From: Escherichia phage Murica | Length of the DNA stretch: 64,000 bases | Sequence record: NC_041871.1 | Reading direction: 5' to 3' (one strand) | In this document: positions 1-64,000 of the stretch, in pieces | Position numbering within the stretch: the stretch's first letter is position 1 | Layout of the letters: the number at the start of each line of letters is the position of its first letter | The notes under the pieces: generated by a model | Database searches by the model: none | What the model saw: only the letters and a program-made list of their open reading frames with translations | What the model was told of the DNA's origin: nothing | Made by a program: the position numbers and the translations under genes

Positions 1-41
1 ATACAAACCCTTATAGTACAGATATTTAAGTTTTTACTGGT

Positions 42-392
42 CTAACCAGTTGTTGACATTCGAATAACTTCTTCTGGTGGCAAAACTTTGGAAAATGTGC
101 ATCTTTTACCTCTCCCTTGTGTGGATGTTTCAACCACTCCTGCACATTCTAAAGTTTTAACGCACGCTGCTGCTTTTGTTTTCTTTATCCCAACATCTGC
201 TGCAATTTTCCTTGTGCTTGGTGTGAAGCGGGAATTTCCTCCAAGCTTATACCAGTTGTGCAGGTAGCAGTATACAATCTTGTCATACAAGTCAAGAACA
301 ACAACCTCCCCAGTTGTGTCATTCAAAACTTTTGACATAGATAGTATTTCAAGGGGGACTTTAAGATATAGCAGCTTATCCCCATCTTTCAT
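42..392 (-). CDS. hypothetical protein
   Basis: 116-aa ORF co-directional with the downstream kinase/phosphatase genes; no recognisable motif. Confidence 0.4.
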   Translation of the reverse strand: MKDGDKLLYLKVPLEILSMSKVLNDTTGEVVVLDLYDKIVYCYLHNWYKLGGNSRFTPSTRKIAADVGIKKTKAAACVKTLECAGVVETSTQGRGKRCTFSKVLPPEEVIRMSTTG

Positions 393-439
393 ATCTCCTG
401 ATTCTCCTTGTGTGGCAATTTTCTTTAAAATAGCAGGGA

Positions 440-994
440 TTACTCCCTGCTGTCAATATCAAAACTCATTGCAATACGGTATGCCTCTTCTAATGGTAAG
501 AGTCTCCCCCACACATCCCAACCGACATCAAGCTGCCTGCCAAACAACTGTTGTGTGGTTCCGTGAGCATGACCGAACAGTTGGACTGATCCGTGAGGCT
601 TTCTGTTCCACTTTGCAAACTGGTAATGGCTCATACAGATCAAATTCTTGTTGTGGCGAAGCTCGTAATAATCTACAACCTCATGACCGAACTCTTTCAT
701 AATTCTGACAGTCGTCCTTGTGTCATGGTTGCCACGAACAAGAATAATATGTCCGTTCAACATATTTAGAATATCTGGAAGTAAGTTGTTGATATTCTTA
801 TCATTAGTGCACGCAATATCTCCCAGGTGGAACACAGTGTCTGCAGGTGACACAACGGAGTTCCACTCGGTGATGATTCCCGCATTCATACTGTCAAGAT
901 TGTGATCATATTGAGATCTGTGTTTTTGACATGAATCAAACTCCATGACCCGCTGGTGGAGAAAGTGCGTATCGCTTGTTACAAAGTATTTCAT
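440..994 (-). CDS. metallophosphoesterase (calcineurin/lambda-phosphatase-like)
   Basis: Ordered motifs SDTHF, HLGDIA, RGNHDT, GHAHG; start placed at in-frame ATG 992-994 (MKYF), a few nt after the kinase stop, instead of ORF-track start 1099. Confidence 0.8.
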   Translation of the reverse strand: MKYFVTSDTHFLHQRVMEFDSCQKHRSQYDHNLDSMNAGIITEWNSVVSPADTVFHLGDIACTNDKNINNLLPDILNMLNGHIILVRGNHDTRTTVRIMKEFGHEVVDYYELRHNKNLICMSHYQFAKWNRKPHGSVQLFGHAHGTTQQLFGRQLDVGWDVWGRLLPLEEAYRIAMSFDIDSRE

Positions 995-1001
995 ACATTC
1001 C

Positions 1002-1412
1002 TCATTTAAGTTTAATGCAGTTTTTAAGCTGGCGTTCCATACGATCCACAACCTTGTCTGGAACATCATGAATGCTTTTATTACCGTGGCGGTTTTCAAC
1101 CACGATTACGGTATAACTATACCCATGACTGATTGCCATGTCAACATATTCCTGCACATGTTTTTCTTTTGTAAACGTATTACTTACCACGATACGGTCG
1201 TATCCCATACGCATCATATCTTCTACGTTATCTTTGCACCATTTTGCTGCGAGTGTTACTTTACTTGCATCCCAGTTGTAATTGCCGTCATCGTCATACC
1301 AAAACATGTCATTCTCAAAATGTGGATACAGACCTTCTAAAGATAGCGCATTTGCCAGTGTTGATTTGCCAGACCCTGGCAGACCACGCACGATATATAG
1401 CATTTTAGACAT
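1002..1412 (-). CDS. P-loop kinase (polynucleotide-kinase-like)
   Basis: Walker A GLPGSGKST near the N-terminus; start ATG 1410-1412 preceded by GGAGG; ORF-track start 1469 lacks an RBS. Confidence 0.65.
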   Translation of the reverse strand: MSKMLYIVRGLPGSGKSTLANALSLEGLYPHFENDMFWYDDDGNYNWDASKVTLAAKWCKDNVEDMMRMGYDRIVVSNTFTKEKHVQEYVDMAISHGYSYTVIVVENRHGNKSIHDVPDKVVDRMERQLKNCIKLK

Positions 1413-1440
1413 AGCAATCCTCCGTTTTAATTTTAATGAT

Positions 1441-1469
1441 AGTATACCTAACTGTTTTGTTAATTTCAA
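1441..1469 (-). promoter_or_regulatory. sigma70-type promoter TTGAAA-17-TATACT for the kinase/phosphatase operon
   Basis: -35 and -10 hexamers with 17-nt spacer read on the minus strand, about 30 nt upstream of the kinase start; divergent from the RNA ligase gene. Confidence 0.55.
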
Positions 1470-1512
1470 GTGTTGACACTAGGTTATTTGTGTGGCAGGA
1501 TAGACTGACAAA

Positions 1513-2448
1513 ATGACAAATGAGGAACGTATGATGAAGTATTTTAATGCAGATGACCTAGTAGACAAAGGTCTTGTAACCAGTCGGTATTATCCAGATC
1601 TTGGATTAAAGATCTATAAATATGCCAGAAAAGTATTCTACAACGATCTGTGGCATTTGTCTCCGCGTTTACTGGAGTGCCGAGGTATTGTTGTTGGCAA
1701 TGAGGGGAATGTTGTGGCATGGCCTTTCACAAAAGTATTCAACTTAGGAGAAAACTCCACCAACCTACCGGACAGTAAACTTGTTACTGCGGTAGAGAAA
1801 AAGAACGGATTCCTCGGTGTGGTATCATCTCATAAAGGTGAACTATTGTTCTCAACAACCGGGTCTCTTGATTCCCCATATTGTAACCTCGCAAAAGAAA
1901 CCATCAGGGAGCAATGTGGTAATTTAGATCTTATCAAGAAGGTTATGGGCAATGAAAACATGACATTCATGTTTGAAATTTGCCACCCTTCAGATCCGCA
2001 TATTGTTCAGGAAGATCATGGCGCATATTTGATAGGTTGCAGATATAATGATTCTGGAATAATGCTACCAGAAGCAGCTTTAGATGGGATTGCCAAATAC
2101 CTTGGTGCAAAACGTCCTCACACTGTGCGTGAAATTCCGTTCAGCTATGCAAAAGAATTAGCTGCAGAAACAAGAGGTGAAGGGTATATGATTCGTAAGC
2201 CTTACTACCCTTATGATCTGCAGCTGAAGATCAAGTCTCCATACTATCTGGCACGGAAGGCAGTAATGAGGGGTAAAGCTTGGAAGATTTGGGATGATGA
2301 TATCTTTAAACGTGTTGACGAAGAGTTTTACGGTATGGTAAAATTTATTCGTAGCAACTATACAGAAGATGTGTGGAATTGCTTATTAGAGCAGGAGCGT
2401 CGTGAGATACTGGACTACTATTTCCACAACGAGGACTATATGCAATGA
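1513..2448 (+). CDS. RNA ligase, Rnl1 (T4 RnlA-like) family
   Basis: Blocks LECRGIVV and KVFNLGEN resemble T4 RnlA as recalled from memory; candidate motif I VEKKNGF (KxNG); alternative start ATG 1531 has a GAGGA RBS. Confidence 0.65.
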   Translation: MTNEERMMKYFNADDLVDKGLVTSRYYPDLGLKIYKYARKVFYNDLWHLSPRLLECRGIVVGNEGNVVAWPFTKVFNLGENSTNLPDSKLVTAVEKKNGFLGVVSSHKGELLFSTTGSLDSPYCNLAKETIREQCGNLDLIKKVMGNENMTFMFEICHPSDPHIVQEDHGAYLIGCRYNDSGIMLPEAALDGIAKYLGAKRPHTVREIPFSYAKELAAETRGEGYMIRKPYYPYDLQLKIKSPYYLARKAVMRGKAWKIWDDDIFKRVDEEFYGMVKFIRSNYTEDVWNCLLEQERREILDYYFHNEDYMQ

Positions 2449-2795
2449 AGAAGTGGATTGTGTGGCTGGATGATTTGAGAGATCCGTCAAATTATGGACT
2501 CCCAGACGCTATTTGGCTGAAGAATTCCTCAGAGTTTATGGATTTTATTAACGATAAGGGAAAGCTCTACAGACGCGTTTCTGAGTGGCATATGGACAAC
2601 GACCTAGGAGAAGTATTCGAAGGATACGATTGCCTATCCATGTTGGAGGAAAAATTTGTATTCGGTAAGCCTCCAGTGATTGACAACGTGAAGATTTTCG
2701 TACATACTTCTAATCCATCGGCAGCTCGTAAATTTATGCTTGCTGCTGACTCATTCAAGAAGTTTGGAATAGAGATTAAACAAAACATCTACTGA
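2445..2795 (+). CDS. hypothetical protein
   Basis: 116-aa ORF overlapping the ligase stop (ATGA); hydrophobic N-terminal strand WIVWLDD; family not identified. Confidence 0.5.
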   Translation: MKKWIVWLDDLRDPSNYGLPDAIWLKNSSEFMDFINDKGKLYRRVSEWHMDNDLGEVFEGYDCLSMLEEKFVFGKPPVIDNVKIFVHTSNPSAARKFMLAADSFKKFGIEIKQNIY

Positions 2796-2803
2796 GGACA
2801 CTT

Positions 2804-3565
2804 ATGCGACGACTGATTATTATCTCCGGTGCTGGTTTGAGCGCTGAATCTGGTATTCCCACTTTCCGATCTGGTAGCACTGCAATGTGGGAGAATTTCA
2901 GCATCGATGAGGTGTGCAACATCCACACCTTTGCCAAGAACTACTATAAGGTGCATGACTTTTACAATGCACGTCGTGTAGCTCTGGGCAGTGTTGATCC
3001 TAACCTTGCACATCTTCGGATCGCTGAGTGGTATTCCCGCTGGTCTGGTCGTGTGATCAACCTTACCACCAATGTAGATGATTTGCTGGAGCGTGCTGGT
3101 GTAAAACATGAAGATATTTTACATGTCCACGGGTATTTGCCTGAAATCACCTACGAAGATGCTGAAGGTAACGATGTAATTAAAAATATCGGATACACGG
3201 AGGTAGATACAGGCAAGTATACCTGGGTTAAGCCTAATGTAGTGTTCTTCGGTGAGGTTGCTCCTAAGTATACAGACATGTATGACCTGTTGACATCTCT
3301 CACAAGCAATGATATGGTGATCCTGGTGGGTTGTTCTAACACAGTTATTAATTTTAACTGGGAATTGTTTCCTGCTACTTGTAAAGGCACAAAACTGCTG
3401 ATTGTAAACAAGTATGACTCGCAGAGTGCAGATGGAAGTGGCATTTCACGTAGCGACCTTTATCAATATGAGGATCGCGGGATCCCTGTATGGTTTAACG
3501 GTGCTGTTGACGCTTTCTCTGATAAAGCATTTATTGAAACTGTAGAAAACTTTATGGAACTTTAA
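2804..3565 (+). CDS. Sir2-family NAD-dependent deacylase/ADP-ribosyltransferase (sirtuin)
   Basis: Sirtuin motifs GAGLSAESGIPTFR, TTNVDDL..HVHG (catalytic His), VFFGE, VGCS, N-x-D; no CxxC zinc module seen. Confidence 0.8.
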   Translation: MRRLIIISGAGLSAESGIPTFRSGSTAMWENFSIDEVCNIHTFAKNYYKVHDFYNARRVALGSVDPNLAHLRIAEWYSRWSGRVINLTTNVDDLLERAGVKHEDILHVHGYLPEITYEDAEGNDVIKNIGYTEVDTGKYTWVKPNVVFFGEVAPKYTDMYDLLTSLTSNDMVILVGCSNTVINFNWELFPATCKGTKLLIVNKYDSQSADGSGISRSDLYQYEDRGIPVWFNGAVDAFSDKAFIETVENFMEL

Positions 3566-3578
3566 AAGGAGACCTTTA

Positions 3579-4292
3579 ATGCTGAATACTAAACTGATCG
3601 ACAACCTGGAAAAACTGTCTCAGCCTGAAAACTACCTTTGGTCTGCCAACTGGGTGGAAAACTGGAACCGTGTGGCAGCTAAAGTGAAAAAATCATACAC
3701 ACCATTCGAATTACAGCTTAGCTTCATTGAGGAAGAGTTCAATGAGGTTTTGGAAGAGCTGGAGAAAGGTGATGGTGGAGATCACCTGTTAAAAGAGGCC
3801 TGCGATCTTCACGTTGTCACAAGTTATGCCGCCTATCTTGTTAATGACAATCACGAAAAGTGGTCAAACCTGTTTGATAATCCACGAGGTCTTAAGTTCA
3901 AGATCGGTGAGTTCTATGATACACTGATCGCTGCGAAAAACACATCCAAGCAAAGAGCGTCAGCTTACCGCTTAGCGGAGTTGTCAACAGCTTTGCTGTT
4001 CCAGCTTCGCGGCGATGTGTGTGGGATGATGCGGAAGGTTCTCAAATCTAATGACAGTAAGTTTGCACGGATCAACCATCTACGGCATTCACACGGTGCC
4101 AGTGCAGATATGCCTGCTGAACAACTCATCGAGTTGGAGATTAAAGATCTTGAGCGTCGTTTTGGTGGTCGCTACGAAGGTTTTGTTGCTAAGGAAGAGT
4201 TCTACAACGGTAATAAAGTTATCATATTCCTTGACAGTAAAGGTAAGATCATGAAGCCTTCGAGCTTCAAGGATGTAACAGAGTATATTTGA
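3579..4292 (+). CDS. MazG-like nucleotide pyrophosphohydrolase domain protein
   Basis: N-terminal EExxE...ExxD pattern (FIEEEFNEVLEEL ... KEACD) typical of MazG/HisE all-alpha NTP pyrophosphatases; C-terminal half unassigned. Confidence 0.45.
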   Translation: MLNTKLIDNLEKLSQPENYLWSANWVENWNRVAAKVKKSYTPFELQLSFIEEEFNEVLEELEKGDGGDHLLKEACDLHVVTSYAAYLVNDNHEKWSNLFDNPRGLKFKIGEFYDTLIAAKNTSKQRASAYRLAELSTALLFQLRGDVCGMMRKVLKSNDSKFARINHLRHSHGASADMPAEQLIELEIKDLERRFGGRYEGFVAKEEFYNGNKVIIFLDSKGKIMKPSSFKDVTEYI

Positions 4293-4298
4293 CAACAT

Positions 4299-4327
4299 AG
4301 CCGGGTAATCCCGGCTTTACTTATTAT
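4299..4327 (+). terminator. intrinsic terminator
   Basis: Hairpin AGCCGGG-taat-CCCGGCT followed by TTTACTTATTAT directly after the 3579-4292 stop. Confidence 0.6.
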
Positions 4328-4354
4328 GGAAAGTATGCAGCGAGGTAGTTAGTT

Positions 4355-4663
4355 ATGTACAAGCATTCCAGAGATCTTGAAAAAGATGCTGTGTTTGGCG
4401 ACCAGATGAAGGAGCTGATCAAACTTATAGGTAGAATGGAAGATAAGTTTGACACTAAAATCTACATCGATAGCAAGATCTTCAACCACAAAATATGGAC
4501 AAATGTGTGTGTTGGGCTACATGGTGATAAAGATATTGTAAATTTGGTTGTAATAAAGTTCATAGTGTGGCAGAATAAGACTATACGTTATTCCGATCCA
4601 CACTTACTTGTTTATCCTATAAAAGACCTACTACAGAAGGAGGACTGCAATGCCGTTATTTAA
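4355..4663 (+). CDS. hypothetical protein
   Basis: 102-aa ORF in co-directional array. Confidence 0.4.
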   Translation: MYKHSRDLEKDAVFGDQMKELIKLIGRMEDKFDTKIYIDSKIFNHKIWTNVCVGLHGDKDIVNLVVIKFIVWQNKTIRYSDPHLLVYPIKDLLQKEDCNAVI

Positions 4664-4919
4664 TCTTGCTAAACCTGTAGAAGCCCACCAGTTTGACGGA
4701 AGCTCTTCATCAGTATCTGATCTGCAACGGTGGATTGATACAGGTGTGTTTACATCGTCACCTGTTCGGACCAGAGATCTTCGTCGCATGTGTGAGCTTG
4801 TCGAGCCTTTTGGTAACCTTGTCTTGTACCAGGGAGATTGGCTAGTTGACTTTATGGGAGACTGGTTGGTAATGAGTAAAGAAGAGATGTTTAAAATTTT
4901 TAAGGAAGAGGCCGAGTAA
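4650..4919 (+). CDS. hypothetical protein
   Basis: 89-aa ORF; start overlaps the upstream gene end, stop overlaps the ligase start. Confidence 0.4.
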   Translation: MPLFNLAKPVEAHQFDGSSSSVSDLQRWIDTGVFTSSPVRTRDLRRMCELVEPFGNLVLYQGDWLVDFMGDWLVMSKEEMFKIFKEEAE

Positions 4920-6202
4920 TGCATCAAATCAAAACAACACTGTACGCACTGAACAAAGATGGCAGCTACCAACAGTGGAAAGTATTCACTGATGGCGAAA
5001 AGGTTATCGTAGAGTTTGGCAAGCTTGACGGTAAATTGCAGTACAAAGAGACGGTATGCACACCTAAGAACGTAGGTCGTGCCAATGAGACTACAGCTGA
5101 GCAACAGGCCGAGCTTGAGGCTATCAGCAAGTGGGAAAAACAAGTCCGTCTGGGGTATGTTGAAAACATGGAAGATTGCGAGCAGGGTGTTGACCTTTTA
5201 CCCATGCTGGTGCATGACTACCTGAAGCGTGGCAAGGCACTTAAATTACCTTGCTGGATCTTGCGTAAGTTAGATGGCCTTCGTCTGCTTGTTGTTTTCC
5301 AAAATGGTGAGCCTAAATTTATTTCCCGTGGTAATAAGTCCTACCCTATTCAAGGAAAGCTTTTAGAGCAACTTCGTTCTTTCCATTCTACCACTGGGAT
5401 TAAACAACTTGATGGGGAACTATACATTCATGGTCTTCCTTTGCAGAAAATAGTGTCTCTTGCTAAACGGTGGCGCACACAGGAAGAGATTCAGGCCGAG
5501 ATCGATAAAGACTATGAGGCAGATAAAAAACGCCGTCATGCCGCAATTAAGGCAGGCTTATCAACATACAAAAACTTCAACAAGGTAGATATTCCTGTCG
5601 ATGTTGAGCCTGTTCGTGATGATTTGCGTTACGGTGGGTACTGTAGCTACGATCTGGAGTATCACATTTTTGATATTCCTAGCGACAAGGTGTGGTGGGA
5701 TCCAGAAACAGAGTCTGGACGCTGCAAGGATCTTATGGATGCAGAGGATACCGTTACCACTCTGATGCTTGATCATATCAAGGTTGTTGACGCAGAGCTT
5801 GCGTACACAGTTGATCATTGCGAAGAATCTGTTGGTATATTCATGTCCGAAGGATATGAAGGTACTATCATGCGTAATTTCTGCGGTAAATACGAGTACG
5901 GTCAGCGAACATCTGAAGCATTGAAATGGAAAAAGTTCAACGACGCAGAGGTGAAAGTTATTGACGTTGAGAAAGATAAGAATGATGAAGGTGTTCTTAT
6001 CTGTGTTGACAAGGAAGGTGTTGTTGTTAAAATGAAGATGAAAGGCACGCACGAGGAGCGTAGCTATGACAGGATGCAGGAAATGATCGGCAAGTTTGTC
6101 ACCTTCAAATACCAAGCAAGGACAGAAGACAACAACTACCAATTCCCTGTCGGTATCTGCGTCCGAAATGTTAACCCAGACACTTGGGAGGTGCTTGAAT
6201 GA
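4919..6202 (+). CDS. DNA ligase
   Basis: Nucleotidyltransferase motif I KLDGLR with the adenylated Lys near residue 118; motif IV EGYEGTIMR and motif V LKWKK; cofactor not resolved. Confidence 0.8.
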   Translation: MHQIKTTLYALNKDGSYQQWKVFTDGEKVIVEFGKLDGKLQYKETVCTPKNVGRANETTAEQQAELEAISKWEKQVRLGYVENMEDCEQGVDLLPMLVHDYLKRGKALKLPCWILRKLDGLRLLVVFQNGEPKFISRGNKSYPIQGKLLEQLRSFHSTTGIKQLDGELYIHGLPLQKIVSLAKRWRTQEEIQAEIDKDYEADKKRRHAAIKAGLSTYKNFNKVDIPVDVEPVRDDLRYGGYCSYDLEYHIFDIPSDKVWWDPETESGRCKDLMDAEDTVTTLMLDHIKVVDAELAYTVDHCEESVGIFMSEGYEGTIMRNFCGKYEYGQRTSEALKWKKFNDAEVKVIDVEKDKNDEGVLICVDKEGVVVKMKMKGTHEERSYDRMQEMIGKFVTFKYQARTEDNNYQFPVGICVRNVNPDTWEVLE

Positions 6203-6325
6203 TGTAGGAAGGTTCAGTAGGTAACGGTAGCCAATTGAATGATGGTTTTCAATCGGCACATACATAACCACACTGTGTAGTGTTGTTGATCGTGTTAGTT
6301 ATGAGTAAACTGGAGAGTATGAAAA

Positions 6326-6796
6326 ATGAAACTTGATAAAAATGTTCAACGAAAAGCTTTCTTGGATATGATCGCATATTCGGAAGGCACAGATAATGGT
6401 AGGCAACCCACTAAGGATCGTGGATACGATGTCATAGTTGGTGGCAAGCTGTTTAGCGATTACAGCAAGCATCCAGGTGTGTACGTTAAGCTAAATGCTA
6501 AACTTACCTCCTCCGCTGCTGGTCGTTACCAGGTTTTGGAGAAGTTTGCTAAACACTACATGGAACAGTTAGGATTGCCAGATTTTGGCCCTGCCAGTCA
6601 GGACAAGATTGCGTTGCAACTGATCCGTGAGTGCAAGGCTCTCGCCGACATTGACGAAGGGCGTATCCACGAGGCTATCCATAAATGCCGTTCCCGCTGG
6701 GCTTCGTTACCTGGTGCTGGATATGGTCAGCATGAACAGAAGATCGAGAAGTTGATCGAGGTGTTTAAAAAGGCAGGCGGTGTTGTCCTTGATTGA
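6326..6796 (+). CDS. endolysin, lambda R-type lytic transglycosylase
   Basis: Near full-length similarity to lambda R as recalled (QRKAFLDM.AySEGTDNGRQ, GYDVIVGG.LF.DYS.HP, GAGRYQ, WASLPGAGYGQ). Confidence 0.9.
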   Translation: MKLDKNVQRKAFLDMIAYSEGTDNGRQPTKDRGYDVIVGGKLFSDYSKHPGVYVKLNAKLTSSAAGRYQVLEKFAKHYMEQLGLPDFGPASQDKIALQLIRECKALADIDEGRIHEAIHKCRSRWASLPGAGYGQHEQKIEKLIEVFKKAGGVVLD

Positions 6797-6799
6797 TCA

Positions 6800-6828
6800 T
6801 TGACATAACCACACGGACGTGGTATTGT
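6800..6828 (+). promoter_or_regulatory. sigma70-type promoter TTGACA-17-TATTGT
   Basis: Consensus -35 with 17-nt spacer upstream of ORF 6860; spacer contains short dyad CCAC-N6-GTGG. Confidence 0.5.
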
Positions 6829-6859
6829 TACCTCATAAAATGTTTAGGAGGGCTTAACC

Positions 6860-7066
6860 ATGAAAGATTTTCTGTTGGCAATTTTGTTCATGGCAGCATG
6901 TCTGGCCTGTGGTGTCGTGTTTGCAGGTGAAACAGCGTATCTTGTCGATGTATATCGGGACAATGGTAAACGTATTTGCCTTTATGAGACAAGTCAAGGT
7001 GAGCTCTACGAGCTTGTGAAACAAGGCGAGGCTGGATCTTGTCCTCGCACCCATTTCTTTGAATGA
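6860..7066 (+). CDS. small secreted protein, possible lipoprotein
   Basis: 68 aa; hydrophobic N-terminus LLAILFMAACLAC with lipobox-like MAAC; directly downstream of the endolysin. Confidence 0.4.
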   Translation: MKDFLLAILFMAACLACGVVFAGETAYLVDVYRDNGKRICLYETSQGELYELVKQGEAGSCPRTHFFE

Positions 7067-7075
7067 GGAGAATAC

Positions 7076-7540
7076 GTGGAAGACGGACGTTTAATGAAGT
7101 CTGAACGCAGGCTTATTGTGCAACTGATCCCAGAAACAGCTTGGTATAATAACCTCCGAAACGCTGTGAAGAAGAGTGAGTGGGATAAGATCCGTAAGAA
7201 GTGCTACAGAGAAGCCAACTACACTTGCGAGGTGTGCGGAGGTAAAGGCAGCAAACATCCAGTTGAGTGTCATGAACTTTACACTTTCGAAGAAGGAGTG
7301 ATCCGGCTTGTCGGACTGATAGCGTTGTGCCCAGATTGTCACACATCGGTGCATCCTGGGTTAGCAAATATCCGTGGAAAGTATGCTCAGGCAGTTAATC
7401 AGTTGGCTAAGGTGAATAAGATCACCAAGGGTATGGCAGAGGCGTATTACCGAGACTGCTTTGCAGAGTGGCGTGAGCTTAGTAAAGTTCCAGAATGGAA
7501 GACTGACTTTTCGTGGATAGAGGGTTACCTTGATGGCTAA
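7076..7540 (+). CDS. zinc-binding protein, possibly HNH-like
   Basis: CEVCGG...HPVECH...LCPDCH cysteine/histidine cluster. Confidence 0.35.
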   Translation: MEDGRLMKSERRLIVQLIPETAWYNNLRNAVKKSEWDKIRKKCYREANYTCEVCGGKGSKHPVECHELYTFEEGVIRLVGLIALCPDCHTSVHPGLANIRGKYAQAVNQLAKVNKITKGMAEAYYRDCFAEWRELSKVPEWKTDFSWIEGYLDG

Positions 7541-7823
7541 GAAACCTGTAAAAGAGAAATTTGATAAGACAGCTTTTGTATTCGATACACCTTTGGACGA
7601 TATCATCAGAGGTATGCAAGCCTTGTATCGGAAGTCTGAATCTGAGCAGCTGTCGGAATCAGAGCTTTACTGGTTAGGTTGGTGGGAGCTTAATCTACCT
7701 AAAGCTGAAAGCTCTGATCTAAAAACCGTTAAAACGTGTGCCCAAGAAAATGCTGCACTTGGAATTTACCACAAAAGAAAAAGATCAACAAAAAGCTCTC
7801 CAAGAAAGACTAAAAAGTCTTGA
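7530..7823 (+). CDS. hypothetical protein
   Basis: 97-aa ORF with basic C-terminus. Confidence 0.35.
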   Translation: MMAKKPVKEKFDKTAFVFDTPLDDIIRGMQALYRKSESEQLSESELYWLGWWELNLPKAESSDLKTVKTCAQENAALGIYHKRKRSTKSSPRKTKKS

Positions 7824-7849
7824 CAAATGAGTCTCTGATCTGATATTAT
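7820..7849 (+). promoter_or_regulatory. sigma70-type promoter TTGACA-18-TATTAT
   Basis: Consensus hexamers; followed by dyad AGTTAA-N7-TTAACT and a GGAGAA RBS before ATG 7883. Confidence 0.6.
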
Positions 7850-7882
7850 CAGTTAACTATTTATTAACTAGGAGAACTAGGT

Positions 7883-8191
7883 ATGCTTAAAATTTTTATT
7901 GTTGAAGATAAAGATATCGTCCAGTTGTATGCAAACGAGAATCACAAAGGTATGATTCTGAAGAAGGCAAAAAACCTTCATGAAAACACAATTCAACCGG
8001 GTGATGTAATTAAGATCTGTGGTTATATGATACCAGACTCCTTGATGAAAATAACCCACCACTGGGGGTCTAATCCGTTCCTTTTTGAAAAGTATTGGGA
8101 TGTTGAGTCACTTATTGCAGAGAGTGATGATGCATTTCATTACAGCATCCAACCATCTTGCAGAATAACTAACAGGAGGGGCTTTGAGTAG
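7883..8191 (+). CDS. hypothetical protein
   Basis: 102-aa ORF downstream of a consensus promoter. Confidence 0.45.
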   Translation: MLKIFIVEDKDIVQLYANENHKGMILKKAKNLHENTIQPGDVIKICGYMIPDSLMKITHHWGSNPFLFEKYWDVESLIAESDDAFHYSIQPSCRITNRRGFE

Positions 8192-9323
8192 AGAATATCC
8201 ACTTATTGAATCTGTAGATTGTCTTGCTGATCTTCTCGAACCTGACGCTATAGTTTATTATGACTTCGACCAGGTTGCATATCAAGCTGCGGCAAGTTGT
8301 GAAAAAAGGACAATTGAGGTAACACACAAAGCCTCCGGACGTAAGAAGATGTTTAAAACACGAACAGAGTTCTGGGGTCGGCAGAAGAACACCGTTGGTG
8401 GTTGGTTAAAAGCTGAGAATACCAACCGTGAAGCCGCATGTAAAAAGTCTGGTAAGGAGTTTATTCCGTGGACACGTGAAGATTTTGATGTCTTGGATAT
8501 ACAAACACCTGACCCTGTAGAGAACTGCTTGCACACAATAAAATGTAAGGCAAATGCAGTTCTTAACTATCTTGGTATTCCGGAAGAGCGATGCGTCGGG
8601 GTGTTGGGAGGCACAGGTAACTTCAGACTAGATCTTCCAATGCCGGAAAGATACAAAGCCAACCGTAACAATACCCTTCGACCACTGCTGCTTGGAGATG
8701 CAAGACAGTATCTCCAAAAGCAGTATAATGCTCAAGTGATCAACGGTATCGAGGCTGACGACTGGTTAGCTATCCAGCAATTTGAAGGTTGGAACCACTA
8801 CCAAAAAACAGGTAAGTTCAACAAGTTTATTATCTCTATTGATAAGGACCAAAGAACACTACCGGGGCTTGTGTTCGATCCTATGCGAAACGATAAGGGA
8901 GATTTTGTAAGGGAAACCCCTATGCTGATCGATAACGGTATGGGGAACATCTTCATGAAGCCTAATGGAGAGGTTGGTGGTTACGGAATGCTGTTCTTCG
9001 GATACCAAATGCTGTGTGGTGACTCTGCTGACAATATCAAGCCGTATCAAGGACTTATCGGTAAAGGTAAGTTCGGGGATGCCTCAGCATTCTACCTGCT
9101 GTCTCAGTGCAGCACTCCAAAAGAGATGTGGGTGGCTATTATTGATCAGTACAAGAAGTGGTTCCCGAAAGGTGTTGTTAAGTATACTGACTTCAATGGT
9201 ATTGATCGTAGAATTTCCGTAGGTCAATGGATGAGTATAATTTTTGACTGTTTGTATATGAAGCGAACATTCAATGATCAAACAAAACTTGTTAACGTTC
9301 TTAGAAATGTTGGAGCAATTTGA
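8184..9323 (+). CDS. flap endonuclease / 5'-3' exonuclease (RNase H-like)
   Basis: Motifs NGIEADDWLA, IISIDKD, LCGDSADNIKPYQGLIGKGK typical of 5'-3' exonuclease/FEN proteins. Confidence 0.8.
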   Translation: MSREYPLIESVDCLADLLEPDAIVYYDFDQVAYQAAASCEKRTIEVTHKASGRKKMFKTRTEFWGRQKNTVGGWLKAENTNREAACKKSGKEFIPWTREDFDVLDIQTPDPVENCLHTIKCKANAVLNYLGIPEERCVGVLGGTGNFRLDLPMPERYKANRNNTLRPLLLGDARQYLQKQYNAQVINGIEADDWLAIQQFEGWNHYQKTGKFNKFIISIDKDQRTLPGLVFDPMRNDKGDFVRETPMLIDNGMGNIFMKPNGEVGGYGMLFFGYQMLCGDSADNIKPYQGLIGKGKFGDASAFYLLSQCSTPKEMWVAIIDQYKKWFPKGVVKYTDFNGIDRRISVGQWMSIIFDCLYMKRTFNDQTKLVNVLRNVGAI

Positions 9324-9646
9324 TGACTAAAAATTCTGTAGATAGTGCAATTATGGAAGCTGTTTTTGAGGATGATCATACAACAGGGACCATTAAAACA
9401 AAAAATACATTTATTGTTGCCACAGGTATGTGGCGGTTGTATGAAGATGACACTATTGCATACATCTTGTATACTGATGATTACGCAGATGATCGTGTAT
9501 GGTCTGCTGTGTTAAAAGAGGATTGTGAGCTGATTGAGGGCGAGCGGCTATGCATGTTTACCAGCGTGGAAACAGACGTTAAGCTTTGCTCTCTTGTGCT
9601 GTTCAAAGACAAAGCTTATTCCCCAGATGAAGAGGAAACAGTATGA
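9320..9646 (+). CDS. hypothetical protein
   Basis: 108-aa acidic ORF overlapping neighbours by 4 nt. Confidence 0.4.
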   Translation: MMTKNSVDSAIMEAVFEDDHTTGTIKTKNTFIVATGMWRLYEDDTIAYILYTDDYADDRVWSAVLKEDCELIEGERLCMFTSVETDVKLCSLVLFKDKAYSPDEEETV

Positions 9647-10272
9647 GAGAAAGACTGCTGTCTATAGATCAGTCTCTTACCCACACAGCCTGCGTTGTAT
9701 GGGACGATGGAAAGCCTGTTCATAAGGTTGTGTTACGAACTCAAAGCTCATCTGCAAAAGAAAAGAAACCAGGGACGGTTTCTTTTGCAACAGCTGCTGA
9801 GCGTATTGACTGGATCTGCAAACAGGTCAGATATTATATCCACACGCACGGAGTTGACACCGTGGTTATGGAAGGGCTTTCCTTTGGATCACGCGGGGAT
9901 GCCACACGTGAACTGGCCGGGTTGTTTTACGGTCTTGAAATTATGCTTTGGGATGCCTTAGCTGATTGTGCAAATGACGGCCTGTTTAAGGTCCACACAG
10001 TGACACCAACAACTGCCAAAAAGTTTGCTCGTAGTCATCTTCCTGAAGAACTTGCTTTTGAGGAGAAGAAAAAGCTTGACAAAAAGACAGGTAAAGAGCA
10101 TACTGTGAAGAAACCTGTTACAATGGATAAAAAGTTGATGGTTAAGGCCTGCGAAGTATCTGAACCTGGGTTCCTAGACGGGATCAATTTGGTACAAGGT
10201 AAGGCCGATCTCGCAGATGCTTATTGGATAGGCAGGGCTCATCTGGAGGGATTATCGCAAAGCGTAAAATAA
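9643..10272 (+). CDS. RuvC-like nuclease (putative Holliday junction resolvase)
   Basis: N-terminal LSIDQSLTHTA, central VVMEGLSFG and C-terminal ADLADAYWIGRAHL fit the RuvC fold pattern. Confidence 0.5.
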   Translation: MRERLLSIDQSLTHTACVVWDDGKPVHKVVLRTQSSSAKEKKPGTVSFATAAERIDWICKQVRYYIHTHGVDTVVMEGLSFGSRGDATRELAGLFYGLEIMLWDALADCANDGLFKVHTVTPTTAKKFARSHLPEELAFEEKKKLDKKTGKEHTVKKPVTMDKKLMVKACEVSEPGFLDGINLVQGKADLADAYWIGRAHLEGLSQSVK

Positions 10273-10829
10273 GAAAGAAAGCTGTCAAAGCCCCAGTTCA
10301 TAACGGGTGGTTAAAAGATTCTAAGGACATAGCCAACTTTCGAAAAGAATTGTCAGAGGAGCAGGATGGTCTTGATCCGATCTTGTGCGAGCCACTTCGT
10401 AAGCCTTGTTTAGATCATGATCATCTGACTGGTCGTTGCAGGGGTGTTTTGTCTCAATGCACTAATACCTTTGAGGGGTATGTGCTTAAATACTGGATGA
10501 AATACTGTAACGAGTATACAGATTGCAGTTTATCAGAGGCGTTGCGCCGGATGGCTGACTATTTGGAGAAAGACTACAGCGACTTCCCACTCCACAAAAA
10601 CTACAGAGATGATATGACAAAGTTCTTGAGGAGATGCTCTAAAGCTACGATTATTGCACGAGCAGAATCAGATCTCAATCTTGTCATTAATCCGGAGTGC
10701 ACCAAGCATGAGGCTATTGAGTTCTACATGCAGGAGTTTATAAAGAAAACTGAGGAGAGAGATTTCTATGGGGATGAAAAAGGTATTCAATCCTTGCGAC
10801 TCAGTCCTGATCAGGATGAAATACCGTAA
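10224..10829 (+). CDS. endonuclease VII-like nuclease
   Basis: CLDHDHLTGRCRGVLSQCTN matches the EndoVII core signature; true start uncertain (overlaps upstream ORF). Confidence 0.6.
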   Translation: MDRQGSSGGIIAKRKIRKKAVKAPVHNGWLKDSKDIANFRKELSEEQDGLDPILCEPLRKPCLDHDHLTGRCRGVLSQCTNTFEGYVLKYWMKYCNEYTDCSLSEALRRMADYLEKDYSDFPLHKNYRDDMTKFLRRCSKATIIARAESDLNLVINPECTKHEAIEFYMQEFIKKTEERDFYGDEKGIQSLRLSPDQDEIP

Positions 10830-10989
10830 CTGGAAAGGTGTTGTTGCAGATCGCTGCGTTACTGAGCCTAATTTATGGTTTGGCTCTACAGAGTATCATA
10901 AAGAAGAGCAGTGGTTGATGCGTGCCTTCGATGTAGACAAGGGCGAATATCGTGACTTCGCTTTAAAAGACATTCTTCAGTTTTACTAA
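10816..10989 (+). CDS. hypothetical protein
   Basis: 57-aa ORF from ATG 10816 overlapping the EndoVII stop. Confidence 0.3.
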   Translation: MKYRNWKGVVADRCVTEPNLWFGSTEYHKEEQWLMRAFDVDKGEYRDFALKDILQFY

Positions 10990-11001
10990 GGAATCTTAAC
11001 G

Positions 11002-11985
11002 ATGATGACAAAGTTAACTCTTGAGCAAATTTTAACACTAAAGCAACAGGGATACACTAATAGACAAATTGCTCGTGAATTTTTAGGCCGTGAGTCACGT
11101 GAGAGCTGGATCCGACTACAGCTTAAACGTGCACAAGATAATATGTCAGAGATTGTAGGAGAAGCAACGGAGCGCTTCCTTGAAGAGCACAAAGGTGCTA
11201 AAGTTTGGGTGTATGATACAGAGACATCCCCAACAAACGGCTGGTTCTTTGGGCACTATAAGACCAACATTCAAACCTGCGGTATTGAAGTTATGCCCTA
11301 TATGCTAACTTTCGCAGGTAAGTGGTTAGACAGCCCTAGTGTGGTTGACTGCGCTCTTCCAGATTACAAAATGTGGGATGAAGATATTCACAATGATCTC
11401 GAATTGATTCAGGATTTGTGGTATTATCTGGATAAATGCGATGTCGCAGTAGCCCACAATTCAGGTTTTGACTGCGGGTGGGCCAACCAACGATTTGCAT
11501 TTCACGGGTTGCCTCCAACAAGCCCTTACAAAGAGGTTGACACCCTTAAAATGATCAAGAAGGCATTCCGTTTGAATGCAAACACTTTGGAGTATGCATG
11601 CAAATACTTCCAACTGGCCCGACAGAAACTGATTGATCACACATTTGAAATGTGGATCAAGTGTGTCCATGGCGATCTTGAGGCATTTAAACAGATGCGA
11701 GAGTATAATGTTGGTGATATCCTGTCTCTGGAAGGACTGTATTTGCTGGCTCGCCCGTTTGCTAAGCAGCACCCAAACATGTCATTGTACTACCAAGACG
11801 AGGAGCCAAAGGTTCGTTGCCCACGCTGTGGTGGAGAACACTTTCACGAGGAAGAAGCTTTGGCATATACTCAGCTGAGTGCATTTAAAACATACCGCTG
11901 TGAAGGTTGTGGATCTGTTGTTCGTGACCGTAACAACATCCGTACCAGAGAAGAAATGAAAAACACCCTGATTCAGATAATCTAA
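11002..11985 (+). CDS. DEDD-family 3'-5' exonuclease with N-terminal HTH and C-terminal zinc ribbon
   Basis: HTH-like LTLKQQGYTNRQIAREF; exo motifs VYDTETSP and AHNSGFD; CPRCGG...CEGCG. Confidence 0.55.
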   Translation: MMTKLTLEQILTLKQQGYTNRQIAREFLGRESRESWIRLQLKRAQDNMSEIVGEATERFLEEHKGAKVWVYDTETSPTNGWFFGHYKTNIQTCGIEVMPYMLTFAGKWLDSPSVVDCALPDYKMWDEDIHNDLELIQDLWYYLDKCDVAVAHNSGFDCGWANQRFAFHGLPPTSPYKEVDTLKMIKKAFRLNANTLEYACKYFQLARQKLIDHTFEMWIKCVHGDLEAFKQMREYNVGDILSLEGLYLLARPFAKQHPNMSLYYQDEEPKVRCPRCGGEHFHEEEALAYTQLSAFKTYRCEGCGSVVRDRNNIRTREEMKNTLIQII

Positions 11986-11993
11986 CAATTATA

Positions 11994-12021
11994 GGGAGGC
12001 TTGCGCCTCCCTTTTCCTTTT
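11994..12021 (+). terminator. intrinsic terminator
   Basis: GGGAGGC-ttgc-GCCTCCC followed by TTTTCCTTTT, 9 nt after the exonuclease stop; lies inside the ORF-track extension of the next gene. Confidence 0.8.
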
Positions 12022-12030
12022 GGAGGCACT

Positions 12031-12849
12031 TTGAGCAAGAAAGAGTCCAACGACAAATATTACACAAACCCTAAGTATGCAGAATATCTTGTTGGTAAAG
12101 TAAAAGACAAGTATGGGAATTGTGCATACGTTGAGCCTTCTGCTGGAAGGGGTTCTTTTTCAAAACTATTTTCAGAGATACTGTCGTACGATCTAGTACC
12201 AGATCCTGAATTTGAAGGACCAACACAGTGCATTCAGGCAAACTTCTTGGAGGTGCATCCTAAGGCAGATGTCTTCATAGGTAACCCACCATTTGGCAAG
12301 AATTCATCTTTAGCTTGCAAATTCTTTAACCATTGTGCATCATTGCTAGAGCTTGGCGGGGCTATAGCCTTCATCTTGCCACGGACATTTGAAAAAATAT
12401 TTTTTGCAAACAAACTGGACATGTCTATGCACCTTGTCTACAGCGAAAGGTGCCCTAAGAACTCGTTTTTACTTAATGGCAAACCTTACGACGTGCCATG
12501 TGTTTTCCAAATTTGGGAGAAAAAGGCGTGCAATAGGGATCCTGTAGAGATTGGAGAGAATAAGTTATTTTCTTTTAGCACACCGGATGACTACGACTTC
12601 TGTGTAAGACGTGTTGGGTATAACGCTGGAAAAGTATTGGGTGATGATGATCCAAAATCTGAAGAATCTACGTATTTCATAAAATCTTTAGTTGACGGTG
12701 TTGACAGAGTGTTTGCTGAATGCTATTCTTCTTTTCAAGAAGAAGCAGGTAAGACTGCTGGAATGAAGAGTATAGGCAAGAAAGAACTACAATACATTTT
12801 GGAGACCTGGTATGATCAAAAGCATAGACTTGACAAAAGAACTTACTGA
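12031..12849 (+). CDS. N6-adenine DNA methyltransferase
   Basis: YYTNP, AdoMet motif VEPSAGRGSF, catalytic NPPF; no in-frame ATG before the motifs, so start assigned to TTG 12031 four nt after GGAGG. Confidence 0.75.
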   Translation: MSKKESNDKYYTNPKYAEYLVGKVKDKYGNCAYVEPSAGRGSFSKLFSEILSYDLVPDPEFEGPTQCIQANFLEVHPKADVFIGNPPFGKNSSLACKFFNHCASLLELGGAIAFILPRTFEKIFFANKLDMSMHLVYSERCPKNSFLLNGKPYDVPCVFQIWEKKACNRDPVEIGENKLFSFSTPDDYDFCVRRVGYNAGKVLGDDDPKSEESTYFIKSLVDGVDRVFAECYSSFQEEAGKTAGMKSIGKKELQYILETWYDQKHRLDKRTY

Positions 12850-13270
12850 TGCAAAAGCTTTTGGTGAGACAGCGGTACAAAGAGGCCAGGCGATGGGACT
12901 GGCACTACCTTTCGTCTTAAAAGAGCACTTTACAGATTTTCAACTTATCAAAGGTGATAAGGGAATGCTTATCCTGGAGCATAAGTTGAGTAAGAAACGC
13001 TACAAAGTTGTTTTTAATTCTAAAGCCCCAACAAAACTTGGATTCAGAACTTACAATCTCAACCCATCCTATACTAAGGGTGTTGGAAGGGTAGAACAAC
13101 AGCATTTCAGCGCTAGAGCTTCTTTAGCTCCTTTGATGCTAAATTTCTCAGGGGTGGCTTTAGGATACCTTGATAAGAAAAGAGTTCTTCATGTCCGTTT
13201 CACAGACTTTGTAACGCTTTTAGCTAACAACGAAGTTGATGAAAAGGGACGTGTAAAAACAAACTTCTAA
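12812..13270 (+). CDS. hypothetical protein
   Basis: 152-aa ORF overlapping the methyltransferase 3' end. Confidence 0.4.
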   Translation: MIKSIDLTKELTDAKAFGETAVQRGQAMGLALPFVLKEHFTDFQLIKGDKGMLILEHKLSKKRYKVVFNSKAPTKLGFRTYNLNPSYTKGVGRVEQQHFSARASLAPLMLNFSGVALGYLDKKRVLHVRFTDFVTLLANNEVDEKGRVKTNF

Positions 13271-13285
13271 TAACGCATAGTATGA

Positions 13286-13489
13286 TTGGAGACTACAATG
13301 ACACTAAAGTTAACAATTCCAGACAGCTTTTCAGAAAACTTTATCCCAGAAATGATGGGTAAGATGCGATCATTGCTTGATCAGATTGAGGAAGCTGTTT
13401 GGGAAGACGATGCTGTAGTGGCTAACGAGCTAGTAGATAAGTGTAAAAGTATTATTGATGCAGTTGAAGAATACCACGGAGGTTTTTGA
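13286..13489 (+). CDS. hypothetical protein
   Basis: 67-aa acidic ORF. Confidence 0.3.
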   Translation: METTMTLKLTIPDSFSENFIPEMMGKMRSLLDQIEEAVWEDDAVVANELVDKCKSIIDAVEEYHGGF

Positions 13490-14103
13490 TGGATATTATT
13501 GTTCTTAACGCCCCACCCAGCAGTGGTAAGGATCACATTGCAGATCTCTTGTTGGAAGCTATTCCTAACTCACACCACCGTGAGGTTAAGGAGATGCTCT
13601 TCAGTGTGGCAATTAAGGCAGCTGGTGTAACTCCTCAACTCTGGAATGCACTTTATGACCGCCACTACAAAGAAGATCCTTGCCCTTTCTTAATGATAGA
13701 CGGCAAGCATGTTTCTCCGCGAGAGTGGATGATCCATTGTAGTGAAAATCTGATTAAACCTATCTTTGGTGAAGATGCTTTCGGTAAGGCCGCAGTCACA
13801 TCCTTGAAGAAAGATTTCCCTAAAGGTAAAGGGGTTGTTGTTTACTCCGATGGTGGATTCAAAGAGGAGCTGGCATGCCTTAGTGAGTACGCATACAGCA
13901 CAGGTGGAGATCTGTTGTTGTTCCGTATTCACCGTGTAGGATATGACTGGGGAAATGATTCCAGAACCTATCTAAGTCTGGAAAAGAACGGAATAAAAGG
14001 GGTTGAGTTTGATGTTGTAAACCCTGAAGGTGCACCTTGGGAGTGTGCATCGGAGATTGTGTGCAAGTATATTGATGCTAAAGAGGCCCAAGAAGAATGT
14101 TAA
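13486..14103 (+). CDS. deoxynucleoside monophosphate kinase-like P-loop protein
   Basis: N-terminal IIVLNAPPSSGKDHIADLL resembles the T4 gp1 dNMP kinase P-loop as recalled. Confidence 0.55.
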   Translation: MMDIIVLNAPPSSGKDHIADLLLEAIPNSHHREVKEMLFSVAIKAAGVTPQLWNALYDRHYKEDPCPFLMIDGKHVSPREWMIHCSENLIKPIFGEDAFGKAAVTSLKKDFPKGKGVVVYSDGGFKEELACLSEYAYSTGGDLLLFRIHRVGYDWGNDSRTYLSLEKNGIKGVEFDVVNPEGAPWECASEIVCKYIDAKEAQEEC

Positions 14104-14690
14104 TCGGAATTGATGTAGATCTGACACTGGTAGATTCAGGAACAGCATGGTGGGAGTGGTTGGAGCGTTTGTATGGTCCAGCCAGTAAGACAGTAGCTAA
14201 ACCTTCTAATGGGCTAATGTATTACGATCTGTCAAAGTATTGGCCTGATCGTCCCAAAGAAAACATCATAGGACCTTTTGATTTCTGGAGTGATCCGTTC
14301 CTCTACGACTTCCTTAAGCCTGAAGAGGGGGCTATTGAGGTTATGAAAGATTTGGTGGCTCGTGGTCACAAGCTTGCATTTATCTCGGTATGCAAGAAAG
14401 GTCACCTTGCATCTAAATCAAGGTTCTTAAAGCGTTGGACCAGTGATTTTATGGATCTGGACGATCACACCCAAGGCCACGGCTTCTACGCCACACATTT
14501 CAAAGGGAATGTGGCTGTAGATGTTATAATTGACGACAGGCATGAATACCTGAACCAATTCGCTTCACGACCTGAAGTTATTAAAATCCTAAAAGATACA
14601 CCTTATGAGCAATTCGAGGAGTTAAAGGTCAGTGTTGACTATACCGCTAATAGCTGGTATAAAATAGGAAAATTTTTAGAAGGTATTTGA
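14097..14690 (+). CDS. HAD-superfamily phosphatase (5'(3')-deoxyribonucleotidase-like)
   Basis: Motif I IGIDVDLTLVD (DxDxT) at the N-terminus and a VIIDD acidic motif. Confidence 0.6.
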   Translation: MLIGIDVDLTLVDSGTAWWEWLERLYGPASKTVAKPSNGLMYYDLSKYWPDRPKENIIGPFDFWSDPFLYDFLKPEEGAIEVMKDLVARGHKLAFISVCKKGHLASKSRFLKRWTSDFMDLDDHTQGHGFYATHFKGNVAVDVIIDDRHEYLNQFASRPEVIKILKDTPYEQFEELKVSVDYTANSWYKIGKFLEGI

Positions 14691-14691
14691 A

Positions 14692-14892
14692 ATGGGCAGA
14701 TGTTCTAAAGGTGGCGATCCTGTAGTCAGATACGGTGACTGGCTAGAGGTGTATGATCTAGGAGGTAAGCTAGTGTATGCCTCCAGGATCACCCAAGACA
14801 TGTGCTCCGATATGTTCAACAGATACCTTGCATTTAAGGCCAACATAAACCCAGACGAAATTTCCAAAATTAAAACAAGGAGAGCTAAATAA
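14692..14892 (+). CDS. hypothetical protein
   Basis: 66-aa ORF. Confidence 0.35.
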   Translation: MGRCSKGGDPVVRYGDWLEVYDLGGKLVYASRITQDMCSDMFNRYLAFKANINPDEISKIKTRRAK

Positions 14893-15875
14893 TGCTAAAA
14901 CTGTGCACTGCAAAGATCATTGCTGACAGCATTTCCGAGAAAGGTAAGCGCATCACCACTTTTGAGCTAGAGTATCCTCGAATTATTCACTCAGAGCTTA
15001 TGACGCACCGAGTGTTCAGCCGAAACGCCATGTCTTCCCGTGCAGTGCCTGTCGGAAAGATGCTGCAACAGATTGTGGAGAATCCGGCAATGCCAGTTCG
15101 CTTCGGTGTAAATAAGCGAGGAATGGAAGATGGTGGGGAACACGATCAAAAGATCCGTGTAGAGTACACTGATATGGAGCTAACTCCGGAAGAGTTTTGG
15201 AAAGAAGCTGCAAAAAACGCCGCTTGGCATGCAGAGAAGTTTGCCCTTGCTGGTTACCATAAGCAAGTATGTAACCGCTTAGTGGAGCCTTTTCAGCGCA
15301 TGAAAACAGTTGTAACAAGCACCGAGTGGAATAATTTTTTCCACCTCCGTTGCTGGCACGATGCGGATCCTACGATTCAGATGTTAGCTAATTGTATGTG
15401 GGAGGCTCTTGTGAATAGCACTCCTGAAATCCTTAAACCGGGTCAATGGCACACTCCATATGTAGAGCACGTTTATTTGGACGGGGAGTTTAACTACGCT
15501 GTACGTGACACAGAAGGAAAGCTCTGCATTCTCGATACTAAAGAAGCTCTGTCTATCAGTGCTAGTTGCTGTGCACAAGTATCTTATCGAAATATTGACA
15601 GCACGTTTGAAAAGGCAGACAGTGTGGCTAAAAAATTGATTGGTGGGGATCGTATTCATGCAAGCCCTTACGAGCACCAGGCAACACCTATGGATCACGA
15701 TAACGCAATGGAACGTTTAAACTACTACCTGTCTTCATGTGAAATCACACAAGACATCAGTACTTGGCAGGAAGGTGTAACCCATCAAGACCGTGATGGT
15801 AAATTCTGGTCTGCCAACTTTTGTGGGTGGGTTCAGCACAGACAACTGCTTAATAACCACTTCGTGAAAGGTTAA
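14892..15875 (+). CDS. ThyX-like flavin-dependent thymidylate synthase homolog
   Basis: THRVFSRNAMSSR fits the ThyX RHR-x7-S signature with Thr at the first Arg; 327 aa is long for ThyX. Confidence 0.5.
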   Translation: MLKLCTAKIIADSISEKGKRITTFELEYPRIIHSELMTHRVFSRNAMSSRAVPVGKMLQQIVENPAMPVRFGVNKRGMEDGGEHDQKIRVEYTDMELTPEEFWKEAAKNAAWHAEKFALAGYHKQVCNRLVEPFQRMKTVVTSTEWNNFFHLRCWHDADPTIQMLANCMWEALVNSTPEILKPGQWHTPYVEHVYLDGEFNYAVRDTEGKLCILDTKEALSISASCCAQVSYRNIDSTFEKADSVAKKLIGGDRIHASPYEHQATPMDHDNAMERLNYYLSSCEITQDISTWQEGVTHQDRDGKFWSANFCGWVQHRQLLNNHFVKG

Positions 15876-15876
15876 T

Positions 15877-15905
15877 CCTATCACAGCGATAGGTAACTTT
15901 TGTGT
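15877..15905 (+). terminator. intrinsic terminator
   Basis: CCTATC-acagc-GATAGG followed by TAACTTTTGTGTT. Confidence 0.65.
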
Positions 15906-15933
15906 TGACTAATAGTATTAGATAATCTATAAT
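15905..15933 (+). promoter_or_regulatory. sigma70-type promoter TTGACT-17-TATAAT
   Basis: Near-perfect consensus; followed by leader hairpin GGCTCAC-N7-GTGAGCC (15937-15957) and GGAGA RBS. Confidence 0.7.
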
Positions 15934-15973
15934 AATGGCTCACTTTGTTGGTGAGCCAGAAATGGAGACAGAT

Positions 15974-16435
15974 ATGAGTAATGTTATGATTCCTAAAAAG
16001 ACATTTATTTCAGTTACTTTGGATTTCCTATCTACCGTTCCCGGGTTTAACGTTCGCACACGAAACGGTCTCCGAGCTGCACTCTTTGCCGTAGGGTTTG
16101 ATTTAAAAAGTATTGATGTTCTTCGTGGAAAAAACGTTCGATGCAAAAATAAGCCAACACATTATCGAAAGGCAGATGTATTTGCTGGTGTCATGCGTGC
16201 AGACTTTAGATACCCGCAAATGTATAACGGTGTAGATATTTTAGATGTGGATAAAGCACCTGGTGAGGCAATGCTTGTTCAAGATCTTCCGTATGATATT
16301 CCTGTAGAGGATCGTGTTAATGTAAGAAAGTATACAAAACAATCTGAAAAGGCTGAAGATATTCATATTGTTGATGAACCTTTCAATTTTGAAGATCTGC
16401 ATCGCCTGGAAAAATTATTCGGTATTGAAAGCTAA
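15974..16435 (+). CDS. hypothetical protein
   Basis: ORF-track start 15935 lies 2 nt after the -10; start moved to ATG 15974 after GGAGA. Confidence 0.45.
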   Translation: MSNVMIPKKTFISVTLDFLSTVPGFNVRTRNGLRAALFAVGFDLKSIDVLRGKNVRCKNKPTHYRKADVFAGVMRADFRYPQMYNGVDILDVDKAPGEAMLVQDLPYDIPVEDRVNVRKYTKQSEKAEDIHIVDEPFNFEDLHRLEKLFGIES

Positions 16436-16445
16436 GGTGGTGAAG

Positions 16446-16676
16446 ATGAGTCATAACTCCAAGTGGAAGGATCTTGGTTTTGCAAGTCGGTCAGAGTATG
16501 TTGGTTGGCTTTGGTTCAACGGCCTGACAAACGATATTAAAATGTATGATGATGTTTATTATGACGAGTATACAGGCAAAATTATAAATATCTCTGTAGA
16601 AGAGGATACCTTTATCCAGCAAGATACTGATACCTGCCTTGATAAATACGTTGATGAAGTGGAGGAAGCAAATTGA
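16446..16676 (+). CDS. hypothetical protein
   Basis: 76-aa ORF from ATG 16446 preceded by AAGGTGG; overlaps the nrdA start. Confidence 0.4.
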   Translation: MSHNSKWKDLGFASRSEYVGWLWFNGLTNDIKMYDDVYYDEYTGKIINISVEEDTFIQQDTDTCLDKYVDEVEEAN

Positions 16677-18988
16677 TCACCAAGGTAATTAAAAGCAACG
16701 GATGTGAAGTGGCATTCGATCCAGAACGTTTAAATAAGGCAGCTATTTTCGGTGACGACGGTAACGGCAATTGGTCACATATTGCACTGGATGCATACAA
16801 ACGACTGTATGATGGATGTACAACCAAAGAAGTTAACCAAGCTATCATAGACTCCTGTGTTAGCCGTAAAGACGAAGCACATTCCCGTATGGCTGGTCGT
16901 GTTCTTATTGGTCAGATTTATAAAGAGGCTTTTGGAGGGTTTACAAAGATCCCTTCCTTACCATCATTTTACAACGACATGGTTGAGAAAGGGTATTGGG
17001 AGGATATGGGATATAGCTTTACCGAGCTAAACACTTTAGACGCTGTTATTGACCACAGTAAAGATCTCGGTTATGGCTATGCAGTCCTTAAACAGTTTCG
17101 CGACAAATACGGGATCAAGGATACTCTTAAAGACACCTTGTTTGAATCTCCCCAGATGATGTTTATGGGGATAGCAATGGCTGTCATGAAGAATATGCCG
17201 AAAGAACGTCGTATCAACGATGTTGTAAAATTATACACTTATCTGTCCGACTTAAAGATCAATGCCCCGACACCGTACTTAAACGGGCTGCGCACAGGTA
17301 AGACAGGGTATGCATCTTGTTGTGTAATAAAAGCTGACGATACAGCAAAATCTATTGGTGTGGCACGTGAAGTTGCGTACACAATGACGGTTAACCAAGC
17401 AGGTATCGGCTACTATTTATCATCAAGATCTGCAGGTGATGGTGTTCGCGGTAACACTATTAAACACATGGGTAAGATTCCATATTATCGAGGTATTGAC
17501 GCTGGGGTTAAGGAGAACAGGCAACAATCACGTGGCGGTTCTGCAACAGTATCATTCCTTGCACTAGACCCGCAGATTGATGAGCTAATCCGCTTGAGAA
17601 ACCCTATGACTGTTGCTTCAAAAAGAATCAACACCATGGACTACTCCATCGGTATTAATAGGTCGTTTATCAACCGTGTGGCTAAGAATTTAGATTGGAT
17701 GCTTGTTTCTTATAAGCACGCTCCTCAACTGCATGAGGGTATCTTCACCATGTCTATGGAGGAGTTTGATGCAGAGGTTGATCGTATTGCTAAAGATGAC
17801 AGTATCCCTAAAACATGGATCCGAGCCAGAGATCTTGCTGTTGAACTGATCACGCAGCGTACTGAGGTGGGAAGGCTGTATGTATACTGGACAGATGAGA
17901 TGAATAGACATACACCTTTTAAAGATGTGATCTATTCAAGTAACCTGTGTGCAGAAATAGCCCTCCCTACAAAAGGCTATTCAGATATGCGTAATATCTT
18001 CAAGTACGATGCTGATGATGGAGAGGTTGCATTGTGCTTCCTGTCATCTCTTGTAGCTGGAAGGGTTACTCCAGAGGAGTATGAGGATGTTGCATACTAC
18101 ACGGTGCTTATGATTGACAATGTTATGGAAATCATGACATATCCGTATGAAAATATGGAAAGCACAGTTAAAAAACGCAGATCCATCGGGGTTGGCCTTA
18201 CCAATGTTGCACATTTTATTGCCAGCCACAAGGTTACTTACGGATCTCCTGAAAGTAAACAGCTTGTTCACGATCTTGCAGAACTTCACAGCTACAGCTT
18301 GCATAAGGCAAGTTTACGGTTGGCAAAAGAGCGTGGTGTCTGCGAGTGGATGCATAAAACAAAATATCCAGAAGGTTGGTTACCAATCGACACCTATAAC
18401 AAAGAGGTCGATAGCGTGGTGAAAGATCCTTCTCTTAAACAGGATTGGGAAGGGTTACGTAAAGAAATTATTGAAAATGGTGGGCTACGTAATAGCGTTC
18501 TTGAAGCATATATGCCTAATGAAAGCTCTTCGCTGGCAACAAACACCACTAACGGGGTTTATCCTGTCCGTGAGCACATTATCTTTAAAAAGTCGCCACA
18601 AGGGCAGGTGCTGTTTATCGTTCCTGACTATGATGAGTTGAAAGAGTATTACACCTCGGCTTGGGACGTTGATACTAACGACATGATCGATATGTATGCT
18701 GTGATTCAAAAATTTACAGGTCAGGCAATCAGCGCGGATTTATACATAGATTACACCAAGTTGAAAGATGGTAAAATTTCAATGAAGGAGCAGCTAGGGT
18801 ACCTTATCCGTGCCACTAAATTCGGGATGAAGACATGGTATTATTTAAACTCCAGGGTTGGTGCTGGTGACTCATTGGCAGAGGAACTTCATGCCAAGAA
18901 ACAGGCTGAAGATGAAACCAGAAAGAACTACCCTTTGATTGCAGATAGTTCGGTTGAAGATCCGTATTGCGAAAGTTGTGCACTATAA
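16673..18988 (+). CDS. nrdA: ribonucleotide reductase class Ia alpha subunit
   Basis: 771 aa; N-terminal ATP cone (VIKSNGCEVAFDPERL), active-site SSNLCAEIALP, C-terminal YCESCAL. Confidence 0.95.
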   Translation: MITKVIKSNGCEVAFDPERLNKAAIFGDDGNGNWSHIALDAYKRLYDGCTTKEVNQAIIDSCVSRKDEAHSRMAGRVLIGQIYKEAFGGFTKIPSLPSFYNDMVEKGYWEDMGYSFTELNTLDAVIDHSKDLGYGYAVLKQFRDKYGIKDTLKDTLFESPQMMFMGIAMAVMKNMPKERRINDVVKLYTYLSDLKINAPTPYLNGLRTGKTGYASCCVIKADDTAKSIGVAREVAYTMTVNQAGIGYYLSSRSAGDGVRGNTIKHMGKIPYYRGIDAGVKENRQQSRGGSATVSFLALDPQIDELIRLRNPMTVASKRINTMDYSIGINRSFINRVAKNLDWMLVSYKHAPQLHEGIFTMSMEEFDAEVDRIAKDDSIPKTWIRARDLAVELITQRTEVGRLYVYWTDEMNRHTPFKDVIYSSNLCAEIALPTKGYSDMRNIFKYDADDGEVALCFLSSLVAGRVTPEEYEDVAYYTVLMIDNVMEIMTYPYENMESTVKKRRSIGVGLTNVAHFIASHKVTYGSPESKQLVHDLAELHSYSLHKASLRLAKERGVCEWMHKTKYPEGWLPIDTYNKEVDSVVKDPSLKQDWEGLRKEIIENGGLRNSVLEAYMPNESSSLATNTTNGVYPVREHIIFKKSPQGQVLFIVPDYDELKEYYTSAWDVDTNDMIDMYAVIQKFTGQAISADLYIDYTKLKDGKISMKEQLGYLIRATKFGMKTWYYLNSRVGAGDSLAEELHAKKQAEDETRKNYPLIADSSVEDPYCESCAL

Positions 18989-18995
18989 TTTTAAA

Positions 18996-19020
18996 GGGGC
19001 TTCGGCCCCATTTTAGAGGT
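18996..19020 (+). terminator. hairpin between nrdA and nrdB, candidate attenuator/partial terminator
   Basis: GGGGC-ttcg-GCCCC followed by ATTTTAG. Confidence 0.45.
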
Positions 19021-19027
19021 TAGAATA

Positions 19028-20116
19028 ATGGCTGTATTTAATGCTGAGAACACCGCTCATAAAACTGGTGACTATCCGCTGTTTCTAGGACAGCAAATGG
19101 GTATGTATGACTCTATCAACAAAAAATATCCACAACTGTTTGAACTATACAAAAAACAAAAAGAGCAAGATTGGGCAGAGGATGAAGTGGATTTGTCGCA
19201 ATCTATTTCAGATTTTGTAACATGCTCCAAGTCAACTTATGACGTGATGGTGCAGACCTTGATGTGGCAATGGGAGGCTGATAGCGTTGCGGCAAGATCG
19301 ATCATCTGCCTCTTTTCACCATTCATCACTAATAGTGAGCTTTTCACTCTATTGATGAAACAGTCAGAGATTGAAGTTCTTCACGCACTAACTTACTCAG
19401 AGATTGTTAGACAATGCCTCCCAAATGCCCGTGAGATTATAGAAGAGATTCAGGAAAACCAAAACGTTCTGAGCAGATCTGGCGTTATTGTCAAATACAT
19501 GCAAGAGCTTGAGGTTATTGGTGCAAAATACCGACTGGATCCTTCTAGTGTTGAAGAAGATATTGTGCGGAAATGCATTCTTAGAGCGCTTTTTGCACTT
19601 TTAGCCCTGGAAAGTATTGAGTTTATTGCAAGTTTTGCATGCACTTTCGCAGTAGCTGAACAGGGTATCTTTGTTCAGGTGGCGCAGCTTGTTCAAAAAA
19701 TCATGCTTGACGAAATGCTGCATTCGAAAGGTGATTTTGCCATCATTGATATCCTGCTTAATGATCCCGCATGGGAGAAAAGCTTCCTTGAGATAAAGGG
19801 GGAGTTAAAAGAGATTCTTGATGAAGTACGAACCAAAGAGTACGGTTGGAGTGACTATATTTTCAGCGAAGGAAGAGCGATTATAGGTCTTAACTCACCG
19901 TTGCTTAAAGAATGGGTTGACTATAACTGCTCACCGATTTATGATTACTACGACATCGACAAAGACTTTGTGCCGCCAACAAAGGACCCGCTACCGTTTA
20001 TGCAGGTGTGGATGAAACCTTCATTGCAACAGACGGCAAACCAAGAAATGTCGAACACTGACTACCGCGTCAACACAACTGTTAATGACGCTGAAGAAGA
20101 AATTTGGGAGTTTTAA
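19028..20116 (+). CDS. nrdB: ribonucleotide reductase class Ia beta subunit
   Basis: 362 aa directly downstream of nrdA; ferritin-like helix pattern with acidic C-terminal tail. Confidence 0.9.
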   Translation: MAVFNAENTAHKTGDYPLFLGQQMGMYDSINKKYPQLFELYKKQKEQDWAEDEVDLSQSISDFVTCSKSTYDVMVQTLMWQWEADSVAARSIICLFSPFITNSELFTLLMKQSEIEVLHALTYSEIVRQCLPNAREIIEEIQENQNVLSRSGVIVKYMQELEVIGAKYRLDPSSVEEDIVRKCILRALFALLALESIEFIASFACTFAVAEQGIFVQVAQLVQKIMLDEMLHSKGDFAIIDILLNDPAWEKSFLEIKGELKEILDEVRTKEYGWSDYIFSEGRAIIGLNSPLLKEWVDYNCSPIYDYYDIDKDFVPPTKDPLPFMQVWMKPSLQQTANQEMSNTDYRVNTTVNDAEEEIWEF

Positions 20117-20119
20117 TAC

Positions 20120-20398
20120 ATGAGCTGTGAAAAATCTTTTTTCTTTATTATTTACGGTAAAGATAACTGCCCACATTGTGTAAGAGCAAAAGAATTTGCA
20201 GTCAGTAAAGGTCTGCCTTTTGTATATAAGACACTTGGCGAGGGTTACACAAAAGAAGAGCTTATTGAGAAGTGCAGTCCAATCGTACCCAGAACGTTGC
20301 CGCAGATCTTCTTAGAAAGCAATCTTGAAAGTGTCCATATAGGCGGTGCCGACGATTTCATCTCTTTTGTTAAGAATGGTTTTGGAGAGAAAAAGTGA
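20120..20398 (+). CDS. glutaredoxin-like redoxin
   Basis: 92 aa with CPHC active-site motif, between nrdB and nrdD. Confidence 0.8.
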   Translation: MSCEKSFFFIIYGKDNCPHCVRAKEFAVSKGLPFVYKTLGEGYTKEELIEKCSPIVPRTLPQIFLESNLESVHIGGADDFISFVKNGFGEKK

Positions 20399-22518
20399 AA
20401 GTTGTAAAACGGGACGGTAGAGAAGAGGTCTATAACGGAATTAAGGTGATCAAGGCGGCAGAGTCCGCCTTACTTGAGTCTGGACATACTGAAGAAGAAG
20501 CTTACCGGATCGCTTGTGCGGTTAATGAAGTTGTTGCTAACAATCTACCAACCGACCAGTGCACAATCTCTGTAAAAAATATCCATATCCTTGTTGAAGA
20601 TGCTCTTATGGATATGGGTTTAAAATGTGCAGCCAGAGAATACATCCAGTATAGACAGACAAGAGATAATAACAGAGAGGCAGGTGGAAAACTGCTTGCA
20701 GATATTAGTGGCTTCTTGGATCGAACTTGTGATGAATTTACAAAAGAAAACGCAAATAAGCCTACCAATCATGTACACACTCATCGTGACCTGCTTGCAG
20801 GCATCCTTAGCAAACACCTTGCATCAACACAGATCCTGCCAGACCGTGTCTCAGAAGAGCACAATAAAGGCTTCATCCATGTGCATGATCTTGACTACTT
20901 GATCAGTCCGTTAACAAACTGTTGTTTGGTAAATTATCCAGATATGTTGGAAAACGGATTCAACATTGGTAACGCCCATGTCAGTAAGCCGAAGTCAATA
21001 GGGGTTGCAACAACAATCCTTAGCCAAATCTCTAGTGCGGTAGCTAGTGCTCAATATGGGGGTCAGACTATGAGCCATATTGATCATTATCTGGCACAGT
21101 ATGCTGAGGCGACTTATGAGAAGAACCTTAAATTTTGCCAGGAACATTGGTTGCCAGATGCTGAGACTGTTGCAATGCAGATGACAGATAAAGACGTATT
21201 TGACAGCATGCAGACTTTACTCTATCAAATCAATACGTTAACTTCTGTCAACGGGCAAACCCCATTCATCACATTAAGTTTAGGTCTGGACACCTCAGTC
21301 TTTGGTAGAATGATTACCAAAAACTACTTGAAAGTCCACAAAATGGGTCTTGGTGAAGAACGTATCACACCTGTGTTCCCTAAAGTGTTGTTCTTCCTAG
21401 AAGAGGGTGTCAACATGAACCCTGGAGATCCTAACTATGATTTGAAACGATTAGCTCTGGAATGCTCTGCAGAGCGGATTTATCCTGACTTTGTTTCTGT
21501 TCCACTAAATCGTAAAGTGACAGGCTCGACAGATGGCAAAGTAACGAGCATGGGTTGCCGGAGTTTTCTTAGCAAATACAGTGACTTGGAAACAGGCGAG
21601 GAGAAATATCTTGGCAGATTTAACTTAGGCGTTGTTAGCCTTAACCTACCAATGATTGCGGCAAAAGCTAAGACGGAAGGTGTTGATTTCTTTGCAGTTC
21701 TTGACGAATACTTGGATCTTGCATACGAGGCTCACCTTGTAAGGGTTAACCGTCTAAAAGGAACAAAGGCAGGGCAGAACCCCATCATGTGGTGTGAAGG
21801 AGCTCTTGCTCGCCTGGATCCTGAAGAGAGTGTTGATAAACTCTTCTATGACGGGTACGCTTCCATCAGTATTGGGTATATTGGTGTGTATGAAACCTGT
21901 CAGATTTTGGGTAGAGAGGGTGACAAGGCTTTAGCTCTTGGAATCCTTCAGCACATGAGAGATGCTTGTGAGCGATACAAGAAGGAAAGTAGACTAGCGT
22001 TTAGCTTGTACGGCACTCCTTCTGAGAGTCTATGCTATAAAGCTGCAACCTGTCTGGATCGTGAATATCCGGAAGTGTTGAAGCACGAGCATGAATATCT
22101 CACCAACAGTTTCCATCAGCCAGTATGGATAAATAGCTCTCCTTTTGATAAGTGGGAGTATGAGGAAGGTTTTGCTATGATCTCCTCTGGTGGCAACATC
22201 GGATACGTAGAGACACCTAACCTGAAAAACAACTTGGATGCTTTAGAGGCTCTTGTTGACTTCGGGTATAAACACATTATGTATTTTGGTATTAACCAAC
22301 CTGTGGATAAATGTCTCAAGTGTGGTTTCTCTGGTGAGTTCAGTGCAACAGCTAAAGGGTTCTGCTGCCCTGCGTGCGGATGCCACGATGAACAATATAT
22401 CTCAGTGATCCGAAGAGTGTCTGGATATCTTTCCAGTCCTAACTCCCGTCCTTACAATAAAGGTAAGCAAGCGGAAGTTATCGAGCGAGTTAAGCACTAC
22501 GGAAGTTGTGGTTGCTGA
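20395..22518 (+). CDS. nrdD: anaerobic ribonucleotide reductase (class III)
   Basis: 707 aa; C-terminal glycyl-radical motif RRVSGY and CxxC zinc cluster. Confidence 0.95.
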   Translation: MKVVKRDGREEVYNGIKVIKAAESALLESGHTEEEAYRIACAVNEVVANNLPTDQCTISVKNIHILVEDALMDMGLKCAAREYIQYRQTRDNNREAGGKLLADISGFLDRTCDEFTKENANKPTNHVHTHRDLLAGILSKHLASTQILPDRVSEEHNKGFIHVHDLDYLISPLTNCCLVNYPDMLENGFNIGNAHVSKPKSIGVATTILSQISSAVASAQYGGQTMSHIDHYLAQYAEATYEKNLKFCQEHWLPDAETVAMQMTDKDVFDSMQTLLYQINTLTSVNGQTPFITLSLGLDTSVFGRMITKNYLKVHKMGLGEERITPVFPKVLFFLEEGVNMNPGDPNYDLKRLALECSAERIYPDFVSVPLNRKVTGSTDGKVTSMGCRSFLSKYSDLETGEEKYLGRFNLGVVSLNLPMIAAKAKTEGVDFFAVLDEYLDLAYEAHLVRVNRLKGTKAGQNPIMWCEGALARLDPEESVDKLFYDGYASISIGYIGVYETCQILGREGDKALALGILQHMRDACERYKKESRLAFSLYGTPSESLCYKAATCLDREYPEVLKHEHEYLTNSFHQPVWINSSPFDKWEYEEGFAMISSGGNIGYVETPNLKNNLDALEALVDFGYKHIMYFGINQPVDKCLKCGFSGEFSATAKGFCCPACGCHDEQYISVIRRVSGYLSSPNSRPYNKGKQAEVIERVKHYGSCGC

Positions 22519-22522
22519 TTCT

Positions 22523-22553
22523 TGACAAAAGCCACAAGGATGTGGCATATTAT
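22523..22553 (+). promoter_or_regulatory. promoter with embedded palindromic operator
   Basis: TTGACA 22523-22528; -10 options CATATT/TATTAT at 17-19 nt; perfect dyad GCCACA-AGGA-TGTGGC (22531-22546) in the spacer. Confidence 0.5.
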
Positions 22554-22581
22554 TGACACACAGTGAGCTAGGAGGTGCAGT

Positions 22582-22698
22582 ATGTCATCAGGTATTTATA
22601 AAATTTGCAAGTGCGGCTGTAGTTGCAATCTTCGTTGGTGCAAGGCACTAGACGATTTTATTTGGCATTGCCCTAAATGTGATGCGGAGTATCTATGA
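22582..22698 (+). CDS. small cysteine-rich zinc-ribbon protein (38 aa)
   Basis: ATG 22582 after GGAGG; CKCGCSC...CPKCD; stop TGA overlaps the nrdG ATG; below ORF-track cutoff. Confidence 0.45.
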   Translation: MSSGIYKICKCGCSCNLRWCKALDDFIWHCPKCDAEYL

Positions 22699-23168
22699 AC
22701 ATTGTCGGATACGCAGAAATATCTTACACCGAAGGGCCAGGTATTAGAACTGCCTTGTGGGTATCTGGGTGCCCACACGCTTGCCCTGGTTGCTTTAATC
22801 AGGCATTTTGGTCAAAAGATAAGGGGAGGGAGTTCACTGAAGAAGACTTGCAAAAAATCTTGTCAGGTTTAGATAACCCGTCTGTGTGCGGTATCTCTCT
22901 GCTGGGTGGAGAACCCTTAGCATACTATAATGAGCCAGATATTATTAGCCTGATGGAGAAAATTAAGGAAAAATTTGGTGACAAGAAAACTATTCTTGTA
23001 TATACTGGGTTCACATTTGACCATATCTCTAGTGATGTTCTTAAACTGGCTGATATCATCATTGACGGTAAGTATGTAAAAGATTTACCAACCAAGAAAC
23101 CGTTCCGAGGCAGTGATAACCAAAGAATGTTTAAAAAAGTATCAGGCGGTTGGGTTCAGGTAGACTAG
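22695..23168 (+). CDS. nrdG: anaerobic RNR activating enzyme (radical SAM)
   Basis: CPHACPGC (CxxxCxxC) motif near the N-terminus; follows nrdD. Confidence 0.9.
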   Translation: MNIVGYAEISYTEGPGIRTALWVSGCPHACPGCFNQAFWSKDKGREFTEEDLQKILSGLDNPSVCGISLLGGEPLAYYNEPDIISLMEKIKEKFGDKKTILVYTGFTFDHISSDVLKLADIIIDGKYVKDLPTKKPFRGSDNQRMFKKVSGGWVQVD

Positions 23169-23171
23169 TTG

Positions 23172-23201
23172 TTGACAAAGCTTTGTTTAGATAGGTATAA
23201 T
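23172..23201 (+). promoter_or_regulatory. sigma70-type promoter TTGACA-18-TATAAT
   Basis: Consensus hexamers followed by GAGGAGG RBS. Confidence 0.65.
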
Positions 23202-23232
23202 TATCGTAAAATGAAAGCAGAGGAGGTGCCAA

Positions 23233-23346
23233 ATGGCTAAAAAAGCCTTGAAGAAGGCGTACAAGAAAGAGATTGCGCTTGAGCTTAAGAAAAAACACAA
23301 GCGTGAAAAGAAACATCATGAAGATGAAGAGGGGGTGCAACAGTGA
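23233..23346 (+). CDS. small lysine-rich protein (37 aa)
   Basis: ATG 23233 after GAGGAGG; MAKKALKKAYKKEIALELKKKHKREKKHHEDEEGVQQ; stop overlaps next start. Confidence 0.4.
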   Translation: MAKKALKKAYKKEIALELKKKHKREKKHHEDEEGVQQ

Positions 23347-23693
23347 CACAAGAACGTATCGATTTGGCTAATAAGTTTGTAGATCTCATTTTGCCACGGT
23401 TAGTTACTCAACATGCAGATGCTATTTCTACTAATCTTGATGGCTTACGCCTAATGCTGAATCGCACAGATGACCCTCGTATTCGGGCTGATTTAGAAGC
23501 CTCTGCCAACAAACTGGAAAAGTTCTTGCAAGTAGACACGCAAGAAGCCTTGCACAAGATTATGGTGGAAGGTTTCTCTAAAGAATTTACCATTAAAGAG
23601 CTTAAGGAGCTGATCCACCAAGAAGAGATGAATATCCGAGTTCAGGCTGTTGCAAGCAGCATGGAAGCGGCTATTGAAAAACTGTTGCAGTAA
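23343..23693 (+). CDS. hypothetical protein
   Basis: 116-aa helical ORF; GTG start per ORF track. Confidence 0.4.
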   Translation: MTQERIDLANKFVDLILPRLVTQHADAISTNLDGLRLMLNRTDDPRIRADLEASANKLEKFLQVDTQEALHKIMVEGFSKEFTIKELKELIHQEEMNIRVQAVASSMEAAIEKLLQ

Positions 23694-23731
23694 AAGTACT
23701 TGGCACATCTCAATCTGAAAGGAGTCCCAAC

Positions 23732-24520
23732 ATGGGTCGAGCTAAAGAAACAAAACGCATGCGTGATGAAGCTAGAGAGGCTCGCAAATCTGATCGCCTG
23801 CGTAAGGCTGCTGAGAAATTTGCTGACGAAAGAGAGCACACCGCTCCAGCTCTCCGACCAATGAATAAGAAGCAGCAAAAGTATCTTGATTATCTAGGGT
23901 CACGTAAGATTATTATTGTAAACGGTGTGTTTGGATCCGGTAAGACATTCATGGCATCTGCATATGCAGGTGATCTTCTGCGTAAGAACGAGATTGATAA
24001 GATTATTGTTGCACGTCCTTACGTTCAGACAGGAAAGACTTCAGGATTTAAACCTGGAAATGCAATGCAGAAACTGTGGCCCTATCTTCGAAGCATGATG
24101 GACACGATTTGTCGTCGTGTTGGCAAAGGTGCTTTTGCCGCAATGCTGGGAGACGGTCAGAACAGCCGTATCGAGATTTGTGAAGTTGAAAGCATTCGTG
24201 GTCGTAGTTTCGATGAGCGATGCTTTGTCCTGATTGACGAGGCACAGCAAACTAACCCTGAAGAAATGTTGTCAATTATCACAAGGATCTCTGATCAAGC
24301 CACCCTTGTAATTATGGGTGATAATAGCCAACGTGACATCCCTGGTAAATCTGGCCTTGCATGGGTGACGGATTTCTTTACTCGTCATCCAGATCCTGAG
24401 GTTGGAATGATCAGCTTTGATAGTCCAGACGATGTCGTTCGTTCCGGGTTGGGTCGTCAGATCGCACTCAATCTTATTGATGATCGTGCAAATCATATTT
24501 GGACCCCTGTTTCCGAGTAA
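23732..24520 (+). CDS. phoH: PhoH-like ATPase
   Basis: Walker A GVFGSGKT and Walker B-like VLIDEAQ in PhoH arrangement. Confidence 0.85.
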   Translation: MGRAKETKRMRDEAREARKSDRLRKAAEKFADEREHTAPALRPMNKKQQKYLDYLGSRKIIIVNGVFGSGKTFMASAYAGDLLRKNEIDKIIVARPYVQTGKTSGFKPGNAMQKLWPYLRSMMDTICRRVGKGAFAAMLGDGQNSRIEICEVESIRGRSFDERCFVLIDEAQQTNPEEMLSIITRISDQATLVIMGDNSQRDIPGKSGLAWVTDFFTRHPDPEVGMISFDSPDDVVRSGLGRQIALNLIDDRANHIWTPVSE

Positions 24521-24564
24521 TACAGAAGGGTGGTTATTCCACCCTTAAATATCTAAAACAGTTG

Positions 24565-24593
24565 TTGACAAATAGGTAAGCTTTAGATATTAT
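24565..24593 (+). promoter_or_regulatory. sigma70-type promoter TTGACA-17-TATTAT
   Basis: Consensus hexamers; flanks resemble the promoter at 23172. Confidence 0.65.
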
Positions 24594-24621
24594 TATCGGA
24601 CAAAACAGAGAGAAGGACAGT

Positions 24622-24933
24622 ATGGCTACAATACAAGAGAAACTGAATAAAATATACTGCCTGTTTGTCTATAACGGCGAGACAATTTTGGCAAATAAGG
24701 GATCCAAGAATGTGTGGACCAAGGACAGCGGTGGTAATATAATTAACTTAGCGTTGCTACGTGAGCGCCGACACAGATTCTTTATCGAGTCTAGAATTAT
24801 TGAAAGCAGCACTTGCTACAGAACAGGCGATAAAGTAATTGTTGACAATGATACGTGGTATGTGGTAGACTGGCAATCATTGAGTTGTGATGCTTCTGAC
24901 AATCGTAAGTATTCCATAGTGATTGCTAAATAA
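24622..24933 (+). CDS. hypothetical protein
   Basis: 103-aa ORF downstream of a consensus promoter. Confidence 0.45.
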   Translation: MATIQEKLNKIYCLFVYNGETILANKGSKNVWTKDSGGNIINLALLRERRHRFFIESRIIESSTCYRTGDKVIVDNDTWYVVDWQSLSCDASDNRKYSIVIAK

Positions 24934-24993
24934 AGGTAAATGTGAATCAGGTTTAAATAAATAGCTTTCAACTTCCAATATTAAGGATTTCTC

Positions 24994-26043
24994 ATGAATT
25001 TAACACCTCGCAGAACCATGGTACACGGCATGAAAGAAAAACAGAACGGTTTCGAACCTATGAGTAATAAAATGTTTGGTATGCCGGGCGGTATCATGGA
25101 AACATACAGCTACCCAACACCTGTTGTTGACCACGTTCTTTATATCGACGATTTGGAAGACTTACAAGATCATATGTCTCGCCTGCAGACGATCCGTATG
25201 GCTCAGCCTGAAGAAAGCATTCGAGTGATCATTAACAGCCCTGGTGGTTGCGTGCACATTGCGATGGCTTATCTGCAGGCATTCCGCGAGTCTCAGGCAA
25301 GCGTTGTTGCACATGCTGAAGGAATGTGCTGCTCTGCGGGAACAATCTTATGGCTGGGTTGCAAAGAACGCACTGTGGCTCCGGACACAGAGTTTATGTT
25401 CCACTACTATCAAGGTGGCACTTATGGTAACGGTGTGAACATGAATACTCAGGTCAGCTACTGGAAAAAACGTTTTGAACGCCTGATTGAAAAATACTAC
25501 GGTGGGGTGCTGACAGAAGATGAGATCGCATCCATCACAGCTGGTGGCGAAGTGTGGTTGGACGGAGAAGAGCTGGCAGCACGCACTGGAGCTATTATTC
25601 TGGATGAAGGCAACATACAACGCATCCAGAACGGACAAAAACCGAAAAAGCTTCTGGCAAAAGGTGATGAAGAAGGCGTGTTAGGTGAAGCAGGTCTCCC
25701 GGAGATTCACCAGTGCACATCTTTAGATGAGTTAGTTCATGCTGTTGAATCTGCAAAAGCGGGTGGTTCGAAAGGTGATGTTCACACTGTGTTCCTGAAT
25801 CTGCAGATGGAAAGTGGCGAGACCGTCAGAATTGCCCTGGGTGAGATTACTTCAGAAGATCTGCAGAGATTCTCTGTCGTTGAACTTCAGGATATTCTGT
25901 CTCAATTGAAGACTACTCTGAACGGCGGTGAAGAGGTTAAGGTGAAAGATAAGACTCGCAAGCGTCTGGTGGACAATATTATTAAAACAGCAAAAGAGCT
26001 CAATGAAAAAATCCTGGGTGCAGGAATTGTCGAAGAAGCTTAA
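24994..26043 (+). CDS. ClpP/S14-like serine peptidase homolog with long C-terminal extension
   Basis: INSPGGCVHIAMA and GMCCSAGTIL resemble ClpP oxyanion and catalytic Ser motifs; 349 aa with about 150 extra C-terminal residues. Confidence 0.5.
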   Translation: MNLTPRRTMVHGMKEKQNGFEPMSNKMFGMPGGIMETYSYPTPVVDHVLYIDDLEDLQDHMSRLQTIRMAQPEESIRVIINSPGGCVHIAMAYLQAFRESQASVVAHAEGMCCSAGTILWLGCKERTVAPDTEFMFHYYQGGTYGNGVNMNTQVSYWKKRFERLIEKYYGGVLTEDEIASITAGGEVWLDGEELAARTGAIILDEGNIQRIQNGQKPKKLLAKGDEEGVLGEAGLPEIHQCTSLDELVHAVESAKAGGSKGDVHTVFLNLQMESGETVRIALGEITSEDLQRFSVVELQDILSQLKTTLNGGEEVKVKDKTRKRLVDNIIKTAKELNEKILGAGIVEEA

Positions 26044-26054
26044 ACATTAATTCT

Positions 26055-26080
26055 AAAGCCCTCTTCGGAGGGCTTTTATG
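26055..26080 (+). terminator. intrinsic terminator
   Basis: AAAGCCCTC-ttcg-GAGGGCTTT followed by TAT. Confidence 0.7.
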
Positions 26081-26094
26081 ATCTGGAGATTTGC

Positions 26095-26628
26095 ATGACT
26101 TGTGCTAGAAAACCTGATGAACAACGTAACGCCTACGATGAGTATGTGACACCGGAGTGGTGTGCAGAAGGGCTGTATGACCTTATTCAGTTCCCAGAAG
26201 ACTGGACCTACTTAGAGCCTTGCAGGAATAGTGCCTCAGGTGTGTTCTACTCCCGTATGCCGTTAGGATCTGCATGGGGAGAAATACAAGAAGGTGTTGA
26301 CTATCTGAATACAGAATACAACCATGTTGACTGTATTATCACCAACCCACCATACAGCCTGGCTCGTGAGTTTGTAGACAAGGCGTTGAAAGATGCTGAC
26401 GTAGTTATTATGCTTTTGCGTCTTAATTTTCTGGAAAGCAAAGCCAGATTTGAATGGTGGCTTGATAATGCACCTACTACTGTGATCACAATATCTAAGC
26501 GTCCATCATTTCAATCAAACGGCAGAACTGACGGGCAAGCATATGCATATTTTGTGTGGGATAAGAAAAACCGTTTAGACTTGCCGCCGTTTATGTGGTT
26601 GGCACCCCCAGAGGTAGACCTGAAATGA
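26095..26628 (+). CDS. small DNA N6-adenine methyltransferase (Dam-like phage type)
   Basis: YVTPEW, EPCRNSASGVF and catalytic ITNPPYS (NPPY) in a 177-aa protein. Confidence 0.7.
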   Translation: MTCARKPDEQRNAYDEYVTPEWCAEGLYDLIQFPEDWTYLEPCRNSASGVFYSRMPLGSAWGEIQEGVDYLNTEYNHVDCIITNPPYSLAREFVDKALKDADVVIMLLRLNFLESKARFEWWLDNAPTTVITISKRPSFQSNGRTDGQAYAYFVWDKKNRLDLPPFMWLAPPEVDLK

Positions 26629-26909
26629 AAATGAGTGCTAAGGACAAATTACACCATCTAGCGCTAAAACGCCCTGTAACGCTCCCTGACGAACTTAACT
26701 CCATTTATGATGCGATTGTAGGGGAGATACAAAATAAAGCGTTAGCAGGCTTTCTGGGGTGCGGATTTTCGATAAATCTACCCTCGCATCTCTCAGATTA
26801 CTTCCCGCACATTGTTGGAGATTTAAGGGCAGGAGGTCTGCAGGTAGATGTTGTTGGCATCTCCCCAGAGAAAAATAATACGGTTGCCTACTTGACAGTA
26901 ACCTGGTAG
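26625..26909 (+). CDS. hypothetical protein
   Basis: ATG 26625 overlapping the methyltransferase stop. Confidence 0.35.
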   Translation: MKMSAKDKLHHLALKRPVTLPDELNSIYDAIVGEIQNKALAGFLGCGFSINLPSHLSDYFPHIVGDLRAGGLQVDVVGISPEKNNTVAYLTVTW

Positions 26910-26945
26910 TTGTGTATTGTTGTTTTCAACAAGAGGGGGTCATTT

Positions 26946-27185
26946 ATGTACAAGTCATTTTCAATCTACTCAAGACAGGCGAAACACTACACAGAGATCC
27001 TGATCACTCAGAAAAAATCTGTGGAAGGTGAGTGGGAATATCACCATAAAATGTTGCGTCCAGACTGGGTTTTTGATAGACTTATTGCTATGATCCCTCT
27101 CGGAGAAGTATACCCTCTGACAGCCCATCGCGATGCTTGGGATTTAATTGATTACATAGATTCATTTAAGGAGCCTAGATTATGA
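26946..27185 (+). CDS. hypothetical protein
   Basis: ATG 26946 after a GGGGG-containing RBS. Confidence 0.35.
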   Translation: MYKSFSIYSRQAKHYTEILITQKKSVEGEWEYHHKMLRPDWVFDRLIAMIPLGEVYPLTAHRDAWDLIDYIDSFKEPRL

Positions 27186-27580
27186 AGATTGAGATTACTA
27201 AAGAAGGTAAGAAAGTGTCCGGCAACTATGCAACAGTAATTCGGGATTTAATGTTTGAAGCCACCAAGATCGGTACATCTAAAGTTGGTCAAACTGTTAG
27301 TGTGAAAAGTAATATCTCCACAGGAGAGAAGGTATTCATTGTGGTCAAAGGGCAGGATCCCGTGGAAGGAACAGTGGGCCGAGGTGGCTACCTGTGCATT
27401 TCTGAAGAGCCGCGTATGTTAGTGGCTGACGCTACTATGGGTGGGAAACGTGTGTGCGAGGCGGATGAGGTAATGATTATCCAACCTGTTGATCCAGATG
27501 ACCCAGCAACTTGGGTGGTAGGAAATGAAATCTTCTCTTTAGAAGAGTTATCCTTCCCAGCACCGCGCTCTGTTCAGTAA
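27182..27580 (+). CDS. small acidic protein, MK-I/V-E/K paralog family (probable)
   Basis: N-terminus MKIEIT; ATGA overlap with upstream gene. Confidence 0.4.
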   Translation: MKIEITKEGKKVSGNYATVIRDLMFEATKIGTSKVGQTVSVKSNISTGEKVFIVVKGQDPVEGTVGRGGYLCISEEPRMLVADATMGGKRVCEADEVMIIQPVDPDDPATWVVGNEIFSLEELSFPAPRSVQ

Positions 27581-27617
27581 TAATTTATCTTACCAGGGAC
27601 GGTAGGTAGGAGGTAGC

Positions 27618-27851
27618 ATGAAAGTTAAATTTCTTACAGATTTAGGGTACCCTTCCTTGGTTGACTGTGTTGGTAAAATTGTGGAAGCAAAACGGCTATC
27701 TGCAAACGAGAATGTTGTCCTGGTTAAAGGGAAGGATTTACTAGCTGCAGGTGCAGAGTCTGGCAGGATCTCTCCTGATTATATGTATTACCTATCTTTA
27801 AGTAATCTGCCAGAGCGAGGCGGTAAAGGCCTTGAAGTTGTGGAGGAGTGA
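27618..27851 (+). CDS. small acidic protein, MKVK paralog family
   Basis: MKVKFL...VGKIVEA...LVKGKDLLAAGAE...LEVVEE aligns with ORFs 31177 and 31394. Confidence 0.5.
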   Translation: MKVKFLTDLGYPSLVDCVGKIVEAKRLSANENVVLVKGKDLLAAGAESGRISPDYMYYLSLSNLPERGGKGLEVVEE

Positions 27852-28381
27852 CAGGTATGCTTCTGATTAACTGGGAAGACCTCTATGGGGACAAAGACCC
27901 TGTTGCGTTTGTTGATCGTAGGTGGAGATACACTGAAGAACAACTGGCGGCAAAAAATTTAACTGCAAAACGCAGAAAGATCATCCAGTGCAAGTACAAA
28001 TACGCACAGTTTGCTGCAAAAGTGTCTCCACAAATCGAGAGCTTTGTGCTTAAATTGTATGACGAGTACCTCAAATTCAAATTGGATTTTGTGCAGGTGT
28101 ACCGTGCACAGGTACGACCAGATACCAACATATGTAGATGGAAGGTTGTTTGTGAAGGTAAAGATTTGCCGCTCAGCTTGACAATTGAGTGGCGTTATGG
28201 GTATCATGAGTGTGGTCTGTATGATATTTGGGATGTCATTGTAGATCCTGCTAAGCATCTGAACACAGAGGAGCTGGAATATATCAATAAGGTTATTCTC
28301 GATATGTTTTTCAGCTACACACATGAAAACTCTGAGAAAGAACGGGATAATTTTCTTGACACCCTCAGCGACCATTTGTAG
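27848..28381 (+). CDS. hypothetical protein
   Basis: 177-aa ORF. Confidence 0.4.
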   Translation: MTGMLLINWEDLYGDKDPVAFVDRRWRYTEEQLAAKNLTAKRRKIIQCKYKYAQFAAKVSPQIESFVLKLYDEYLKFKLDFVQVYRAQVRPDTNICRWKVVCEGKDLPLSLTIEWRYGYHECGLYDIWDVIVDPAKHLNTEELEYINKVILDMFFSYTHENSEKERDNFLDTLSDHL

Positions 28382-28411
28382 TATACAATTTAACCTACAA
28401 AGGGAGGACCA

Positions 28412-28639
28412 ATGAGTATAAATGTTGTGCTAATAGGTTACCTGGTAATGTCCGTTATAACAGCGGTATTCTTGACAGGTGTATGCATCGTGTCCAGACG
28501 AAGGGTGAAGTTTGATGATTTTATCACCATCATCACTGCTGCACCTTTTTGGCCTGTTGTTATCTTCATCGTAATAATGTGCCTAGTTGATTACTACAAG
28601 AATATCAGGAAGGAGAGTAGGGATGGAGACCGCACCTAA
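28412..28639 (+). CDS. small membrane protein with two predicted TM helices
   Basis: Hydrophobic stretches VVLIGYLVMSVITAVFLTGVCIV and IITAAPFWPVVIFIVIMCLV, basic loop and C-terminus; holin-like topology but not next to the endolysin. Confidence 0.45.
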   Translation: MSINVVLIGYLVMSVITAVFLTGVCIVSRRRVKFDDFITIITAAPFWPVVIFIVIMCLVDYYKNIRKESRDGDRT

Positions 28640-28858
28640 AACTATCTATACTGTTCTTAAAGAGATTGCGTTCTACGCAGATCTTAGCCAGGCACCTTTA
28701 TGGGAAAAGAGCATGTATTTAAAATGGTGCGTTAATTTAGGGAGACCTTCCAGTGTTTCAAGCCATGTTTATTGAGATGCTATCTGGGATATTGTTACTA
28801 GTAGCCATCTTAGGTGGTGCAGTTCTGATGTATAACTATCTTGAAAAAGGAGACAGCA

Positions 28859-29044
28859 ATGGTAAAAAATAAATCTTTAGAGCAGGCTGAAAACCTTCTC
28901 CACGAGCTGGTAAAGGAGTGGAAAGTTGAATACTCAGATTTTAATGCACGAGAGGGTGAAGATTATTGGCCTACGGAGCGCTCAGAGGGCGAATGGTATC
29001 AAGATTTTATAGAGTGGTTATATCAGACGTGCGATGAGGGGTGA
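28859..29044 (+). CDS. hypothetical protein
   Basis: ATG 28859 after GGAGA; ORF-track start 28841 is TTG. Confidence 0.35.
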   Translation: MVKNKSLEQAENLLHELVKEWKVEYSDFNAREGEDYWPTERSEGEWYQDFIEWLYQTCDEG

Positions 29045-29511
29045 CGATGTTTGTTAAATATGTAAAAACGTGCCTCAACAGTCTTGGCAGAGAGCATTGG
29101 TACACCTTGCTTGAAAAAGGGGAAATTTTAACAAAATCTGGAAAGATAACTTTGATACCTCTTGATAGTAAAGGTAAAGACCCGTCACGACTTGTTATAG
29201 ATGATTACGTTACAGGTGTGACGTTCGAGGTCTCTGTGGAGAGGTTAATACGCAGAGCTGGCGGCCCTTATGACCGAAGAGAGTATGTTTTCGATTCCGT
29301 TACAGAGATGGGGGAGCATCCGTCTTTAATGTTCAGGATGGTAATCAGAGATATGAGGTCATCTATAGATAGGATCGTAAAGGACATTAAGGAACCTTTT
29401 AGAGTAAAAGTTAAGAAGTTTTTCGATTCTAAGATTAACATACTCGCCGTTGCACTAGGTGTAGTTCAACTTCTGTTAATTTTGCACTATTTTGAACTAC
29501 TATTTAAGTAG
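29041..29511 (+). CDS. hypothetical protein with C-terminal hydrophobic helix
   Basis: 156 aa; C-terminal ILAVALGVVQLLLILHYF. Confidence 0.4.
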   Translation: MTMFVKYVKTCLNSLGREHWYTLLEKGEILTKSGKITLIPLDSKGKDPSRLVIDDYVTGVTFEVSVERLIRRAGGPYDRREYVFDSVTEMGEHPSLMFRMVIRDMRSSIDRIVKDIKEPFRVKVKKFFDSKINILAVALGVVQLLLILHYFELLFK

Positions 29512-29521
29512 TAGTTGAGAT

Positions 29522-29542
29522 ATGGCACAAAGGATGTGCCAT
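29522..29542 (+). promoter_or_regulatory. palindromic operator-like site
   Basis: Perfect dyad ATGGCACA-AAGGA-TGTGCCAT; same architecture as the dyad at 22531-22546. Confidence 0.45.
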
Positions 29543-29573
29543 AGTGAAATAAACTAAGAAAGAGGTAGAGAGA

Positions 29574-29921
29574 ATGCCAAAGATTAAAACGTTATTACTG
29601 TGGGTAGCTGTTTTAGCTTTTATAGGGTACTGGACTTGGGAAACTGAATTAAAAGATATCGGATATACCAGTCTTGAGAGCAAGGCGTGCATTGGCATAA
29701 CCGATGCGTTCAGGCAAAATGCTATGGATCACGAATGTGTTGATGCAGATATAGATGAGAAACTGTCTAAGGACAAAGATTTTTACCATGGGCATGCTTT
29801 ACTTGATAGTGGTGACACTGTAGAGTTCTGGTCGTGGTTTCGTGAAGATGGAACAATAAAAACAGCAGTAAAGATCTCTAACAAAGAGTTAATGCTGTTG
29901 CAGCAAAAGGAGGCTCAATGA
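29574..29921 (+). CDS. hypothetical protein with N-terminal signal-anchor
   Basis: 115 aa; hydrophobic segment LLLWVAVLAFIGYW. Confidence 0.4.
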   Translation: MPKIKTLLLWVAVLAFIGYWTWETELKDIGYTSLESKACIGITDAFRQNAMDHECVDADIDEKLSKDKDFYHGHALLDSGDTVEFWSWFREDGTIKTAVKISNKELMLLQQKEAQ

Positions 29922-30205
29922 TCTGGATATCCTATGCTGATGGCACCATGCTGTATACTGCAGGTACCAGATATGAAGTTCAGGAGAACGATAAAAAATT
30001 TATCGTAAAAACATTTGACAAGGACGACAACCTTTTGCTAGAATTGACTTACAAAGTTGGAGAGGTATCCAATATCCAGTTGGATTGTGGTCATAAAGAT
30101 AATCCACTCAAAAAACCTGGAGTAGGTAAGGCTTCAGAAGAACGTCTGTCTCGTATTGCAGAAAGCGTTTCTCCCCAAAAATCTAAGAAGAGGACTAGAA
30201 AATGA
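29918..30205 (+). CDS. hypothetical protein
   Basis: 95-aa ORF with ATGA overlap. Confidence 0.4.
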   Translation: MIWISYADGTMLYTAGTRYEVQENDKKFIVKTFDKDDNLLLELTYKVGEVSNIQLDCGHKDNPLKKPGVGKASEERLSRIAESVSPQKSKKRTRK

Positions 30206-30396
30206 AAAACTTACGTTTTAACACTTATTACTACAACACATTGAATGATTTGTATTATATTGTTCGAAGTAAAAGTCCTGAAACAGTCCTATTCTGCCGC
30301 GAACCTTTCAAAGGGGAGGAAGTAGAGTCTGAGATGAATGTTAGCCAGATCACCTCTTTGTTGCTCTCAGGCGCAATGGAAGAAGCAATATTCTAA
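30202..30396 (+). CDS. hypothetical protein
   Basis: 64-aa ORF with ATGA overlap. Confidence 0.35.
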   Translation: MKNLRFNTYYYNTLNDLYYIVRSKSPETVLFCREPFKGEEVESEMNVSQITSLLLSGAMEEAIF

Positions 30397-30414
30397 ACCA
30401 GGCAGGAGGGTTTT

Positions 30415-30603
30415 ATGAAGCACTATTGCCTGTCTGGTAGAATGGGTGCAGATTGTGATTGGGTTTTCTTAAAACTTGTCAGCATTCGAGAGTTCATCCC
30501 AGAGGAAGAGCAAGAAAGCGAGCTGATGTCATGGATCAACCATTACGGTAACACTTTTCGGCATGTTAAGGTAGAAGAGTTGCCAAGCGAGGCTGAATTA
30601 TGA
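30415..30603 (+). CDS. hypothetical protein
   Basis: 62-aa ORF after AGGAGGG RBS. Confidence 0.4.
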   Translation: MKHYCLSGRMGADCDWVFLKLVSIREFIPEEEQESELMSWINHYGNTFRHVKVEELPSEAEL

Positions 30604-30896
30604 AACTTTTTGAGTGGTTTAAAAAGTTTAAATATAAAGCTGTAGCCATCGTGCCGTGGTCCATTCAGTGGGTTGATGAAGGTGGTCTACCGATACCTGG
30701 TGACAAAGATACTGGGTACTGGATTATGATGGAGAACGGGTTTGGAAAGCGAAAGTATACGTGCACAAACTCTACTCGATCTGCACTTAATAGAGTGCCC
30801 GGTTACAAACTTATGGTTGTGTGGAAAATGTCAGGCGTGCCTCCAGCCAATGCTCAATTTCTTACTGACAATCCGACCACGGTAGAGGGAGATTGA
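30600..30896 (+). CDS. hypothetical protein
   Basis: 98-aa ORF with ATGA overlap. Confidence 0.4.
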   Translation: MKLFEWFKKFKYKAVAIVPWSIQWVDEGGLPIPGDKDTGYWIMMENGFGKRKYTCTNSTRSALNRVPGYKLMVVWKMSGVPPANAQFLTDNPTTVEGD

Positions 30897-31180
30897 TAAT
30901 GAAAAAGATTAACAGTAGTGAAGTAGAGTTTAAACTTGTCGGAAAAGGCACTTACTGGGAAGTTCGTCAAAAGGTATATTTGTTCGGTCTTATTCCCTAC
31001 TGGTCTAAATTCTACTGGGGAGCTAACGAGTTGGGAAGATATGCCACCAAATCAATGGCACTTATTGGTATAGCAGAGTACATTGCAGCCCGAGACAGGG
31101 TTGGAACCACTTATTACTACACTGCTGACGATATTCGTAACAGTGTTTACGTCCCACAACCACCTGATGGAGACCGTTGA
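30893..31180 (+). CDS. hypothetical protein
   Basis: 95-aa ORF with overlapping start. Confidence 0.4.
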   Translation: MIMKKINSSEVEFKLVGKGTYWEVRQKVYLFGLIPYWSKFYWGANELGRYATKSMALIGIAEYIAARDRVGTTYYYTADDIRNSVYVPQPPDGDR

Positions 31181-31404
31181 TGAAAGTTAAAGTTTTAGAT
31201 TCAAGCTTCTATATTGGTCAGGAGCCTTTAGTAGGAAAAGTGTTTACTGCTGTCCCTAACGAAGATTACCCTGACCTTTTAAAAATAAAAGGAGCAGATC
31301 TTATTGCCGCTGGTGCATCTCAGGAATGCTTTGACAGTCAGTGGACCTATAACTTTGCCCTAGGTGAGGATGTAGAGGTAGTGGAGGACGATCATGAAGG
31401 TTAA
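31177..31404 (+). CDS. small acidic protein, MKVK paralog family
   Basis: MKVKVLDSSFYIGQ..VGKV..IKGADLIAAGA..VEVVED. Confidence 0.5.
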   Translation: MMKVKVLDSSFYIGQEPLVGKVFTAVPNEDYPDLLKIKGADLIAAGASQECFDSQWTYNFALGEDVEVVEDDHEG

Positions 31405-31648
31405 AATTCTTGATTCTAACGTCTACTTGGGGCAATCCTTCCTGAATGGAAAGGTCGTTCCTGCGGTATACTTTGAAGGGTTGCCGTGGGATGATCCTGT
31501 GCGGCAACATCACAATTATGTAGGCCACAACGTGGTGTTTATCTTGGGATCAGACCTGATCACCGCTGGTGCACCTGAATATTATTTCGGGGAAGAGTCC
31601 TACTATGCCTTTGGGGTAGGGTCAGATGCAGATATTGTAGAGCTGTGA
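31394..31648 (+). CDS. small acidic protein, MKVK paralog family
   Basis: MKVKILDSNVYLGQ..NGKV..GSDLITAGA..DIVEL. Confidence 0.5.
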   Translation: MKVKILDSNVYLGQSFLNGKVVPAVYFEGLPWDDPVRQHHNYVGHNVVFILGSDLITAGAPEYYFGEESYYAFGVGSDADIVEL

Positions 31649-31660
31649 TGGGTAACCGTT

Positions 31661-32059
31661 GTGAAAAATAAACTGTTTAAAGTTACAATGAAAATTCGCG
31701 GGGCTTGGAGCGTAAAGCAAGGGCGTATTCCAGAATTTGAGAAAGACTTCTACGTAGTCTCCACCTCTGAGGAGGCTGCATGCTGGCAGGCTGGCTATGC
31801 CTATGCAAGAACCTGGTACGAAGGATACCAGACTGGGGGCTATGACGGAGAAATTATCAGCAAGGGTGTAGAAGAAATTAATGTGTTGACAAGTGAAAAA
31901 GTTTTTGTTATAGTGCATCCAGATTCCAGAGTGAAGCATTACTGGAATGCCAGAACAAAAACTTGGACACCGTTTGCAGATTCTGCTACGCCACTTTTAA
32001 ACCAGAAAGCTCTTGACTCTGCCCCAAGTTATGGGGTTGTTGAAGAAAAGCTAAACTGA
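31661..32059 (+). CDS. hypothetical protein, paralog of ORF 33870
   Basis: Shares KVFVIVHPDSRVKHYWNARTKTWTP with KFVMRHPHSNIAYYWDVLNNEWTP of ORF 33870. Confidence 0.5.
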   Translation: MKNKLFKVTMKIRGAWSVKQGRIPEFEKDFYVVSTSEEAACWQAGYAYARTWYEGYQTGGYDGEIISKGVEEINVLTSEKVFVIVHPDSRVKHYWNARTKTWTPFADSATPLLNQKALDSAPSYGVVEEKLN

Positions 32060-32076
32060 AACAGTGAGGTGTCACC

Positions 32077-32367
32077 ATGATGGATTTAATTCTAAATATT
32101 GATAACGCAGGAGAGTTTAAAGACGATGGTGTAACAAGCATGGACAAACCCTGCTCTGCTAAGGTTGACTCAAAATGGACCTACAAGTTTGACGGAGAGA
32201 TCTTCGCAAATGATGAGAAGGTTGTAGATGCTGCAGCCATTTTAAACGCTCTAGGGTACGACCCTGTGAATTCTTTGATCAAGGATCCTGTTGAGTTTGC
32301 AGAGTATGTTCGAAAAATGGCAGATCTTGCTGTGGATATTTTAAAAACTATCGACAACAAGCTGTAA
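32077..32367 (+). CDS. hypothetical protein
   Basis: 96-aa acidic ORF. Confidence 0.4.
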   Translation: MMDLILNIDNAGEFKDDGVTSMDKPCSAKVDSKWTYKFDGEIFANDEKVVDAAAILNALGYDPVNSLIKDPVEFAEYVRKMADLAVDILKTIDNKL

Positions 32368-32373
32368 AAACTG

Positions 32374-32402
32374 TTGACACAACGCTTCAGATTTAGTATC
32401 AT
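32374..32402 (+). promoter_or_regulatory. sigma70-type promoter TTGACA-17-TATCAT
   Basis: Consensus -35 with 17-nt spacer upstream of ORF 32452. Confidence 0.55.
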
Positions 32403-32451
32403 TGTTTTCAAAGAGAGATAGTTATTCCCTCTTCCTTAAAAGGAACACGTT

Positions 32452-32751
32452 ATGCAAATTGAAATCACTGGCAACAATGTAGAAATCACAGAAGGTATGG
32501 TATCTTTTATTTCCCGCAAAATGTCCAAGCTGGAGCGTTTACATCCCTCTGTTAACTATGCACGTGTGAGTGTAAAAGTTGAAAATGATCACCAGGAAGT
32601 TATGGCGTTCATTTTTGACAATTCTGGAAAAGAAGTTATTGCCAAGGCTAAAGGCAGTGATGCTTACGAGGCAACTGACCGTATGGTAGATGTTGCAGCA
32701 CGTCAGCTGGCTAAATGCGGTGGAAAGAAAGGTAAGGGGAAGGCAAAGTAA
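32452..32751 (+). CDS. small protein, possible MK-I/V-E paralog
   Basis: MQIEITGNNVEIT N-terminus; glycine/lysine-rich C-terminus. Confidence 0.4.
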   Translation: MQIEITGNNVEITEGMVSFISRKMSKLERLHPSVNYARVSVKVENDHQEVMAFIFDNSGKEVIAKAKGSDAYEATDRMVDVAARQLAKCGGKKGKGKAK

Positions 32752-32780
32752 AGATTGACTTTGGAGAATGAGGTGCTACA

Positions 32781-32882
32781 ATGGGTGTGATTAAGAAATT
32801 AGTCCCAAATGTAGAGATTGCATGCTTTGAAATTATGTTTGCAATCGCAGTTGTAGTTAATGTGTTAGGTTACGGCTATTAA
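32781..32882 (+). CDS. small hydrophobic peptide (33 aa)
   Basis: ATG 32781 after GGAG..GAGG; single TM-like segment; below ORF-track cutoff. Confidence 0.3.
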   Translation: MGVIKKLVPNVEIACFEIMFAIAVVVNVLGYGY

Positions 32883-32908
32883 TATCAAATAATTGAGGAG
32901 ACCTCTAA

Positions 32909-33178
32909 ATGAAAATTAAATTATTCCAAACTGAGCTGGCAGACAAAAATTGTGGACTGGTTGAAGGCATGATTGTTGAAGCACAACCAGTGGACTATAT
33001 GAAGGTGGTTCGTGATGCCCTAGGTGAAGGTTTTGATCTGATGGAGCCAGCTCTGCGAGAAGATGTTATCGAGATGGCTAAAAAGCACACACCTGAAGGT
33101 TTGGTGGTGTTTGTTGCACCGGGTAACGGAGAAGAGTTGATTGTAACTCCTGATGTGTATGAGATTGTAGAGGAATAA
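32909..33178 (+). CDS. small acidic protein, MK-I/V-K paralog family
   Basis: MKIKLFQTEL...EIVEE. Confidence 0.45.
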   Translation: MKIKLFQTELADKNCGLVEGMIVEAQPVDYMKVVRDALGEGFDLMEPALREDVIEMAKKHTPEGLVVFVAPGNGEELIVTPDVYEIVEE

Positions 33179-33197
33179 TCCTGCTTGGATTAGCATA

Positions 33198-33228
33198 CTT
33201 CCTCGCTAAGGAAGATTTGTAATTATTT
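33198..33228 (+). terminator. intrinsic terminator-like hairpin
   Basis: CTTCCT-cgcta-AGGAAG followed by ATTTGTAATTATTTG. Confidence 0.5.
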
Positions 33229-33269
33229 GTGGGAAAGGAGTCCCAATCTCTTACCAGAGGTGATACTAT

Positions 33270-33533
33270 ATGATTGTTTATTTTAAAACTTCAGGTGGAT
33301 ACCCTGATTCTCAAAGCTTGATCGGAAAAACGTGCACAGCATACTCACCTCTTGATGAGGAGGTAAGCGATATTTTACGAAATATGTATCGGATTGACCC
33401 CCAAGAAGCCTTTGATCAAAACCTTGTATTTGTCAAGGGCTCAGATATGAAGTCTTTGGGAGCATTCCCTGAAGCAGATGATGATGCCGTTTATTCGTTC
33501 ATGACTCCTTTTGAAGCTATGGTTGTTGGGTGA
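33270..33533 (+). CDS. small acidic protein, paralog family member
   Basis: GYPDSQSLIGKT...VFVKGSDMKSLGA aligns with the MKVK family core. Confidence 0.45.
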   Translation: MIVYFKTSGGYPDSQSLIGKTCTAYSPLDEEVSDILRNMYRIDPQEAFDQNLVFVKGSDMKSLGAFPEADDDAVYSFMTPFEAMVVG

Positions 33534-33537
33534 TAAT

Positions 33538-33870
33538 ATGAAAGTACGCTTTATTGGTGAAACAATTCCTGTGCATCTCCGGTCGCCTGAGGATTCTGCA
33601 GATCTTGCATCTCAAAAGGCGAGAGGTTATGATAAGAAAGTAACCTCAACCGATGTAGTGCTTGAGGCTACTAGTCTACCTGACCCTGCTGCATTCTTTA
33701 ATCATTATGGGTACTATTTCAGCAATCTGATGAATATCGGTGAGCTTGTGTTTATTAGTGGTGGAGAAATTGTTAGCAAGCTTGGCGGCGATCCGGATAT
33801 CTTTCATGAAACCTGTCCTTTTGCATTTGTGGTAGGTTCAGATGTGGAAGTTATTGAGGAGGTGCGGTAA
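33538..33870 (+). CDS. small acidic protein, MKVR paralog family
   Basis: Start moved to ATG 33538 (MKVRFIGE); ends VGSDVEVIEEVR. Confidence 0.45.
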   Translation: MKVRFIGETIPVHLRSPEDSADLASQKARGYDKKVTSTDVVLEATSLPDPAAFFNHYGYYFSNLMNIGELVFISGGEIVSKLGGDPDIFHETCPFAFVVGSDVEVIEEVR

Positions 33871-34265
33871 TGGTAAGCCTATACCGTGTTGAGTATAGCT
33901 CAGATACTGTATACAACGTAAGAAGCAAAGATCGCAGCGACAGAGTGCAAGAAATGTATGTTCTTGCCGACAGTCCGTTATCTGCAGCGTTCAAGGCAGG
34001 GGCTCTTGCATCTCGTTGGAAATTTGAAGGTGGATCTTTCTATGAAGAAACCCTTGAAGATTCTGTTGTTATTTCTTCTGTAGAGGTTTCAGATGACTAC
34101 GAAGGGAAAAAGTTCGTAATGCGGCACCCACACAGCAACATTGCGTACTACTGGGATGTTCTGAACAACGAGTGGACCCCAGATCTTCAGAAGGCTACTG
34201 TGCTAACACCGTTTTTGGCAGATAAGTTCCCACCAGAAGGTAATTTATCCGCACTGTTTCAGTAA
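33870..34265 (+). CDS. hypothetical protein, paralog of ORF 31661
   Basis: Shared HP-S..YW...WTP core with ORF 31661. Confidence 0.5.
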   Translation: MVSLYRVEYSSDTVYNVRSKDRSDRVQEMYVLADSPLSAAFKAGALASRWKFEGGSFYEETLEDSVVISSVEVSDDYEGKKFVMRHPHSNIAYYWDVLNNEWTPDLQKATVLTPFLADKFPPEGNLSALFQ

Positions 34266-34273
34266 TTTTCTTG

Positions 34274-34311
34274 CACACAGGTGTTGACAACGCCAACCCT
34301 GTGTGAAATAA
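34274..34311 (+). promoter_or_regulatory. promoter with -35 hexamer in a hairpin loop
   Basis: Inverted repeat CACACAGG-N16-CCTGTGTG encloses TTGACA (34283-34288); AATAAT 17 nt downstream. Confidence 0.45.
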
Positions 34312-34341
34312 TACCTTCATCTTAACAAGACAGGGGACCGA

Positions 34342-34602
34342 TTGATGAAGATTAAATTGAAAAACCTTGAAACGGCAGAGATTCAGGACGGTGTTGATTT
34401 CCGTTCTAAAGATGGTGACATCTTAGAGGTAAATATTCCAACCTACGAGCTGATTAAAGGTTTTGGCAACGTTCCGGAAGAGGATATTACAGAAATTCTT
34501 ATGATGTTGATTCTTGACGGAACTGTGTTTGTAGGTGAAGGTGAGAACGCTATTGCAATCCCAGGCCATTTTTATGAAGTAGTTGACGAAGAGGTGCTGT
34601 AA
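34342..34602 (+). CDS. small acidic protein, MK-I/V-K paralog family
   Basis: MMKIKLKNLE...YEVVDEEVL. Confidence 0.45.
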   Translation: MMKIKLKNLETAEIQDGVDFRSKDGDILEVNIPTYELIKGFGNVPEEDITEILMMLILDGTVFVGEGENAIAIPGHFYEVVDEEVL

Positions 34603-34953
34603 ATGAAAGTAGAAATTACCGGTTTTGATGTGAATGTGGTTCCGGAAGATATTTTAGCTAAACTTCCAGAAGGTTTTGGTAACGGCGTTGTGGTGGATGC
34701 TGTTCCTCCTACCAAAGACATTCTGCTGCAGTATGGTGTAGCAGAGGAAGATGTCGATAAAGTTCTTACAATGATGGCAATCGATCGTGTTGTCGTTGTT
34801 AAAGGTCTCGATAATTTTGAGAGTGATCCCCTGATTATTCGTGGAGATGACTACAAAATCATCGATAATGAAGGCCAAGAGTTCTATGAACCTTGTGCAG
34901 AAGATATTCTTAACTTATTACTGGAAGCAGGTACCGAAGAGGAGGACGAATAA
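34603..34953 (+). CDS. small acidic protein, MKVE paralog family (probable)
   Basis: MKVEITGFDVNVV; acidic C-terminus. Confidence 0.45.
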   Translation: MKVEITGFDVNVVPEDILAKLPEGFGNGVVVDAVPPTKDILLQYGVAEEDVDKVLTMMAIDRVVVVKGLDNFESDPLIIRGDDYKIIDNEGQEFYEPCAEDILNLLLEAGTEEEDE

Positions 34954-35282
34954 TGAAGATTGACCCGTTACTGAAGGCTCGTGCAGAAAAAGCGTACACC
35001 ATTAAGCTGACCAACCTGGTTCCTACTTGTCATCCAGATGTAGGTTGGCCTGAAGGTCTGGTAGAGGGGACTGTAACAGCTGCATACCTCCCTAACATCA
35101 AATACCTTATGGAAATCTTGGAGCTGGATGAGGAAACGGCAGAAGAGTTCCAGTTGGACATGAAACAAAGTGGGACTCTGGTTATTCACGGGTGGTATAA
35201 TACTAAAGACGCAGAAGACCCTCTTGTAACTTCTAATCTGGCATATGAAATCTTAGGACCTTTGAACCTGGGGGAAGACTAA
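34953..35282 (+). CDS. small acidic protein
   Basis: 109-aa ORF with ATGA overlap; N-terminus MKIDPL. Confidence 0.4.
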   Translation: MKIDPLLKARAEKAYTIKLTNLVPTCHPDVGWPEGLVEGTVTAAYLPNIKYLMEILELDEETAEEFQLDMKQSGTLVIHGWYNTKDAEDPLVTSNLAYEILGPLNLGED

Positions 35283-35569
35283 TGAAAGATCTGGTTAAGA
35301 TTAAGATTAAAGATACCAACGGCGAACTCAGCCATTTTGGAATTAATGATGGTGACGAGCTGATCGCACACCTGCCTACCAAGGAAGTTGTAAGCAAAGC
35401 AGTTGCCGGAGAAGAAGATGCAATGCAGGCTGCAGGTGTGGATGAAAACTATGTAGCCATGTGCATGTGCCGAGACCAGGTTGTTCTGTATAAAGCGTAT
35501 CGACCAAACGGAGCCACGGAGTGGCTTGTATTCCGACCCGAAGGATATGAAATCTTAGAGGCACTATGA
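35282..35569 (+). CDS. small acidic protein
   Basis: 95-aa ORF with ATGA overlap. Confidence 0.4.
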   Translation: MKDLVKIKIKDTNGELSHFGINDGDELIAHLPTKEVVSKAVAGEEDAMQAAGVDENYVAMCMCRDQVVLYKAYRPNGATEWLVFRPEGYEILEAL

Positions 35570-35649
35570 TAAATCTTGCCAAGGTTGCAACGGCACTGTT
35601 AATTATTTGCTGGTCAGTAACCTTAACACTGTGTCTTGTATTTCAGTAA
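35566..35649 (+). CDS. small hydrophobic peptide (27 aa)
   Basis: ATG overlaps upstream stop; MINLAKVATALLIICWSVTLTLCLVFQ; below ORF-track cutoff. Confidence 0.3.
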   Translation: MINLAKVATALLIICWSVTLTLCLVFQ

Positions 35650-35658
35650 GGTGCTTAT

Positions 35659-35922
35659 ATGAACATCCTGATGTGGGTTGTAGCAGTGGCGTTTGTTGCA
35701 TGTTTTTGCTGCTGGGTTGCGGTGAGGATTTCTGTAGCTACCCTTCGGAAGTTGGGGTTCTCAGAGTGGGATATTAATATCCTTTCTTTTCGCAATGAAA
35801 CAATCTCAGCCGCCCTGCTCTGTAAGAAATTCAAGTGGGAACCTTGCGAGGTCATGAACTATCTAAGAACGGGAGATATCCCTGAAAGATTTAAAAAAGT
35901 TCTTGACGACAAGGATAAATGA
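35659..35922 (+). CDS. small membrane protein
   Basis: 87 aa; N-terminal TM segment ILMWVVAVAFVACFCCWVAV. Confidence 0.4.
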   Translation: MNILMWVVAVAFVACFCCWVAVRISVATLRKLGFSEWDINILSFRNETISAALLCKKFKWEPCEVMNYLRTGDIPERFKKVLDDKDK

Positions 35923-36077
35923 TAGTATAGTGACTAACAAGAGGTGAGGAATGACTGATTTTACTGAAGCTTTAATGATGGCCTTGTCTGTTTTAGCGCT
36001 ATCGGTGTGTTTTGGGGCGTTATTCACATCTCTGGTTAAAGTTTTACATACAGTATTATTACCCAAGGAGCGCAGTA

Positions 36078-36329
36078 ATGACGAAGATTGACTTAAATGC
36101 TGGAGACCATGTTGTTGTCAAATGCATCGGAGATTATCTTGGATTCACAATCGGCAATACTTACGAGGCGGTAGTGGCGAAGGTTTACCATGATAAAGTC
36201 CTCAGTCTTGTATTTGACTGCGATGATGATGGGGATGACCGATACGTCTGTGAGGTGCTGGCACGAGACGATAGTGAAGACCAGAAATTCCTGGTTATTG
36301 AACTGAACGGTATTTTTGTAGAACGTTAA
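36078..36329 (+). CDS. small acidic protein
   Basis: ATG 36078 after AAGGAG; ORF-track start 36012 has no RBS. Confidence 0.4.
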   Translation: MTKIDLNAGDHVVVKCIGDYLGFTIGNTYEAVVAKVYHDKVLSLVFDCDDDGDDRYVCEVLARDDSEDQKFLVIELNGIFVER

Positions 36330-36357
36330 TTTAAAACAACATAAGGAGACTCTTACT

Positions 36358-36663
36358 ATGGCTAAATCTAAAGTTGAACTGTTCACCTCTCTTCCTTCTG
36401 ACACTGCAGAGCGTGATCGCCTTCGCAAAACAATCGAAGAACTGGTAGAACTCCAACTTCAGATTAAAGATCTGAAAGATGCCATTAAGGATATCATTCT
36501 CGTTGAGAAGCAGGATCACCTGTATTCTCCTAAATTCATCAAATCTCTGGTGGCTACCGAGTTCGATATTCGCTATGAGGCTGAAAAACGTCGCGCTAAA
36601 ATCGAAGAAGAGGTTGAGCACATGTCTGAGGCAGACATTCTGTTCAAACGCTCTGTAGAATAA
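36358..36663 (+). CDS. coiled-coil protein
   Basis: 101 aa, charged heptad-like pattern; strong AAGGAGA RBS and terminator immediately downstream. Confidence 0.5.
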   Translation: MAKSKVELFTSLPSDTAERDRLRKTIEELVELQLQIKDLKDAIKDIILVEKQDHLYSPKFIKSLVATEFDIRYEAEKRRAKIEEEVEHMSEADILFKRSVE

Positions 36664-36672
36664 TGACAAAGA

Positions 36673-36697
36673 GAGGGGCTTGGGCCCCTCTTTTTAC
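36673..36697 (+). terminator. intrinsic terminator
   Basis: GAGGGGC-ttgg-GCCCCTC followed by TTTTTACT. Confidence 0.8.
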
Positions 36698-36718
36698 TAT
36701 CTATGAAGGAGATTTGAG

Positions 36719-37045
36719 ATGGGTATACCAATCACTGTAAAAGAATTGAATGAGCGTGATGCAGGCGGTCTATGGCCTGCACGAAAAATCCGCTGCGTCT
36801 ATATGAAAGAGAATCTTGAACATCTTGATCAACAGATCAAGGTCGGTGATATTTTTGAGGTCTTCTATTCCAATCGTCGTAACTGGGAAACCATTCAACC
36901 TTCTGGTTTTGTTCTTGCCAAACTTGACACTGGAGAAGTGATTATCCCTGGGTTGGATATTGTCTTCGAAATTATCCAGGAGTGGGATCCGGATAAGATT
37001 AGATACGAAGAGTTATTCGGTAAAGGTATTATCAAACCTGTGTGA
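36719..37045 (+). CDS. hypothetical protein
   Basis: 108-aa ORF. Confidence 0.4.
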   Translation: MGIPITVKELNERDAGGLWPARKIRCVYMKENLEHLDQQIKVGDIFEVFYSNRRNWETIQPSGFVLAKLDTGEVIIPGLDIVFEIIQEWDPDKIRYEELFGKGIIKPV

Positions 37046-37353
37046 GGTGGATTATGTCTACAAAGGCGGCTAAATACTCCTACATGCCATCAACCTCTGC
37101 AGAGGTAGACTTTAGTTTCGATGTGTTTCCACTGTTTGAGGTGGTTCTGGCATACCCAACAATACTATCTACTCCTGAATCACTTGTACCTGTTAAGTTG
37201 CAGAACGCTATGCATTCTATGCACTACAACAATAAATGTAGGCACAGATGGTGTCAGGACGAGGAAAAAGATTTGGATAGTTTGAGGGATTTTGACAGTC
37301 ACCTTTTGACACCTTTCAGCTACTCCAACCTTGATAAGCCCTCATGGGTATAG
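37042..37353 (+). CDS. hypothetical protein
   Basis: 103-aa ORF with overlapping start. Confidence 0.4.
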   Translation: MRWIMSTKAAKYSYMPSTSAEVDFSFDVFPLFEVVLAYPTILSTPESLVPVKLQNAMHSMHYNNKCRHRWCQDEEKDLDSLRDFDSHLLTPFSYSNLDKPSWV

Positions 37354-37377
37354 CAAAATATCAAATTTAAGACACCT

Positions 37378-37405
37378 AGGACGCTCTGTGGCGTCCTTTT
37401 CTTTA
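37378..37405 (+). terminator. intrinsic terminator
   Basis: AGGACGC-tctgtg-GCGTCCT followed by TTTCTTTATCT. Confidence 0.75.
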
Positions 37406-37566
37406 TCTGGTGCACGATTGCATACCTTGGACAGATAATCTCGTTACAGAGCGTTTAAGAGCTTTCTACAAACAAGTCTCTCTTTCGAGCGTAGCGAGAA
37501 CGCACGTCCGTTTTGACCAAAATCACCATACGCTCGGATTTTAACCAAACCCTCGCGGCGTTGCTG

Positions 37567-37595
37567 TTGACACATTACCGCTCCCGTGATAGTAT
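37567..37595 (+). promoter_or_regulatory. sigma70-type promoter TTGACA-17-TAGTAT
   Basis: Consensus -35 with 17-nt spacer upstream of the small ORF at 37616. Confidence 0.55.
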
Positions 37596-37615
37596 CCACA
37601 CACAGTTTGGAGAAT

Positions 37616-37717
37616 ATGGAATACACAATGAGAACATTGTCTGAAGTTTTAGTGGTGATCCTGATGATCATTACTTCCATAGCGGCTGTTGCCGGAATAC
37701 TCACGGGTGGAACATGA
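37616..37717 (+). CDS. small hydrophobic peptide (about 30 aa)
   Basis: Single TM-like segment LVVILMIITSIAAVAGIL; stop overlaps ATG of ORF 37714; start ambiguous (37616 or 37628). Confidence 0.3.
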   Translation: MEYTMRTLSEVLVVILMIITSIAAVAGILTGGT

Positions 37718-37926
37718 TCAACACACATGCACCTGAAGAGACATCCAAAGGAGTGACCATATGTCCCTTGGCTGAGCCAGTTAGAGAGGAAAACTTAGAT
37801 TCTGAGGACTCTTCATCTTCGTCCCAGACAGATCCTGAGGCTGATGACCTGACGTGGGAGGACATCGTAGATATCTGGTTCTCTATTATGCCTGAGCACG
37901 AAGAGTTCAGAGGTGGTAGACTATGA
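37714..37926 (+). CDS. small acidic protein
   Basis: 70 aa, serine/acidic-rich. Confidence 0.4.
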   Translation: MINTHAPEETSKGVTICPLAEPVREENLDSEDSSSSSQTDPEADDLTWEDIVDIWFSIMPEHEEFRGGRL

Positions 37927-38046
37927 AGCACCGAGCCCACACAGGTTCCTCATGCTAAAGCATGGCCTGAAGAGGCAAACGTGTATAATTCCTGTGCATT
38001 GTGACGTATAAAACCCGTTCACACTCTCATTTCCAGAGGAGATTTT

Positions 38047-38262
38047 ATGAAGATAGAAATATTTGGTGGAGCTGACAACACTCGTGGCCTGATTTACCTG
38101 GAATTCGATGAATCATACCTGCCAGAGGTGTTAAATATAGACTCTGTTGCTGAGGCTTTGGGAGTAAACCCTAAAGAACTCCACTCTTGTGCTGAGATCG
38201 ATGGTTGGGAAGAGACCATGAACATTGATTTCAGTGAAGTAGAGGATGAACCGCTGGACTGA
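38047..38262 (+). CDS. small acidic protein, MKIE paralog family (probable)
   Basis: MKIEIFGGADNTRGLIYLEF; last plus-strand gene before the non-coding gap. Confidence 0.45.
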   Translation: MKIEIFGGADNTRGLIYLEFDESYLPEVLNIDSVAEALGVNPKELHSCAEIDGWEETMNIDFSEVEDEPLD

Positions 38263-39739
38263 CACACAATTAGCTGCCCGGCTAAAGTGCTGGAGCACCT
38301 ACAATACATCTTTCAACTAAATTTCCCACCACCACAATCACTTACCTTCCACACATGACTGTTTGCTTGTTTAGTGAGCAGTCATGCCTTGACATTCTTG
38401 CCTATCCTGATAAAATTAAGTTCTTCTCTTTTCTTTTACCGAGTAATTCGGGTTTTCTGTTCTCTTCGGTTTGAAGGGGTATGGAGATACACCTGAGTGA
38501 ACATGGTGAACAACCGAACATTTGGCTATGGCATTAGCATGGCGAAGCGGACGGGTGACGAAAGAGGGGCCGGAGGACACCAGTCACTGCCATATGATAT
38601 ATGGGTGATAACCTGAAGAGTCTGAATAAGTGTTTAAGTACCAGTCAGAGGAAAAGGTGAATGGTAGCCGAAGGGGGAGGGGGGTTTCTTGTATCTTTAA
38701 TTTGTATATTATGTATACACTCGTAAACCAATCTCATCTGAATCTGTTTACCACACAAAGTAGATAGGGACAAATATCACCTATTAAACTTGAATTATTT
38801 ATAGAAAATACCACAACACCACTTAAGTCTTTGATTTTACACACAAATCCTACAGATATTCAACCTCTATATTTAACATATTCATAACATATTCCATACT
38901 CTACCTGTCTGATCAATTTACCCAACCACATCCTCCATATTTTCCCTGTCTGTACCACCCCTGCCCCGCCGGGAGTCCCGTCATATCTGGCTTTCCAGCA
39001 AATATCACACCCACAAATATCATTGCCTGAAGAGGGTTTCATCCCATAGTACATGCCTTACCTGAAGAGCGCTTCATACACCACGTAAATTTTTTAATTT
39101 ACCCCCCCTCCCCGCCGCCGGAGTGGTCGGCTTTTCCCACACAGGCCTGAAGAGTCAGCCAGAAATATCTGAACAGGTCCAGTTATACCACGATTTTGAC
39201 CTGACCGACAGGAGTGCTGCCAGGCGGACGGAATGGGAATACTTCTCATTCTTATAATAATTCTCAAATATCGAGGCAGTGAGGCAAATTAATAGGTGAG
39301 GCCGTTCACACAGTGGCACAACATTTGCAATCTATTTTGTGAGGGTGAATGAGAATACCTATCATTGTGAGAACTGTTATCATTACGGGCAATTTAACAT
39401 AATACCCATTATGCGCACCACTGGCGATCCATACAGGGATTGATAACATGAGTTACAGTTTACGCATATAACAATCATATTTCTTACTATTTGTGTGGGA
39501 TATAGTTAGCAGCCGATAGATTAGATATTGACCTGTGGACTTCCAACCGTCTAGACGTCTAAACGCCCACACAACAAGGATTATACATACATTACTGAAT
39601 GTAAACAGGGCCGCAAAAATGCTACCATACCAGATTGTAAATTTTTCATGCAGCACTTGACAAAGAGGAGAAAAACTTGTCTGACACAATATGACATACT
39701 GGGCACATTAAACACACTTTAGACTTAATTGACATGCCT

Positions 39740-39862
39740 GACTGTTTACGCTGTCACTATTCACGCTATTACTATTCACTCCCTTTACTGTTCACGCTCT
39801 TACTGTTTACATGCTTAATGGTTTACATGACCAATAGTTTACATAGCTAACTATTTACATGG
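39740..39862. repeat. array of eight tandem 15-17-bp iterons
   Basis: Head-to-tail units ending TT(T/C)AC(G/A/T) with 15-16-bp period (e.g. ctgtcactattcacg, ctattactattcact, ctcttactgtttacatg, ccaatagtttacatag). Confidence 0.75.
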
Positions 39863-39871
39863 AAATGATAA

Positions 39872-40153
39872 GCCATGCCATTCGTTTGCATGATAACTAT
39901 TAGCAAGTTAATAATCTTTCGCTGGCTATGCCAGGTGACCTTTGGTCACCCCTTCGGGTGTTTCTATGACATAATATAAAAGCAGGGCAACTATTAGAAG
40001 ATCTATAGTTGCCTTGCTTGTTATGTCATGATTAACTAAATACAAGGCAACTATGATCTGATTAATAGTTTGCAAACAAACTATCACGGGGGGTGATGGT
40101 TACTGCTTTTATATTATGTCGCGACTCCGTCGCGCCATGCCATTCGTTTGCAT
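39872..40153. repeat. 262-bp dyad-rich element bounded by exact 20-bp direct repeats
   Basis: GCCATGCCATTCGTTTGCAT at 39872-39891 and 40134-40153; internal inverted repeats GGTGACC-ttt-GGTCACC, GGCAACTAT..ATAGTTGCC, GACATAATATAAAAGCA / TGCTTTTATATTATGTC. Confidence 0.75.
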
Positions 40154-40765
40154 AGTTGCCTTATTGTTACAGATAAAATAATTGTATTGTTAATTATTTC
40201 TTATCTTTCTCTTAGTCATCTAATGATTCCAGTCAGTATAGTAATGTACAGTAAACATTAGACGACTAAAGATTTATATGCTTATAATAACTTACAGTGA
40301 CAATTTCGGACTGTTTACGAAAAATGTTGACACCTGAGCCGATTTATGTTATGCAGTTTACACGAATAATTATTTTATGCAGGTATTGACTATTCCGTTA
40401 TTCTATGGTCGGAATAAATACTTAGCAGTCTATAGAATGGTGACGCTACGTGAATTCTGGAATTTAGTGGCTATAGTTATACCCGATTTTTCACGTAGAA
40501 CACGCTTTTGTGGTTATGTAAGTGTATGACTTATAAAGATTTTTAGTTGTTGACAAGACACTGAAGATATGCATCAGGTTAAATTTTGTGCAATAGCTGC
40601 ATTACGTGCAATTTTGGAAGGAAAAACGTGTAAAAATGGCCCTGCTACCACACAATGAAAGATTATGCAATAGCTATTTTATATGTATGTTTGTACAGTG
40701 TGTGGGATTGATGGCTAGTCAATTATTCCACTTGCCAGGTGGGGACGTTTGTGGTAGGAGAAATA

Positions 40766-40798
40766 CAGACAAAAAGAAAGGGGCCTTTTAAAGCCCCT
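40766..40798 (-). terminator. intrinsic terminator for minus-strand gene 40817-41236
   Basis: Minus strand: AGGGGC-N8-GCCCCT followed by TTCTTTTTGTC. Confidence 0.7.
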
Positions 40799-40816
40799 GA
40801 TAGTTTAGTTAAGAAA

Positions 40817-41236
40817 TTATAATGATTCGTATATTTCATAGATTCGATTTGCCAGGTCGTTACGGTAGCGGAATTTTTCCTCACGTTTGATCATCAGATC
40901 TTTAAAGCCATATTCTTTAAGCACTTCATTAACTTTATGGCGGCATACCTTCATATTATCCTGTGCGTCACCAATAAACTTGTTGCTATGGTGCATGGCT
41001 TTAATTTCTTCTTCCAGGACCAGGGCAACTATGCGGACCGGATCAAGCTGATAGGCGGTAACATCAATGCGGCATTGTAAACGGCTTTTTACGTCTGCCA
41101 CCGGATATACTGCAACCTCTTCCCCGTCAACATTGACAATAATTAGTTTACCATCGATTTCGAATCCTTTCGCCGCCGGACCGTGACAAAAAGCGTTATC
41201 AAAGCTATATGCCGGATTATTAGATTTAATGTTCAT
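40817..41236 (-). CDS. hypothetical protein
   Basis: 139-aa ORF with promoter upstream and terminator downstream. Confidence 0.5.
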   Translation of the reverse strand: MNIKSNNPAYSFDNAFCHGPAAKGFEIDGKLIIVNVDGEEVAVYPVADVKSRLQCRIDVTAYQLDPVRIVALVLEEEIKAMHHSNKFIGDAQDNMKVCRHKVNEVLKEYGFKDLMIKREEKFRYRNDLANRIYEIYESL

Positions 41237-41285
41237 GGTGTTTTTACCTCTTAGTTAATTTTCTTACAACTTCCCTTCAAAAAAG

Positions 41286-41314
41286 AATATAGCAAAACTG
41301 CCGATCCTTGTCAA
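41286..41314 (-). promoter_or_regulatory. sigma70-type promoter TTGACA-17-TATATT (minus strand)
   Basis: Consensus hexamers upstream of gene 40817-41236. Confidence 0.6.
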
Positions 41315-41381
41315 CCAAGGATAGCATAATTTTTATGTGATCAAGGGGCTTTATTGCCCCCTGATCGTGCAACTTGTTGTA

Positions 41382-41645
41382 TTATTTGTTACTCATCCAG
41401 TTTTCCCAGGCTGCCTGATAATCTGCCTCACTGCGGCGGATCTCTTCTTGCTCTTCAAGTCGGATCTCTTCTTCCAGGTACCCCAAGATATCGGCTTTCT
41501 TGGTCTGGCGTAACATCCAATCATCTTTTTTACGGGTAAAGATCTTATATGCTTTCTCGCAAACCTCTTTTTTGCTACCTTTTTGGACTTCAAGAACTTT
41601 GTAGGCCATGTACTGAACTAGTTTAAGCTGATCAAGACGTTTCAT
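41382..41645 (-). CDS. hypothetical protein
   Basis: 87-aa charged ORF. Confidence 0.4.
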   Translation of the reverse strand: MKRLDQLKLVQYMAYKVLEVQKGSKKEVCEKAYKIFTRKKDDWMLRQTKKADILGYLEEEIRLEEQEEIRRSEADYQAAWENWMSNK

Positions 41646-41705
41646 GATGTTTACCTCTTTGTGTGGTTCTGATTAGTGGGCCTCCCGGCCCGTGTCATTA
41701 TCTTA

Positions 41706-41978
41706 TTACTTACGGCGGCAGAATTCAAGCGTTTTTAATTGATAATCTTCCTCAGCCTGGAGTACAACCGCCTCGATCATTTCGTTGGCATTGTTGAAGC
41801 CATACCCTTTAGCGAACTCGTCCGCACCACCTTCGTGATCATGTTCTGCGTTCATCGCTTCCACAAAATGGAATTCCAAATTGTTGAGGTAGGGGCTTGA
41901 TGTGCCGTCTTCTTTTTCGATGAGATCCCAAATAGCATTAAAACGTGATTCGACTTCTTGATTAATCCAGCTTGACAT
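41706..41978 (-). CDS. hypothetical protein
   Basis: 90-aa acidic ORF with AAGAGAGGAAAA RBS. Confidence 0.45.
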   Translation of the reverse strand: MSSWINQEVESRFNAIWDLIEKEDGTSSPYLNNLEFHFVEAMNAEHDHEGGADEFAKGYGFNNANEMIEAVVLQAEEDYQLKTLEFCRRK

Positions 41979-42032
41979 AGTGTTTTCCTCTCTTCTGGTT
42001 GTTGTGTGGGCACCTTTGCCCCTTCAAGATAA

Positions 42033-42061
42033 ATGTTACCCCACCCCATGGCAGATGTCAA
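42033..42061 (-). promoter_or_regulatory. sigma70-type promoter TTGACA-17-TAACAT (minus strand)
   Basis: Upstream of gene 41706-41978; second candidate TTGACT-17-TATTCT at 42138-42166. Confidence 0.5.
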
Positions 42062-42196
42062 CGGTTTTTATAGTTCTTATATGACAGGCAGGCCTGGTGA
42101 TTGTCTCCCCCTGTTCCCAAGTGCCGCCCGTTTAATAAGAATAGCAAAAGGGGCCGAACAAGTCAACCCCAAAATCAGTACCAAAACACTTTTTAT

Positions 42197-42508
42197 TTAT
42201 ACGGTCCGGTCATTGGCCTTTGTCCAGGACCTGGCGATCCGTTTCCCAGTCACCTGGAACGGAGACTGCATTGTGTGTAATGAATCCAGCGTAAGGGAGG
42301 ACCGTTTACGGCGTATCTTCAGGATCGCCAATGTATTGTCCATCTCACGGCCAGGTCCTGGGCGGTATGGAGTGCCTCCAGCGTTAAGGTTGATGATCTC
42401 ATGTATTGAGATCCGGCGTTGTTTTGCTTCCGCATCTTTGAAGATAGCCAGCGGTGGCGCTATACGTTGCCGATACCAATCTAAAACGGTTGGCGTAATA
42501 GCGATCAT
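42197..42508 (-). CDS. hypothetical basic protein
   Basis: 103 aa; start overlaps upstream stop. Confidence 0.4.
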   Translation of the reverse strand: MIAITPTVLDWYRQRIAPPLAIFKDAEAKQRRISIHEIINLNAGGTPYRPGPGREMDNTLAILKIRRKRSSLTLDSLHTMQSPFQVTGKRIARSWTKANDRTV

Positions 42509-42696
42509 ATTTTACCCCCTATGTAGTCAGGTCGGTTTTTCTCTGTCATGCGCTTTAGCAATTCGTGCATGTTACTTATAGCTTGTAGTGTATCCTCTTC
42601 CAGGCTTGAATCAACATAATCAGGATCGTCTATGACCTTTCTATGATTATGATAACGCAGTACCGCCAATACCTTTCTAACTTGTTCAGTATTCAT
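42505..42696 (-). CDS. hypothetical protein
   Basis: 63-aa ORF. Confidence 0.35.
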   Translation of the reverse strand: MNTEQVRKVLAVLRYHNHRKVIDDPDYVDSSLEEDTLQAISNMHELLKRMTEKNRPDYIGGKI

Positions 42697-42712
42697 TTTA
42701 CATCTCCCTTAC

Positions 42713-43003
42713 TTATTGTTGGCGGTTTACGTAAGCTTTACCGTTTACCGTCATCGGCAAATCTTCCAGGTCTGGATCTTCCTTAAGGTCGCGAGCAAGT
42801 TCACCGCACCGGATACCCTCGAATCCGTAGTACTCTGTTGTACCGTCATTAAAAGTTTTAGTGGCAAGGCATAAGCGATAAGTAACCCCGATTCGATTGA
42901 CGGCATGAATATCCGTTAGATTAACCTCTTTTGCCAGCTCATTAGCCATTGCAGGCGCACTAAGTCCAACAACCAGGGCAACCACTGCGATCATCTTTTT
43001 CAT
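42713..43003 (-). CDS. secreted (periplasmic) small protein
   Basis: N-terminal signal peptide MKKMIAVVALVVGLSAPAMA with AxA cleavage site; two Cys in mature part. Confidence 0.5.
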   Translation of the reverse strand: MKKMIAVVALVVGLSAPAMANELAKEVNLTDIHAVNRIGVTYRLCLATKTFNDGTTEYYGFEGIRCGELARDLKEDPDLEDLPMTVNGKAYVNRQQ

Positions 43004-43094
43004 TGTGCCTATCCTCTTTCTGCTACGTTTAAGGCGGCGGTAACCGCCTGTTTATGATTTGTTGGTTAATTTTCGGGTATCGGTATAAATTAAA

Positions 43095-43310
43095 CTATGC
43101 GGTACGCTCAACTATAACAACGGTTTGGGGGATCTCCCCTTCCACCACTAGTAAGGCCTTTTTCTGCGTGATAGATATCTTTACCCGTTGCAGCGTGGCG
43201 GTGAAGTCTTTCATTTCGTCACGCGGTGTTTTAGTGCAGTACCAGATCTCAGGCTTGCCGATCTGTAAGTTGCGTAAAAATTCTGTTTTGCCCGTTTTGT
43301 TAGTGATCAT
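43095..43310 (-). CDS. hypothetical protein
   Basis: 71-aa ORF. Confidence 0.35.
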   Translation of the reverse strand: MITNKTGKTEFLRNLQIGKPEIWYCTKTPRDEMKDFTATLQRVKISITQKKALLVVEGEIPQTVVIVERTA

Positions 43311-43501
43311 TTGCCAACCTCACCCGATACCGTTGGAAGACAAGATCATATTAGACATGGTTGCAATCAGGCCAATACCCAGGGCAATAATCAAGATCGC
43401 TGCATCGATTAATTTCTGTTTCATGGTGTTTATTCTCTTCTGTTAGTAACCTTATTCATGGGGCCGCTACCACAGCCCCAGGGTAAGGCGGCTATGTGCT
43501 T

Positions 43502-43747
43502 TTAGTGTTTCATTCCAACCATCGCGGCACGGATCGCCGTAGTGCTGTACTTGAAGCCGTCCGGGGTCTTATCTTGTCCGGTTAGCTCCAGAAAAAGCAT
43601 CATATCCCGCGCCGCATCATTACGATTAGCATTAGCGTTAATAAAGCCTTGGGCCAACCGGTACAATGACTCATCGTTATTAATCCAAAGGCTTACATTC
43701 CAATGAGTTTTGTTTTTGTAACCGTTATAACCTTTATTGCTTTTCAT
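43502..43747 (-). CDS. hypothetical protein
   Basis: 81-aa ORF. Confidence 0.4.
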   Translation of the reverse strand: MKSNKGYNGYKNKTHWNVSLWINNDESLYRLAQGFINANANRNDAARDMMLFLELTGQDKTPDGFKYSTTAIRAAMVGMKH

Positions 43748-43839
43748 GGTGTTTACCTCTTCTTTGTTCCGGGGTGGCGGATCATTCTACCACCTTATGT
43801 ATTATGCTTTGTTAGATGGTTGTTTGTTGTCAAACTATT

Positions 43840-44019
43840 TTAACGATAATCATCGTACGCTTTATTAACCTGGCGAATATAACATTCAAAAGCTAGATCA
43901 ATAGATTCATATTCACGGATATACTCACCATAGGAAACCACATACATTTCTATAGCTTCCTCATATGCGAGGAGAATAGAATCTAAGCCTACGATCTCGG
44001 TCTTTGCAATAATAGCCAT
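43840..44019 (-). CDS. small acidic protein (59 aa)
   Basis: ATG 44017-44019 after GAGGATAAAAATC; downstream of promoter 44071-44098; below ORF-track cutoff. Confidence 0.35.
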   Translation of the reverse strand: MAIIAKTEIVGLDSILLAYEEAIEMYVVSYGEYIREYESIDLAFECYIRQVNKAYDDYR

Positions 44020-44070
44020 GATTTTTATCCTCTTTGTGGTTGGTGGGGCTTGTTGCTCCCTTTGATTTAT

Positions 44071-44098
44071 ATATTACAGTTTTATATGGTCATGTCAA
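44071..44098 (-). promoter_or_regulatory. sigma70-type promoter TTGACA-16-TAATAT (minus strand)
   Basis: Consensus -35; adjacent to A10T5 homopolymer tract 44107-44121. Confidence 0.5.
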
Positions 44099-44104
44099 CT
44101 ATTT

Positions 44105-44332
44105 TCAAAAAAAAAATTTTTCTGCTGTGATATTCTTCCCGGTAGGGTTCGCTACTTTCAAAATTTTATCATGCACTGGACGCCCAAAAGAATAAGCGCC
44201 GTACACAGTAAACCAATAATCGCCGTCAGGTTGTACTATTACCGCCGCATATGGTACGCCTTTTTCGTTTTTGCTGACAAAATAGATCACATTGCCATTA
44301 ATAGCCTCAGCGCGTTTAATTTGTTCCATCAT
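44105..44332 (-). CDS. hypothetical protein
   Basis: 75-aa ORF. Confidence 0.4.
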   Translation of the reverse strand: MMEQIKRAEAINGNVIYFVSKNEKGVPYAAVIVQPDGDYWFTVYGAYSFGRPVHDKILKVANPTGKNITAEKFFF

Positions 44333-44386
44333 GATGATTTACCTCTCTTTATTTTCATAATTGGGGCCTTTTCGGCCCCGCCAGGT

Positions 44387-44671
44387 TTATTTATTGATAG
44401 CGTGCAGCGGGAAAGCTACGCCAGGTTGATAAATAACCTTTACAACCTCATCAGGACAAAAGAAGTTGCAGAACTCACCGCAGTAGGCCTCATCCTCTTT
44501 CAACTCTTCATTAACATACTCAAAAAAGTAGTCGATGCTTGGATAATCCTGGCCGGGATTATAGTCAACCATCGTTAATAATAACTCTTGATCATTCCGT
44601 AGGATATGCATACCCGCTTTTAAGTATTTTGCTTCCATTTCTACTACATCGCCAGCGGTAACAATAGCCAT
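44387..44671 (-). CDS. hypothetical protein
   Basis: 94-aa acidic ORF. Confidence 0.4.
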   Translation of the reverse strand: MAIVTAGDVVEMEAKYLKAGMHILRNDQELLLTMVDYNPGQDYPSIDYFFEYVNEELKEDEAYCGEFCNFFCPDEVVKVIYQPGVAFPLHAINK

Positions 44672-44873
44672 GATTTTAACTCCTATCTATCTGGTCAATG
44701 ATTGGGGGCCTCCCCCCTCGACAACTCTTATTATCCATATTGTCGGGAATGATGCAAGTACTTCTTTAAAAATTTTTTAAGCGCCTTAGGGCCGTTGTAA
44801 CGTCAAAACAATAAAGGCTATGCGATTGCATAGCCTGCTAGTGTTTAGGTCGCTGTAGGCCCTGCCTGGGGCC

Positions 44874-45224
44874 TTATTTTGCATTCTTGCCTGTATTGCC
44901 GCCACGGTACCAGCGTTTGCGGTGAAAATGGTAATAATCCCCCTCGGCATTAAACATCAGATGATTTTCAATAACCAGCTTACGAAGGTGGGCCGGATCT
45001 TGTTCCATTCTTGCCAGATTCCGGCGGCTGTTACGTAAACGGATAAATTCCATATTCAGGCCGTTGATTGCAGCATGGATGTTAAAGTAACCACCTTTGA
45101 GACGTTCACGCATGGCGTTAAGCTCAACACAATATACAGATTTCTCACAAATCAAGGTATTAGCTAGGGCGCGGACCTGGGCAAGGGGGTTAAGCTCATT
45201 AAGGTAATATAATTTAACTTTCAT
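44874..45224 (-). CDS. hypothetical basic protein
   Basis: 116-aa ORF. Confidence 0.4.
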   Translation of the reverse strand: MKVKLYYLNELNPLAQVRALANTLICEKSVYCVELNAMRERLKGGYFNIHAAINGLNMEFIRLRNSRRNLARMEQDPAHLRKLVIENHLMFNAEGDYYHFHRKRWYRGGNTGKNAK

Positions 45225-45241
45225 AAAATCACCTGTTGAAA

Positions 45242-45550
45242 TTAGTTTGAGAAAACATCGTTCACAATAGCGATCACAATGCCGCTCACCTTGTCACGGT
45301 CAACAATGCACAAATCACCATAGATCATGTGGTAGTCTGGATGATCTTTCACAGAATAGTCAATAAGTGTTTTCTTGTCATCCAGCTTCGTAACTTCCAT
45401 TCTCATAACGATATGAGAATCATCAAAGGCATTATTCCGAAAAGTCATAGCCTGACCGCCAGGGCACCCAGTGATCTCCACTTCCACACCATCTACGATC
45501 TGACCATCAAAGAAATAAAGATTATTAGCCTGGATAAACATGTCTATCAC
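45242..45550 (-). CDS. hypothetical protein
   Basis: 102-aa ORF with AAGGAG RBS, downstream of 45-bp element copy 1. Confidence 0.45.
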   Translation of the reverse strand: MIDMFIQANNLYFFDGQIVDGVEVEITGCPGGQAMTFRNNAFDDSHIVMRMEVTKLDDKKTLIDYSVKDHPDYHMIYGDLCIVDRDKVSGIVIAIVNDVFSN

Positions 45551-45587
45551 TCCTTGTTAACTGCGTGGTATTTTAACAGGGTTTAAA

Positions 45588-45632
45588 TTTACTTTATTGA
45601 TGGCCCTGGAGTCAAGGCCATCTAAAAATAAA
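45588..45632 (-). promoter_or_regulatory. conserved 45-bp promoter/hairpin element, copy 1
   Basis: Minus strand TTATTTTTA-GATGGCC-ttgactccag-GGCCATC-AATAAAGTAAAT; TTGACT in the loop, 18-nt spacer, TAAATT. Confidence 0.55.
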
Positions 45633-45634
45633 TT

Positions 45635-45835
45635 TTACAGGCCTACAATCTCTTTGATTCGTTTAACCGCTGCCTCAGCGCCTTGGGGGTAAAAATTATG
45701 GTAACCAATCACGCGAGTGATACTAATCGCCGTTTGATGATCTTCATAGTCGCCCTTGAAGATTTCTTGACCGTCAATCAGCACGGCAATTTTTTCTTCT
45801 TTTTTGAAGTTAATAACGCGGATATTGTTGCTCAT
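45635..45835 (-). CDS. hypothetical protein
   Basis: 66-aa ORF with AGGAG RBS. Confidence 0.45.
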   Translation of the reverse strand: MSNNIRVINFKKEEKIAVLIDGQEIFKGDYEDHQTAISITRVIGYHNFYPQGAEAAVKRIKEIVGL

Positions 45836-45978
45836 TTTGTTTCTCCTTTCTGGTTTTTGTGGTGGTGGGGATTAGCTCCCCCCGTTGATTGTTATTATCC
45901 ACATTCCGGACCGGATTGCAACACCCCGGAAGAAAATTTTTTTTTTTTTTAAAGATAGGCCCCCATGATCGGGGGCCG

Positions 45979-46098
45979 TTATCAGTTACTTACAGCGATA
46001 AAATACATCCCTACGCCTAACAATATTTCAAGGGCGATGATCTCAAGCCATACCATAGCACGGCGCGCCTTATCGGTGCGGGGCTTATCCTTGGTTGT
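45979..46098 (-). CDS. small hydrophobic peptide (39 aa)
   Basis: ATG after GGGAGGGGG; single TM-like segment; followed by hairpin GGCCCCC-atcat-GGGGGCC; below ORF-track cutoff. Confidence 0.3.
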
Positions 46099-46121
46099 CA
46101 TCGTCTCCCCCTTCCCTCCTG

Positions 46122-46343
46122 TTAGCAGTTACGTGGTTTGCAATGGCCCCCAGGAGTATTATCACCACGCACATTGCAAGAAAAATTATCTCTGTCGTTG
46201 TTCGATCCATTGTTATAAAATTCCTCAAGATCAGGCCTGAAAATAAAGCGTTCGTTATTGAATCCGTCACGCCAGGCGGCTGGCTTCAAATCTTCACTAA
46301 AGGGATTAATTAACGTGGCATTATTTAAACGGTTGGCCCACAT
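46122..46343 (-). CDS. hypothetical protein
   Basis: 74 aa from internal ATG; competes with an overlapping out-of-frame TM ORF (46085-46210). Confidence 0.3.
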   Translation of the reverse strand: MWANRLNNATLINPFSEDLKPAAWRDGFNNERFIFRPDLEEFYNNGSNNDRDNFSCNVRGDNTPGGHCKPRNC

Positions 46344-46692
46344 ATTTTCTATTCCTCTCAAATAGGCGATCCGCCTCAGTTAAACATATCTCATGGGCTT
46401 GATCTCTGGTTTTAGCCTCATCAAAAACCTGTTGTGCCAGGCTGCAGCGTAGGGAGACTGGAAGATCACTATAATAGGCGTTGACAAACGTTTGAGCGTC
46501 GTACAGGTCTGAAAATACTTTACCCTTTCTATTATTCCCCTTGTCAACAATTGCAAGGATAACCAATACAATAGTTGCGACTACCCCCAGGAAAATAGAT
46601 ATAATAAACCATAAAAAGGCGGATCTTCCCATCTTGCCAGCGATCCAGGCGTTAAACAAGGCAACCAATACAGCCAAAATAATAAATTCCAT
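46321..46692 (-). CDS. membrane protein with two predicted TM helices
   Basis: Start moved to ATG 46692 after AAAAGAGG; FIILAVLVALFNAWIAG and AFLWFIISIFLGVVATIVLVILAIV. Confidence 0.5.
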   Translation of the reverse strand: MEFIILAVLVALFNAWIAGKMGRSAFLWFIISIFLGVVATIVLVILAIVDKGNNRKGKVFSDLYDAQTFVNAYYSDLPVSLRCSLAQQVFDEAKTRDQAHEICLTEADRLFERNRKYVGQPFK

Positions 46693-46756
46693 TCTATGTA
46701 CCTCTTTTACAGTTCTGATTAACAATAAGGCGGCAAATATGCCGCCTGTTACCTGA

Positions 46757-47137
46757 TTAAAAATTATCGCCGTAAATCTTTCCGCTTTCTACCCATACCA
46801 CCACGCGAGGCATACTATCCCACACGTCTTGTTTTAGATTGAGCGCGTGCAATTCTTCGGTGGTGCTCATACCGGGCACGGGCTGATTGTATACTGCAAA
46901 ACGACCGCCTGCATAATCATAGGCCAGGGTTAAATCACACTGGATCATCTTTTTGATCATGGCATTAAGCATGGCGTTAGCCGCATATTGATCACGTTTT
47001 AAAGGCAACTCTTTGATTAGTTTGCGATAGTTTTCGATATGGTCGCACACTGTTTCACGTGGAAGATCTTTCATATCCTCGCGAAAGGTAACCAGGTTAA
47101 ACATAACGGTGTCAATGGCTTTAGTGGTGCTTTTCAT
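46757..47137 (-). CDS. hypothetical protein
   Basis: 126-aa ORF. Confidence 0.45.
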   Translation of the reverse strand: MKSTTKAIDTVMFNLVTFREDMKDLPRETVCDHIENYRKLIKELPLKRDQYAANAMLNAMIKKMIQCDLTLAYDYAGGRFAVYNQPVPGMSTTEELHALNLKQDVWDSMPRVVVWVESGKIYGDNF

Positions 47138-47225
47138 GATGTTTTCCTCTTTGTTTTGTGTGGGGCAAACGTCTTGCCCCTTGAGTTTTAATATAGCAGG
47201 TTTTTAGGTTATTGCAACACTTTAT

Positions 47226-47849
47226 TTATGAAAAAGTCATCTCGCCATATTCATCCACATCAAACCGCCAATCATTGGCCTCGATAAGGCCGATCAGGTT
47301 TTCGGTAGTAAATTGTTCAAGATAAGCTTGCTCCAGGTCTACGTAAACCTTGCGGGATAGCTCCCGTACCGTCTCGGTGATCAGCTCTTCCAGCTCTTCA
47401 ACTTTGTCCTCTTGCTTGGTGGTCAGGTCTAGCCAATTAGTATCGATGCACCCTCCTATTGTGTTTTCGTGGTGATAATGGCTAAACGGGATACGTTCAA
47501 CACTGGCTGATAGTTCGCCATCGTGCATTGTGCCGAACAAGTGACGAATTGATCGGAACTTGGTCAGGGCCTTTACTTTACGCAAGAATTTTTCTAAATC
47601 CACGTTTTCCGCACTGATTGACGCGCCGTCACCCTGGCACCAAAAGCCTGACCAATGTACTTCGGTATCTTCAAGGCCATACTCTGGAAAAACATATTCT
47701 TTATAGTATTCAATTACACTTTCTGCAAAAAAGTTATCCCCGCTGTGTTCTTCTCTTTCGCGTACCATTTCAATGGCTTTTTCTTTTTGTTCGTCGGTCA
47801 GCACGTCGAAAGATAAATTGTAACCTGTGGTAATGTTAACGGTGGTCAT
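47226..47849 (-). CDS. hypothetical acidic protein
   Basis: 207-aa ORF downstream of promoter 47908-47935 and a leader hairpin. Confidence 0.5.
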   Translation of the reverse strand: MTTVNITTGYNLSFDVLTDEQKEKAIEMVREREEHSGDNFFAESVIEYYKEYVFPEYGLEDTEVHWSGFWCQGDGASISAENVDLEKFLRKVKALTKFRSIRHLFGTMHDGELSASVERIPFSHYHHENTIGGCIDTNWLDLTTKQEDKVEELEELITETVRELSRKVYVDLEQAYLEQFTTENLIGLIEANDWRFDVDEYGEMTFS

Positions 47850-47877
47850 GATATTTTCTCCTGTTTTCTTTGTTAGT

Positions 47878-47896
47878 GGCGGGAAGTTTTCCCGCC
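47878..47896 (-). promoter_or_regulatory. conserved 5'-leader hairpin
   Basis: GGCGGGAA-N3-TTCCCGCC between the -10 and the RBS of gene 47226-47849; near-identical at 50390-50408. Confidence 0.5.
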
Positions 47897-47907
47897 TATG
47901 TTTTTTA

Positions 47908-47935
47908 ATTATACTTATTGAGATTTACTTGTCAA
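47908..47935 (-). promoter_or_regulatory. sigma70-type promoter TTGACA-16-TATAAT (minus strand)
   Basis: Consensus hexamers. Confidence 0.65.
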
Positions 47936-48185
47936 CACTATTTTTTAAATTATTGTGGCGCAAAATGTTTAAAATCTTCTCAACGTCATCAACACGGCGG
48001 CAATTTTTAAACGCTACCAATTGCCCCATGATTTTAATCACTGGGCGGCCTTGCCAGTGCCCCTGAAGAAAGCGCGCCTTGACTTTATCGGTGGAACTAT
48101 CACGCCACCAAATAGCCTTGTTGTTGCAGTAGTAAAAATTATTCAGGATAACATCAACTTTATCAAAATTTTTTAATTTACGCAT
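47925..48185 (-). CDS. hypothetical protein
   Basis: 86-aa ORF; stop lies within the downstream promoter. Confidence 0.4.
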   Translation of the reverse strand: MRKLKNFDKVDVILNNFYYCNNKAIWWRDSSTDKVKARFLQGHWQGRPVIKIMGQLVAFKNCRRVDDVEKILNILRHNNLKNSVDK

Positions 48186-48363
48186 GGCGTTTACTCCTTT
48201 CTCTCTTTGATGTGGTTAGTATAGCTAACCTGTTGACGATGTCGATGATATTTTTAACGCCACAAAACGGCCCTGGGCGATGTTTTCAGGTTAAAGGGGG
48301 CGATTGCATAGGTGGGGGCCTTTTTGGCACTTATAGGGCCAACCAGGGGCGCTATTCGTAGGA

Positions 48364-48395
48364 TAGAAATAAAAAGCCCCGCACAATGGCGGGGC
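48364..48395 (-). terminator. intrinsic terminator (minus strand)
   Basis: Minus strand GCCCCGC-N6-GCGGGGC followed by TTTTTATTTC, just after the stop of gene 48404-48601. Confidence 0.75.
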
Positions 48396-48403
48396 GTTGG
48401 TTG

Positions 48404-48601
48404 TTATTTGTCTTTATGGCGGTATCGTTCTGCCTGTCGTTCACGTTCCAAAAGCAGGCCCGGTAATTTGCGATCATAGTGATTCCTCCAGATCTTCCCG
48501 AACCTTTTCGGCTTATTCAGTTTATTGTTACGCTGGCGGCGTTCCGGCAGCTCTTCGGAATCGTGGGGGCGCTTTACAATTTTTTCGAAATTAATTTTCA
48601 T
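48404..48601 (-). CDS. hypothetical basic protein
   Basis: 65-aa Arg/Lys-rich ORF. Confidence 0.4.
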   Translation of the reverse strand: MKINFEKIVKRPHDSEELPERRQRNNKLNKPKRFGKIWRNHYDRKLPGLLLERERQAERYRHKDK

Positions 48602-48945
48602 AAATTTCCCCCTTTACTGATTTCAATATTTGCCTGAATCGCCCGGATACGCCGTTTTATAACCTCCTGATCCTTGCAATCATATCCCCAAAAGTCTACG
48701 ATCTTTGCGCCTCCGGCCTTTAGGCGGTATAGTGTTTCTTGCATCTTGTAAGCTGGGATCGGTCGCGGTGTTACCTGGTCGCCTCTCTCATCTTTGTACT
48801 TGATTATGTAGTCTTCGTTGTCGTTGAATACCCAAAATGGGTATTCTGTGAGCGCGTTGCTATCTTTTTCGTTTTTAGATTGGATCTTGTTTACAATTAA
48901 AGCCGTAGCAATAGCGCCAATAATAAAACTAGCCCCGCTGATCAT
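48598..48945 (-). CDS. hypothetical protein with N-terminal TM segment
   Basis: ISGASFIIGAIATALIV N-terminus. Confidence 0.45.
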   Translation of the reverse strand: MISGASFIIGAIATALIVNKIQSKNEKDSNALTEYPFWVFNDNEDYIIKYKDERGDQVTPRPIPAYKMQETLYRLKAGGAKIVDFWGYDCKDQEVIKRRIRAIQANIEISKGGNL

Positions 48946-49019
48946 GTACTTTCTCCTTTCATGGTGTTAATAAATTATCTTTATAGATGGCCCTGCAGCC
49001 AGGACCACCGAAAAAATAA

Positions 49020-49265
49020 CTATTTCACAATGCCTACAAAACAGATCCCGCCTTCACCTATATAAGCAATATCGGTCACTTTGTAGTTGGTCAAGATCTG
49101 TTTATTCAGATCATTAATAAAATCGGTCATTGCGTTGGTGTAGTTGTCTTCCGTATCTAAGGCATAATCCCAGGTGTAAACCTTTTTACGTCCGAAGCCT
49201 TTTACCATGATACGGGCGCTTTTGGTGTTGGTAGGGGCATAATATTTGGTGATTAGTGCTGCCAT
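49020..49265 (-). CDS. hypothetical protein
   Basis: 81-aa ORF with TAGGAG RBS, downstream of element copy 2. Confidence 0.45.
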   Translation of the reverse strand: MAALITKYYAPTNTKSARIMVKGFGRKKVYTWDYALDTEDNYTNAMTDFINDLNKQILTNYKVTDIAYIGEGGICFVGIVK

Positions 49266-49306
49266 GGTTTTAACTCCTATGCATTAGTTCAGTGTTAACA
49301 GTATAA

Positions 49307-49352
49307 AGTTTACTTTATTGATGGCCCTGGAGTCAAGGCCATCTAAAAATAA
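49307..49352 (-). promoter_or_regulatory. conserved 45-bp promoter/hairpin element, copy 2
   Basis: Identical core to copies 1 and 3; TTGACT-18-TAAACT on the minus strand. Confidence 0.55.
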
Positions 49353-49354
49353 TC

Positions 49355-49696
49355 TTACTCGTTTTCTTCCAGCTCCGCAAGCTCTTCTTTTGCTTCTTCC
49401 AACTCTGTCTGCAATTCCTGGTATTCTTCATCGTCCTCAATATCCAGGCTGTCGATGTAGTCGCTAAATCCGCAGCGGTAAGCGATAGGATCTAGCTCCT
49501 TGAGGATACGCGACGGAAGAAAAGAAATGTTTCCGATCATAATTTCGCCGTAGATCTCGTCCAACCATTCATCATAGTTTTCGTCGTACTTGTCCTCGTC
49601 GATTTCAAAGTTATCGATCTTGTCCTCAAGGTCTGCGATCTGTTTTTTCAGTGCGGCAACCTGAATAGCTTTTTCTGCGGCGGTCATAGTAGTCAT
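49355..49696 (-). CDS. acidic coiled-coil protein
   Basis: 113 aa, very acidic; AAAAGGAGAAAAA RBS. Confidence 0.45.
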   Translation of the reverse strand: MTTMTAAEKAIQVAALKKQIADLEDKIDNFEIDEDKYDENYDEWLDEIYGEIMIGNISFLPSRILKELDPIAYRCGFSDYIDSLDIEDDEEYQELQTELEEAKEELAELEENE

Positions 49697-49747
49697 GGTG
49701 TTTTTCTCCTTTTGTGTGTTCTGGGAAGTTTTCCCGTTTATGTGTTT

Positions 49748-49775
49748 AGTATACTGATCTAAGTTAGCTTGTCAA
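49748..49775 (-). promoter_or_regulatory. sigma70-type promoter TTGACA-16-TATACT (minus strand)
   Basis: Consensus hexamers upstream of gene 49355-49696; leader hairpin variant CTGGGAAGTTTTCCCG at 49721-49736. Confidence 0.6.
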
Positions 49776-49895
49776 TTAAAAGTTTAAGAAAAATTTTGCG
49801 ACACTGTTGGCGCTACCCATCAACATTTGCGCCAGGATGTAACCAATGATGCAAACGATAATAGTTACCTTTGTGTGCTGGCGTGTAGTACTCAT
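49776..49895 (-). CDS. small hydrophobic peptide (39 aa)
   Basis: ATG 49893-49895 after AAAGGGGGC; TM-like segment; stop abuts the -35 of the next promoter; below ORF-track cutoff. Confidence 0.35.
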   Translation of the reverse strand: MSTTRQHTKVTIIVCIIGYILAQMLMGSANSVAKFFLNF

Positions 49896-49927
49896 CTTCA
49901 AGCCCCCTTTTTAGCTTAACTGGGATT

Positions 49928-49973
49928 AGTTTACTTTATTGATGGCCCTGGAGTCAAGGCCATCTAAAAATAA
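49928..49973 (-). promoter_or_regulatory. conserved 45-bp promoter/hairpin element, copy 3
   Basis: Same core as copies 1 and 2; immediately after the stop of gene 49976-50371. Confidence 0.55.
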
Positions 49974-49975
49974 AC

Positions 49976-50371
49976 TTAGTAAGTTTTCAGTACTTTCCCG
50001 TCCAGTCTGTCAAGCTGGATCTCGATAGCTGCAGAAAACCTATTATAAACCACATCGCCCATGGAGTCCAGCCAATCTATGACGTTATACACCTGCTCTT
50101 TATTCTTGCAAGTCCGGATCCGTTTCATTACGTAAGACGGATCAATATTAGTGCTCTCGTTGTTGTGGTCATGCGCCTGGCCTGCTGCATTAGTTATAGA
50201 TTTTACAACCACCTGAAAGGGCTTTAAGGTGCCTTTTGCGTTCATCTCACGCGCTTTTGCGGCGCGGTTGTTATATGTTACACAACGGCGGCAAATGTTG
50301 ACCAAATGCATATCAATAATTTTTTCATCGTTTGCCAGTTCGTTCATGATGCGGCGTACGTTCTTATTCAT
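49976..50371 (-). CDS. hypothetical protein
   Basis: 131-aa ORF with promoter and leader hairpin upstream. Confidence 0.45.
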   Translation of the reverse strand: MNKNVRRIMNELANDEKIIDMHLVNICRRCVTYNNRAAKAREMNAKGTLKPFQVVVKSITNAAGQAHDHNNESTNIDPSYVMKRIRTCKNKEQVYNVIDWLDSMGDVVYNRFSAAIEIQLDRLDGKVLKTY

Positions 50372-50389
50372 GATCTTTTTCCTTTGTGT

Positions 50390-50408
50390 TGGCGGGAAAC
50401 ATTCCCGC
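50390..50408 (-). promoter_or_regulatory. conserved 5'-leader hairpin
   Basis: GGCGGGAA-aca-TTCCCGCC between promoter and RBS of gene 49976-50371. Confidence 0.5.
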
Positions 50409-50418
50409 CTTTTGTGCC

Positions 50419-50446
50419 TAGTTTACTTGAATTTTGCAGCGTGTCA
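50419..50446 (-). promoter_or_regulatory. sigma70-type promoter TTGACA-16-TAAACT (minus strand)
   Basis: Consensus -35. Confidence 0.55.
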
Positions 50447-50453
50447 ATGATTT

Positions 50454-50852
50454 TTATTCGTGGGCGCATGTTACAATGTGCTTTTTATAGCCTAGATGAT
50501 CAGCAAGTGCCGACAAAAACTCTTCTTCATAGATCCAGCCGTTGGCAGTGATCCCCATAGCATTTAATGCGCTCTCAAGTGCTGCGTTAGCTTTATCATA
50601 ACCGTATCCGCTGGCCTTGCCGCCAGTATAACCGTACTTATTGTTCTTGCTGTCGTGCATCCAAAAGACGCAATAATGAGTATTACCGCTGGAGGCGGCA
50701 TAATACCGGATCTCAGCTACTTCGTGCAAATTATTGTCATCGTCCAGGCCCACCAGATTATAAGCCTTATAAAATCCACGATCACGGCGGCAGTTCTTGA
50801 CATCAGAAAAAGAAAAGTCCGCATTATCAAAATTAAAGGTGGTGGTTTTCAT
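50454..50852 (-). CDS. hypothetical protein
   Basis: 132-aa ORF. Confidence 0.45.
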   Translation of the reverse strand: MKTTTFNFDNADFSFSDVKNCRRDRGFYKAYNLVGLDDDNNLHEVAEIRYYAASSGNTHYCVFWMHDSKNNKYGYTGGKASGYGYDKANAALESALNAMGITANGWIYEEEFLSALADHLGYKKHIVTCAHE

Positions 50853-50916
50853 GATTTTATCCTCTTAGTGTCTTTTGTGCTTTTAGTGTATTTGGTGTCG
50901 TACTATATGTCAATAC

Positions 50917-51114
50917 TTATTTTTTATTAAACCAGTGGTTGATCTGGCCTTTTGTCAGGGCGCAACGATTAAGCTGTTGCCGGGTATAGCTCTGACCACG
51001 ACGGAATTTATAAAGGCCTTGCCCGTTGTTGATGGTTACATCCACCCGGCAAATCACTTGATCCGTGACCACCTGGCGAGTGTTGCGACGTACTTTGATT
51101 CCGTAGGCGTTCAT
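50917..51114 (-). CDS. hypothetical basic protein
   Basis: 65-aa ORF with AAAGAGGATAAAAAATC RBS; TTGACA-containing promoter-like sequence upstream. Confidence 0.4.
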   Translation of the reverse strand: MNAYGIKVRRNTRQVVTDQVICRVDVTINNGQGLYKFRRGQSYTRQQLNRCALTKGQINHWFNKK

Positions 51115-51458
51115 GATTTTTTATCCTCTTTGTTAATTAGTGCGGTGTTGTTCACCTTGCGATAATAAGAATAACAAGAACTGCCCGAGCTGTCAACCAT
51201 TATGTAAAATTATTTTTTTGGGTAGAATTCTCCAGCCGCCACCCCTGCCAGGTTTGCAAGCTTTCACTCTCCCACCTGGTCAGTTAGGTCCTGCTAGGGC
51301 TGGCCCCGCCAGGTTGCAGCAGTTGACGCACTATGTTAGAAAAATTTTTTGAAAAGTGTTGACAACGGCCCCACCAGGTGGCACAATATACCTATCGAAA
51401 GGACGGCAGGCACCGGTGACGGGGGAGACAACCACTGGGGATGGGCGCTGCATAAAAT

Positions 51459-51477
51459 GAGAACGGTTATCATTATC
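51459..51477. promoter_or_regulatory. Fur-box-like AT-rich palindrome, site 1
   Basis: GAGAACGGTTATCATTATC; 11-nt TTATCATTATC identical to one arm of the Fur box consensus GATAATGATAATCATTATC. Confidence 0.4.
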
Positions 51478-51502
51478 ATTTAAAAATTTATGCAAAAAAT
51501 CC

Positions 51503-51533
51503 TTGCTTTCTTTGTCCTGTGTGATACTATAAT
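51503..51533 (+). promoter_or_regulatory. candidate promoter inside non-coding island
   Basis: TTGCTT-16-TGaTACTAT (extended -10) overlapping TATAAT at 51528-51533; no ORF downstream. Confidence 0.35.
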
Positions 51534-51594
51534 AACAAGCCGGGGCAACAGGGGCCGGGAGACAATCACCGGGCCTGCCCGTTATTCTGCAAAC

Positions 51595-51613
51595 GAGAAT
51601 GATTATCATTCAA
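51595..51613. promoter_or_regulatory. Fur-box-like AT-rich palindrome, site 2
   Basis: GAGAATGATTATCATTCAA; 13-nt AATGATTATCATT identical to the Fur box consensus core. Confidence 0.4.
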
Positions 51614-52215
51614 AATTCTAAATGAGAACTCCTCGCATTTAATAAATTTAATTAGCACGCTAATTACACTCCGTAACAATTTACTATAAAATAGTATCCA
51701 CTAAAATATTCCCATATAGAAATTTTAAAAATCCATTTCTGAAAACGAAAAATCGATTTCGTCCCTAAAAATTTCAGGCCTAGATCCGGAACGATTTCCA
51801 GAAAATCCGATTCAGAAAACGAAAAACAGATCGAGTACTGAGAAATTTATCGAGAAAAATTTTCAGAAAATCCAAGCCCTGAAATGAAAAGTAGATCGAG
51901 TACCTGGAAAGCTGCACCGCAACTTCAAGATAGTGGTTAGATTGTTACCATAGAAGGTCAAGGGTAAGTGGAGGAAGTTCTAGTAGAGGGAGGTTAGCAT
52001 GTGTGGGAAATCTATAATGGTGGCCTGGAATATGGTGCAAACGATAGGATGAGTTATTCAGCTTGTCGCGCCTACTCTGAAAAATCCATTTTAGTTTTCG
52101 ATCCATTTTCTGATTTTCTAAGAATTTTAAAATATCCGGCCCGGTGAAATATCAAAAGGAGGAAATCCATTTTAGAAATCCTCCTTATACTTGATATGCC
52201 AGGAATTTTCAAGTA

Positions 52216-52545
52216 TCAGCTGTCTTTGTTTTTAGGTTTGTACATGCGCAGAGGTATGGTCTTTGTAACATTCCATTTCCTCAACCCTTCCCAGCTCCAG
52301 TTGTGGGCGTGATACCCGGTTATGCATGCACTGCTGGCGTGATCATAAGCATAAGAGAACGCTATGTGCACCAGGTGGGGCCAGTCCTTCCACGGCTGTG
52401 GACCGTAAGCCTTTCTCCAACACCGACACAAACTAATTGTCTCAAGAATAGGGAGAATAACAATTCCATATACCACCACCAGAATGGTCAGTGCAATGAT
52501 TGTCAGGAAGACATACCCTGCAGTTGAAATGATGATCTCTGTCAT
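52216..52545 (-). CDS. membrane protein
   Basis: N-terminal hydrophobic segments IIISTAGYVFLTIIALTILVVVYGIVILPIL. Confidence 0.45.
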   Translation of the reverse strand: MTEIIISTAGYVFLTIIALTILVVVYGIVILPILETISLCRCWRKAYGPQPWKDWPHLVHIAFSYAYDHASSACITGYHAHNWSWEGLRKWNVTKTIPLRMYKPKNKDS

Positions 52546-52745
52546 TTGTCGTCCCCTTTCTTACGAATATAGATGTGAGAGCCTGCCTGTATATAAATTT
52601 CTCGACCATCCTCTGCAAAGATATGAAATACACGATCACCTTCGTACTCGATACGAGATATCTTCATAATGGTCTTTCCACCTGGGATACGGATCTCGTC
52701 CCCCACAGCGATGTTCCATGCAGATTTAAGCTTAAACATCTGCAC
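52542..52745 (-). CDS. hypothetical protein
   Basis: 67-aa ORF with overlapping start. Confidence 0.4.
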   Translation of the reverse strand: MQMFKLKSAWNIAVGDEIRIPGGKTIMKISRIEYEGDRVFHIFAEDGREIYIQAGSHIYIRKKGDDK

Positions 52746-52977
52746 CCTCCTTTGGGAACTTGAACTCTGGCATAGCCATATACGCTACAACAGGGTTGTG
52801 ATCAAAGTAGAACTGACCGTTAATTATCCCGGTTTTGTCCACATAGTTACCAGATCCTGCAAGAACAACCTCGCAAGCTCCGAAATCCACATTGCCATCC
52901 TCATCAGCCATGGCTACGATATACTTTCCAAGAGGCATGTTTTTAACGCCGTCTACAAATGTCCACTCTGTGTTCAT
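52732..52977 (-). CDS. hypothetical protein
   Basis: 81-aa ORF. Confidence 0.4.
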   Translation of the reverse strand: MNTEWTFVDGVKNMPLGKYIVAMADEDGNVDFGACEVVLAGSGNYVDKTGIINGQFYFDHNPVVAYMAMPEFKFPKEGADV

Positions 52978-52986
52978 ACTTTACCC

Positions 52987-53319
52987 TTAAGGTAGCCAGT
53001 AAACAATCTCACCTTTCAGCTTCATATCGTTTCCAACATAAATTTCCCAGCCATCCATCTTAGCAACTGTAGGCCCAAAGTCATCCGCACCCCTTACCTC
53101 TTTCCAGGCTCCGTAGTCAGGTTGCCAGATATAGAATCCACCTTCTTTGTCCCATGCTCCGTACACTACGTTTAACAAGTTTCCCATTGCAACAATGGTG
53201 GGCCGTGGGAATAATACATCTACAGATGCGCCACAATTTCGGGTATCTTTTAAGTTGCAATCCCAAAAGATGTCTGCCAGTGTGGCGGCGATAGCTTTAC
53301 GTCTTTCCAAAGTTACCAT
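52987..53319 (-). CDS. hypothetical protein
   Basis: 110-aa ORF. Confidence 0.4.
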   Translation of the reverse strand: MVTLERRKAIAATLADIFWDCNLKDTRNCGASVDVLFPRPTIVAMGNLLNVVYGAWDKEGGFYIWQPDYGAWKEVRGADDFGPTVAKMDGWEIYVGNDMKLKGEIVYWLP

Positions 53320-53329
53320 GGCACGATAC

Positions 53330-53521
53330 TCACTTGTTGTTAAGAAGTTCTAAAACTTTCTGTTTTACTTTATCAAGATCTGTTGATTCAAAAACTGTGC
53401 GATATCCCCAACTTTGCCCGTAGGAGTGACTGCAATCCCCGTAGCACCATTGCTCAATTTGATAGTATTCAAGGAAGGGGTGCTGTCTAACTATGATACC
53501 ATCCCGGTTAAAAATTACCAT
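53330..53521 (-). CDS. hypothetical protein
   Basis: 63-aa ORF. Confidence 0.35.
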   Translation of the reverse strand: MVIFNRDGIIVRQHPFLEYYQIEQWCYGDCSHSYGQSWGYRTVFESTDLDKVKQKVLELLNNK

Positions 53522-53584
53522 AATACATCACTCTCTGTTAGTTTATGCATATATTATACACTGCAGTTTTCAGATGTCAATCTT

Positions 53585-53836
53585 TTACAGGTTACTCCAG
53601 TATAATCGGCATTTACATTTTGGGCAATGAGGTTCTTTTATGTAATAACCATCAGTCTTTGGAACACTTTTTGGTGCAGTTTTAAGATTGTACCTGGTAA
53701 AACATCGGAAGCAGGTTACCTCTCCCACCTGTTGATCGTTGATCCACTCACCAGAGTAAAGCTCTTTCTTGTTTCTCATAATTCTCTCCCAAATCCTCTG
53801 CAATCTTATACCAAAATCTCCAGCCAGAAAGCACAC
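53585..53836 (-). CDS. zinc-ribbon protein
   Basis: CFRC...CPKCKC cysteine pairs. Confidence 0.4.
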   Translation of the reverse strand: MCFLAGDFGIRLQRIWERIMRNKKELYSGEWINDQQVGEVTCFRCFTRYNLKTAPKSVPKTDGYYIKEPHCPKCKCRLYWSNL

Positions 53837-54031
53837 GGGAACACCTTGAGGATTGAATATTTACTTGGCTCGGAAGTTCTTTTTCCGTATGGTAGGTAGA
53901 AATACCCCCCCTGCAGATTCGAATATAGCTCCTTCGGTTGTATCTACCACAGCAAGAATTAAGATTTTAGTCTCCACAGTGCTCTCCTCTCTTAGTTGTT
54001 GTGGAAACTATATCACCTCAGAAGATGGTCG

Positions 54032-54490
54032 TCAACACTTTTTGTACTCTACTACAACCACATCAATATCTGTGGTTGCAAGATTAATTACATCTTCTAC
54101 ATGTTCCCACTTTAGACCGCCAATACCGCATCCAATTTTAGGAATGTAGAACGGCAATGACACACCTTTGAATACCTCGTTGACTCGCTCAAAACCTTTC
54201 ATTATTGAGAAGTATTCAGCATTGGGCCCTGGGTAGAACTGGGTATACAGGTTGATTCCATATACGACCCTGTTCTTGGCAAAATGCTCCCAACAAGAAA
54301 ACATACCCAGCTTGTCCAGATTACCATAGGCAGTCTCTTTGTCGGCTGCCAGTGCTTGAGGGAACTCACGGGCAATATCTTTCGCTATGCCTGCACCCAT
54401 TGTATGAAAGCAGTTACAACCGTGGATCAGGTGACCAGCACCGCTCTTAAAAAGGGAGATTAAATCTCCCGCTACAGTATCAATAATCAC
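54032..54490 (-). CDS. macrodomain protein, TARG1/OARD1-like (ADP-ribose removing)
   Basis: LIHGCNCFHTMGAGIAKDI and IPKIGCGIGGLKWEHVEDVI resemble TARG1 blocks as recalled from memory. Confidence 0.65.
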   Translation of the reverse strand: MIIDTVAGDLISLFKSGAGHLIHGCNCFHTMGAGIAKDIAREFPQALAADKETAYGNLDKLGMFSCWEHFAKNRVVYGINLYTQFYPGPNAEYFSIMKGFERVNEVFKGVSLPFYIPKIGCGIGGLKWEHVEDVINLATTDIDVVVVEYKKC

Positions 54491-54905
54491 GGTATGTCAG
54501 CTCCTCTTCCGCAATTTCAAAAAACTCATCCCAACCTTGTGGCATATTTGAGTTGCCGAAGTGGCTTTCATAGTAAAGGTTCTCACCACTTGGGAGATAG
54601 AAATCTGTTACCTCGTAGAATCCACAATCGTCGCACTCGCCTTCTTCAAACTTGGCCTCAACCTTAATACCTAGGAAGGTGAAAAGTTTATGGATATCTT
54701 CAGTTTCGAACTCCCAGTAGATATTGTTTTCCGCATCGGTGTAGAACTGGATCAGCAGACCATTATCCAGTTTACCAAAATATTCTGTGAAGTAACTACC
54801 TTCCCAGAAATCTTTATGACAAATAATATCCATGCGCTTGCCCATGATAAAGGTGTGGGCGTTTTGGGCATCGTCACGAATCAGTTTTGGCATTTCATAG
54901 ATCAT
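54480..54905 (-). CDS. hypothetical acidic protein
   Basis: 141-aa ORF overlapping the macrodomain gene start. Confidence 0.4.
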   Translation of the reverse strand: MIYEMPKLIRDDAQNAHTFIMGKRMDIICHKDFWEGSYFTEYFGKLDNGLLIQFYTDAENNIYWEFETEDIHKLFTFLGIKVEAKFEEGECDDCGFYEVTDFYLPSGENLYYESHFGNSNMPQGWDEFFEIAEEELTYRDY

Positions 54906-54973
54906 CTTAGTTCTCCGGGTTCAACAGGTGGTGGTGCTACAGGAAGATCATAAAACATAGCTATCACAGTCTC

Positions 54974-55171
54974 TTACACAGGAATTGCTTCAAACAGGCC
55001 GTTATCTATACCGTCCTTCAGATAGAGATTATATTCTATGTCGGTATCTGTATAAAGGGCAGCATCCAGCATTCTATCTGTGAGTCCATCCATTGGGTGG
55101 AGAAACCACCACCCACGCCAGTCAAAGTAACAGCCTGGTGCATCTTCTCTTACACGGATTCGATAAATCAT
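54974..55171 (-). CDS. hypothetical protein
   Basis: 65-aa ORF. Confidence 0.35.
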   Translation of the reverse strand: MIYRIRVREDAPGCYFDWRGWWFLHPMDGLTDRMLDAALYTDTDIEYNLYLKDGIDNGLFEAIPV

Positions 55172-55267
55172 GGGCAGTGGCCTCCTGTTAGTTATACATC
55201 CCAGTTTTCTTCGTTCATCACGTCCTCCCGTTCTATGAAGTTATAATTGCACACCTTTCCACCTGTG

Positions 55268-55684
55268 TCAACAGAAAACTTCAACAAACTCTTCCACAGT
55301 TTTAATGTCGTGGGAAAAAGGTTTACGGCTATAACGGGCAATAGCACTATCAACCACCGCCCGGTACTCCAAATCTTCAGAATATTTCATGAAGCATTGC
55401 AGCGTCTCTGGGCAGATAGCTAAATAGCTCCACCACCCTTCTTCAGATTGGTAGTCGAATCCCATACTTTCCAACCATGAAGCATATACTCCTGCACCCT
55501 CAAGCCAGTGAGTATTTTCATCCAGAAACTTGTTAATAGACATGTGAGCTTCTAAGCATTTATCCAGCTCTTTTCCGTTAACCAGCCACGCACTGACCGT
55601 GGCGCATCCAAGGTCTACAGATTGAGTTGACAGGTTGTATTGGTCATAGTTCTCAGGTTTAACAATGATATCTTCTAATGTCAT
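55268..55684 (-). CDS. hypothetical protein
   Basis: 138-aa acidic ORF. Confidence 0.4.
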   Translation of the reverse strand: MTLEDIIVKPENYDQYNLSTQSVDLGCATVSAWLVNGKELDKCLEAHMSINKFLDENTHWLEGAGVYASWLESMGFDYQSEEGWWSYLAICPETLQCFMKYSEDLEYRAVVDSAIARYSRKPFSHDIKTVEEFVEVFC

Positions 55685-55746
55685 TTTTTAGATCTCCTTA
55701 TACAAAAATGCCCCACCCTTTCAGGCAGGGCTATGTTAACTAAATG

Positions 55747-56973
55747 TTAAAATGGGATGTCATCATCAAAGACGTACTGTGCTGGATTCTGATCCATTGG
55801 GTCATCTTCCGCATCATTTACAGGAGGAGCGTCTACAGTGTTTTGCTGTGGAGCTGCTTCCTGTTTGGCAGCCTGAGGTTCTTGATGGTCAGTGGACTCA
55901 GCACCGTTCTTGATCCAATCGTACAACGGCTCAGCTAGATTAGTCAAGACATCTTTTGCTTCTGCAGTAATTGCCACTGCAAAATCATCAACTTTCGTTT
56001 TCTTGTCAATACGGCGACAAGCGTTCAACACCGCATTACCGACACTGGCACCTACTTCATCTTCAGTTCGGTTGGTGGCTTGAGCATACTCTTTCTTAAG
56101 CTCAATGGTGACTACGTGCAGTGTTTTAGCCACGCCCAGTGGGTCGTCTACCTTAAACCCGCGATCCAGGATGATCTGCAACGCATTGATGCTATGCCCC
56201 GTTTCCACACCGATAGGGTCGTAAGAGGATTTACGCTTGCCACCAGAGCCTTGAGTGCCGTTCTCTGCCTTAGGAGGATAGGCCTTGAAACCACTGATAA
56301 TGTTTCCGGTGTCTTTGTCAACAATGGCTGCAACACGACCACCTACCACCAGGTCTTTAAGCTGCTCATCAGTTACAACCATAGCACCTTCGCCAATCTT
56401 GTGGTCATTAACAGTAACCACGTTGCCAACAATCTGAGTCACATCACCATAGATGCGTAAAACGTCCTGATTGGCATTCTGCTGAGGTTTCTGCTTCTGG
56501 CCTTGTGATTGTGCACCTTGTTGCTGTTTTTGCTGCTGAGTCGCTGCTGGAGCCTCTCCTGCACCCAGCTTGACCATCTTAGCCAGTGAGCCTTTGTAAT
56601 AGGTCTTACCGTTATGCTCGTTTGCCTTCAAAGGAATATTTACGATCCATCCCGGCGTTACGGTTTCCCACTTGTCATCAATTTTAACAGAGACAGAGTC
56701 TTGATGACCAGGTTTAAGCAGCTTATCACCCATGCTGATCCAAACTTCTTCACCACCTTGAAGCAGGTTATCAGAGGAATCCAGTTCAGAAATCAGTAAA
56801 GAGATGGTGTGGCTGGATTCAATTTTCTTACCTTGCCACACAGTGGTTTTAATACCTGTTGTAGGATCAGCACCTTTGATAGGCTTGATGCTGACACGTT
56901 TAATCATGCCGTGAGCCAGTAAAACAGTTTCACGCGGATTCATCGGGTTAGCGAATTGTTGAATAACGCTCAT
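55747..56973 (-). CDS. ssb: single-stranded DNA-binding protein with host-type acidic tail
   Basis: C-terminus DDDIPF identical to the enterobacterial SSB tip; Gln-rich linker; extra central domain (408 aa). Confidence 0.6.
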   Translation of the reverse strand: MSVIQQFANPMNPRETVLLAHGMIKRVSIKPIKGADPTTGIKTTVWQGKKIESSHTISLLISELDSSDNLLQGGEEVWISMGDKLLKPGHQDSVSVKIDDKWETVTPGWIVNIPLKANEHNGKTYYKGSLAKMVKLGAGEAPAATQQQKQQQGAQSQGQKQKPQQNANQDVLRIYGDVTQIVGNVVTVNDHKIGEGAMVVTDEQLKDLVVGGRVAAIVDKDTGNIISGFKAYPPKAENGTQGSGGKRKSSYDPIGVETGHSINALQIILDRGFKVDDPLGVAKTLHVVTIELKKEYAQATNRTEDEVGASVGNAVLNACRRIDKKTKVDDFAVAITAEAKDVLTNLAEPLYDWIKNGAESTDHQEPQAAKQEAAPQQNTVDAPPVNDAEDDPMDQNPAQYVFDDDIPF

Positions 56974-57338
56974 TATTTGTCTCCTTGTTCTTCGTTAGTG
57001 TTTGCCGTGTGTGCAAACCCTGCTTGAATTAATTTGTCCTGAACTTGAGCCAACAGCCCCATTGCAAAACTTGTGGTCCCAGAGAGGGCCATCAGCATAT
57101 CTCGTTGTTGAGCTACCCAACCTAAGGCATAGTCCAAACGACGATATTTTTCTTCTTCACGCAGAGCTTGAAATAATTGTTCAGCCTCTGGTTGTTGTGT
57201 GAGCTCCTGAAGTCTTCCCATGAAAGAAGAAAGCACTAGTAGAAGAGACACTTGATCTTTACTTAACCCTAAGAAAAATTCTTGAGGTTGTTCTTGCTCG
57301 TTCATCGCAACCGACGCTTGATCGTTCATTTGTTCCAT
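56973..57338 (-). CDS. hypothetical protein
   Basis: 121-aa ORF; start overlaps the SSB gene. Confidence 0.4.
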   Translation of the reverse strand: MEQMNDQASVAMNEQEQPQEFFLGLSKDQVSLLLVLSSFMGRLQELTQQPEAEQLFQALREEEKYRRLDYALGWVAQQRDMLMALSGTTSFAMGLLAQVQDKLIQAGFAHTANTNEEQGDK

Positions 57339-57421
57339 TATGGAATCTCCGATTTTATTTGAACAACATAGAAGGAGACACTATTTTAGCATCCCCTTCT
57401 GCAAATTACAATAGGTATTTG

Positions 57422-57667
57422 TTAGCCAATCACTTCGAAAGTTCCCCAATTCCCGTCCAGCAGGCAGGTGATCGGATCCCCATCGTCGTCAAAGATTTCA
57501 AAGTTTTCAGCATCCAGGATGTGGCCCTCGAACACAATACTTTCGTCGCCACCACCAGAAATAACAGCGTATTCCTTACCTTGAGTCAAGTTTTGACACC
57601 CTTTGCCACCAAAACCTACTTCAACACAACGTACTTTCTGTCCTGCGCGAGCAACTACTTCAGTCAT
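57422..57667 (-). CDS. hypothetical protein
   Basis: 81-aa Gly-rich ORF. Confidence 0.4.
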   Translation of the reverse strand: MTEVVARAGQKVRCVEVGFGGKGCQNLTQGKEYAVISGGGDESIVFEGHILDAENFEIFDDDGDPITCLLDGNWGTFEVIG

Positions 57668-57684
57668 CTTAAGGTCTCCTGATA

Positions 57685-58005
57685 TTAATCGTCAAGTTCA
57701 AAATAGATTTTAACAGCTTCATCAAAGATTGGAATCCCAATGTTGTTGATAAGCTGCCAAACTACCATATCTTTACCTGGATCTGGGAGAATGTCAACCT
57801 TTCTCCATGCGCTGTATATCCAGTTCGGACCACCTTCTGCACTAACTGGCAGATTTTCACCAGCCTCCTGCAGATACTTATACAGCAAAAGATATTCTGG
57901 ATACTCTAGAACACTGTCCTCTGTAGTATATAGCAGTTCACGGTATACTTTTAAGAACCCTGCTGGGGTAATGTTTTCAGTCTTCATTTGCCGCTTCTCC
58001 TGCAT
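57685..58005 (-). CDS. hypothetical protein
   Basis: 106-aa ORF. Confidence 0.4.
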   Translation of the reverse strand: MQEKRQMKTENITPAGFLKVYRELLYTTEDSVLEYPEYLLLYKYLQEAGENLPVSAEGGPNWIYSAWRKVDILPDPGKDMVVWQLINNIGIPIFDEAVKIYFELDD

Positions 58006-58369
58006 TCATCAGGTCTGCCATAGCGTCACCTACGAAGAGAACAACCACATCGTTGACAGCGTCAGCATCATCTTTATTGACGTTGCTGAATTTAGGACAC
58101 ACCGCAATGATCATATAGACACCGTTACCAACCTGAACTGTCCGTGTGGTGCACATCATGGCGGTATTTGTGCCTTCTTTGAAGGCGAAGCCTTGAAGAC
58201 GCTCCTCTAAAGTGTTACCGGTAGATTTCAGAAGCGCCAGCTCGTCCAAGGCATAGATGATATCTCCGGAAGTTAGTGTTGCCTTTCCATCAGACACCAT
58301 AATAACTCCATCAGCACCGTCAAGCTTAGAGGCTTCAAAGATATCAATATCCCAAATATTTTTCATCAC
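57977..58369 (-). CDS. hypothetical protein
   Basis: 130-aa ORF. Confidence 0.4.
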   Translation of the reverse strand: MMKNIWDIDIFEASKLDGADGVIMVSDGKATLTSGDIIYALDELALLKSTGNTLEERLQGFAFKEGTNTAMMCTTRTVQVGNGVYMIIAVCPKFSNVNKDDADAVNDVVVLFVGDAMADLMNAGEAANED

Positions 58370-58686
58370 GCTTCCTCGTCGTCTAAAGAGTTGAAGATTT
58401 CACCGAAGTATTCTAAGACTTCTAGCTCCCGTGTGGTGCAGAAAACACAGTCACCGTTGTCATCCTCGATAACGGCCTCTTTACCCAGCACATCTACTTC
58501 AAGTTTATCGTTCAACAGGACAGCCCCTGTGTAAACTTTGTCGGCTGTGCAGTCCCGAAAAGCAGAGTCTTTCTCCAGATAGTCTGGCTTAACCTTGGCT
58601 TTAATTCGTTGGTATTGTTTGGTCATTGCTGTGGTCCCCTTTCGTTTTGATAGGGCCATTATATTAGGCTCCATCACTGTTGTCAA
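58366..58686 (-). CDS. hypothetical protein, tandem paralog of ORF 58690
   Basis: Shares SAFRDCTADKVYTGA and DNGDCVFCTTRE blocks with the adjacent ORF. Confidence 0.45.
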   Translation of the reverse strand: MTTVMEPNIMALSKRKGTTAMTKQYQRIKAKVKPDYLEKDSAFRDCTADKVYTGAVLLNDKLEVDVLGKEAVIEDDNGDCVFCTTRELEVLEYFGEIFNSLDDEEA

Positions 58687-58689
58687 GTA

Positions 58690-58944
58690 TTAATGTTCAG
58701 GTTTTACAAAAACTACTTCATTAACAGTGCACCAGACAGAGTCTCCTTCATCATCTTTAAAGGTAAGGCACTGTGCTGAGTTTTCCAGCTCATCGATCTC
58801 TTCTTGTGATAAAGGGGCCCCTTCTTCCAGGAGGGCTTTTACCAGAGGGTTCTCACAAAACTCTGCTTCATAAATTGCACCGACTGTGCAATCTTTAAAA
58901 GCTCGGTCATTTGCAACGCATTCTGACTTCAAAGTAATTTTCAT
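58690..58944 (-). CDS. hypothetical protein, tandem paralog of ORF 58366
   Basis: RAFKDCTVGAIYEA and DEGDSVWCTVNE blocks. Confidence 0.45.
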   Translation of the reverse strand: MKITLKSECVANDRAFKDCTVGAIYEAEFCENPLVKALLEEGAPLSQEEIDELENSAQCLTFKDDEGDSVWCTVNEVVFVKPEH

Positions 58945-59020
58945 CTTAGCAGTCTCCTTAGTTATTTAAAAATCAACACTCTGTTTGTGCGAAGCATCTT
59001 ATATCTAATCTTACTTCTTG

Positions 59021-59419
59021 TCAATGGCTATTTTCAATCAGCCACACAGGGTCTAGGTAAATTTGTTGGCGTGTTGCCCAATGACAAACTTCATTGTACA
59101 TCTGAATCTCTTTGTCAGTCAGTTCACGAATAGGCTCATCTATACCCTCATTTTTGTGGTAATCCCAGTCGGCATCGATTTCCCACAACCATGACTTGTT
59201 GTCACCACGCTTACGCACACAGAAGTCACCGGGACGGCCTGCCAATGCATTTAAGAACTCGTTCTCCGCTCGCTCCTGAAGAATACTAAGGAGCAAAACG
59301 TTGGAGCATGACCGTAAAATATGCTTCAGCTCACAATCATCAATCTCAACTTCAATACGTTGTTTGACTGTGTGGGTACCTTTTACTAACATCCTACCTC
59401 CTCTAAACGAACTCTGCAA
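59021..59419 (-). CDS. hypothetical protein
   Basis: 132-aa ORF. Confidence 0.4.
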   Translation of the reverse strand: MQSSFRGGRMLVKGTHTVKQRIEVEIDDCELKHILRSCSNVLLLSILQERAENEFLNALAGRPGDFCVRKRGDNKSWLWEIDADWDYHKNEGIDEPIRELTDKEIQMYNEVCHWATRQQIYLDPVWLIENSH

Positions 59420-59597
59420 GAGTTGTGTTGTTCACTGCACCGCAGTAAATGGAGTATCCCAGCCCATTAGAGTGCAGAAACCACGGCGTGCCGAAATTAT
59501 CTTTCACGTAGACATCACCGTTGTTTGTAAAGGGCCAATATTCTTCCCCAAGGGTAAAATACCTATTCATACCTTCAGCAAGATACTTTACTTTCAT
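59403..59597 (-). CDS. hypothetical protein
   Basis: 64-aa ORF. Confidence 0.35.
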   Translation of the reverse strand: MKVKYLAEGMNRYFTLGEEYWPFTNNGDVYVKDNFGTPWFLHSNGLGYSIYCGAVNNTTLAEFV

Positions 59598-59821
59598 AGG
59601 TCCTCTTCAACAACTACAAACTTGGCAAGCAAAGTGGTTCCGTAGATATGATACTCACCGTTTGCCAGGTGAGAGATATACCAGGCAACCCCTTCCTCGT
59701 CTTTAATCATTTTGTTTGCACGAGCTTTATCGTAATAAACCTCGTAGGTCTTTCCTTCTTTAAAGAAGGACAGGTCTGTCATCTTTTCTTCTACAAAAGT
59801 AGCTTTAACCAAAGTTGTCAT
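59594..59821 (-). CDS. hypothetical protein
   Basis: 75-aa ORF. Confidence 0.4.
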   Translation of the reverse strand: MTTLVKATFVEEKMTDLSFFKEGKTYEVYYDKARANKMIKDEEGVAWYISHLANGEYHIYGTTLLAKFVVVEEDL

Positions 59822-60192
59822 TGATCGGTCTCCTTCTTGTTAAGTCTGAATACTGCAATAATAGCATTCCCAAGGTGCAGTGTCAAATCATTTCCAAGAT
59901 ACCACAACATTCCACGGTCATCTTTAATGAAAGGGTAACAATCTGGTGCCTTCCAGACATTGTACACTTTCCCAACCTGAAAGAAATCAGGCCCTGTTGG
60001 GATTTTGGTGCCAGGCCACACTTGAGATACCTGAACACACTCCACCTGCATAATAACAGGGATAGTCATAGATGTAAATGTTTTTGTTGGTTCTACTACC
60101 ATAAAAATCCCCTCTTTGCTCAACAGCACCTCCCTGTGCTGATAGTTTACATTAGTGACAATCACCCCAGTTCCGACCACACAAGTATTCAC
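59818..60192 (-). CDS. hypothetical protein
   Basis: 124-aa ORF directly downstream of the polymerase gene. Confidence 0.4.
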   Translation of the reverse strand: MNTCVVGTGVIVTNVNYQHREVLLSKEGIFMVVEPTKTFTSMTIPVIMQVECVQVSQVWPGTKIPTGPDFFQVGKVYNVWKAPDCYPFIKDDRGMLWYLGNDLTLHLGNAIIAVFRLNKKETDQ

Positions 60193-62929
60193 CTGTGATC
60201 TGGAATGGAACGCCCATCATTTTAGAAGCTTGCCAGAAGCAATGCACCACCATTTCACCCACAGGGCTCCAGATAAGTTCAAGCTTTCCGTCATCGTTCA
60301 GGATAGGATCGTACACCGTGTTTCCGTCTCTGTCAACCACTTCGTTTCCGTTTTCATCCTTGCGTGCCTTTTTGTACTTATGACCGTCAAACACATGAAG
60401 TTTGGCCTCCTGCTCTGCCTTAAATGCTTCCAATTCTTCAATTGTGTCGAAGGTGTACACAGTCTTATACTTAGGCGTGTCAGGGACCTGAAGTTGGTAC
60501 TCATCATGGTAATAAATAATACGACGAACACCTTCATCGTACCACCCACGCTTCACCATTTGGTGGTGCATGAGTATCCCAACTAAGTCACACAACGATG
60601 CACCACCATTTTGTTGGTATGCATTAAGTAAAGAGTGTTTAGATCGGGTCCAGATAGCATGACCATCAAAAGAGTAGATAAACTTCTTACCCGTTGCTTC
60701 CCAGAATTTCTCCAGATCCTCTTTACGCCCTTTAAGACCAGGGTTGGCATCCCAAAGCGCATCGATTACCCTTTGCCCCAACTCTGGGGAGATATCCAGC
60801 ATGTCTGCAACTTTATCTTTTTGTGCCCCATACATAACCCCGTACGTGATAGGTTTACCGTCGTTACGAGACACCTCTCTACCTGCTACTTTCGTATATG
60901 CCTCAGCATTGTTTTGGTGGGCATCCCCGTTACTTACAACATCGTAATACAGGCCGTTGTCGAACTCAAAGGCACCCCAAGCCCCGATAAGCTGCTCTAA
61001 GTTGGACCCGTCAATACCGATCTCAAAGTATCCTGGAGGAACACCCCACAGACTGCGCATCTCTTTACCCATAACCACTTTAGGAGATGGTTTAGGCATG
61101 TTTGCACAAATACTGTGTTTCTGTCGGGAAGTGTTTGTTAATCCAGAACTTTTAGCAGGAAGCTTATGGTCAATCTTCAAACGTGGGTGATTAAGAAGAC
61201 CAGTATCAACCTTATCCTCCTTGATTGGATCAAGGACCGATCTGCGGTTTCGCAATGATAACCACAAGACAATATCTTTAGCCATCTCTCCGTTCAATTT
61301 TTCAAGATTTGGGCATAGGTGTCCAAACGTATCTTTCAGCTGCGGAGAAGTAATAAGTGCTCTGGCTTTTCTACGTATTTTCCCGAATACTTCCTTTTTA
61401 ATCCTTTCGGAGTTAGGAAAGCTTCGGAACTTGTGCACGGTTGTCTGAAACTTAGCATCAGTTTTGTTCCAGAAGTTGATAATCAGGTCACAATACTCTG
61501 ACTCTAAAAGCTCGTCCATGTATGCATATACTCGTGCATCAACATCTGCATCAGGTAGAGCTTTCTTCTTGCTGTCTTTAGTTACATCCTTAGTTCTCCA
61601 CATTGTCGGAAGCCAACCAGCACTGATCAGGTATCGCTTAATGTCGTCCTGATTGCTGATTTTCATAGGTATCTTGCAGTCCGGCATTCGCTTCTGCTGT
61701 AGATCACTTATTGCCTGATCCATCAGCTCTTTAGGTAAAGGTTGTGGTGTGGAAGTGCCCTTAATATAGCCTCTCAAGAAATCAGCCATCTTATCAGGGT
61801 CTTTGCAGCCCATCTCTTCACACCATTTTATCCCCATCTTGCTGACATCTCCTGTGGAGGTAAATGCTCGCTTAGGCGGGGCTTTGAACTCCAAAGCACT
61901 CATGTCCACAGGATAGCCAAGCTTATCTTTTAACCATTTCCAACCATTGTTGGAGATTGTCCCATCTTGGTTAAACGGCTTTTCAGGGAACTTGGGCCGC
62001 TGAGACATTGACAGCTCTTTTAAAGGAAGTTGAGGTTCAACACGATCAGCGATTTCTTTCATCCACGCATCGCAACGGTCACGTAAAGCAATAGCTCCAT
62101 CTATGTCGAAGTATACACCCTGACGGGCCTGCAGCTCCATCAGGAAGTGCTGCAGCATGCCTCGGCGTAATGCGTTCTTCCAGGTGATTTTCTTGAACCC
62201 TTTCGGCTTCTCTTTGGCTGGATCGTACATAAAGTTCTGCATGTCAGATTTGCCGTAGAATACACCTTTTGATTCCGCTACCAGCTCTTTCCAGAGCAGC
62301 TCCTGGATGATAACGTCCTCGAATACACGATCCACATACTTCCACAACGGAAGATCGCGCCAGTCATCAATTTGAACTTTCTGGTTACCAAGGGCGTAGC
62401 CCCATGCCATAAGGCCGTGAGGACCAACAGGCTGCATTTTCTTAGTAACCGGGTTGAATACAGAGTCCGGACAACCTTTTGGTAAAGGGCGATCAGGCCA
62501 CAAGATTCTGCTCATCGCCAACGTATCAAACAGGTTAACCTGGTGGTCGTTGATAGTCCCCATGCATTTAGGATCACGGAACATATCAAAATGAATACCG
62601 GATAATCTTTCCATCAGCATAAAGTCATAACTGTAGCAGTTATGGCAGTTCAAAGCTGTTGGTGACCAGTCGGAATTGCCTGTAAGCCAACCTTCCAACT
62701 CCGAAAAATCTGCTATGCGAACTTCAAAATCTTTATGAAGAGTTTTCTTTGCCAGAATAAAGTTCTTAGCCTTCTCTATATCCTCTTCGGAGTAGTGTGT
62801 GCGGTCATTTAGAGGAAGGAACAGCATAAAACGGTTCTTATTCAGCTCTTTAAACAGGCCGCAGTGATAATAAAGATCTGGATCTTCCAGCAAACCGGAT
62901 GACTCAAAGTCGAACGACCACATGCTCAT
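60152..62929 (-). CDS. DNA polymerase, family A, with 3'-5' proofreading exonuclease
   Basis: 925 aa; exo motif SFDFESSG near N-terminus; motif B RNDGKPITYGVMYGA; motif C YYHDEYQ. Confidence 0.9.
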   Translation of the reverse strand: MSMWSFDFESSGLLEDPDLYYHCGLFKELNKNRFMLFLPLNDRTHYSEEDIEKAKNFILAKKTLHKDFEVRIADFSELEGWLTGNSDWSPTALNCHNCYSYDFMLMERLSGIHFDMFRDPKCMGTINDHQVNLFDTLAMSRILWPDRPLPKGCPDSVFNPVTKKMQPVGPHGLMAWGYALGNQKVQIDDWRDLPLWKYVDRVFEDVIIQELLWKELVAESKGVFYGKSDMQNFMYDPAKEKPKGFKKITWKNALRRGMLQHFLMELQARQGVYFDIDGAIALRDRCDAWMKEIADRVEPQLPLKELSMSQRPKFPEKPFNQDGTISNNGWKWLKDKLGYPVDMSALEFKAPPKRAFTSTGDVSKMGIKWCEEMGCKDPDKMADFLRGYIKGTSTPQPLPKELMDQAISDLQQKRMPDCKIPMKISNQDDIKRYLISAGWLPTMWRTKDVTKDSKKKALPDADVDARVYAYMDELLESEYCDLIINFWNKTDAKFQTTVHKFRSFPNSERIKKEVFGKIRRKARALITSPQLKDTFGHLCPNLEKLNGEMAKDIVLWLSLRNRRSVLDPIKEDKVDTGLLNHPRLKIDHKLPAKSSGLTNTSRQKHSICANMPKPSPKVVMGKEMRSLWGVPPGYFEIGIDGSNLEQLIGAWGAFEFDNGLYYDVVSNGDAHQNNAEAYTKVAGREVSRNDGKPITYGVMYGAQKDKVADMLDISPELGQRVIDALWDANPGLKGRKEDLEKFWEATGKKFIYSFDGHAIWTRSKHSLLNAYQQNGGASLCDLVGILMHHQMVKRGWYDEGVRRIIYYHDEYQLQVPDTPKYKTVYTFDTIEELEAFKAEQEAKLHVFDGHKYKKARKDENGNEVVDRDGNTVYDPILNDDGKLELIWSPVGEMVVHCFWQASKMMGVPFQITGEYLCGRNWGDCH

Positions 62930-62987
62930 ATACAGTTCTCCTTAAAGGGGAGGCGGTTGTACTACCCCTCCCACTCTTTGTTAAACA

Positions 62988-64000
62988 TTAAAAAGGTGTT
63001 TCATCATCCTCAAAACCAGGGACCGGATCAGAGGATGGATCATCGTATTGGAGGTCTTCCTGCGTGTCAATAGGCTTGACAGTGGGTGTTACAACCTTAT
63101 CAGCCACAACCTTGCCCATAGGTGTTTCTACAACTGCATGCTCCTGATCCTCAAACATAGCCTGAGGTCTCCAAACAACCTCCCCACCTTCTCCGTCTGT
63201 AAACATCTGCATTTCTTTGTCCCAGTACCAATTACTGGCATCATGGAACTTACCTGTATGCGGATCCATAACTAAAGTGTCAGCAATACCTAAAGTTTTT
63301 GCTGGACGGTTTTTAAGACCTACCAGACGGACACGTCCACGAGAACGATCCACCATTTCTTCGGCCTCGACACCTATGACTACCCAACTCAACTGTTCAA
63401 GCCCAGCCGATCCTCGCAAATTCTCTTTTCGCACAGGATACCAGAAAGGTAATGGGTTACCATCCTTGTCCTTAGGGGGCACAATCTCTGTACGTTTGAG
63501 GTGAGCGATCACCAAGATAAACACGTTAAACTGCTTACAAAACGCAGCCAGTTGGGTCATAGCCATGTCCAGTTCTTTTCGCTCATCCTTAACATTAAGC
63601 CCTGAAATTACCATGGACAGGTGATCCAGCACAATATAACGACAATGGTACAGGCAAACCATTTGCTTAAGCTTGGTAATCAACTCGTCCACTGGAATAG
63701 ACCCGAAATGTTTGAACACTTTGATTTTTCCAGCTTTTGCCCATGATTGGTGAATCTCTGCGTGTTCTTGATCAGTTAAAAACTGGCTAGGATCTTCAAC
63801 AAACTCTTTAACATCAAACCCTAACTGGTTTGCATACAAGGAGTTAATTGCTTCCTCTGGGTCCTCCTCAAGATGAATCATGCATAGACGATCATCCTCT
63901 TCATAGTCATCGGCCTTCGGGCATGTCGGGTCCATTAGGTATCTTGCAATACAGTGTTCCAGTTTTTTAGCCACGGTTGTTTTACCGCCGCCTGATGGAC
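62988..64000 (-). CDS. DnaB-like replicative helicase, partial (N-terminus beyond window end)
   Basis: Reading frame continues upstream of ATG 63974 through Walker A SGGGKTT to the window edge; Walker B IVLDHLS; acidic C-terminus ending DDETPF. Confidence 0.75.
   Translation of the reverse strand, partial: PSGGGKTTVAKKLEHCIARYLMDPTCPKADDYEEDDRLCMIHLEEDPEEAINSLYANQLGFDVKEFVEDPSQFLTDQEHAEIHQSWAKAGKIKVFKHFGSIPVDELITKLKQMVCLYHCRYIVLDHLSMVISGLNVKDERKELDMAMTQLAAFCKQFNVFILVIAHLKRTEIVPPKDKDGNPLPFWYPVRKENLRGSAGLEQLSWVVIGVEAEEMVDRSRGRVRLVGLKNRPAKTLGIADTLVMDPHTGKFHDASNWYWDKEMQMFTDGEGGEVVWRPQAMFEDQEHAVVETPMGKVVADKVVTPTVKPIDTQEDLQYDDPSSDPVPGFEDDETPF

Follow-up and report, generated by a model that had tools for sequence, protein, structure and literature searches.

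Conserved Fur-type operators in non-coding islands of a strictly lytic rV5-like phage as candidate sites for host Fur

Two palindromes in the genome of Escherichia phage Murica (NC_041871.1) resemble the enterobacterial Fur box, which raises the question of whether a virulent phage could read host iron status through a regulator of its host. The 64,000-nucleotide stretch analysed here (the window) is a segment of a Vequintavirus (rV5-like) genome. A sequence-only reading of the window had placed the palindromes in a promoter-bearing non-coding island of a virulent phage, and this description was borne out by a promoter scan, by the conservation of the promoters and by the strictly lytic nature of the phage. 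The island is free of ORFs, is flanked by two leftward early-gene blocks and holds two tandem rightward units, in each of which a sigma-70 promoter is followed by a GC-rich leader of 55-60 nt and then by a box, with AT-rich GATCGAG repeats located after both units. The two sites are not independent events, since both belong to a promoter-leader-box unit of about 136 bp that is duplicated in tandem. A host origin of the island was considered and rejected, as there were no matches among 5,426 E. coli genomes.

The true unit is a 19-bp dyad of 9-1-9 form with the consensus AATGAGAATnATTCTCATT, the centres of which are given in Table 1. The 11- and 13-nt exact strings reported earlier were found (TTATCATTATC at 51467-51477 and AATGATTATCATT at 51598-51610) and both occur without mismatch in the reverse complement of the Fur box GATAATGATAATCATTATC. 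The overall agreement of about 15-16 of 19 positions also held (16/19 for 51459-51477 and 15/19 for 51595-51613), and a 15/19 match to the Fur box is reached by only one further 19-mer in the 64 kb. The 19-mer frames themselves were off, the true dyad centres lying 3 bp further left. In the corrected frame site 1 is identical at 17 of 19 positions to TATGAGAATGGTTATCATT, the footprinted fecI operator of E. coli.

Scoring against background, the check proposed with the original observation, was done with a 19-bp palindromic Fur matrix (16.7 bits) built from 12 Fur regions of E. coli K-12 that had been footprinted with DNase, at the coordinates given in Table 3 of PMC2189734. On this matrix the native operators score 12.4-25.2 bits (leave-one-out mean 17.9), and sites 1 and 2, at 21.2 and 23.1 bits, lie inside the range of the footprinted native operators and far above chance. 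Random first-order Markov sequence of 64 kb is expected to contain 0.005 sites of at least 20 bits, and the maximum seen in 200 trials was 20.2. Sites of at least 16 bits were restricted to two clusters, the boxes described above and a second set to the left of them; no other was present elsewhere in the window or in the further 77 kb covered by LL12, a closely related genome used for the sequence beyond the window (about 140 kb altogether). No site of at least 20 bits was present in 296 kb of unrelated viral DNA. Chance or AT-richness as the source of the sites was thus ruled out by Markov shuffles and natural-DNA controls. The original observation is confirmed and is stronger than was stated; by every available sequence test the two sites are Fur-type operators.

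The second cluster (39232-39384) sits in the large (2.5-kb) non-coding region of the phage, which corresponds to the 'non-coding' box of rV5 (PMC3606486). Its boxes A2 and A3 are kept in pangalan and bov11CS3.

Table 1 Features of the two non-coding islands (positions are those of the window)
Feature	Position	Strand	Evidence or score
Second cluster, box A1, AATGGGAATACTTCTCATT	39232..39250	.	16.4 bits; 2 mismatches to family dyad
Second cluster, boxes A2, AATGAGAATACCTATCATT, and A3, TGTGAGAACTGTTATCATT, starts 18 bp apart	39348..39384	.	16.6 and 15.1 bits
Predicted promoter P2 (sigma-70; TTGACA-17-CACAAT, TG before -10)	51359..51387	+	Promoter scan 10/12
Leader of unit B, GC-rich, containing GGGAGACAACCACTGGG	51394..51455	+	Direct-repeat family D8; paralogue of P3 leader
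Box 1 (site 1), AATGAGAACGGTTATCATT, Fur-type 9-1-9 dyad centred at 51465	51456..51474	.	21.2 bits
Secondary box overlapping box 1, 6 bp downstream, AACGGTTATCATTATCATT	51462..51480	.	19.4 bits
Putative promoter P3 (-35 TTGCTT 51503-51508; extended -10 TGaTACTAT 51522-51530)	51503..51533	+	Conservation
Leader of unit C, GGGAGACAATCACCGGG...CCTGCCCGTTATTCTGCAA	51538..51591	+	Cross-genus alignments A1, A2
Box 2 (site 2), AACGAGAATGATTATCATT, Fur-type dyad centred at 51601	51592..51610	.	23.1 bits
Box 3, degenerate copy, AATGAGAACTCCTCGCATT, exactly 29 bp past box 2	51621..51639	.	8.5 bits
Three AT-rich, iteron-like repeats (GAAAAyGAAAA...GATCGAGTAC), 65-74 bp spacing, downstream of boxes	51710..51910	.	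Repeat family D1

The finer structure of the sites resembles that of Fur operators in part. Site 1 has an overlapping partner of 19.4 bits at an offset of 6 bp, the corresponding partner of site 2 scores only 11.1 bits, and partners at this offset occur in T5 and phAPEC8; a 6-bp offset of overlapping sites is typical of native Fur clusters (PMC2189734). The phage and Fur half-site consensus sequences agree at 8 of 9 positions. Across 28 distinct phage sites the frequencies are 86% for G4, 99% for A7 and 90% for A8, the last two corresponding to T12/T13 of the opposite arm, and the flanks are A/T-rich. Fur contacts the conserved G by Arg57, the TT by Tyr56 and the AT-rich flanks of narrow minor groove by Lys15 (PMC4506495), and the phage sites keep all three: the Arg57-contacted G, the Tyr56-contacted TT and the AT-rich flanks read by Lys15. 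The exception is half-site position 6, which in the phage sites is G in 74% and never A or C, whereas in native Fur sites it is T in 56%, A in 25% and G in 10%. This preference for G6 could reflect either a different binder or shared ancestry of the phage sites.

The island is strongly conserved within Vequintavirus. Promoter P2 is nearly invariant across 10 genomes and the leader of unit B is essentially invariant. Box 1 varies only by G/A at position 11, and box 2 is invariant in 9 of the 10 genomes, the sole change being at the uninformative central base; the secondary box that overlaps box 1 is absent from 4 of the 10. Promoter P3 did not reach the cut-off of the promoter scan, and we infer it from conservation: the pattern CTTGC...TAT..T recurs at constant spacing in nine sequences from at least five genera and is nearly invariant in Vequintavirus. 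The extended -10 of P3 overlaps a TATAAT at 51528-51533, and an A/T-rich tract resembling an UP element lies upstream at 51479-51500.

Conservation extends to related genera. In Mydovirus, Seunavirus, Certrevirus and Phapecoctavirus the equivalent location holds either a single box or an array of two to four boxes at a 29-bp phase, and there, as here, a conserved rightward promoter and its leader precede the boxes. Scores of the orthologous first box range from 17.5 to 26.1 bits among Mydo, PVP-SE1, CR8, phAPEC8 and IMG/VR contigs, and all of these relatives except PVP-SE1 have the multiple-box form. The distance from box 2 to the degenerate box 3 in the window is the phase of the arrays in phAPEC8, CR8, Mydo and the sequences L014, L051 and L084. 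The Mydovirus-like contig L017 has an analogous cluster in a non-coding region about 10.6 kb from its main array. Conservation also covers the flank to the left of the first box, CCTGCCCG.TATTCTGCAA, and the first box may be one piece of a larger element. The box array is followed by GATCGAG(A/T)(A/C)C repeats in every genus examined, and also in Aeromonas phage 2L372D.

Arrays of the motif also fill the injection-stop (iss) region of T5 and occur in DT571/2, a T5-like phage, and in Aeromonas phage 2L372D. In T5 the boxes lie at 9473-9636 of AY587007 and span the calculated first-step-transfer shear point at about 9618 (10.1101/866236); the stretch 9473-9637 comprises, within the left terminal repeat, palindromes E-I and direct repeats C. 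These T5 elements have been termed repeats and palindromes, not Fur sites (10.1101/866236). The T5 region resembles the island described here in that a large lytic coliphage carries arrays of a AAATGAGAATCATT(A/C)TCATT motif (scores up to 26.1 bits in T5) in a big, repeat-rich non-coding region, followed by phage-specific short repeats (TGTGCAAATCCGAC in T5 and GATCGAG(A/T)(A/C)C here). T5 differs in belonging to another family (Demerecviridae) and in the make-up of its array, which contains many half-sites at 23-bp spacing. Moreover, the T5 array adjoins DnaA boxes and a LexA-box-like palindrome, whereas a search of the window's islands for LexA or DnaA boxes found none.

Do the palindromes act as DNA sites at all, or as RNA or coding sequence? 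The boxes fall within the predicted transcripts of conserved promoters, and the perfect dyads could form stems of 6-8 bp (-4.5 to -6.2 kcal/mol), so the palindromes might be thought to act as hairpins in the P2 and P3 transcripts (a terminator, a processing site or an sRNA module), their likeness to Fur boxes being incidental. However, the stem of site 1 would be worth only -1.8 kcal/mol, G6/A14 mismatches occur in 9 of the 28 sites, no U-tract follows the dyads and a terminator scan gave no terminator-like site. The half-sites vary independently, compensation on the opposite arm being seen for just 4 of the 54 departures from the dyad, and because of this independent variation the dyads are, judged by their pattern of change, protein-binding sites and not RNA hairpins. 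Folding of the leaders was also weak. The fold of the unit B leader is unremarkable (z = -1.7), and the unit C leader gave a weak consensus fold of -8.15 kcal/mol with one covarying pair, a covariation term of -0.39 kcal/mol and a single-sequence z of -0.7. We therefore consider the hairpin explanation very improbable. Rfam searches at permissive thresholds of the 49-54 kb part of the window plus five related loci gave no match, and a tRNA gene or remnant was rejected, ARAGORN having found none in the window or in the related locus L003 and Rfam none. Note that the homologous stretch of Klebsiella phage K45PH128C2 bears a 'tRNA-Met' annotation; ARAGORN finds no tRNA there, and the coordinates in the record appear to be wrong. 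The alternative that the region is coding, with the Fur-like strings as codon artefacts or chance products of AT-rich DNA, would rest on a 92-aa minus-strand ORF (51331-51609), which does exist and has been called in the annotation of rV5, FV3 and BASEL phages. Its ATG, however, lies inside box 2 and lacks a Shine-Dalgarno sequence, runs of T of variable length occur near its 3' end with insertions of which some have lengths not divisible by three, and the LL12 annotation does not include it. In PVP-SE1, CR8 and Mydo the homologous leader and boxes are not spanned by an ORF, and a chance origin is excluded by the shuffles and natural-DNA controls given above. Although numerous GenBank records show this ORF across the island, it is probably spurious, and we regard a coding explanation as extremely improbable.

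The position of the boxes sets them apart from the classical arrangement of Fur repression. From the predicted starts of P2 and P3 to the boxes the distance is about 55-75 nt in the downstream direction, site 1 being also about 72 bp upstream of the predicted P3 start, and overlap with the -35 or -10 element of a strong promoter was not seen. A classical Fur-repressed promoter over box 2 was sought and rejected, the only candidate being a weak leftward TTGAAT-18-CAGAAT (8/12) present in about half of the lineages. The proposal that the palindromes give iron-responsive host control is partly supported: the sequence match to Fur operators held, and the geometry is not that of classical repression, as the boxes miss -35 and -10. 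In the reading that we favour, to which we give about an even chance, these are conserved Fur-type operators at which host Fur acts as an iron-dependent roadblock or gate on local transcription. The binder would be metal-loaded dimers of host Fur, which would be in the cell before the phage DNA enters. With Fur bound 55-75 nt past the P2 and P3 starts, rightward non-coding transcripts would remain short in iron-replete cells, whereas in iron-starved cells the transcripts would extend into the repeat region, against the incoming leftward early transcription. Site 1 might have an added effect on P3 from about position -72. After genome amplification the six or more good sites per genome would soak up a sizeable share of the Fur of the cell.

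Host Fur is most likely the binder because a shared phage protein was not detected. The T5 pre-early proteins (A1, A2 and others) and a Fur homologue were sought in the Vequintavirus genome by tblastn, which would miss remote homologues of a phage-encoded binder, and none was found. The 10 ORFs flanking both clusters yielded no recognisable DNA-binding domain, having no Pfam match and belonging to PHROG families without known function. Comparison by eye with the motifs of ArgR, RcsAB, Lrp, IHF, Zur and H-NS, which can serve only as a lead, gave misfits of spacing or sequence. The dyads could instead be operators or iterons of a phage-encoded dimeric protein, or of a host protein other than Fur, that has by coincidence a Fur-like specificity and prefers GAGAAT half-sites, in which case the 29-bp array beside AT-rich repeats might be the landing pad of an initiator or regulator, much like the lambda origin. 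In favour of this are the excess of G at half-site position 6 (74% against 10% of native half-sites), the strict 29-bp phasing of the arrays, their position adjoining conserved phage-specific repeats here and in T5, the conserved flank that runs past the 19-mer and the failure of the boxes to cover -35 and -10 elements. It is opposed by the lack of a detectable common candidate protein in the phage families that bear the motif and of a recognisable DNA-binding domain in the 10 flanking ORFs. Moreover, many sites (such as AATGAGAATGATTATCATT, 26.1 bits) outscore all of the native operators of the training set, which would otherwise be an odd coincidence, real Fur operators such as fecI use GAGAAT, and position 6 of the Fur matrix carries little information. 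We consider a binder other than Fur unlikely. An AT-rich-dyad-binding phage repressor, which the sequence-only reading had offered as an equal alternative, is weakened because T5-like, rV5-like, phAPEC8-like and Aeromonas phages share the motif, and it keeps some standing because phage sites prefer G6 and native Fur sites T.

Fur might also bind without local control of transcription being the selected function. In one form of this explanation the amplified genomes would act as a sponge for Fur and so derepress iron uptake by the host, for instance to supply phage nucleotide metabolism; in the other, Fur, as a host protein already at hand, would organise incoming DNA into a nucleoprotein structure, perhaps at the T5 injection-stop. 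Multicopy Fur sites derepress the Fur regulon, which is the principle of the Fur titration assay and speaks for titration. Each genome has at least six good sites, grouped in two clusters on either side of the early-gene block and off promoters, which also speaks for this explanation, as does the span of the T5 boxes across the shear point. Against titration, a sponge has no need of fixed positions after a conserved promoter and leader. T5 also destroys host DNA early (10.1101/866236), so titration cannot be the function common to all families. We think it quite improbable that either titration or architecture is what was selected.

Native Fur operators are among the closest known systems. Like those of fecI, fepB, entC, fhuF, sodA and others, the phage boxes are 19-bp 9-1-9 inverted repeats, the form of the single-dimer 'M9' model of Chen et al. 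2007 (PMC2189734). Their scores lie in or above the native range, and site 1 also has an overlapping site at 6-bp offset. Unlike the native operators, which are chromosomal, usually cover -35 and -10 and have T as the dominant base at half-site position 6, the phage boxes lie on a lytic phage some 55-75 nt downstream of promoters, form 29-bp arrays and favour G. Regular 29-bp phasing is not known from native Fur operators. Operators of host global regulators that tie a phage function to a nutrient signal have precedents, since the stx1 promoter of Shiga-toxin prophages is Fur-regulated and cyanophages carry PhoB and NtcA boxes. In those cases the box lies over the promoter of a definite protein-coding gene, whereas the boxes described here control no recognisable coding gene, and the stx1 phage is temperate whereas these conserved arrays are in a strictly lytic phage. 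The lambda origin, with four 19-bp dyads (iterons) bound by O protein beside an AT-rich region, is similar in its phased, imperfect 19-bp dyads, its AT-rich repeat-bearing neighbour and the entry of transcription from a nearby promoter. It differs from the present arrays in that the latter have 29-bp spacing and a dyad that is the operator of a host regulator, common to unrelated phages.

The presence of the motif in several unrelated families of large lytic phages suggests that these phages use host Fur. A broader proposal, which we hold only tentatively and judge rather unlikely, is that at least three unrelated lineages of large lytic gamma-proteobacterial phages (the rV5-like Vequintavirinae with the Stephanstirmvirinae, the T5-like Demerecviridae and the Aeromonas 2L372D-like phages) carry host-Fur operator arrays by which Fur is recruited onto incoming or replicating phage DNA. 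Pre-existing Fur would then serve as a gate for early non-coding transcription or for an origin-like repeat region, in T5 it would be a component of the long-unexplained injection-stop complex, and the progress of infection would depend on the iron state of the host.

If Fur does bind, rV5-like and T5-like phages used in E. coli biocontrol and therapy would read or perturb host iron status via the host regulator. The literature searched contained no link between Fur and lytic phages, T5 or rV5, and no description of such iron coupling for virulent coliphages. Since iron is normally limiting in the gut and in infected tissue, the efficiency of infection could depend on it. Fur binding would also be a candidate explanation for the conserved non-coding islands of rV5-like phages and for the thicket of repeats and palindromes at the T5 injection-stop. 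Arrays similar to those described here were also seen on two IMG/VR contigs, L091 and L023, that are without relatives among sequenced phages.

The sequence-only reading had described two palindromes resembling the enterobacterial Fur box and suggested iron-responsive host control. The strings it quoted are present (51467-51477 and 51598-51610), and its 19-mers agree with the classical Fur consensus at 16 and 15 of 19 positions, with just one further 19-mer in the window reaching 15/19. For the scoring against background proposed in that reading, a symmetric 19-bp Fur matrix (16.7 bits) was built from DNase-footprinted E. coli regions, with the coordinates listed by Chen et al. 2007 (PMC2189734, Table 3) transferred to NC_000913.3; a recognisable box was confirmed in every fetched region. 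Native E. coli operators scored 12.4-25.2 bits (leave-one-out mean 17.9). Sites 1 and 2 (boxes 1 and 2) both exceeded 20 bits, a level at which 0.005 sites are expected in a first-order Markov random 64 kb. No site of at least 16 bits was found in the rest of the window outside the two box clusters or in the other 77 kb of phage LL12, and none of at least 20 bits in 296 kb of unrelated viral DNA. The match is genuine and is not due to chance. The footprinted fecI operator TATGAGAATGGTTATCATT agrees with site 1 at 17/19 positions, and AATGAGAATGATTATCATT, present in many relatives, scores 26.1 bits, above every native operator in the training set. The phage half-site consensus AATGAGAAT is identical to that of Fur, AATGATAAT, at eight of nine positions and retains the G and the T residues directly contacted by Fur (PMC4506495).

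Genomes of Vequintavirus, the rV5-like lytic myoviruses of E. coli (among them LL12, FFH2, and rV5), are 95-97% identical to the region around the sites, which lie within an ORF-poor island of ~1.1 kb flanked on both sides by blocks of small minus-strand early genes. By repeat analysis the island is composed of tandem units of ~131-142 bp, each running from an UP-element-like A/T-rich tract through a rightward promoter (P2 before box 1, P3 before box 2) and a GC-rich leader with GGGAGACAAyCACyGGG to a Fur-like box. As each unit ends in a box, sites 1 and 2 are paralogues. The second unit is ~80% identical in other genera (distant BLAST), and loci of other genera reveal the true element to be a 19-bp dyad, AATGAGAATnATTCTCATT, which is perfect in PVP-SE1 and departs only at the first base in the CR8 copy. 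Arrays of two to four dyads at exact 29-bp spacing are found in phAPEC8, CR8, Mydo, and several IMG/VR contigs. The strings lie where the sequence-only reading had placed them, but the dyads are centred 3 bp to the left of its 19-mer frames, in agreement with a published model in which two overlapping sites, each for a single dimer, make up the classical 19-bp Fur box (PMC2189734). CCWGG (Dcm) sites recur in GC-rich motifs, both within the spacers of the rightward promoters and upstream of these spacers, and CCWGG density is elevated over the early region, 41 to 52 kb.

Features of the islands and of compared loci (coordinates without accession or L number refer to the window; L numbers denote loci of relatives or IMG/VR contigs)
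Feature	Position	Fur matrix (bits)	Details
ORF-poor island	51115-52215		
P2			rightward; TTGACA-17-CACAAT; promoter scan
P3			rightward; TTGCTT-16-TGaTACTAT; inferred from conservation of CTTGC...TAT..T, with constant spacing, across nine diverged sequences
Box 1	51456-51474	21.2	dyad centre 51465
Overlapping box	51462-51480	19.4	6 bp downstream of box 1
Box 2	51592-51610	23.1	dyad centre 51601
Box 3	51621-51639		degenerate copy, 29 bp after box 2
Minus-strand 92-aa ORF	51331-51609		
CCCnnCCAGGT motifs	51247, 51276, 51308, 51374		within 51240-51385
AT-rich repeats	51710-51910		three, 65-74 bp apart, with GAAAAyGAAAA and GATCGAGTAC; weaker copies near 52082-52178
ORF-free region	38300-40800		
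Second-cluster dyads	39232, 39348		
Additional box	39366		
ACTRTTYAC repeats	39735-39860		~nine, 11-13-bp spacing
CCTGAAGAG	38615-39155		four copies
Long inverted repeat	about 39960-40130		
T5 box array	AY587007.1 9473-9636 (L113 1367-1530)	up to 26.1	
T5 palindrome D	AY587007.1 9330-9349 (L113 1224-1243)		TACTGTATAAATATACAGTA
DT571/2 Fur-type motif	L013 6369-6990		
TTTGTAAAGAnnnGTAAAGA	L108 1418-1432, L109 1440-1454, L110 1429-1443, L107 1482-1496, L051 4935, L084 7316(-)		
~75-nt segment	L003/L108 1325-1400, L107 1393-1470, L109 1345-1420, L110 1330-1405		
tRNA features, OY978796.1	L003 1420-1573		

When up to three mismatches to the dyad were allowed, the window gave four matches (0.05 expected), sites 1 and 2 plus two in a 2.5-kb non-coding region that holds an additional box and that the rV5 paper labels just 'non-coding' (PMC3606486). 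The two box clusters bracket the early-gene block, and in Mydovirus-like contigs, too, non-coding sequence ~10.6 kb away from the main array carries a comparable second cluster. The 2.5-kb region lies at the junction of plus- and minus-strand gene blocks, carries several further repeats, and contains the beginning or end of several GenBank records; it may be an origin or genome terminus.

Among 10 Vequintavirus genomes (89-98% identical overall), box 2 has a single change, at the uninformative central base, and box 1 varies at position 11 only. The promoters and leaders are almost invariant. The 92-aa ORF, which runs across both boxes and the invariant leaders, is annotated in rV5 (gp193), FV3, EmilHeitz, WalterGehring, and Mangalyan. 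It is probably not a gene and its annotation spurious, because it begins within box 2 and lacks a ribosome-binding site, the insertions towards its 3' end include lengths that are not multiples of three, it is uncalled in LL12, and no counterpart was found in the other genera examined.

Conserved RNA structure was considered as the reason for the dyads and rejected. The leaders and boxes fold like shuffled sequence (z -0.7 to -1.7), the consensus fold is weak (-8.15 kcal/mol, covariation term -0.39), the terminator scan found no terminator-like site, and Rfam gave no match in the window region or related loci. Of 54 deviations from the dyad in 28 distinct array members, only 4 were compensated on the opposite arm, and G6/A14 mismatches were frequent. 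Each half-site evolves independently toward one consensus, as is characteristic of sites for a dimeric DNA-binding protein, and very probably these are functional Fur-type operators that bind a protein.

The same motif is found in other phages. In the injection-stop region (iss) of the T5 left terminal repeat, Fur-type boxes and half-boxes form an array that extends across the first-step-transfer shear point, calculated at ~9618, and that the annotation lists only as palindromes E-I and direct repeats C; the paper giving that point treats DnaA boxes in the iss without mention of Fur (bioRxiv 10.1101/866236). The T5-like phage DT571/2 also has the motif, and in Aeromonas phage 2L372D it follows a promoter and leader and precedes GATCGAG-type repeats. 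Repeats of the form GATCGAG(A/T)(A/C)C lie downstream of the box array in every related genus as well as in 2L372D, and nine TGTGCAAATCCGAC repeats occupy the equivalent position in T5. The LexA SOS-box consensus is CTGT-N8-ACAG, to which T5 palindrome D is a near-perfect match. As this palindrome adjoins the known DnaA boxes and the Fur-type array, the T5 iss looks like a cluster of host-regulator sites; no SOS-box-like site was found in the islands of the window. Dense clusters of 4-12 Fur-type boxes are present in eight uncultivated viral contigs of IMG/VR (L018, L023, L024, L026, L060, L081, L091, and L105) found solely through containing GAGAATGATTATCATTC, and the two tested (L091 and L023) had no relatives among sequenced phages. 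These clusters may represent further phage arrays, or else host promoters under Fur control in contigs that were misassigned.

By sequence-based membership tests the phage sites are like native Fur boxes, but they lack the promoter overlap of classical Fur operators: the boxes lie ~55-75 nt downstream of the predicted P2 and P3 starts and do not cover the -35/-10 elements. Both promoters are directed against the flanking early genes, and the leftward promoter-like sequence that overlaps box 2 is a weak match with uneven conservation. Given this geometry, the most economical mechanism would be one in which Fur bound at the boxes acts as a roadblock to, or a gate for, non-coding transcription running rightward into the AT-rich GATCGAG repeat region. 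We hold this specific iron-gating mechanism only tentatively, and alternatives are that amplified phage genomes titrate Fur or that Fur has an architectural role on phage DNA.

As to the binder, no homologue of the T5 pre-early proteins (A1, A2, and ten others) or of Fur was detected in the Vequintavirus genome, and the ten ORFs that flank the two clusters lack recognisable domains, so that a factor common to all these hosts would be the simplest candidate. Judged by motif, Fur appears to be the only host regulator that fits. Taking the roadblock and the titration or architectural readings together, host Fur is the predicted binder with somewhat better than even probability. Three points count against a simple Fur reading: the dominance of G at half-site position 6 (phage G 74%, never A or C; native sites T 56%, A 25%, G 10%), the 29-bp phasing, which is unlike native operators, and the conserved flank left of the first box. 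We would file the sites as Fur-type operators in a new setting rather than as a new kind of element. The original observation is confirmed and its interpretation partly supported, on sequence evidence. A literature search of incomplete coverage revealed no earlier account of Fur boxes in virulent coliphages. The sites are conserved across phage families and apparently unreported, and they make two long-standing puzzles directly testable: the T5 injection-stop region and the non-coding islands of rV5.

Other elements adjoin the arrays in non-Vequintavirus genera. The box-array promoter is directly preceded by TTTGTAAAGAnnnGTAAAGA, a perfect GTAAA-N5-GTAAA direct repeat, which is the CpxR-box pattern; this repeat also precedes the -35 element of other early promoters (L017/L085, L013 4158) and is absent from the window. 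A strongly conserved ~75-nt segment, GCCACCCCACGGCGAAAAGGCGGGGCTAAC(A/G)TACC...GGAAGGTGGATCGCCGGTAG, follows a second rightward promoter, itself located upstream of the box unit. It has no Rfam match and no clear copy in the window, and looks like a structured non-coding RNA. In Klebsiella phage vB_Kpn_K45PH128C2 (OY978796.1), Lys, Ile, and Met tRNA features are annotated over the non-coding island. ARAGORN found no tRNA anywhere in this 3-kb locus, and the coordinates of these features appear to be shifted.

Follow-up and report, generated by a model that had tools for sequence, protein, structure and literature searches.

Macrodomains are substrate-promiscuous, and a phage gene that encodes little else than such a domain raises the question of which ADP-ribose conjugate its product takes apart. 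The gene considered here lies on the minus strand at 54032..54490 (stop codon included) of the window, by which we mean the whole 64,000-nucleotide stretch of Escherichia phage Murica DNA (NC_041871.1) that was analyzed. It encodes 152 amino acids from a GTG start codon, and its assignment draws on the list of open reading frames (ORFs), the Pfam Macro and PHROG 335 profiles, and an AF2 model. A first-pass annotation had described the product as a TARG1-like eraser of ADP-ribosylation, encoded in a replication-proximal block, that could act on DNA or proteins modified by DarT-like or other toxins and might work together with a sirtuin encoded elsewhere in the window.

Genomic setting and fold

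The GTG codon (54488-54490) is preceded by a Shine-Dalgarno-like GAGGAG located 10 nucleotides to its 5′ side on the same strand (54501..54506, by sequence reading), and the homologs of the protein begin at the same MII... position as the window ORF. Immediately upstream, also on the minus strand, the ORF list contains a reading frame of 141 amino acids (54480..54905) that belongs to PHROG 8157, gives no Pfam hit and has no known function. The start of the macrodomain gene overlaps the stop of this ORF by 11 nucleotides, as read from the sequence, which suggests that the two genes are translationally coupled; they are probably also co-transcribed. Their order is common to phages FFH2, JLBYU08 and Bas54. 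The direct neighbors of the macrodomain gene are small phage ORFs of unknown function that carry no ART domain. In JLBYU08, the same-strand neighbors on the upstream side carry the annotations single-stranded DNA-binding protein (SSB) and DNA polymerase, which makes "replication-proximal" a fair description of the block. A promoter and terminator scan returned 13 promoter-like sites where 7.7 ± 3.2 were expected, an excess that is not significant, and defined no transcription unit.

The window derives from a Vequintavirus (rV5-like) coliphage, as the 3 kb that flank the gene are 95–99% identical to the corresponding regions of about 35 Escherichia phages of this genus, phage MiataMamis being identical at 99.1%. 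MiataMamis, WalterGehring and JLBYU08 have the macrodomain gene with 100% identity, and 115 of the 119 matching related records contain a copy with at least 80% of the gene covered. A comparison with the FFH2 ortholog (84% identical) gave a dN/dS of 0.11 at a dS of 0.99, which shows that the gene is under purifying selection. There is no second macrodomain in the window: the family HMM matched its own gene with an E-value of 4.2e-64, and the next match had E=0.74.

The protein matches the Pfam Macro family (PF01661) with 25.9 bits, above the gathering threshold of 22 (E=1e-5), and PHROG 335, a family labeled "phosphatase", over its full length (E=1.4e-59). The AF2 model, for which 54 homologs were used as input and the T4 row was left out, has a pLDDT of 93.2 and a pTM of 0.89 and shows a three-layer α/β/α fold with a mixed central sheet, as in solved macrodomains. 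Structure prediction, a check proposed in the first-pass annotation, thus returned the fold that had been expected. A Foldseek search with this model retrieved 195 PDB chains at E≤1e-3, the best 50 of which comprise 42 natural macrodomains and 8 computationally designed serine hydrolases (OSH55 and related). The best structures were those of TARG1, Poa1p, DarG, BT1257 and SCO6735 (TM 0.69–0.76).

This ranking agrees with that of the family profile, which scores members of the same class with E-values from 3e-14 to 2e-9 (TARG1, 3e-14; BT1257, 1e-13; Mycobacterium tuberculosis DarG, 1.3e-13; SCO6735, 1.8e-13; Poa1p, 2e-12; Thermus aquaticus DarG, 9e-11), and macrodomains outside it with 6e-5 (MacroD-like TTHA0132) and 5e-4 (coronavirus nsp3). 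DarG is also the top model in both NCBIfam (1.7e-12) and PADLOC (1.4e-13), although the match to the NCBIfam DarG2 model NF048014 covers model positions 4–144 of 338 and scores 47.3 bits against a cutoff of 250. Judged by its sequence and its predicted structure, the window protein belongs to the ALC1-like class of macrodomains, which contains TARG1, DarG, SCO6735, BT1257 and Poa1p. The earlier placement among the TARG1/DarG macrodomains is therefore borne out by profile scores, Foldseek, NCBIfam and PADLOC alike.

A glutamine in place of the catalytic lysine

The two conserved blocks that had been noticed previously are real, and a third accompanies them. The first (HGCNCFHTMGAGIA, residues 23–36; 54383..54424, minus strand), defined by translation and alignment, contains H23, N26 and a G-x-G-I-A turn and corresponds to the distal-ribose/catalytic loop. 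The second block along the chain is the additional one (NLYTQ, residues 80–84; 54239..54253, minus strand), and alignments place its Q84 at the position of the catalytic lysine. The third (PKIGCGIGG, residues 117–125; 54116..54142, minus strand) is the glycine-rich diphosphate-binding loop, in which G124 occupies the position of TARG1 D125. Both ADP-ribose-binding glycine loops, G32-A-G34 and G120-C-G122-I-G124-G125, are present.

All three blocks are invariant or almost so across 55–259 relatives. Residues were counted over 259 members of the macrodomain family, 150 of which are representatives from an exhaustive search. Q84 is found in 256 of them and a lysine at this position in none (0/259). 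N26 is kept in 258/259 and H23 in 252/259, and similar figures apply to D50 (257/259), to N80 and Y82 (256/259 each), and to the glycine loops (G34, P117, G120 and G122, 256/259 each; G125, 249/259).

Residue equivalences were taken from a joint MAFFT alignment of the window protein, T4 Tk.4, SCO6735, M. tuberculosis DarG, PhiKZ gp104 and TARG1. K84 of TARG1, K80 of DarG and K78 of PhiKZ AdfM all align with Gln84 of the window protein. PKIGCGIGG is aligned with GCGLDRLQW of TARG1, so that TARG1 Asp125 corresponds to Gly124 in the profile and joint alignments alike. H23 is equivalent to H24 of SCO6735, N26 to N27 of SCO6735 and N22 of DarG, and Q84 to Q85 of SCO6735. The phmmer alignment with SCO6735 is out of register around NLYTQ; the MAFFT mapping was preferred because it agrees with the published, structure-based equivalence of Q85 and TARG1 K84 (PMC9411070) and with the TARG1 profile alignment.

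In these alignments, the catalytic dyad of TARG1, Lys84/Asp125, is absent from the window protein, which carries Q84 and G124 instead. As the lysine is replaced with a glutamine, the covalent-lysine mechanism of TARG1 is not applicable. Human TARG1/OARD1 (PDB 4J5R/4J5S) is otherwise similar in size and fold (Foldseek 6e-10, TM 0.71–0.76), but it also differs in having a serine at the position of N26. The TARG1-like subtype proposed in the first-pass annotation is hence correct as a statement about fold and profile class and incorrect as a statement about catalysis, as K84 has become an invariant glutamine and D125 a glycine. The inspection of catalytic residues called for at the same time gives an equally divided picture: the glycine loops, N26 and H23 are kept, whereas the lysine of TARG1 and DarG is a glutamine. 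The DarG2 structures (T. aquaticus 5M31/5M3E, M. tuberculosis 5M3I) superimpose onto the model with TM 0.74–0.76 and have the same asparagine (N22 in T. aquaticus), but K80 of DarG is Q84 here, and the window protein possesses neither the C-terminal DarT-binding domain nor an adjacent darT.

As aligned, the pattern of H23, N26, Q84 and the glycine loop is that of SCO6735, a Gln-type site unlike those of DarG, TARG1 and the chimallivirus AdfM. SCO6735 of Streptomyces coelicolor (PDB 5E3B; profile E=1.8e-13, TM 0.72) is likewise a stand-alone protein with the glutamine, a positioning asparagine, a preceding histidine and a Gly-rich phosphate loop (AGG), and it has no adjacent DarT gene. Its Gln85 replaces the lysine, the Q85A and Q85E mutants are inactive, and Asn27 holds Gln85 in place, N27S being nearly inactive (PMC9411070). 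The enzyme efficiently removes DarT-made, thymidine-linked ADP-ribose from ssDNA and rescues cells from DarT (PMC9411070).

The resemblance to SCO6735 is incomplete. The two proteins are about 26% identical, and SCO6735 is bacterial and SOS-linked, whereas the window protein is phage-borne. Two features considered to be specific to SCO6735, the backbone carbonyl of Val/Ile25 and an extended, Lys-bearing mobile loop (PMC9411070), are missing: Gly24 takes the position of Val25, and the loop that follows Q84 is five residues shorter and contains no lysine, whereas the longer SCO6735 loop carries Lys89 and Lys94, which aid DNA binding.

The same comparisons bear on the proposal that the protein is a mono-ADP-ribosylhydrolase acting on protein, which would reverse Glu/Asp ADP-ribosylation of phage or host proteins by host toxins or phage transferases. 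TARG1 is the top match by both profile and fold, and SCO6735, also of the Gln type, takes Glu/Asp-linked ADP-ribose off PARP1 as well (PMC9411070). Nevertheless, we regard this proposal as quite improbable, considering that (i) the Lys84/Asp125 dyad used by TARG1 for protein substrates is absent, (ii) the T4 genetics described below point to a DNA-modifying system, and (iii) among the 20 mid-size ORFs of the window that were scanned with Pfam for NADAR (AdfN-like), ART and other ADP-ribose genes, only the RNA ligase, cREC and Sir2 genes were found, and hence no ART or ADP-ribose domain besides Sir2; the window is less than half of the genome.

Orthology to T4 Tk.4 and a candidate role against DarTG2

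The window protein aligns end to end with T4 Tk.4 (residues 1–150, 39% identity, E=1e-43, BLASTP), and both belong to PHROG 335. They are alike in length, in the HGCNC, NLYTQ and IG-x-GIG motifs and in the invariant glutamine, and each is the product of a stand-alone early/middle phage gene that is dispensable on K-12. The phages belong to different groups (Straboviridae and Vequintavirinae), and the T4 copy follows vs whereas the window copy follows the 141-codon ORF. The GenBank and RefSeq records of phage V5 name the gene "Tk.4" or "tk.4: phosphatase", and the T4 record annotates tk.4 with "contains A1pp phosphatase motif". On sequence grounds, the window gene is the Vequintavirus ortholog of T4 tk.4.

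Homologs are present in 2,740 phage records, T4 included (tblastn). A T4-like Krischvirus carries, at the syntenic position (regB-vs.1-vs-[macro]-tk), an allele that is 69% identical, and this links the rV5-type allele to the tk.4 locus. This Krischvirus copy points to an exchange of the macrodomain allele between T4-like and rV5-like phages.

A HIDEN-SEQ analysis singled out tk.4 as the only T4 gene with a conditionally essential role on a host carrying DarTG2, and T4 with a clean tk.4 knockout became sensitive to DarTG2, upon which the gene was renamed adfM, for anti-DarT factor Macrodomain (November 2025 preprint, bioRxiv 10.1101/2025.11.20.689424). An insertion library was also made in the Vequintavirus Bas54, and according to the supplementary tables insertions on K-12 occupy 31 of 31 TA sites of bas54_0092 and 45 of 46 in T4 tk.4 (bioRxiv 10.1101/2025.11.20.689424). 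We identified bas54_0092 as the Bas54 ortholog of the window gene; bas54_0108, which the same preprint reports as conditionally essential on a clinical isolate, is a different gene. The tolerance to insertions on K-12, together with the dN/dS of 0.11, fits an accessory counter-defense gene. The genetic evidence for an anti-DarTG2 function belongs to T4 alone, and we infer by analogy, from T4 genetics and SCO6735 chemistry, that the Vequintavirus protein has the substrate and role of its relatives.

Another phage macrodomain of the same class, the stand-alone PhiKZ gp104 (AdfM), strips DarT2 adducts from DNA biochemically and protects against DarTG2, and its deletion sensitizes PhiKZ (PMC13309987). 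It is 22% identical to the window protein (BLASTP 8e-5) and differs in having a Lys-type active site, with N23 and K78, the latter within an FPTK motif in place of YTQ. It is furthermore imported into the phage nucleus. Vequintaviruses are not known to form such a compartment. Judging from their sequences, the chimallivirus and window macrodomains look like independent acquisitions from different branches of the class. Both DarTG papers (one of them bioRxiv 10.1101/2025.11.20.689424) use T5 as their DarTG2-sensitive reference, and the full T5 genome contains no macrodomain detectable by tblastn (best E 4.6) or with the family HMM (best E 0.1). With T4 and PhiKZ carrying a macrodomain of this class and T5 lacking one, its presence tracks DarTG2 resistance in these three phages.

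We consider it fairly probable that the window gene specifies an ADP-ribosylglycohydrolase of the AdfM kind, an orphan with antitoxin-like character, which would erase DarT2-made ADP-ribose from thymidines in the single-stranded DNA of the phage by means of an SCO6735-like site. This reading builds on (i) the orthology to T4 Tk.4, the name given to the gene in V5 and the Krischvirus slot, (ii) the behavior of tk.4 mutants on a DarTG2 host, (iii) DarG being the top model in NCBIfam and PADLOC, (iv) the active-site pattern shared with SCO6735, and (v) the correlation across T5, T4 and PhiKZ. The position of the gene among annotated SSB and DNA polymerase genes fits replicating ssDNA as the substrate. 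Counted against it are the absence of the lysine that DarG, TARG1 and the validated but only 22%-identical PhiKZ AdfM have in common, the lack of the lysine-bearing mobile loop of SCO6735 and the glycine in place of its Val25, and the "phosphatase" and "Poa1p-like" labels of the family combined with macrodomain promiscuity. Furthermore, at 39% identity to T4 AdfM the substrate specificity could differ. The central idea of the first-pass annotation, an eraser of ADP-ribosylation directed at DarT-like toxins, thus gains support from the orthology to T4 Tk.4/AdfM.

The mechanism that we propose starts from the ADP-ribose that DarT2 of the host DarTG2 defense attaches to thymidines in single-stranded phage DNA. 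The G32-x-G34 and G120-x-G122-x-G-G loops of the macrodomain would hold the ADP-ribose moiety, and N26 would lock Q84 in a rotamer that hydrogen-bonds the ring oxygen of the distal ribose. The thymine N-glycosidic bond would then be cleaved by a water-mediated mechanism that is independent of lysine, and, with the ADP-ribose removed, replication and transcription of the phage genome could go on.

Alternatively, the protein could neutralize DarT2 mainly by binding the toxin stoichiometrically, in the manner of AdfA and AdfB. The catalytically dead Q85A mutant of SCO6735 still inhibited DarT in vitro (PMC9411070), and the enzymatic removal of ADP-ribose from DNA by T4 AdfM is inferred in the preprint that describes it (bioRxiv 10.1101/2025.11.20.689424), leaving room for such a mode of action. 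However, N26, Q84 and the glycine loops are near-invariant across the 259 highly diverged relatives, as is typical of enzymes, and the C-terminal DarT-binding domain of DarG has no counterpart in a protein of 152 residues whose match to the DarG2 model ends at position 144 of 338. Toxin binding as the main activity is therefore very improbable. A role in the reversal of mRNA ADP-ribosylation by CmdT was also considered and is unlikely, as T4 carries Tk.4 and is nonetheless robustly restricted by CmdTAC.

The sirtuin module and soluble ADP-ribose derivatives

The ORF at 2804-3565, proposed earlier as a partner of the macrodomain, encodes a genuine Sir2 sirtuin (Pfam 6.9e-28, plus strand). It is part of a tight plus-strand cluster situated 50 kb from the macrodomain gene, in which it is preceded by a T4 Rnl1-like RNA ligase (1513-2448, Pfam scan) and a cREC cyclic-phosphate-processing domain (2445-2795, Pfam scan) and followed by a MazG-like pyrophosphohydrolase (3579-4292, Pfam/ORF scan). 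For "Escherichia phage V5", Iyer et al. described the same neighborhood and predicted it to be an NAD-dependent RNA-repair system (PMC9503650). The sirtuin family occurs in 1,010 phage records, mostly of T5-like and rV5-like phages, and the T5 ortholog is 57% identical (E=1e-98). The converse arrangement would be that of T4, which has the macrodomain and is not known to carry a sirtuin. As T5 has the sirtuin without the macrodomain and T4 apparently the reverse, an obligate partnership is unsupported, and the suggestion that the two proteins act together gains no support, the sirtuin being a component of a distant, predicted RNA-repair module.

A looser connection would exist if the main substrates of the macrodomain were soluble ADP-ribose derivatives, such as ADP-ribose-1″-phosphate, O-acetyl-ADP-ribose or toxic and signaling ADPr molecules, including by-products of the sirtuin/cREC module (1513-4292). 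This is where the "phosphatase" label leads. Besides PHROG 335, numerous GenBank entries use "phosphatase" or "Poa1p-like" for the family, and the label originates from yeast Poa1p, an ADP-ribose-1″-phosphate phosphatase (PDB 6LFQ-6LFU) that ranks high in both the sequence and the fold searches and has the N-terminal motif I-H-x-C-N-C...G-x-G-I-A in common with the window protein. The substrate of Poa1p is a soluble metabolite of tRNA splicing, and the RNA ligase-cREC-Sir2-MazG cluster of the window is itself predicted to yield ADPr-phosphate by-products.

Poa1p is, however, larger than the window protein and contains insertions (target-normalized TM 0.64–0.66), and it has a serine rather than a glutamine at the position of Q84. 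Furthermore, the T5 sirtuin evidently needs no macrodomain, the cluster is 50 kb away, and sensitivity to DarTG2 is the sole genetic phenotype that has been described for the family. We thus consider soluble derivatives unlikely to be the main substrate, and keep as a rival the possibility that the macrodomain occasionally clears ADPr-phosphate by-products of the sirtuin module.

A broader view would treat the AdfM proteins of T4-like and rV5-like phages as a large, mechanistically distinct, Lys-independent branch acquired apart from the chimallivirus AdfM. The Vequintavirus copy would then be dual-purpose, acting on DarT2 adducts and, in addition, on ADP-ribose-phosphate by-products of the sirtuin/cREC module or on protein- or RNA-linked ADP-ribose, while D50, N80 and Y82, which are invariant and particular to the family, would constitute a new catalytic or substrate-recognition solution. 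Taken as a whole, we find this view doubtful.

That the gene is a Tk.4 or macrodomain homolog is already stated in public records, and the anti-DarT role of the T4 ortholog had been assigned before; what this analysis adds is the Gln-type site, the finding that the sirtuin belongs to an RNA-repair module apart from the gene, and the counter-example of T5. Returning to the anti-DarTG2 reading, its confirmation would extend AdfM counter-defense from the T-even phages to the Vequintavirinae, broad-host-range coliphages that are used in phage-therapy and biocontrol work, and these phages would be predicted to plate on DarTG2-positive strains. The name AdfM covers two active sites, a Lys-type, DarG-like one in chimalliviruses and a Gln-type, SCO6735-like one in T4-like and rV5-like phages. 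Given these two sites and the very large size of the Gln-type family, what is concluded from DarG about mechanism, inhibitors and escape should not be transferred to the latter unless Q84 and N26 are tested.

The extent of this family was assessed by searching 1.84 billion representatives exhaustively with the HMM; 17,993 proteins had E≤1e-3, 8,466 had E≤1e-10 and 1,239 had E≤1e-30, the last number referring to clusters at 50% identity. In the one chromosomal case looked at, that of Pelagimonas, the homolog has no toxin gene as a neighbor and is located among housekeeping genes. The majority of family members are, like the window protein, stand-alone proteins of about 150 amino acids.

Residues particular to the Tk.4/AdfM family and possible exchange of adfM alleles

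Residue-by-residue comparison of 259 relatives of the protein Tk.4/AdfM, encoded by the macrodomain gene (54032-54490, minus strand), shows three near-invariant positions, each kept in 256-257 of the 259 family members: D50 (codon 54341-54343), N80 (54251-54253) and Y82 (54245-54247), all on the minus strand. The related macrodomain proteins SCO6735, DarG, TARG1 and PhiKZ AdfM, in contrast, display no conservation at these positions. D50, N80 and Y82 could define a catalysis or substrate recognition specific to the family.

The tk.4 slot of the T4-like Krischvirus Escherichia phage vB_EcoM_G2494 (L008:2501-2956) carries a macrodomain allele with 69% identity to the rV5-type (Vequintavirus) protein but only 45% to T4's own Tk.4. 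These identities suggest that adfM alleles have been swapped horizontally between the Straboviridae and the Vequintavirinae.

Transcription-like signals and an endonuclease insertion

A perfect match to the sigma-70 consensus promoter (12/12; TTGACA, 16 nt, TATAAT) is found at 53553-53580 on the minus strand, downstream of the macrodomain gene and just 5′ of a small ORF (53330-53521). Two terminator-like hairpins lie on the same strand. The first is strong and is located directly 3′ of the gene annotated SSB (55710-55731). The second, GGGAGATTTAATCTCCC followed by TTTTTAAG, falls within codons 7-13 at the 5′ end of the macrodomain CDS (54454-54470); it is probably a chance match, but could act in transcription attenuation.

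The stretch matching 53000-56000 is about 640 bp longer in the close relatives MiataMamis, SophiaRose, WalterGehring, navn, Mangalyan and Bas54. Their annotations assign the insertion to a homing endonuclease or to endonuclease VII; the inserted gene of Bas54, bas54_0088, is flanked by the SSB gene and the ORF that follows. This insertion is absent from the window, in which the corresponding place is only approximate (~55685-55746).

Sirtuin-centred cluster, tRNA genes and NADAR domains

A tight plus-strand cluster (1513-4292) begins with the gene for a T4 Rnl1-like RNA ligase (1513-2448), followed by those for a cREC domain that processes cyclic phosphates (2445-2795), for Sir2 (2804-3565) and for a nucleotide pyrophosphohydrolase resembling MazG (3579-4292). 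We know of no experimental characterisation of the predicted V5-type sirtuin-centred RNA-repair neighbourhood. The cluster matches the neighbourhood of 'phage V5', for which such a system was predicted (Iyer et al. 2022, PMC9503650).

ARAGORN found no tRNA genes across the entire 64-kb window (1-64000), and none of the 20 mid-size window ORFs scanned contained an AdfN-like NADAR domain; this domain has been reported in three other Vequintavirinae, Bas60-62.

Records titled 'Campylobacter phage'

Sixteen unannotated records within MG065639-MG065666 bear the title 'Campylobacter phage' and give C. jejuni as the host. Over the macrodomain region they share 88-100% identity with E. coli Vequintaviruses, and one of the 16 carries a sirtuin 100% identical to that of the window. 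These records are probably mislabelled or contaminant assemblies.

Follow-up and report, generated by a model that had tools for sequence, protein, structure and literature searches.

We propose that the rV5-like Escherichia phage Murica encodes two replication proteins, a non-canonical SSB-like protein and a T7 gp4-like primase-helicase, whose disordered acidic tails end in SSB-Ct-type tips that would dock putative partners, an interpretation drawn by analogy that we consider evenly balanced between right and wrong. Both genes lie in the window, i.e., the whole stretch of 64,000 nucleotides analyzed here (NC_041871.1), and their features are collected in Table 1.

Table 1. Replication features of the window and the parts of the two tailed proteins
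Feature	Residues	Position	Strand	Remarks
SSB-like protein gene	408 aa	55747..56973	-	ORF; ortholog Bas52_0087; PHROG 4477 member
N-terminal beta-rich domain, OB fold	1-138	56560..56973	-	presumed ssDNA-binding
Gln-rich disordered linker	141-168	56470..56553	-	pLDDT <50; length variable in homologue alignment
Small central beta domain ("extra" domain)	171-232	56278..56463	-	confident prediction for residues ~165-235
Four-helix bundle	253-355	55909..56217	-	family-defining
Disordered acidic Pro/Gln-rich tail linker	360-401	55771..55896	-	pLDDT <50; hypervariable among homologues
Tip F-D-D-D-I-P-F		55750..55770	-	stop codon 55747-55749
Helical acidic protein, PHROG 7310	121 aa	56973..57338	-	stop codon overlaps SSB-like start codon by one base
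Family A (T7-like) DNA polymerase	925 aa	60152..62929	-	uninterrupted in window
gp4-like primase-helicase	C-terminal 336 residues	62988..>64000	-	gene runs past window edge
Post-core C-terminal tail of helicase	~87 residues	62991..63251	-	T7 gp4 alignment stops at residue ~605/692
Helicase tip F-E-D-D-E-T-P-F		62991..63014	-	stop codon 62988-62990

The SSB-like protein ends in ...NPAQYVFDDDIPF, directly followed by TAA, and its tip peptide is PAQYVFDDDIPF. As the preliminary description had stated, this end is that of enterobacterial SSB: the last seven residues (FDDDIPF) are identical to those of E. coli SSB, whose SSB-Ct hexapeptide is given as DDDIPF both in PMC5928155 and in PMC5872125. 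The helicase closes with ...PVPGFEDDETPF, which is also its tip peptide, and then TAA, so that the DDETPF end reported for it holds as well. Only 2 of the 289 ORFs in the window (ATG-started, at least 40 aa) end in PF, and these are the SSB-like protein and the primase-helicase; the same two proteins are the only ones (2 of 551) in the complete 137-kb genome of phage RudolfGeigy, which is 97.6% identical. In the alignment of SSB-like homologues, P407, F408, and D403 are invariant down to 29% identity, whereas the linker that precedes them is hypervariable. Given the rarity of PF ends and the conservation of the tip next to a variable linker, chance is excluded as their origin.

Two features of a bacterial-type SSB are found in the 408-aa protein, namely an N-terminal OB fold and a disordered linker that leads to an acidic ...DDDIPF tip. 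The structures nearest to its OB fold are those of SSB, PriB, and RPA. Sequence comparison places the protein, over its full length (residues 1-408), in PHROG 4477 (E = 7.5e-173). Searches of this protein and of 19 family members at E ≤ 5 returned no relevant Pfam match and no match to the PF00436 SSB OB-domain profile. Using hhalign, the family aligned with the canonical SSB of HK75 only over the tail (the last 30 columns), and its alignment matched T7 gp2.5 with a probability of 0.5%; no sequence match to the gp2.5-type domain (PF21265) was obtained for the SSB-like protein, and neither comparison assigned the OB domain to any known sequence family. Searches of PDB sequences with the full protein and with its last 35 residues gave no match, and a BFVD search returned uncharacterised orthologs only. 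The protein shares with E. coli SSB a tip held on a long disordered linker behind an OB-fold domain, but it differs in having no SSB-family sequence membership and in possessing two further domains, the small beta domain and the four-helix bundle. By analogy, we regard it as probably the phage's own, non-canonical SSB, for which ssDNA binding is presumed; no second SSB is annotated in the near-identical RudolfGeigy genome.

PHROG 4477 is a widespread, uncharacterised phage family without a Pfam match. Its members combine an OB fold with a four-helix bundle peculiar to the family and a disordered acidic tail, and some have a small beta domain in addition. Most members are 260-300 aa long, and the alignment confines the central beta domain to the long forms; this predicted domain, missing from the short members, is the extra central domain noted previously. 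The four-helix domain of the window protein has the family motifs D..G...GH..N and VGN.VLNAC, and the residues invariant in or at the bundle are D252, G255, G259, H260, and N263. We searched for the family with the helical domain only, leaving the tail out of the query, and obtained 134 clusters at 50% identity; one entry, P0204, is a repeat-protein false positive. Of the 134 clusters, 112 have a tip of the P-F or P-W type (95 with PF, 7 with PF plus one residue, 2 with PF plus the extension described below, and 8 with P-W), and the window protein, with IPF, conforms to the family pattern, in which [ILV]-P-[FW] closes an acidic tail. One member, P0299, has a T7 gp2.5-type ssDNA-binding domain (PF21265, 51 bits against a cut-off of 27) together with this helical domain and a tip of sequence EEIPF; its contig does not extend far enough to include the helicase. 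Its recurrence in 112 of 134 clusters marks the P-F tip as an old, inherited trait that characterises the SSB-like family as a whole, and not as recent mimicry of the enterobacterial tip.

The second tailed protein is by sequence a T7 gp4-type primase-helicase. The part inside the window matches DnaB_C (30.2 bits, cut-off 27), AAA_25 (37.5 bits), and PHROG 239 (E = 3.7e-79). Orthologs are 692 aa long, and a 99%-identical one aligns over its own residues 88-605 with T7 gp4 by BLASTP (E = 2e-21), including the EGE.D TOPRIM motif; the fusion of an N-terminal TOPRIM primase to the helicase is seen in this ortholog, that part of the Murica gene lying beyond the window. At least 108 of 120 helicase relatives end in F or Y, mostly after acidic residues, which bears out the likeness to T7-type tails proposed in the preliminary description. 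An acidic tail with an aromatic end is general in gp4-like helicases, and the PF end on a long tail is specific to the Vequintavirinae clade; we found no report of this PF end in the literature. PF is present in all close helicase relatives (54-96% identity), including the closest, P0057-P0065, as well as P0066, KpS8, and KE23, which carry an extension. In distant relatives with the same gene module the SSB-like tip is still DDDIPF, and the helicase ends in GSY (phi92-like), KDF (L036), or NYG (L037). These mismatched ends indicate that matched tails are a clade feature and not a requirement of the system, and the absence of co-variation between the helicase tail and the SSB-like tip across genomes weakens the case for an obligatory shared docking site.

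The gene neighborhood agrees with the replisome role suggested previously. The order primase-helicase, PolA, small ORFs, SSB-like gene is conserved in distant phages, and at 12 of 13 loci examined a small ORF takes the place of the PHROG 7310 gene. As in T7, the helicase is a gp4 homolog and the polymerase is a T7-like family A enzyme, and both Murica proteins, like gp4 and gp2.5, end in an acidic run and a C-terminal Phe. In T7, the acidic tails of gp4 and gp2.5 bind basic patches of the gp5 polymerase (PMC12339929, PMC8472574). The differences lie in the tip, which is of the ...[IT]PF type in Murica versus ...D[TG]DF in T7, in the helicase tail, whose ~87 residues exceed the 26 of T7 gp4 by about 60, and in the SSB-like protein, which is unlike gp2.5 in sequence, even if the OB domain of one family member, P0299, is of the gp2.5 type. 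The window polymerase is 25% identical to gp5 over the palm and fingers. In this weak alignment, the front basic patch KWKRRWIK corresponds to GKKFIYS, with K587/K589/R590/R591 opposite G-K-K-F, so that two basic residues are kept. Another phage tip of this kind belongs to the SSB of HK620, a distant homolog of bacterial SSB that also ends in PF; the last six residues of its tail, NDYPPF, are needed to recruit the phage annealase Sak4 onto SSB-coated ssDNA (PMC5928155).

The positional ortholog of the SSB-like protein, Bas52_0087 of RudolfGeigy (Bas52), is identical at 403 of 408 residues (99%) and has the same FDDDIPF end. According to an April 2026 preprint (bioRxiv 10.64898/2026.04.29.721553), Bas52_0087 is the trigger of the DRT10/UG17 defence system and is needed for its activation, and the dosage of host SbcB modulates DRT10 activation and restriction of Bas52. 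The preprint describes an SSB-like AlphaFold architecture with two OB folds, the second being our central beta domain, and a disordered C-terminus with the E. coli-type FDDDIPF tip; it proposes interplay with host SbcB/ExoI as a hypothesis and derives oligomerisation from the positions of escape mutants only. The DRT10 escape mutations D252V and Y351C fall in the helical domain of the ortholog and not in its tail (same preprint). The host-like tip of the SSB-like protein is thus already on record, whereas the helicase PF tail is not reported there; our analysis adds this tail, the family-wide distribution of the tip, the helical domain as family signature, and the extended alleles.

In these extended alleles, found in ~26 of ~78 close-relative records (about one third), the SSB-like protein continues for 15 residues beyond the Phe with the motif A-P-[IV]-G-L-Q-Y-x-x-H-x-I-[YH]-x-[LI], and the capped tip ends in ...DDIPFAPVGLQYGKSRIYAL. 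SSB-Ct complexes bind the terminal carboxylate, so an extension past the Phe should block binding in the canonical pocket. As about a third of the close relatives are extended, viability does not depend on a free C-terminal Phe. The same extension follows PF in canonical phage SSBs, SSB-like proteins, and primase-helicases, which suggests that the three kinds of PF end count as equivalent modules. We searched the literature for the extension motif and found no match. Related endonuclease genes overlap the 3' ends of the canonical SSB gene in ECH1, the SSB-like gene in JES2013, and the primase-helicase gene in KE23, in each case after ...PF plus the same 15-residue extension; the window contains no such cassette. 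We asked whether the extension could be nothing more than the 5' end of an endonuclease gene read out of frame and rejected that as a full account, as HK75, KpS8, and K288 are extended without an endonuclease, the endonuclease start varies within the extension, and the extension codons differ synonymously.

These extended ends also allow a more speculative reading, improbable in our estimate, in which the tip and its optional cap form a portable module common to canonical phage SSBs, the SSB-like family, and primase-helicases. The cap would be under peptide-level selection and would toggle the tip between two forms, one free and able to bind the host interactome, the other masked or retargeted, possibly for a change of partner or for escape from defences that sense phage SSBs. 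Small HNH/EndoVII-like homing endonucleases would sit at, and perhaps target, the tip-coding DNA, and the clade helicase may owe its SSB-type tip to such a cassette.

Our preferred reading of the observed sequences, conservation, folds, and replisome gene context is that each tip most likely serves as a short linear docking motif, displayed at the fork on a flexible tether. The tail of the SSB-like family ends in a peptide of the bacterial SSB docking type (an acidic run, I/V/L, and P-F), and in this clade the helicase has a lengthened acidic tail that closes with the same type of peptide, D-D-E-T-P-F. The E. coli SSB-Ct is a hub for ExoI, chi, PriA, RecQ, DnaG, and others. By analogy, every protein that has an SSB-Ct pocket would recognise the SSB-like tip; these would include host enzymes such as exonuclease I and probably also enzymes of phage replication or repair. 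As in T7, the hexamer would keep the phage family A polymerase attached through the helicase tail, which in this clade could also reach the partners of the SSB-like protein. Every partner, and any sharing of partners, is assigned here by analogy. Against this proposal we weigh the position of the DRT10 escape mutations, the unmatched tips of relatives, the only partly kept front basic patch, and the extended third of the relatives. The earlier idea of tail mimicry is therefore upheld in part: SSB-type tips in a replisome context stand, but the word "mimicry" has to be qualified for a tip inherited family-wide, matched between the two proteins only within a clade, and extended in one third of close relatives.

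One alternative keeps the interactions internal to the phage, with the tails contacting basic surfaces of the polymerase, and perhaps each other's proteins, in T7 style and engaging no host protein; the likeness to host SSB would then go back to a generic acidic-aromatic ligand, reached by descent or by convergence. The phage does encode its own polymerase, primase-helicase, ligase, and exonucleases, and the gp4-like helicase with its family-typical tail, the T7 precedent, and the conserved module order all fit. We nevertheless consider this account unlikely, since seven consecutive residues are shared with the bacterial SSB-Ct, I/V/L-P-F is kept across family clusters when T7-type tails need only an acidic run and F, the T7 basic patch is poorly conserved, and host SbcB dosage alters DRT10 restriction of a phage whose SSB-like ortholog is the DRT10 trigger. 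Folding of the tail back onto the protein's own DNA-binding surface is described for E. coli SSB, T7 gp2.5, and T4 gp32. If the Murica tail acted mainly in cis in this manner, it would tune ssDNA affinity and cooperativity, and recruitment would be secondary. The long, acidic, disordered tails would suit such a role, as would the T7 literature, in which gp2.5 is reported to have its DNA-binding groove filled by its own tail and to bind ssDNA with higher affinity once the tail is removed; tail sequestration in free SSB is likewise discussed in PMC5928155. However, shielding needs no invariant Pro-Phe end, yet P and F are the most conserved tail residues while charge placement varies, and the same tip on a hexameric helicase is left unexplained, which makes a primarily cis-acting tail quite unlikely.

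The helicase tip could also have little function in itself and have arisen through mobile DNA, its coding sequence being co-converted when a homing-endonuclease cassette located behind PF codons moved from an SSB-type gene to the helicase 3' end. The endonuclease genes that overlap the ...PF-plus-extension ends in ECH1, JES2013, and KE23 are in line with this origin, as is the restriction of the PF tip and long tail to one helicase clade. On the other hand, the window is without a cassette, and PF is retained in all close helicase relatives whether or not they carry one, which points to purifying selection after any such transfer; we hold this explanation to be very unlikely.

Acidic aromatic tails as replisome tethers are textbook knowledge and the host-like tip is already in the preprint, so the gain in mechanism is incremental. 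What is defined here is an SSB-like family of phages that is large (134 clusters) and unannotated, has a helical domain of its own, and bears an SSB-Ct tip almost throughout; this definition helps annotation and the choice of constructs. If the tips work as proposed, the helicase would present six SSB-type docking peptides and the SSB-like protein many more. The phage could then draw ssDNA-processing enzymes of the host toward its forks or keep them off, which would provide a mechanistic reason why the ortholog triggers DRT10 together with host exonuclease I.

The two acidic tails announced in the preliminary description are confirmed. In the replication module, where every gene under discussion lies on the minus strand, the 408-aa SSB-like protein ends in ...NPAQYVFDDDIPF and the primase-helicase in ...PVPGFEDDETPF, each followed directly by TAA, which bears out both the DDDIPF and the DDETPF ends. 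The former is the hexapeptide of the E. coli SSB-Ct, the C-terminal docking tip of bacterial SSB (PMC5928155, PMC5872125). These two are the only PF-ending ORFs among the 289 in the window (ATG-started, at least 40 aa), and in the complete genome of phage RudolfGeigy (Bas52; 137,380 bp) no ORF out of 551 ends so besides the same two. Therefore, the two tails are real and not a product of chance. Only one further protein, the beta subunit of class I ribonucleotide reductase (RNR), has an aromatic end after at least three acidic residues (...DAEEEIWEF). The R2 tail of this enzyme classically binds R1, and the end found here is presumably such a tail.

More than 100 rV5-like coliphages (genus Vequintavirus; nomo, pangalan, JLBYU08, the BASEL phages RudolfGeigy and DrSchubert, and others) share 97-99% identity with window positions 55000-64000. 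The same identity extends to 16 "Campylobacter phage" records (MG0656xx; C12, C5, C15, A12a, and others), whose host labelling looks doubtful.

Features discussed, with their locations (window coordinates unless a locus or residue range is named)
Feature	Location	Strand	Remarks
RNR beta subunit	19028-20116	plus	
Macro-domain protein	54032-54490	minus	Pfam Macro; PHROG 335 "phosphatase"; ~1.3 kb downstream of SSB-like gene
SSB-like gene	55747-56973	minus	408 aa
N-terminal beta-rich domain	residues 1-138		AlphaFold2
Gln-rich disordered linker	residues 141-168		AlphaFold2
Small beta domain	residues 171-232		AlphaFold2
Four-helix bundle	residues 253-355		AlphaFold2, pLDDT >90
Acidic disordered tail	residues 360-408		AlphaFold2
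Acidic helical protein	56973-57338	minus	121 aa; PHROG 7310, unknown function; stop codon overlaps SSB-like start codon by one base
Polymerase gene	60152-62929	minus	925 aa, uninterrupted, no intron
Group I intron, RudolfGeigy	L004:5557-5792	minus	corresponds to window ~60500, inside polymerase gene
Primase-helicase gene	62988 to >64000	minus	C-terminal 336 residues in window
P0299, gp2.5-type chimera	L035:609-1592		
Gp5.9-like ORF	L036:9837-10001		
GGAVRDW protein	L020:8866-9549		
GGAVRDW protein	L023:8959-9552		
Extension, JES2013	L002:3029-3667		
Extension, HK75	L003:2525-2572		
Extension, ECH1	L030:1522-1969		
Extension, KpS8	L031:2519-2566		
Extension, KE23	L032:2525-3005		

The host-like tip of the SSB-like protein is already public. 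The protein and Bas52_0087 (QXV84166.1; 403/408 residues identical) are positional orthologs. In the latter, escape mutants D252V and Y351C of the DRT10 defence system were isolated, and the preprint describing them likens FDDDIPF to the C-tip of E. coli SSB and proposes an interplay with host SbcB (exonuclease I, ExoI), without mention of the helicase (bioRxiv 10.64898/2026.04.29.721553, 30 April 2026). In the literature searched, no other paper came up for Bas52 together with SSB. In our alignments, D252 is among the invariant helical-domain residues. New here are the family-wide definition of the SSB-like proteins and their tip, the uncoupling of tips across the replication module, a chimera with a gp2.5-type OB domain, and capped-tip alleles with their endonuclease cassettes.

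The 408-aa protein has no relevant Pfam match, nor has any of 19 homologues even at E<=5, and it corresponds to PHROG 4477, "unknown function" (E=7.5e-173). Its homologues were detected down to 29% identity; D403, P407, and F408 are invariant in them, and the 40 residues preceding the tip are hypervariable. An AlphaFold2 prediction on the homologue alignment gave the domains listed in the table, and the "extra central domain" noticed earlier proved correct: it is the small beta domain, which short family members lack. Compared as a profile with the canonical HK75 phage SSB, the family aligned in the tail alone, and with T7 gp2.5 not at all.

To test the tip without bias, we ran a profile of the helical domain only, with the tail kept out of the query, against 1.84 billion cluster representatives and recovered 134 clusters, mostly of a short form (260-300 aa), with about a dozen of a long form (345-420 aa). 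The C-terminus is PF in 95 clusters, PF plus one residue in 7, PF plus a 15-residue extension in 2, P-W in 8, and acidic residues followed by [DVEA]-F in 8. About nine break off within or just past the helical domain, being fragments or lacking a tail, and about five are of other kinds (a short fragment with a final F, two with different ends, and one repeat-protein false positive). From these counts, the whole family is characterised by an acidic tail whose tip reads [ILV]-P-[FW]. The tip has been inherited within the family, and the proposed mimicry of host SSB is not a recent copying of the enterobacterial one.

Three observations suggest that these proteins are putative SSBs. The homologue P0299 has a T7 gp2.5-type ssDNA-binding domain certified by Pfam (PF21265; score 51 bits, cut-off 27). 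Behind it come the family helical domain, recognised by hhalign over 112 columns with 97% probability (E=6e-11), and a ...DDDEEIPF end, so the helix-plus-tail module pairs with different OB domains. In the distant phages phi92, L036, and L037, too, the primase-helicase gene is followed by that of a family A polymerase, then by a few small ORFs and the SSB-like gene. Finally, no further SSB is annotated in the near-identical RudolfGeigy genome.

The neighbourhood holds further small genes. At 12 of 13 loci checked, the SSB-like gene is immediately preceded by an ORF of 100-132 aa that often carries an F/Y-L-G-L motif at its N-terminus (L025 has no such ORF, and L019 none of that length); it may encode a partner protein, and one record labels it "putative SSB" without support. 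In L036, the ORF directly upstream, with a one-base overlap, matches Pfam Phage_T7_Gp5_9; T7 gp5.9 is that phage's RecBCD inhibitor. In phi92-like metagenomic phages (L020, L023), a ~200-aa protein with a GGAVRDW nucleotidyltransferase-like motif, encoded between polymerase and SSB-like gene, ends in ...DTDDDIPW or ...LEEDDIPW, which makes it the third type of protein whose tip resembles SSB-Ct. Its phi92 ortholog gp158 lacks the tip, and the window holds no homolog.

The helicase matches DnaB_C, AAA_25, and PHROG 239 "DNA primase/helicase". A 692-aa ortholog can be aligned with T7 gp4 (E=2e-21) over the TOPRIM domain and on through the helicase core, up to residue ~605; 87 residues remain beyond the core, versus 26 in T7. 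In at least 108 of the best 120 relatives the last residue is F or Y, as a rule preceded by acidic residues, and ...DF is the most common end, which makes the acidic-aromatic tail a general trait of gp4-like helicases. Only the closest relatives have a ...D-x-P-F tip: P0057-P0065 and, followed by an extension, KpS8, KE23, and P0066. The earlier likening to T7-type tails is supported for the tail in general. The tip, F-E-D-D-E-T-P-F, is nearer to F-D-D-D-I-P-F of bacterial SSB-Ct than to T7 D-T-D-F; this half of the observation is a variant, limited to the clade, of a trait already known for the family.

The two tips are also uncoupled. Vequintavirus and a 64%-identity sister group combine DDDIPF, DDSIPF, or EDVPF on the SSB-like protein with DDETPF or DEDCPF on the helicase, while the respective ends are DDDIPF and ...AGSY in phi92-like phages, DDDIPF and ...NKDF in L036, DDDIPF and ...MNYG in L037, and ...ETIPF and ...VEEY in L025. 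Across these groups the helicase tail varies and the SSB-like tip is constant; judged from these sequences, matched tips are a trait of Vequintavirus and its sister clade, not a requirement of the module.

We are highly confident that both tips are functional docking motifs, and our confidence in any named partner is low. In the mechanism we propose, which by analogy is textbook knowledge, both would act as short linear motifs on flexible acidic tethers. The 408-aa protein would coat phage ssDNA via its OB domain and probably oligomerise via its helical domain, as the preprint infers, and its tip would recruit partners that have an SSB-Ct pocket, or compete for them, host ExoI and possibly phage enzymes among these; ExoI as partner is consistent with the SbcB dosage effect on DRT10 (bioRxiv 10.64898/2026.04.29.721553). 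The helicase tail would tether the phage polymerase as in T7 (PMC12339929, PMC8472574), presenting the same type of ligand in this clade. The front basic patch of T7 gp5 (K587, K589, R590, R591; PMC12339929) lies in a stretch, ...VKWKRRWIKGLDG..., that aligns with ...GKKFIYSFDG... of the window polymerase, with two basic residues kept in an alignment of 25% identity. (In close relatives such as Bas52 and JLBYU08, the polymerase gene is interrupted at ...IIYYH|DEYQ... by a group I intron, which matches Rfam RF00028 with 64.7 bits.) We give this mechanism as a whole about an even chance, and the preliminary interpretation is partly supported.

A purely phage-internal, T7-style mechanism, which we consider unlikely, would draw on the same T7 precedent. 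That the tails regulate DNA binding in cis strikes us as rather improbable. Least probable, in our estimate, is that a mobile cassette brought in a helicase tip with little function of its own.

In JES2013, as in about 25 further records, the Phe codon of the SSB-like gene runs straight into an insert of 0.65 kb, which displaces the stop codon, appends APVGLQYGKSRIYAL, and bears an overlapping "endonuclease VII" gene (PHROG 1035); about 26 Vequintavirus records carry the extension and about 52 the uninterrupted junction, as the window does. The 15-residue consensus, A-P-[IV]-G-L-Q-Y-x-x-H-x-I-[YH]-x-[LI], directly follows ...DD[DE][IT]PF and recurs on canonical SSBs of unrelated phages (HK75, ECH1, Vibrio K288) and on the primase-helicases of KpS8, KE23, and P0066; we found no paper on it. 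Overlapping small HNH/EndoVII-like endonuclease genes often lie beside it, and those of JES2013, ECH1, and KE23 belong to related PHROGs and share an N-terminal zinc-finger-like CxxC...FYKH...NKCKEC domain. The extension occurs without an endonuclease in HK75, KpS8, and K288. Since its copies differ by synonymous codons, selection appears to act on the peptide itself.

Canonical SSB-Ct pockets bind the terminal carboxylate of the tip; since phages with a non-terminal Phe have been isolated, a free carboxylate is not indispensable for growth. Altogether, one extension on three protein types leads us to infer that the C-termini of SSBs, SSB-like proteins, and these helicases have served in evolution as equivalent sites, in keeping with a shared function.
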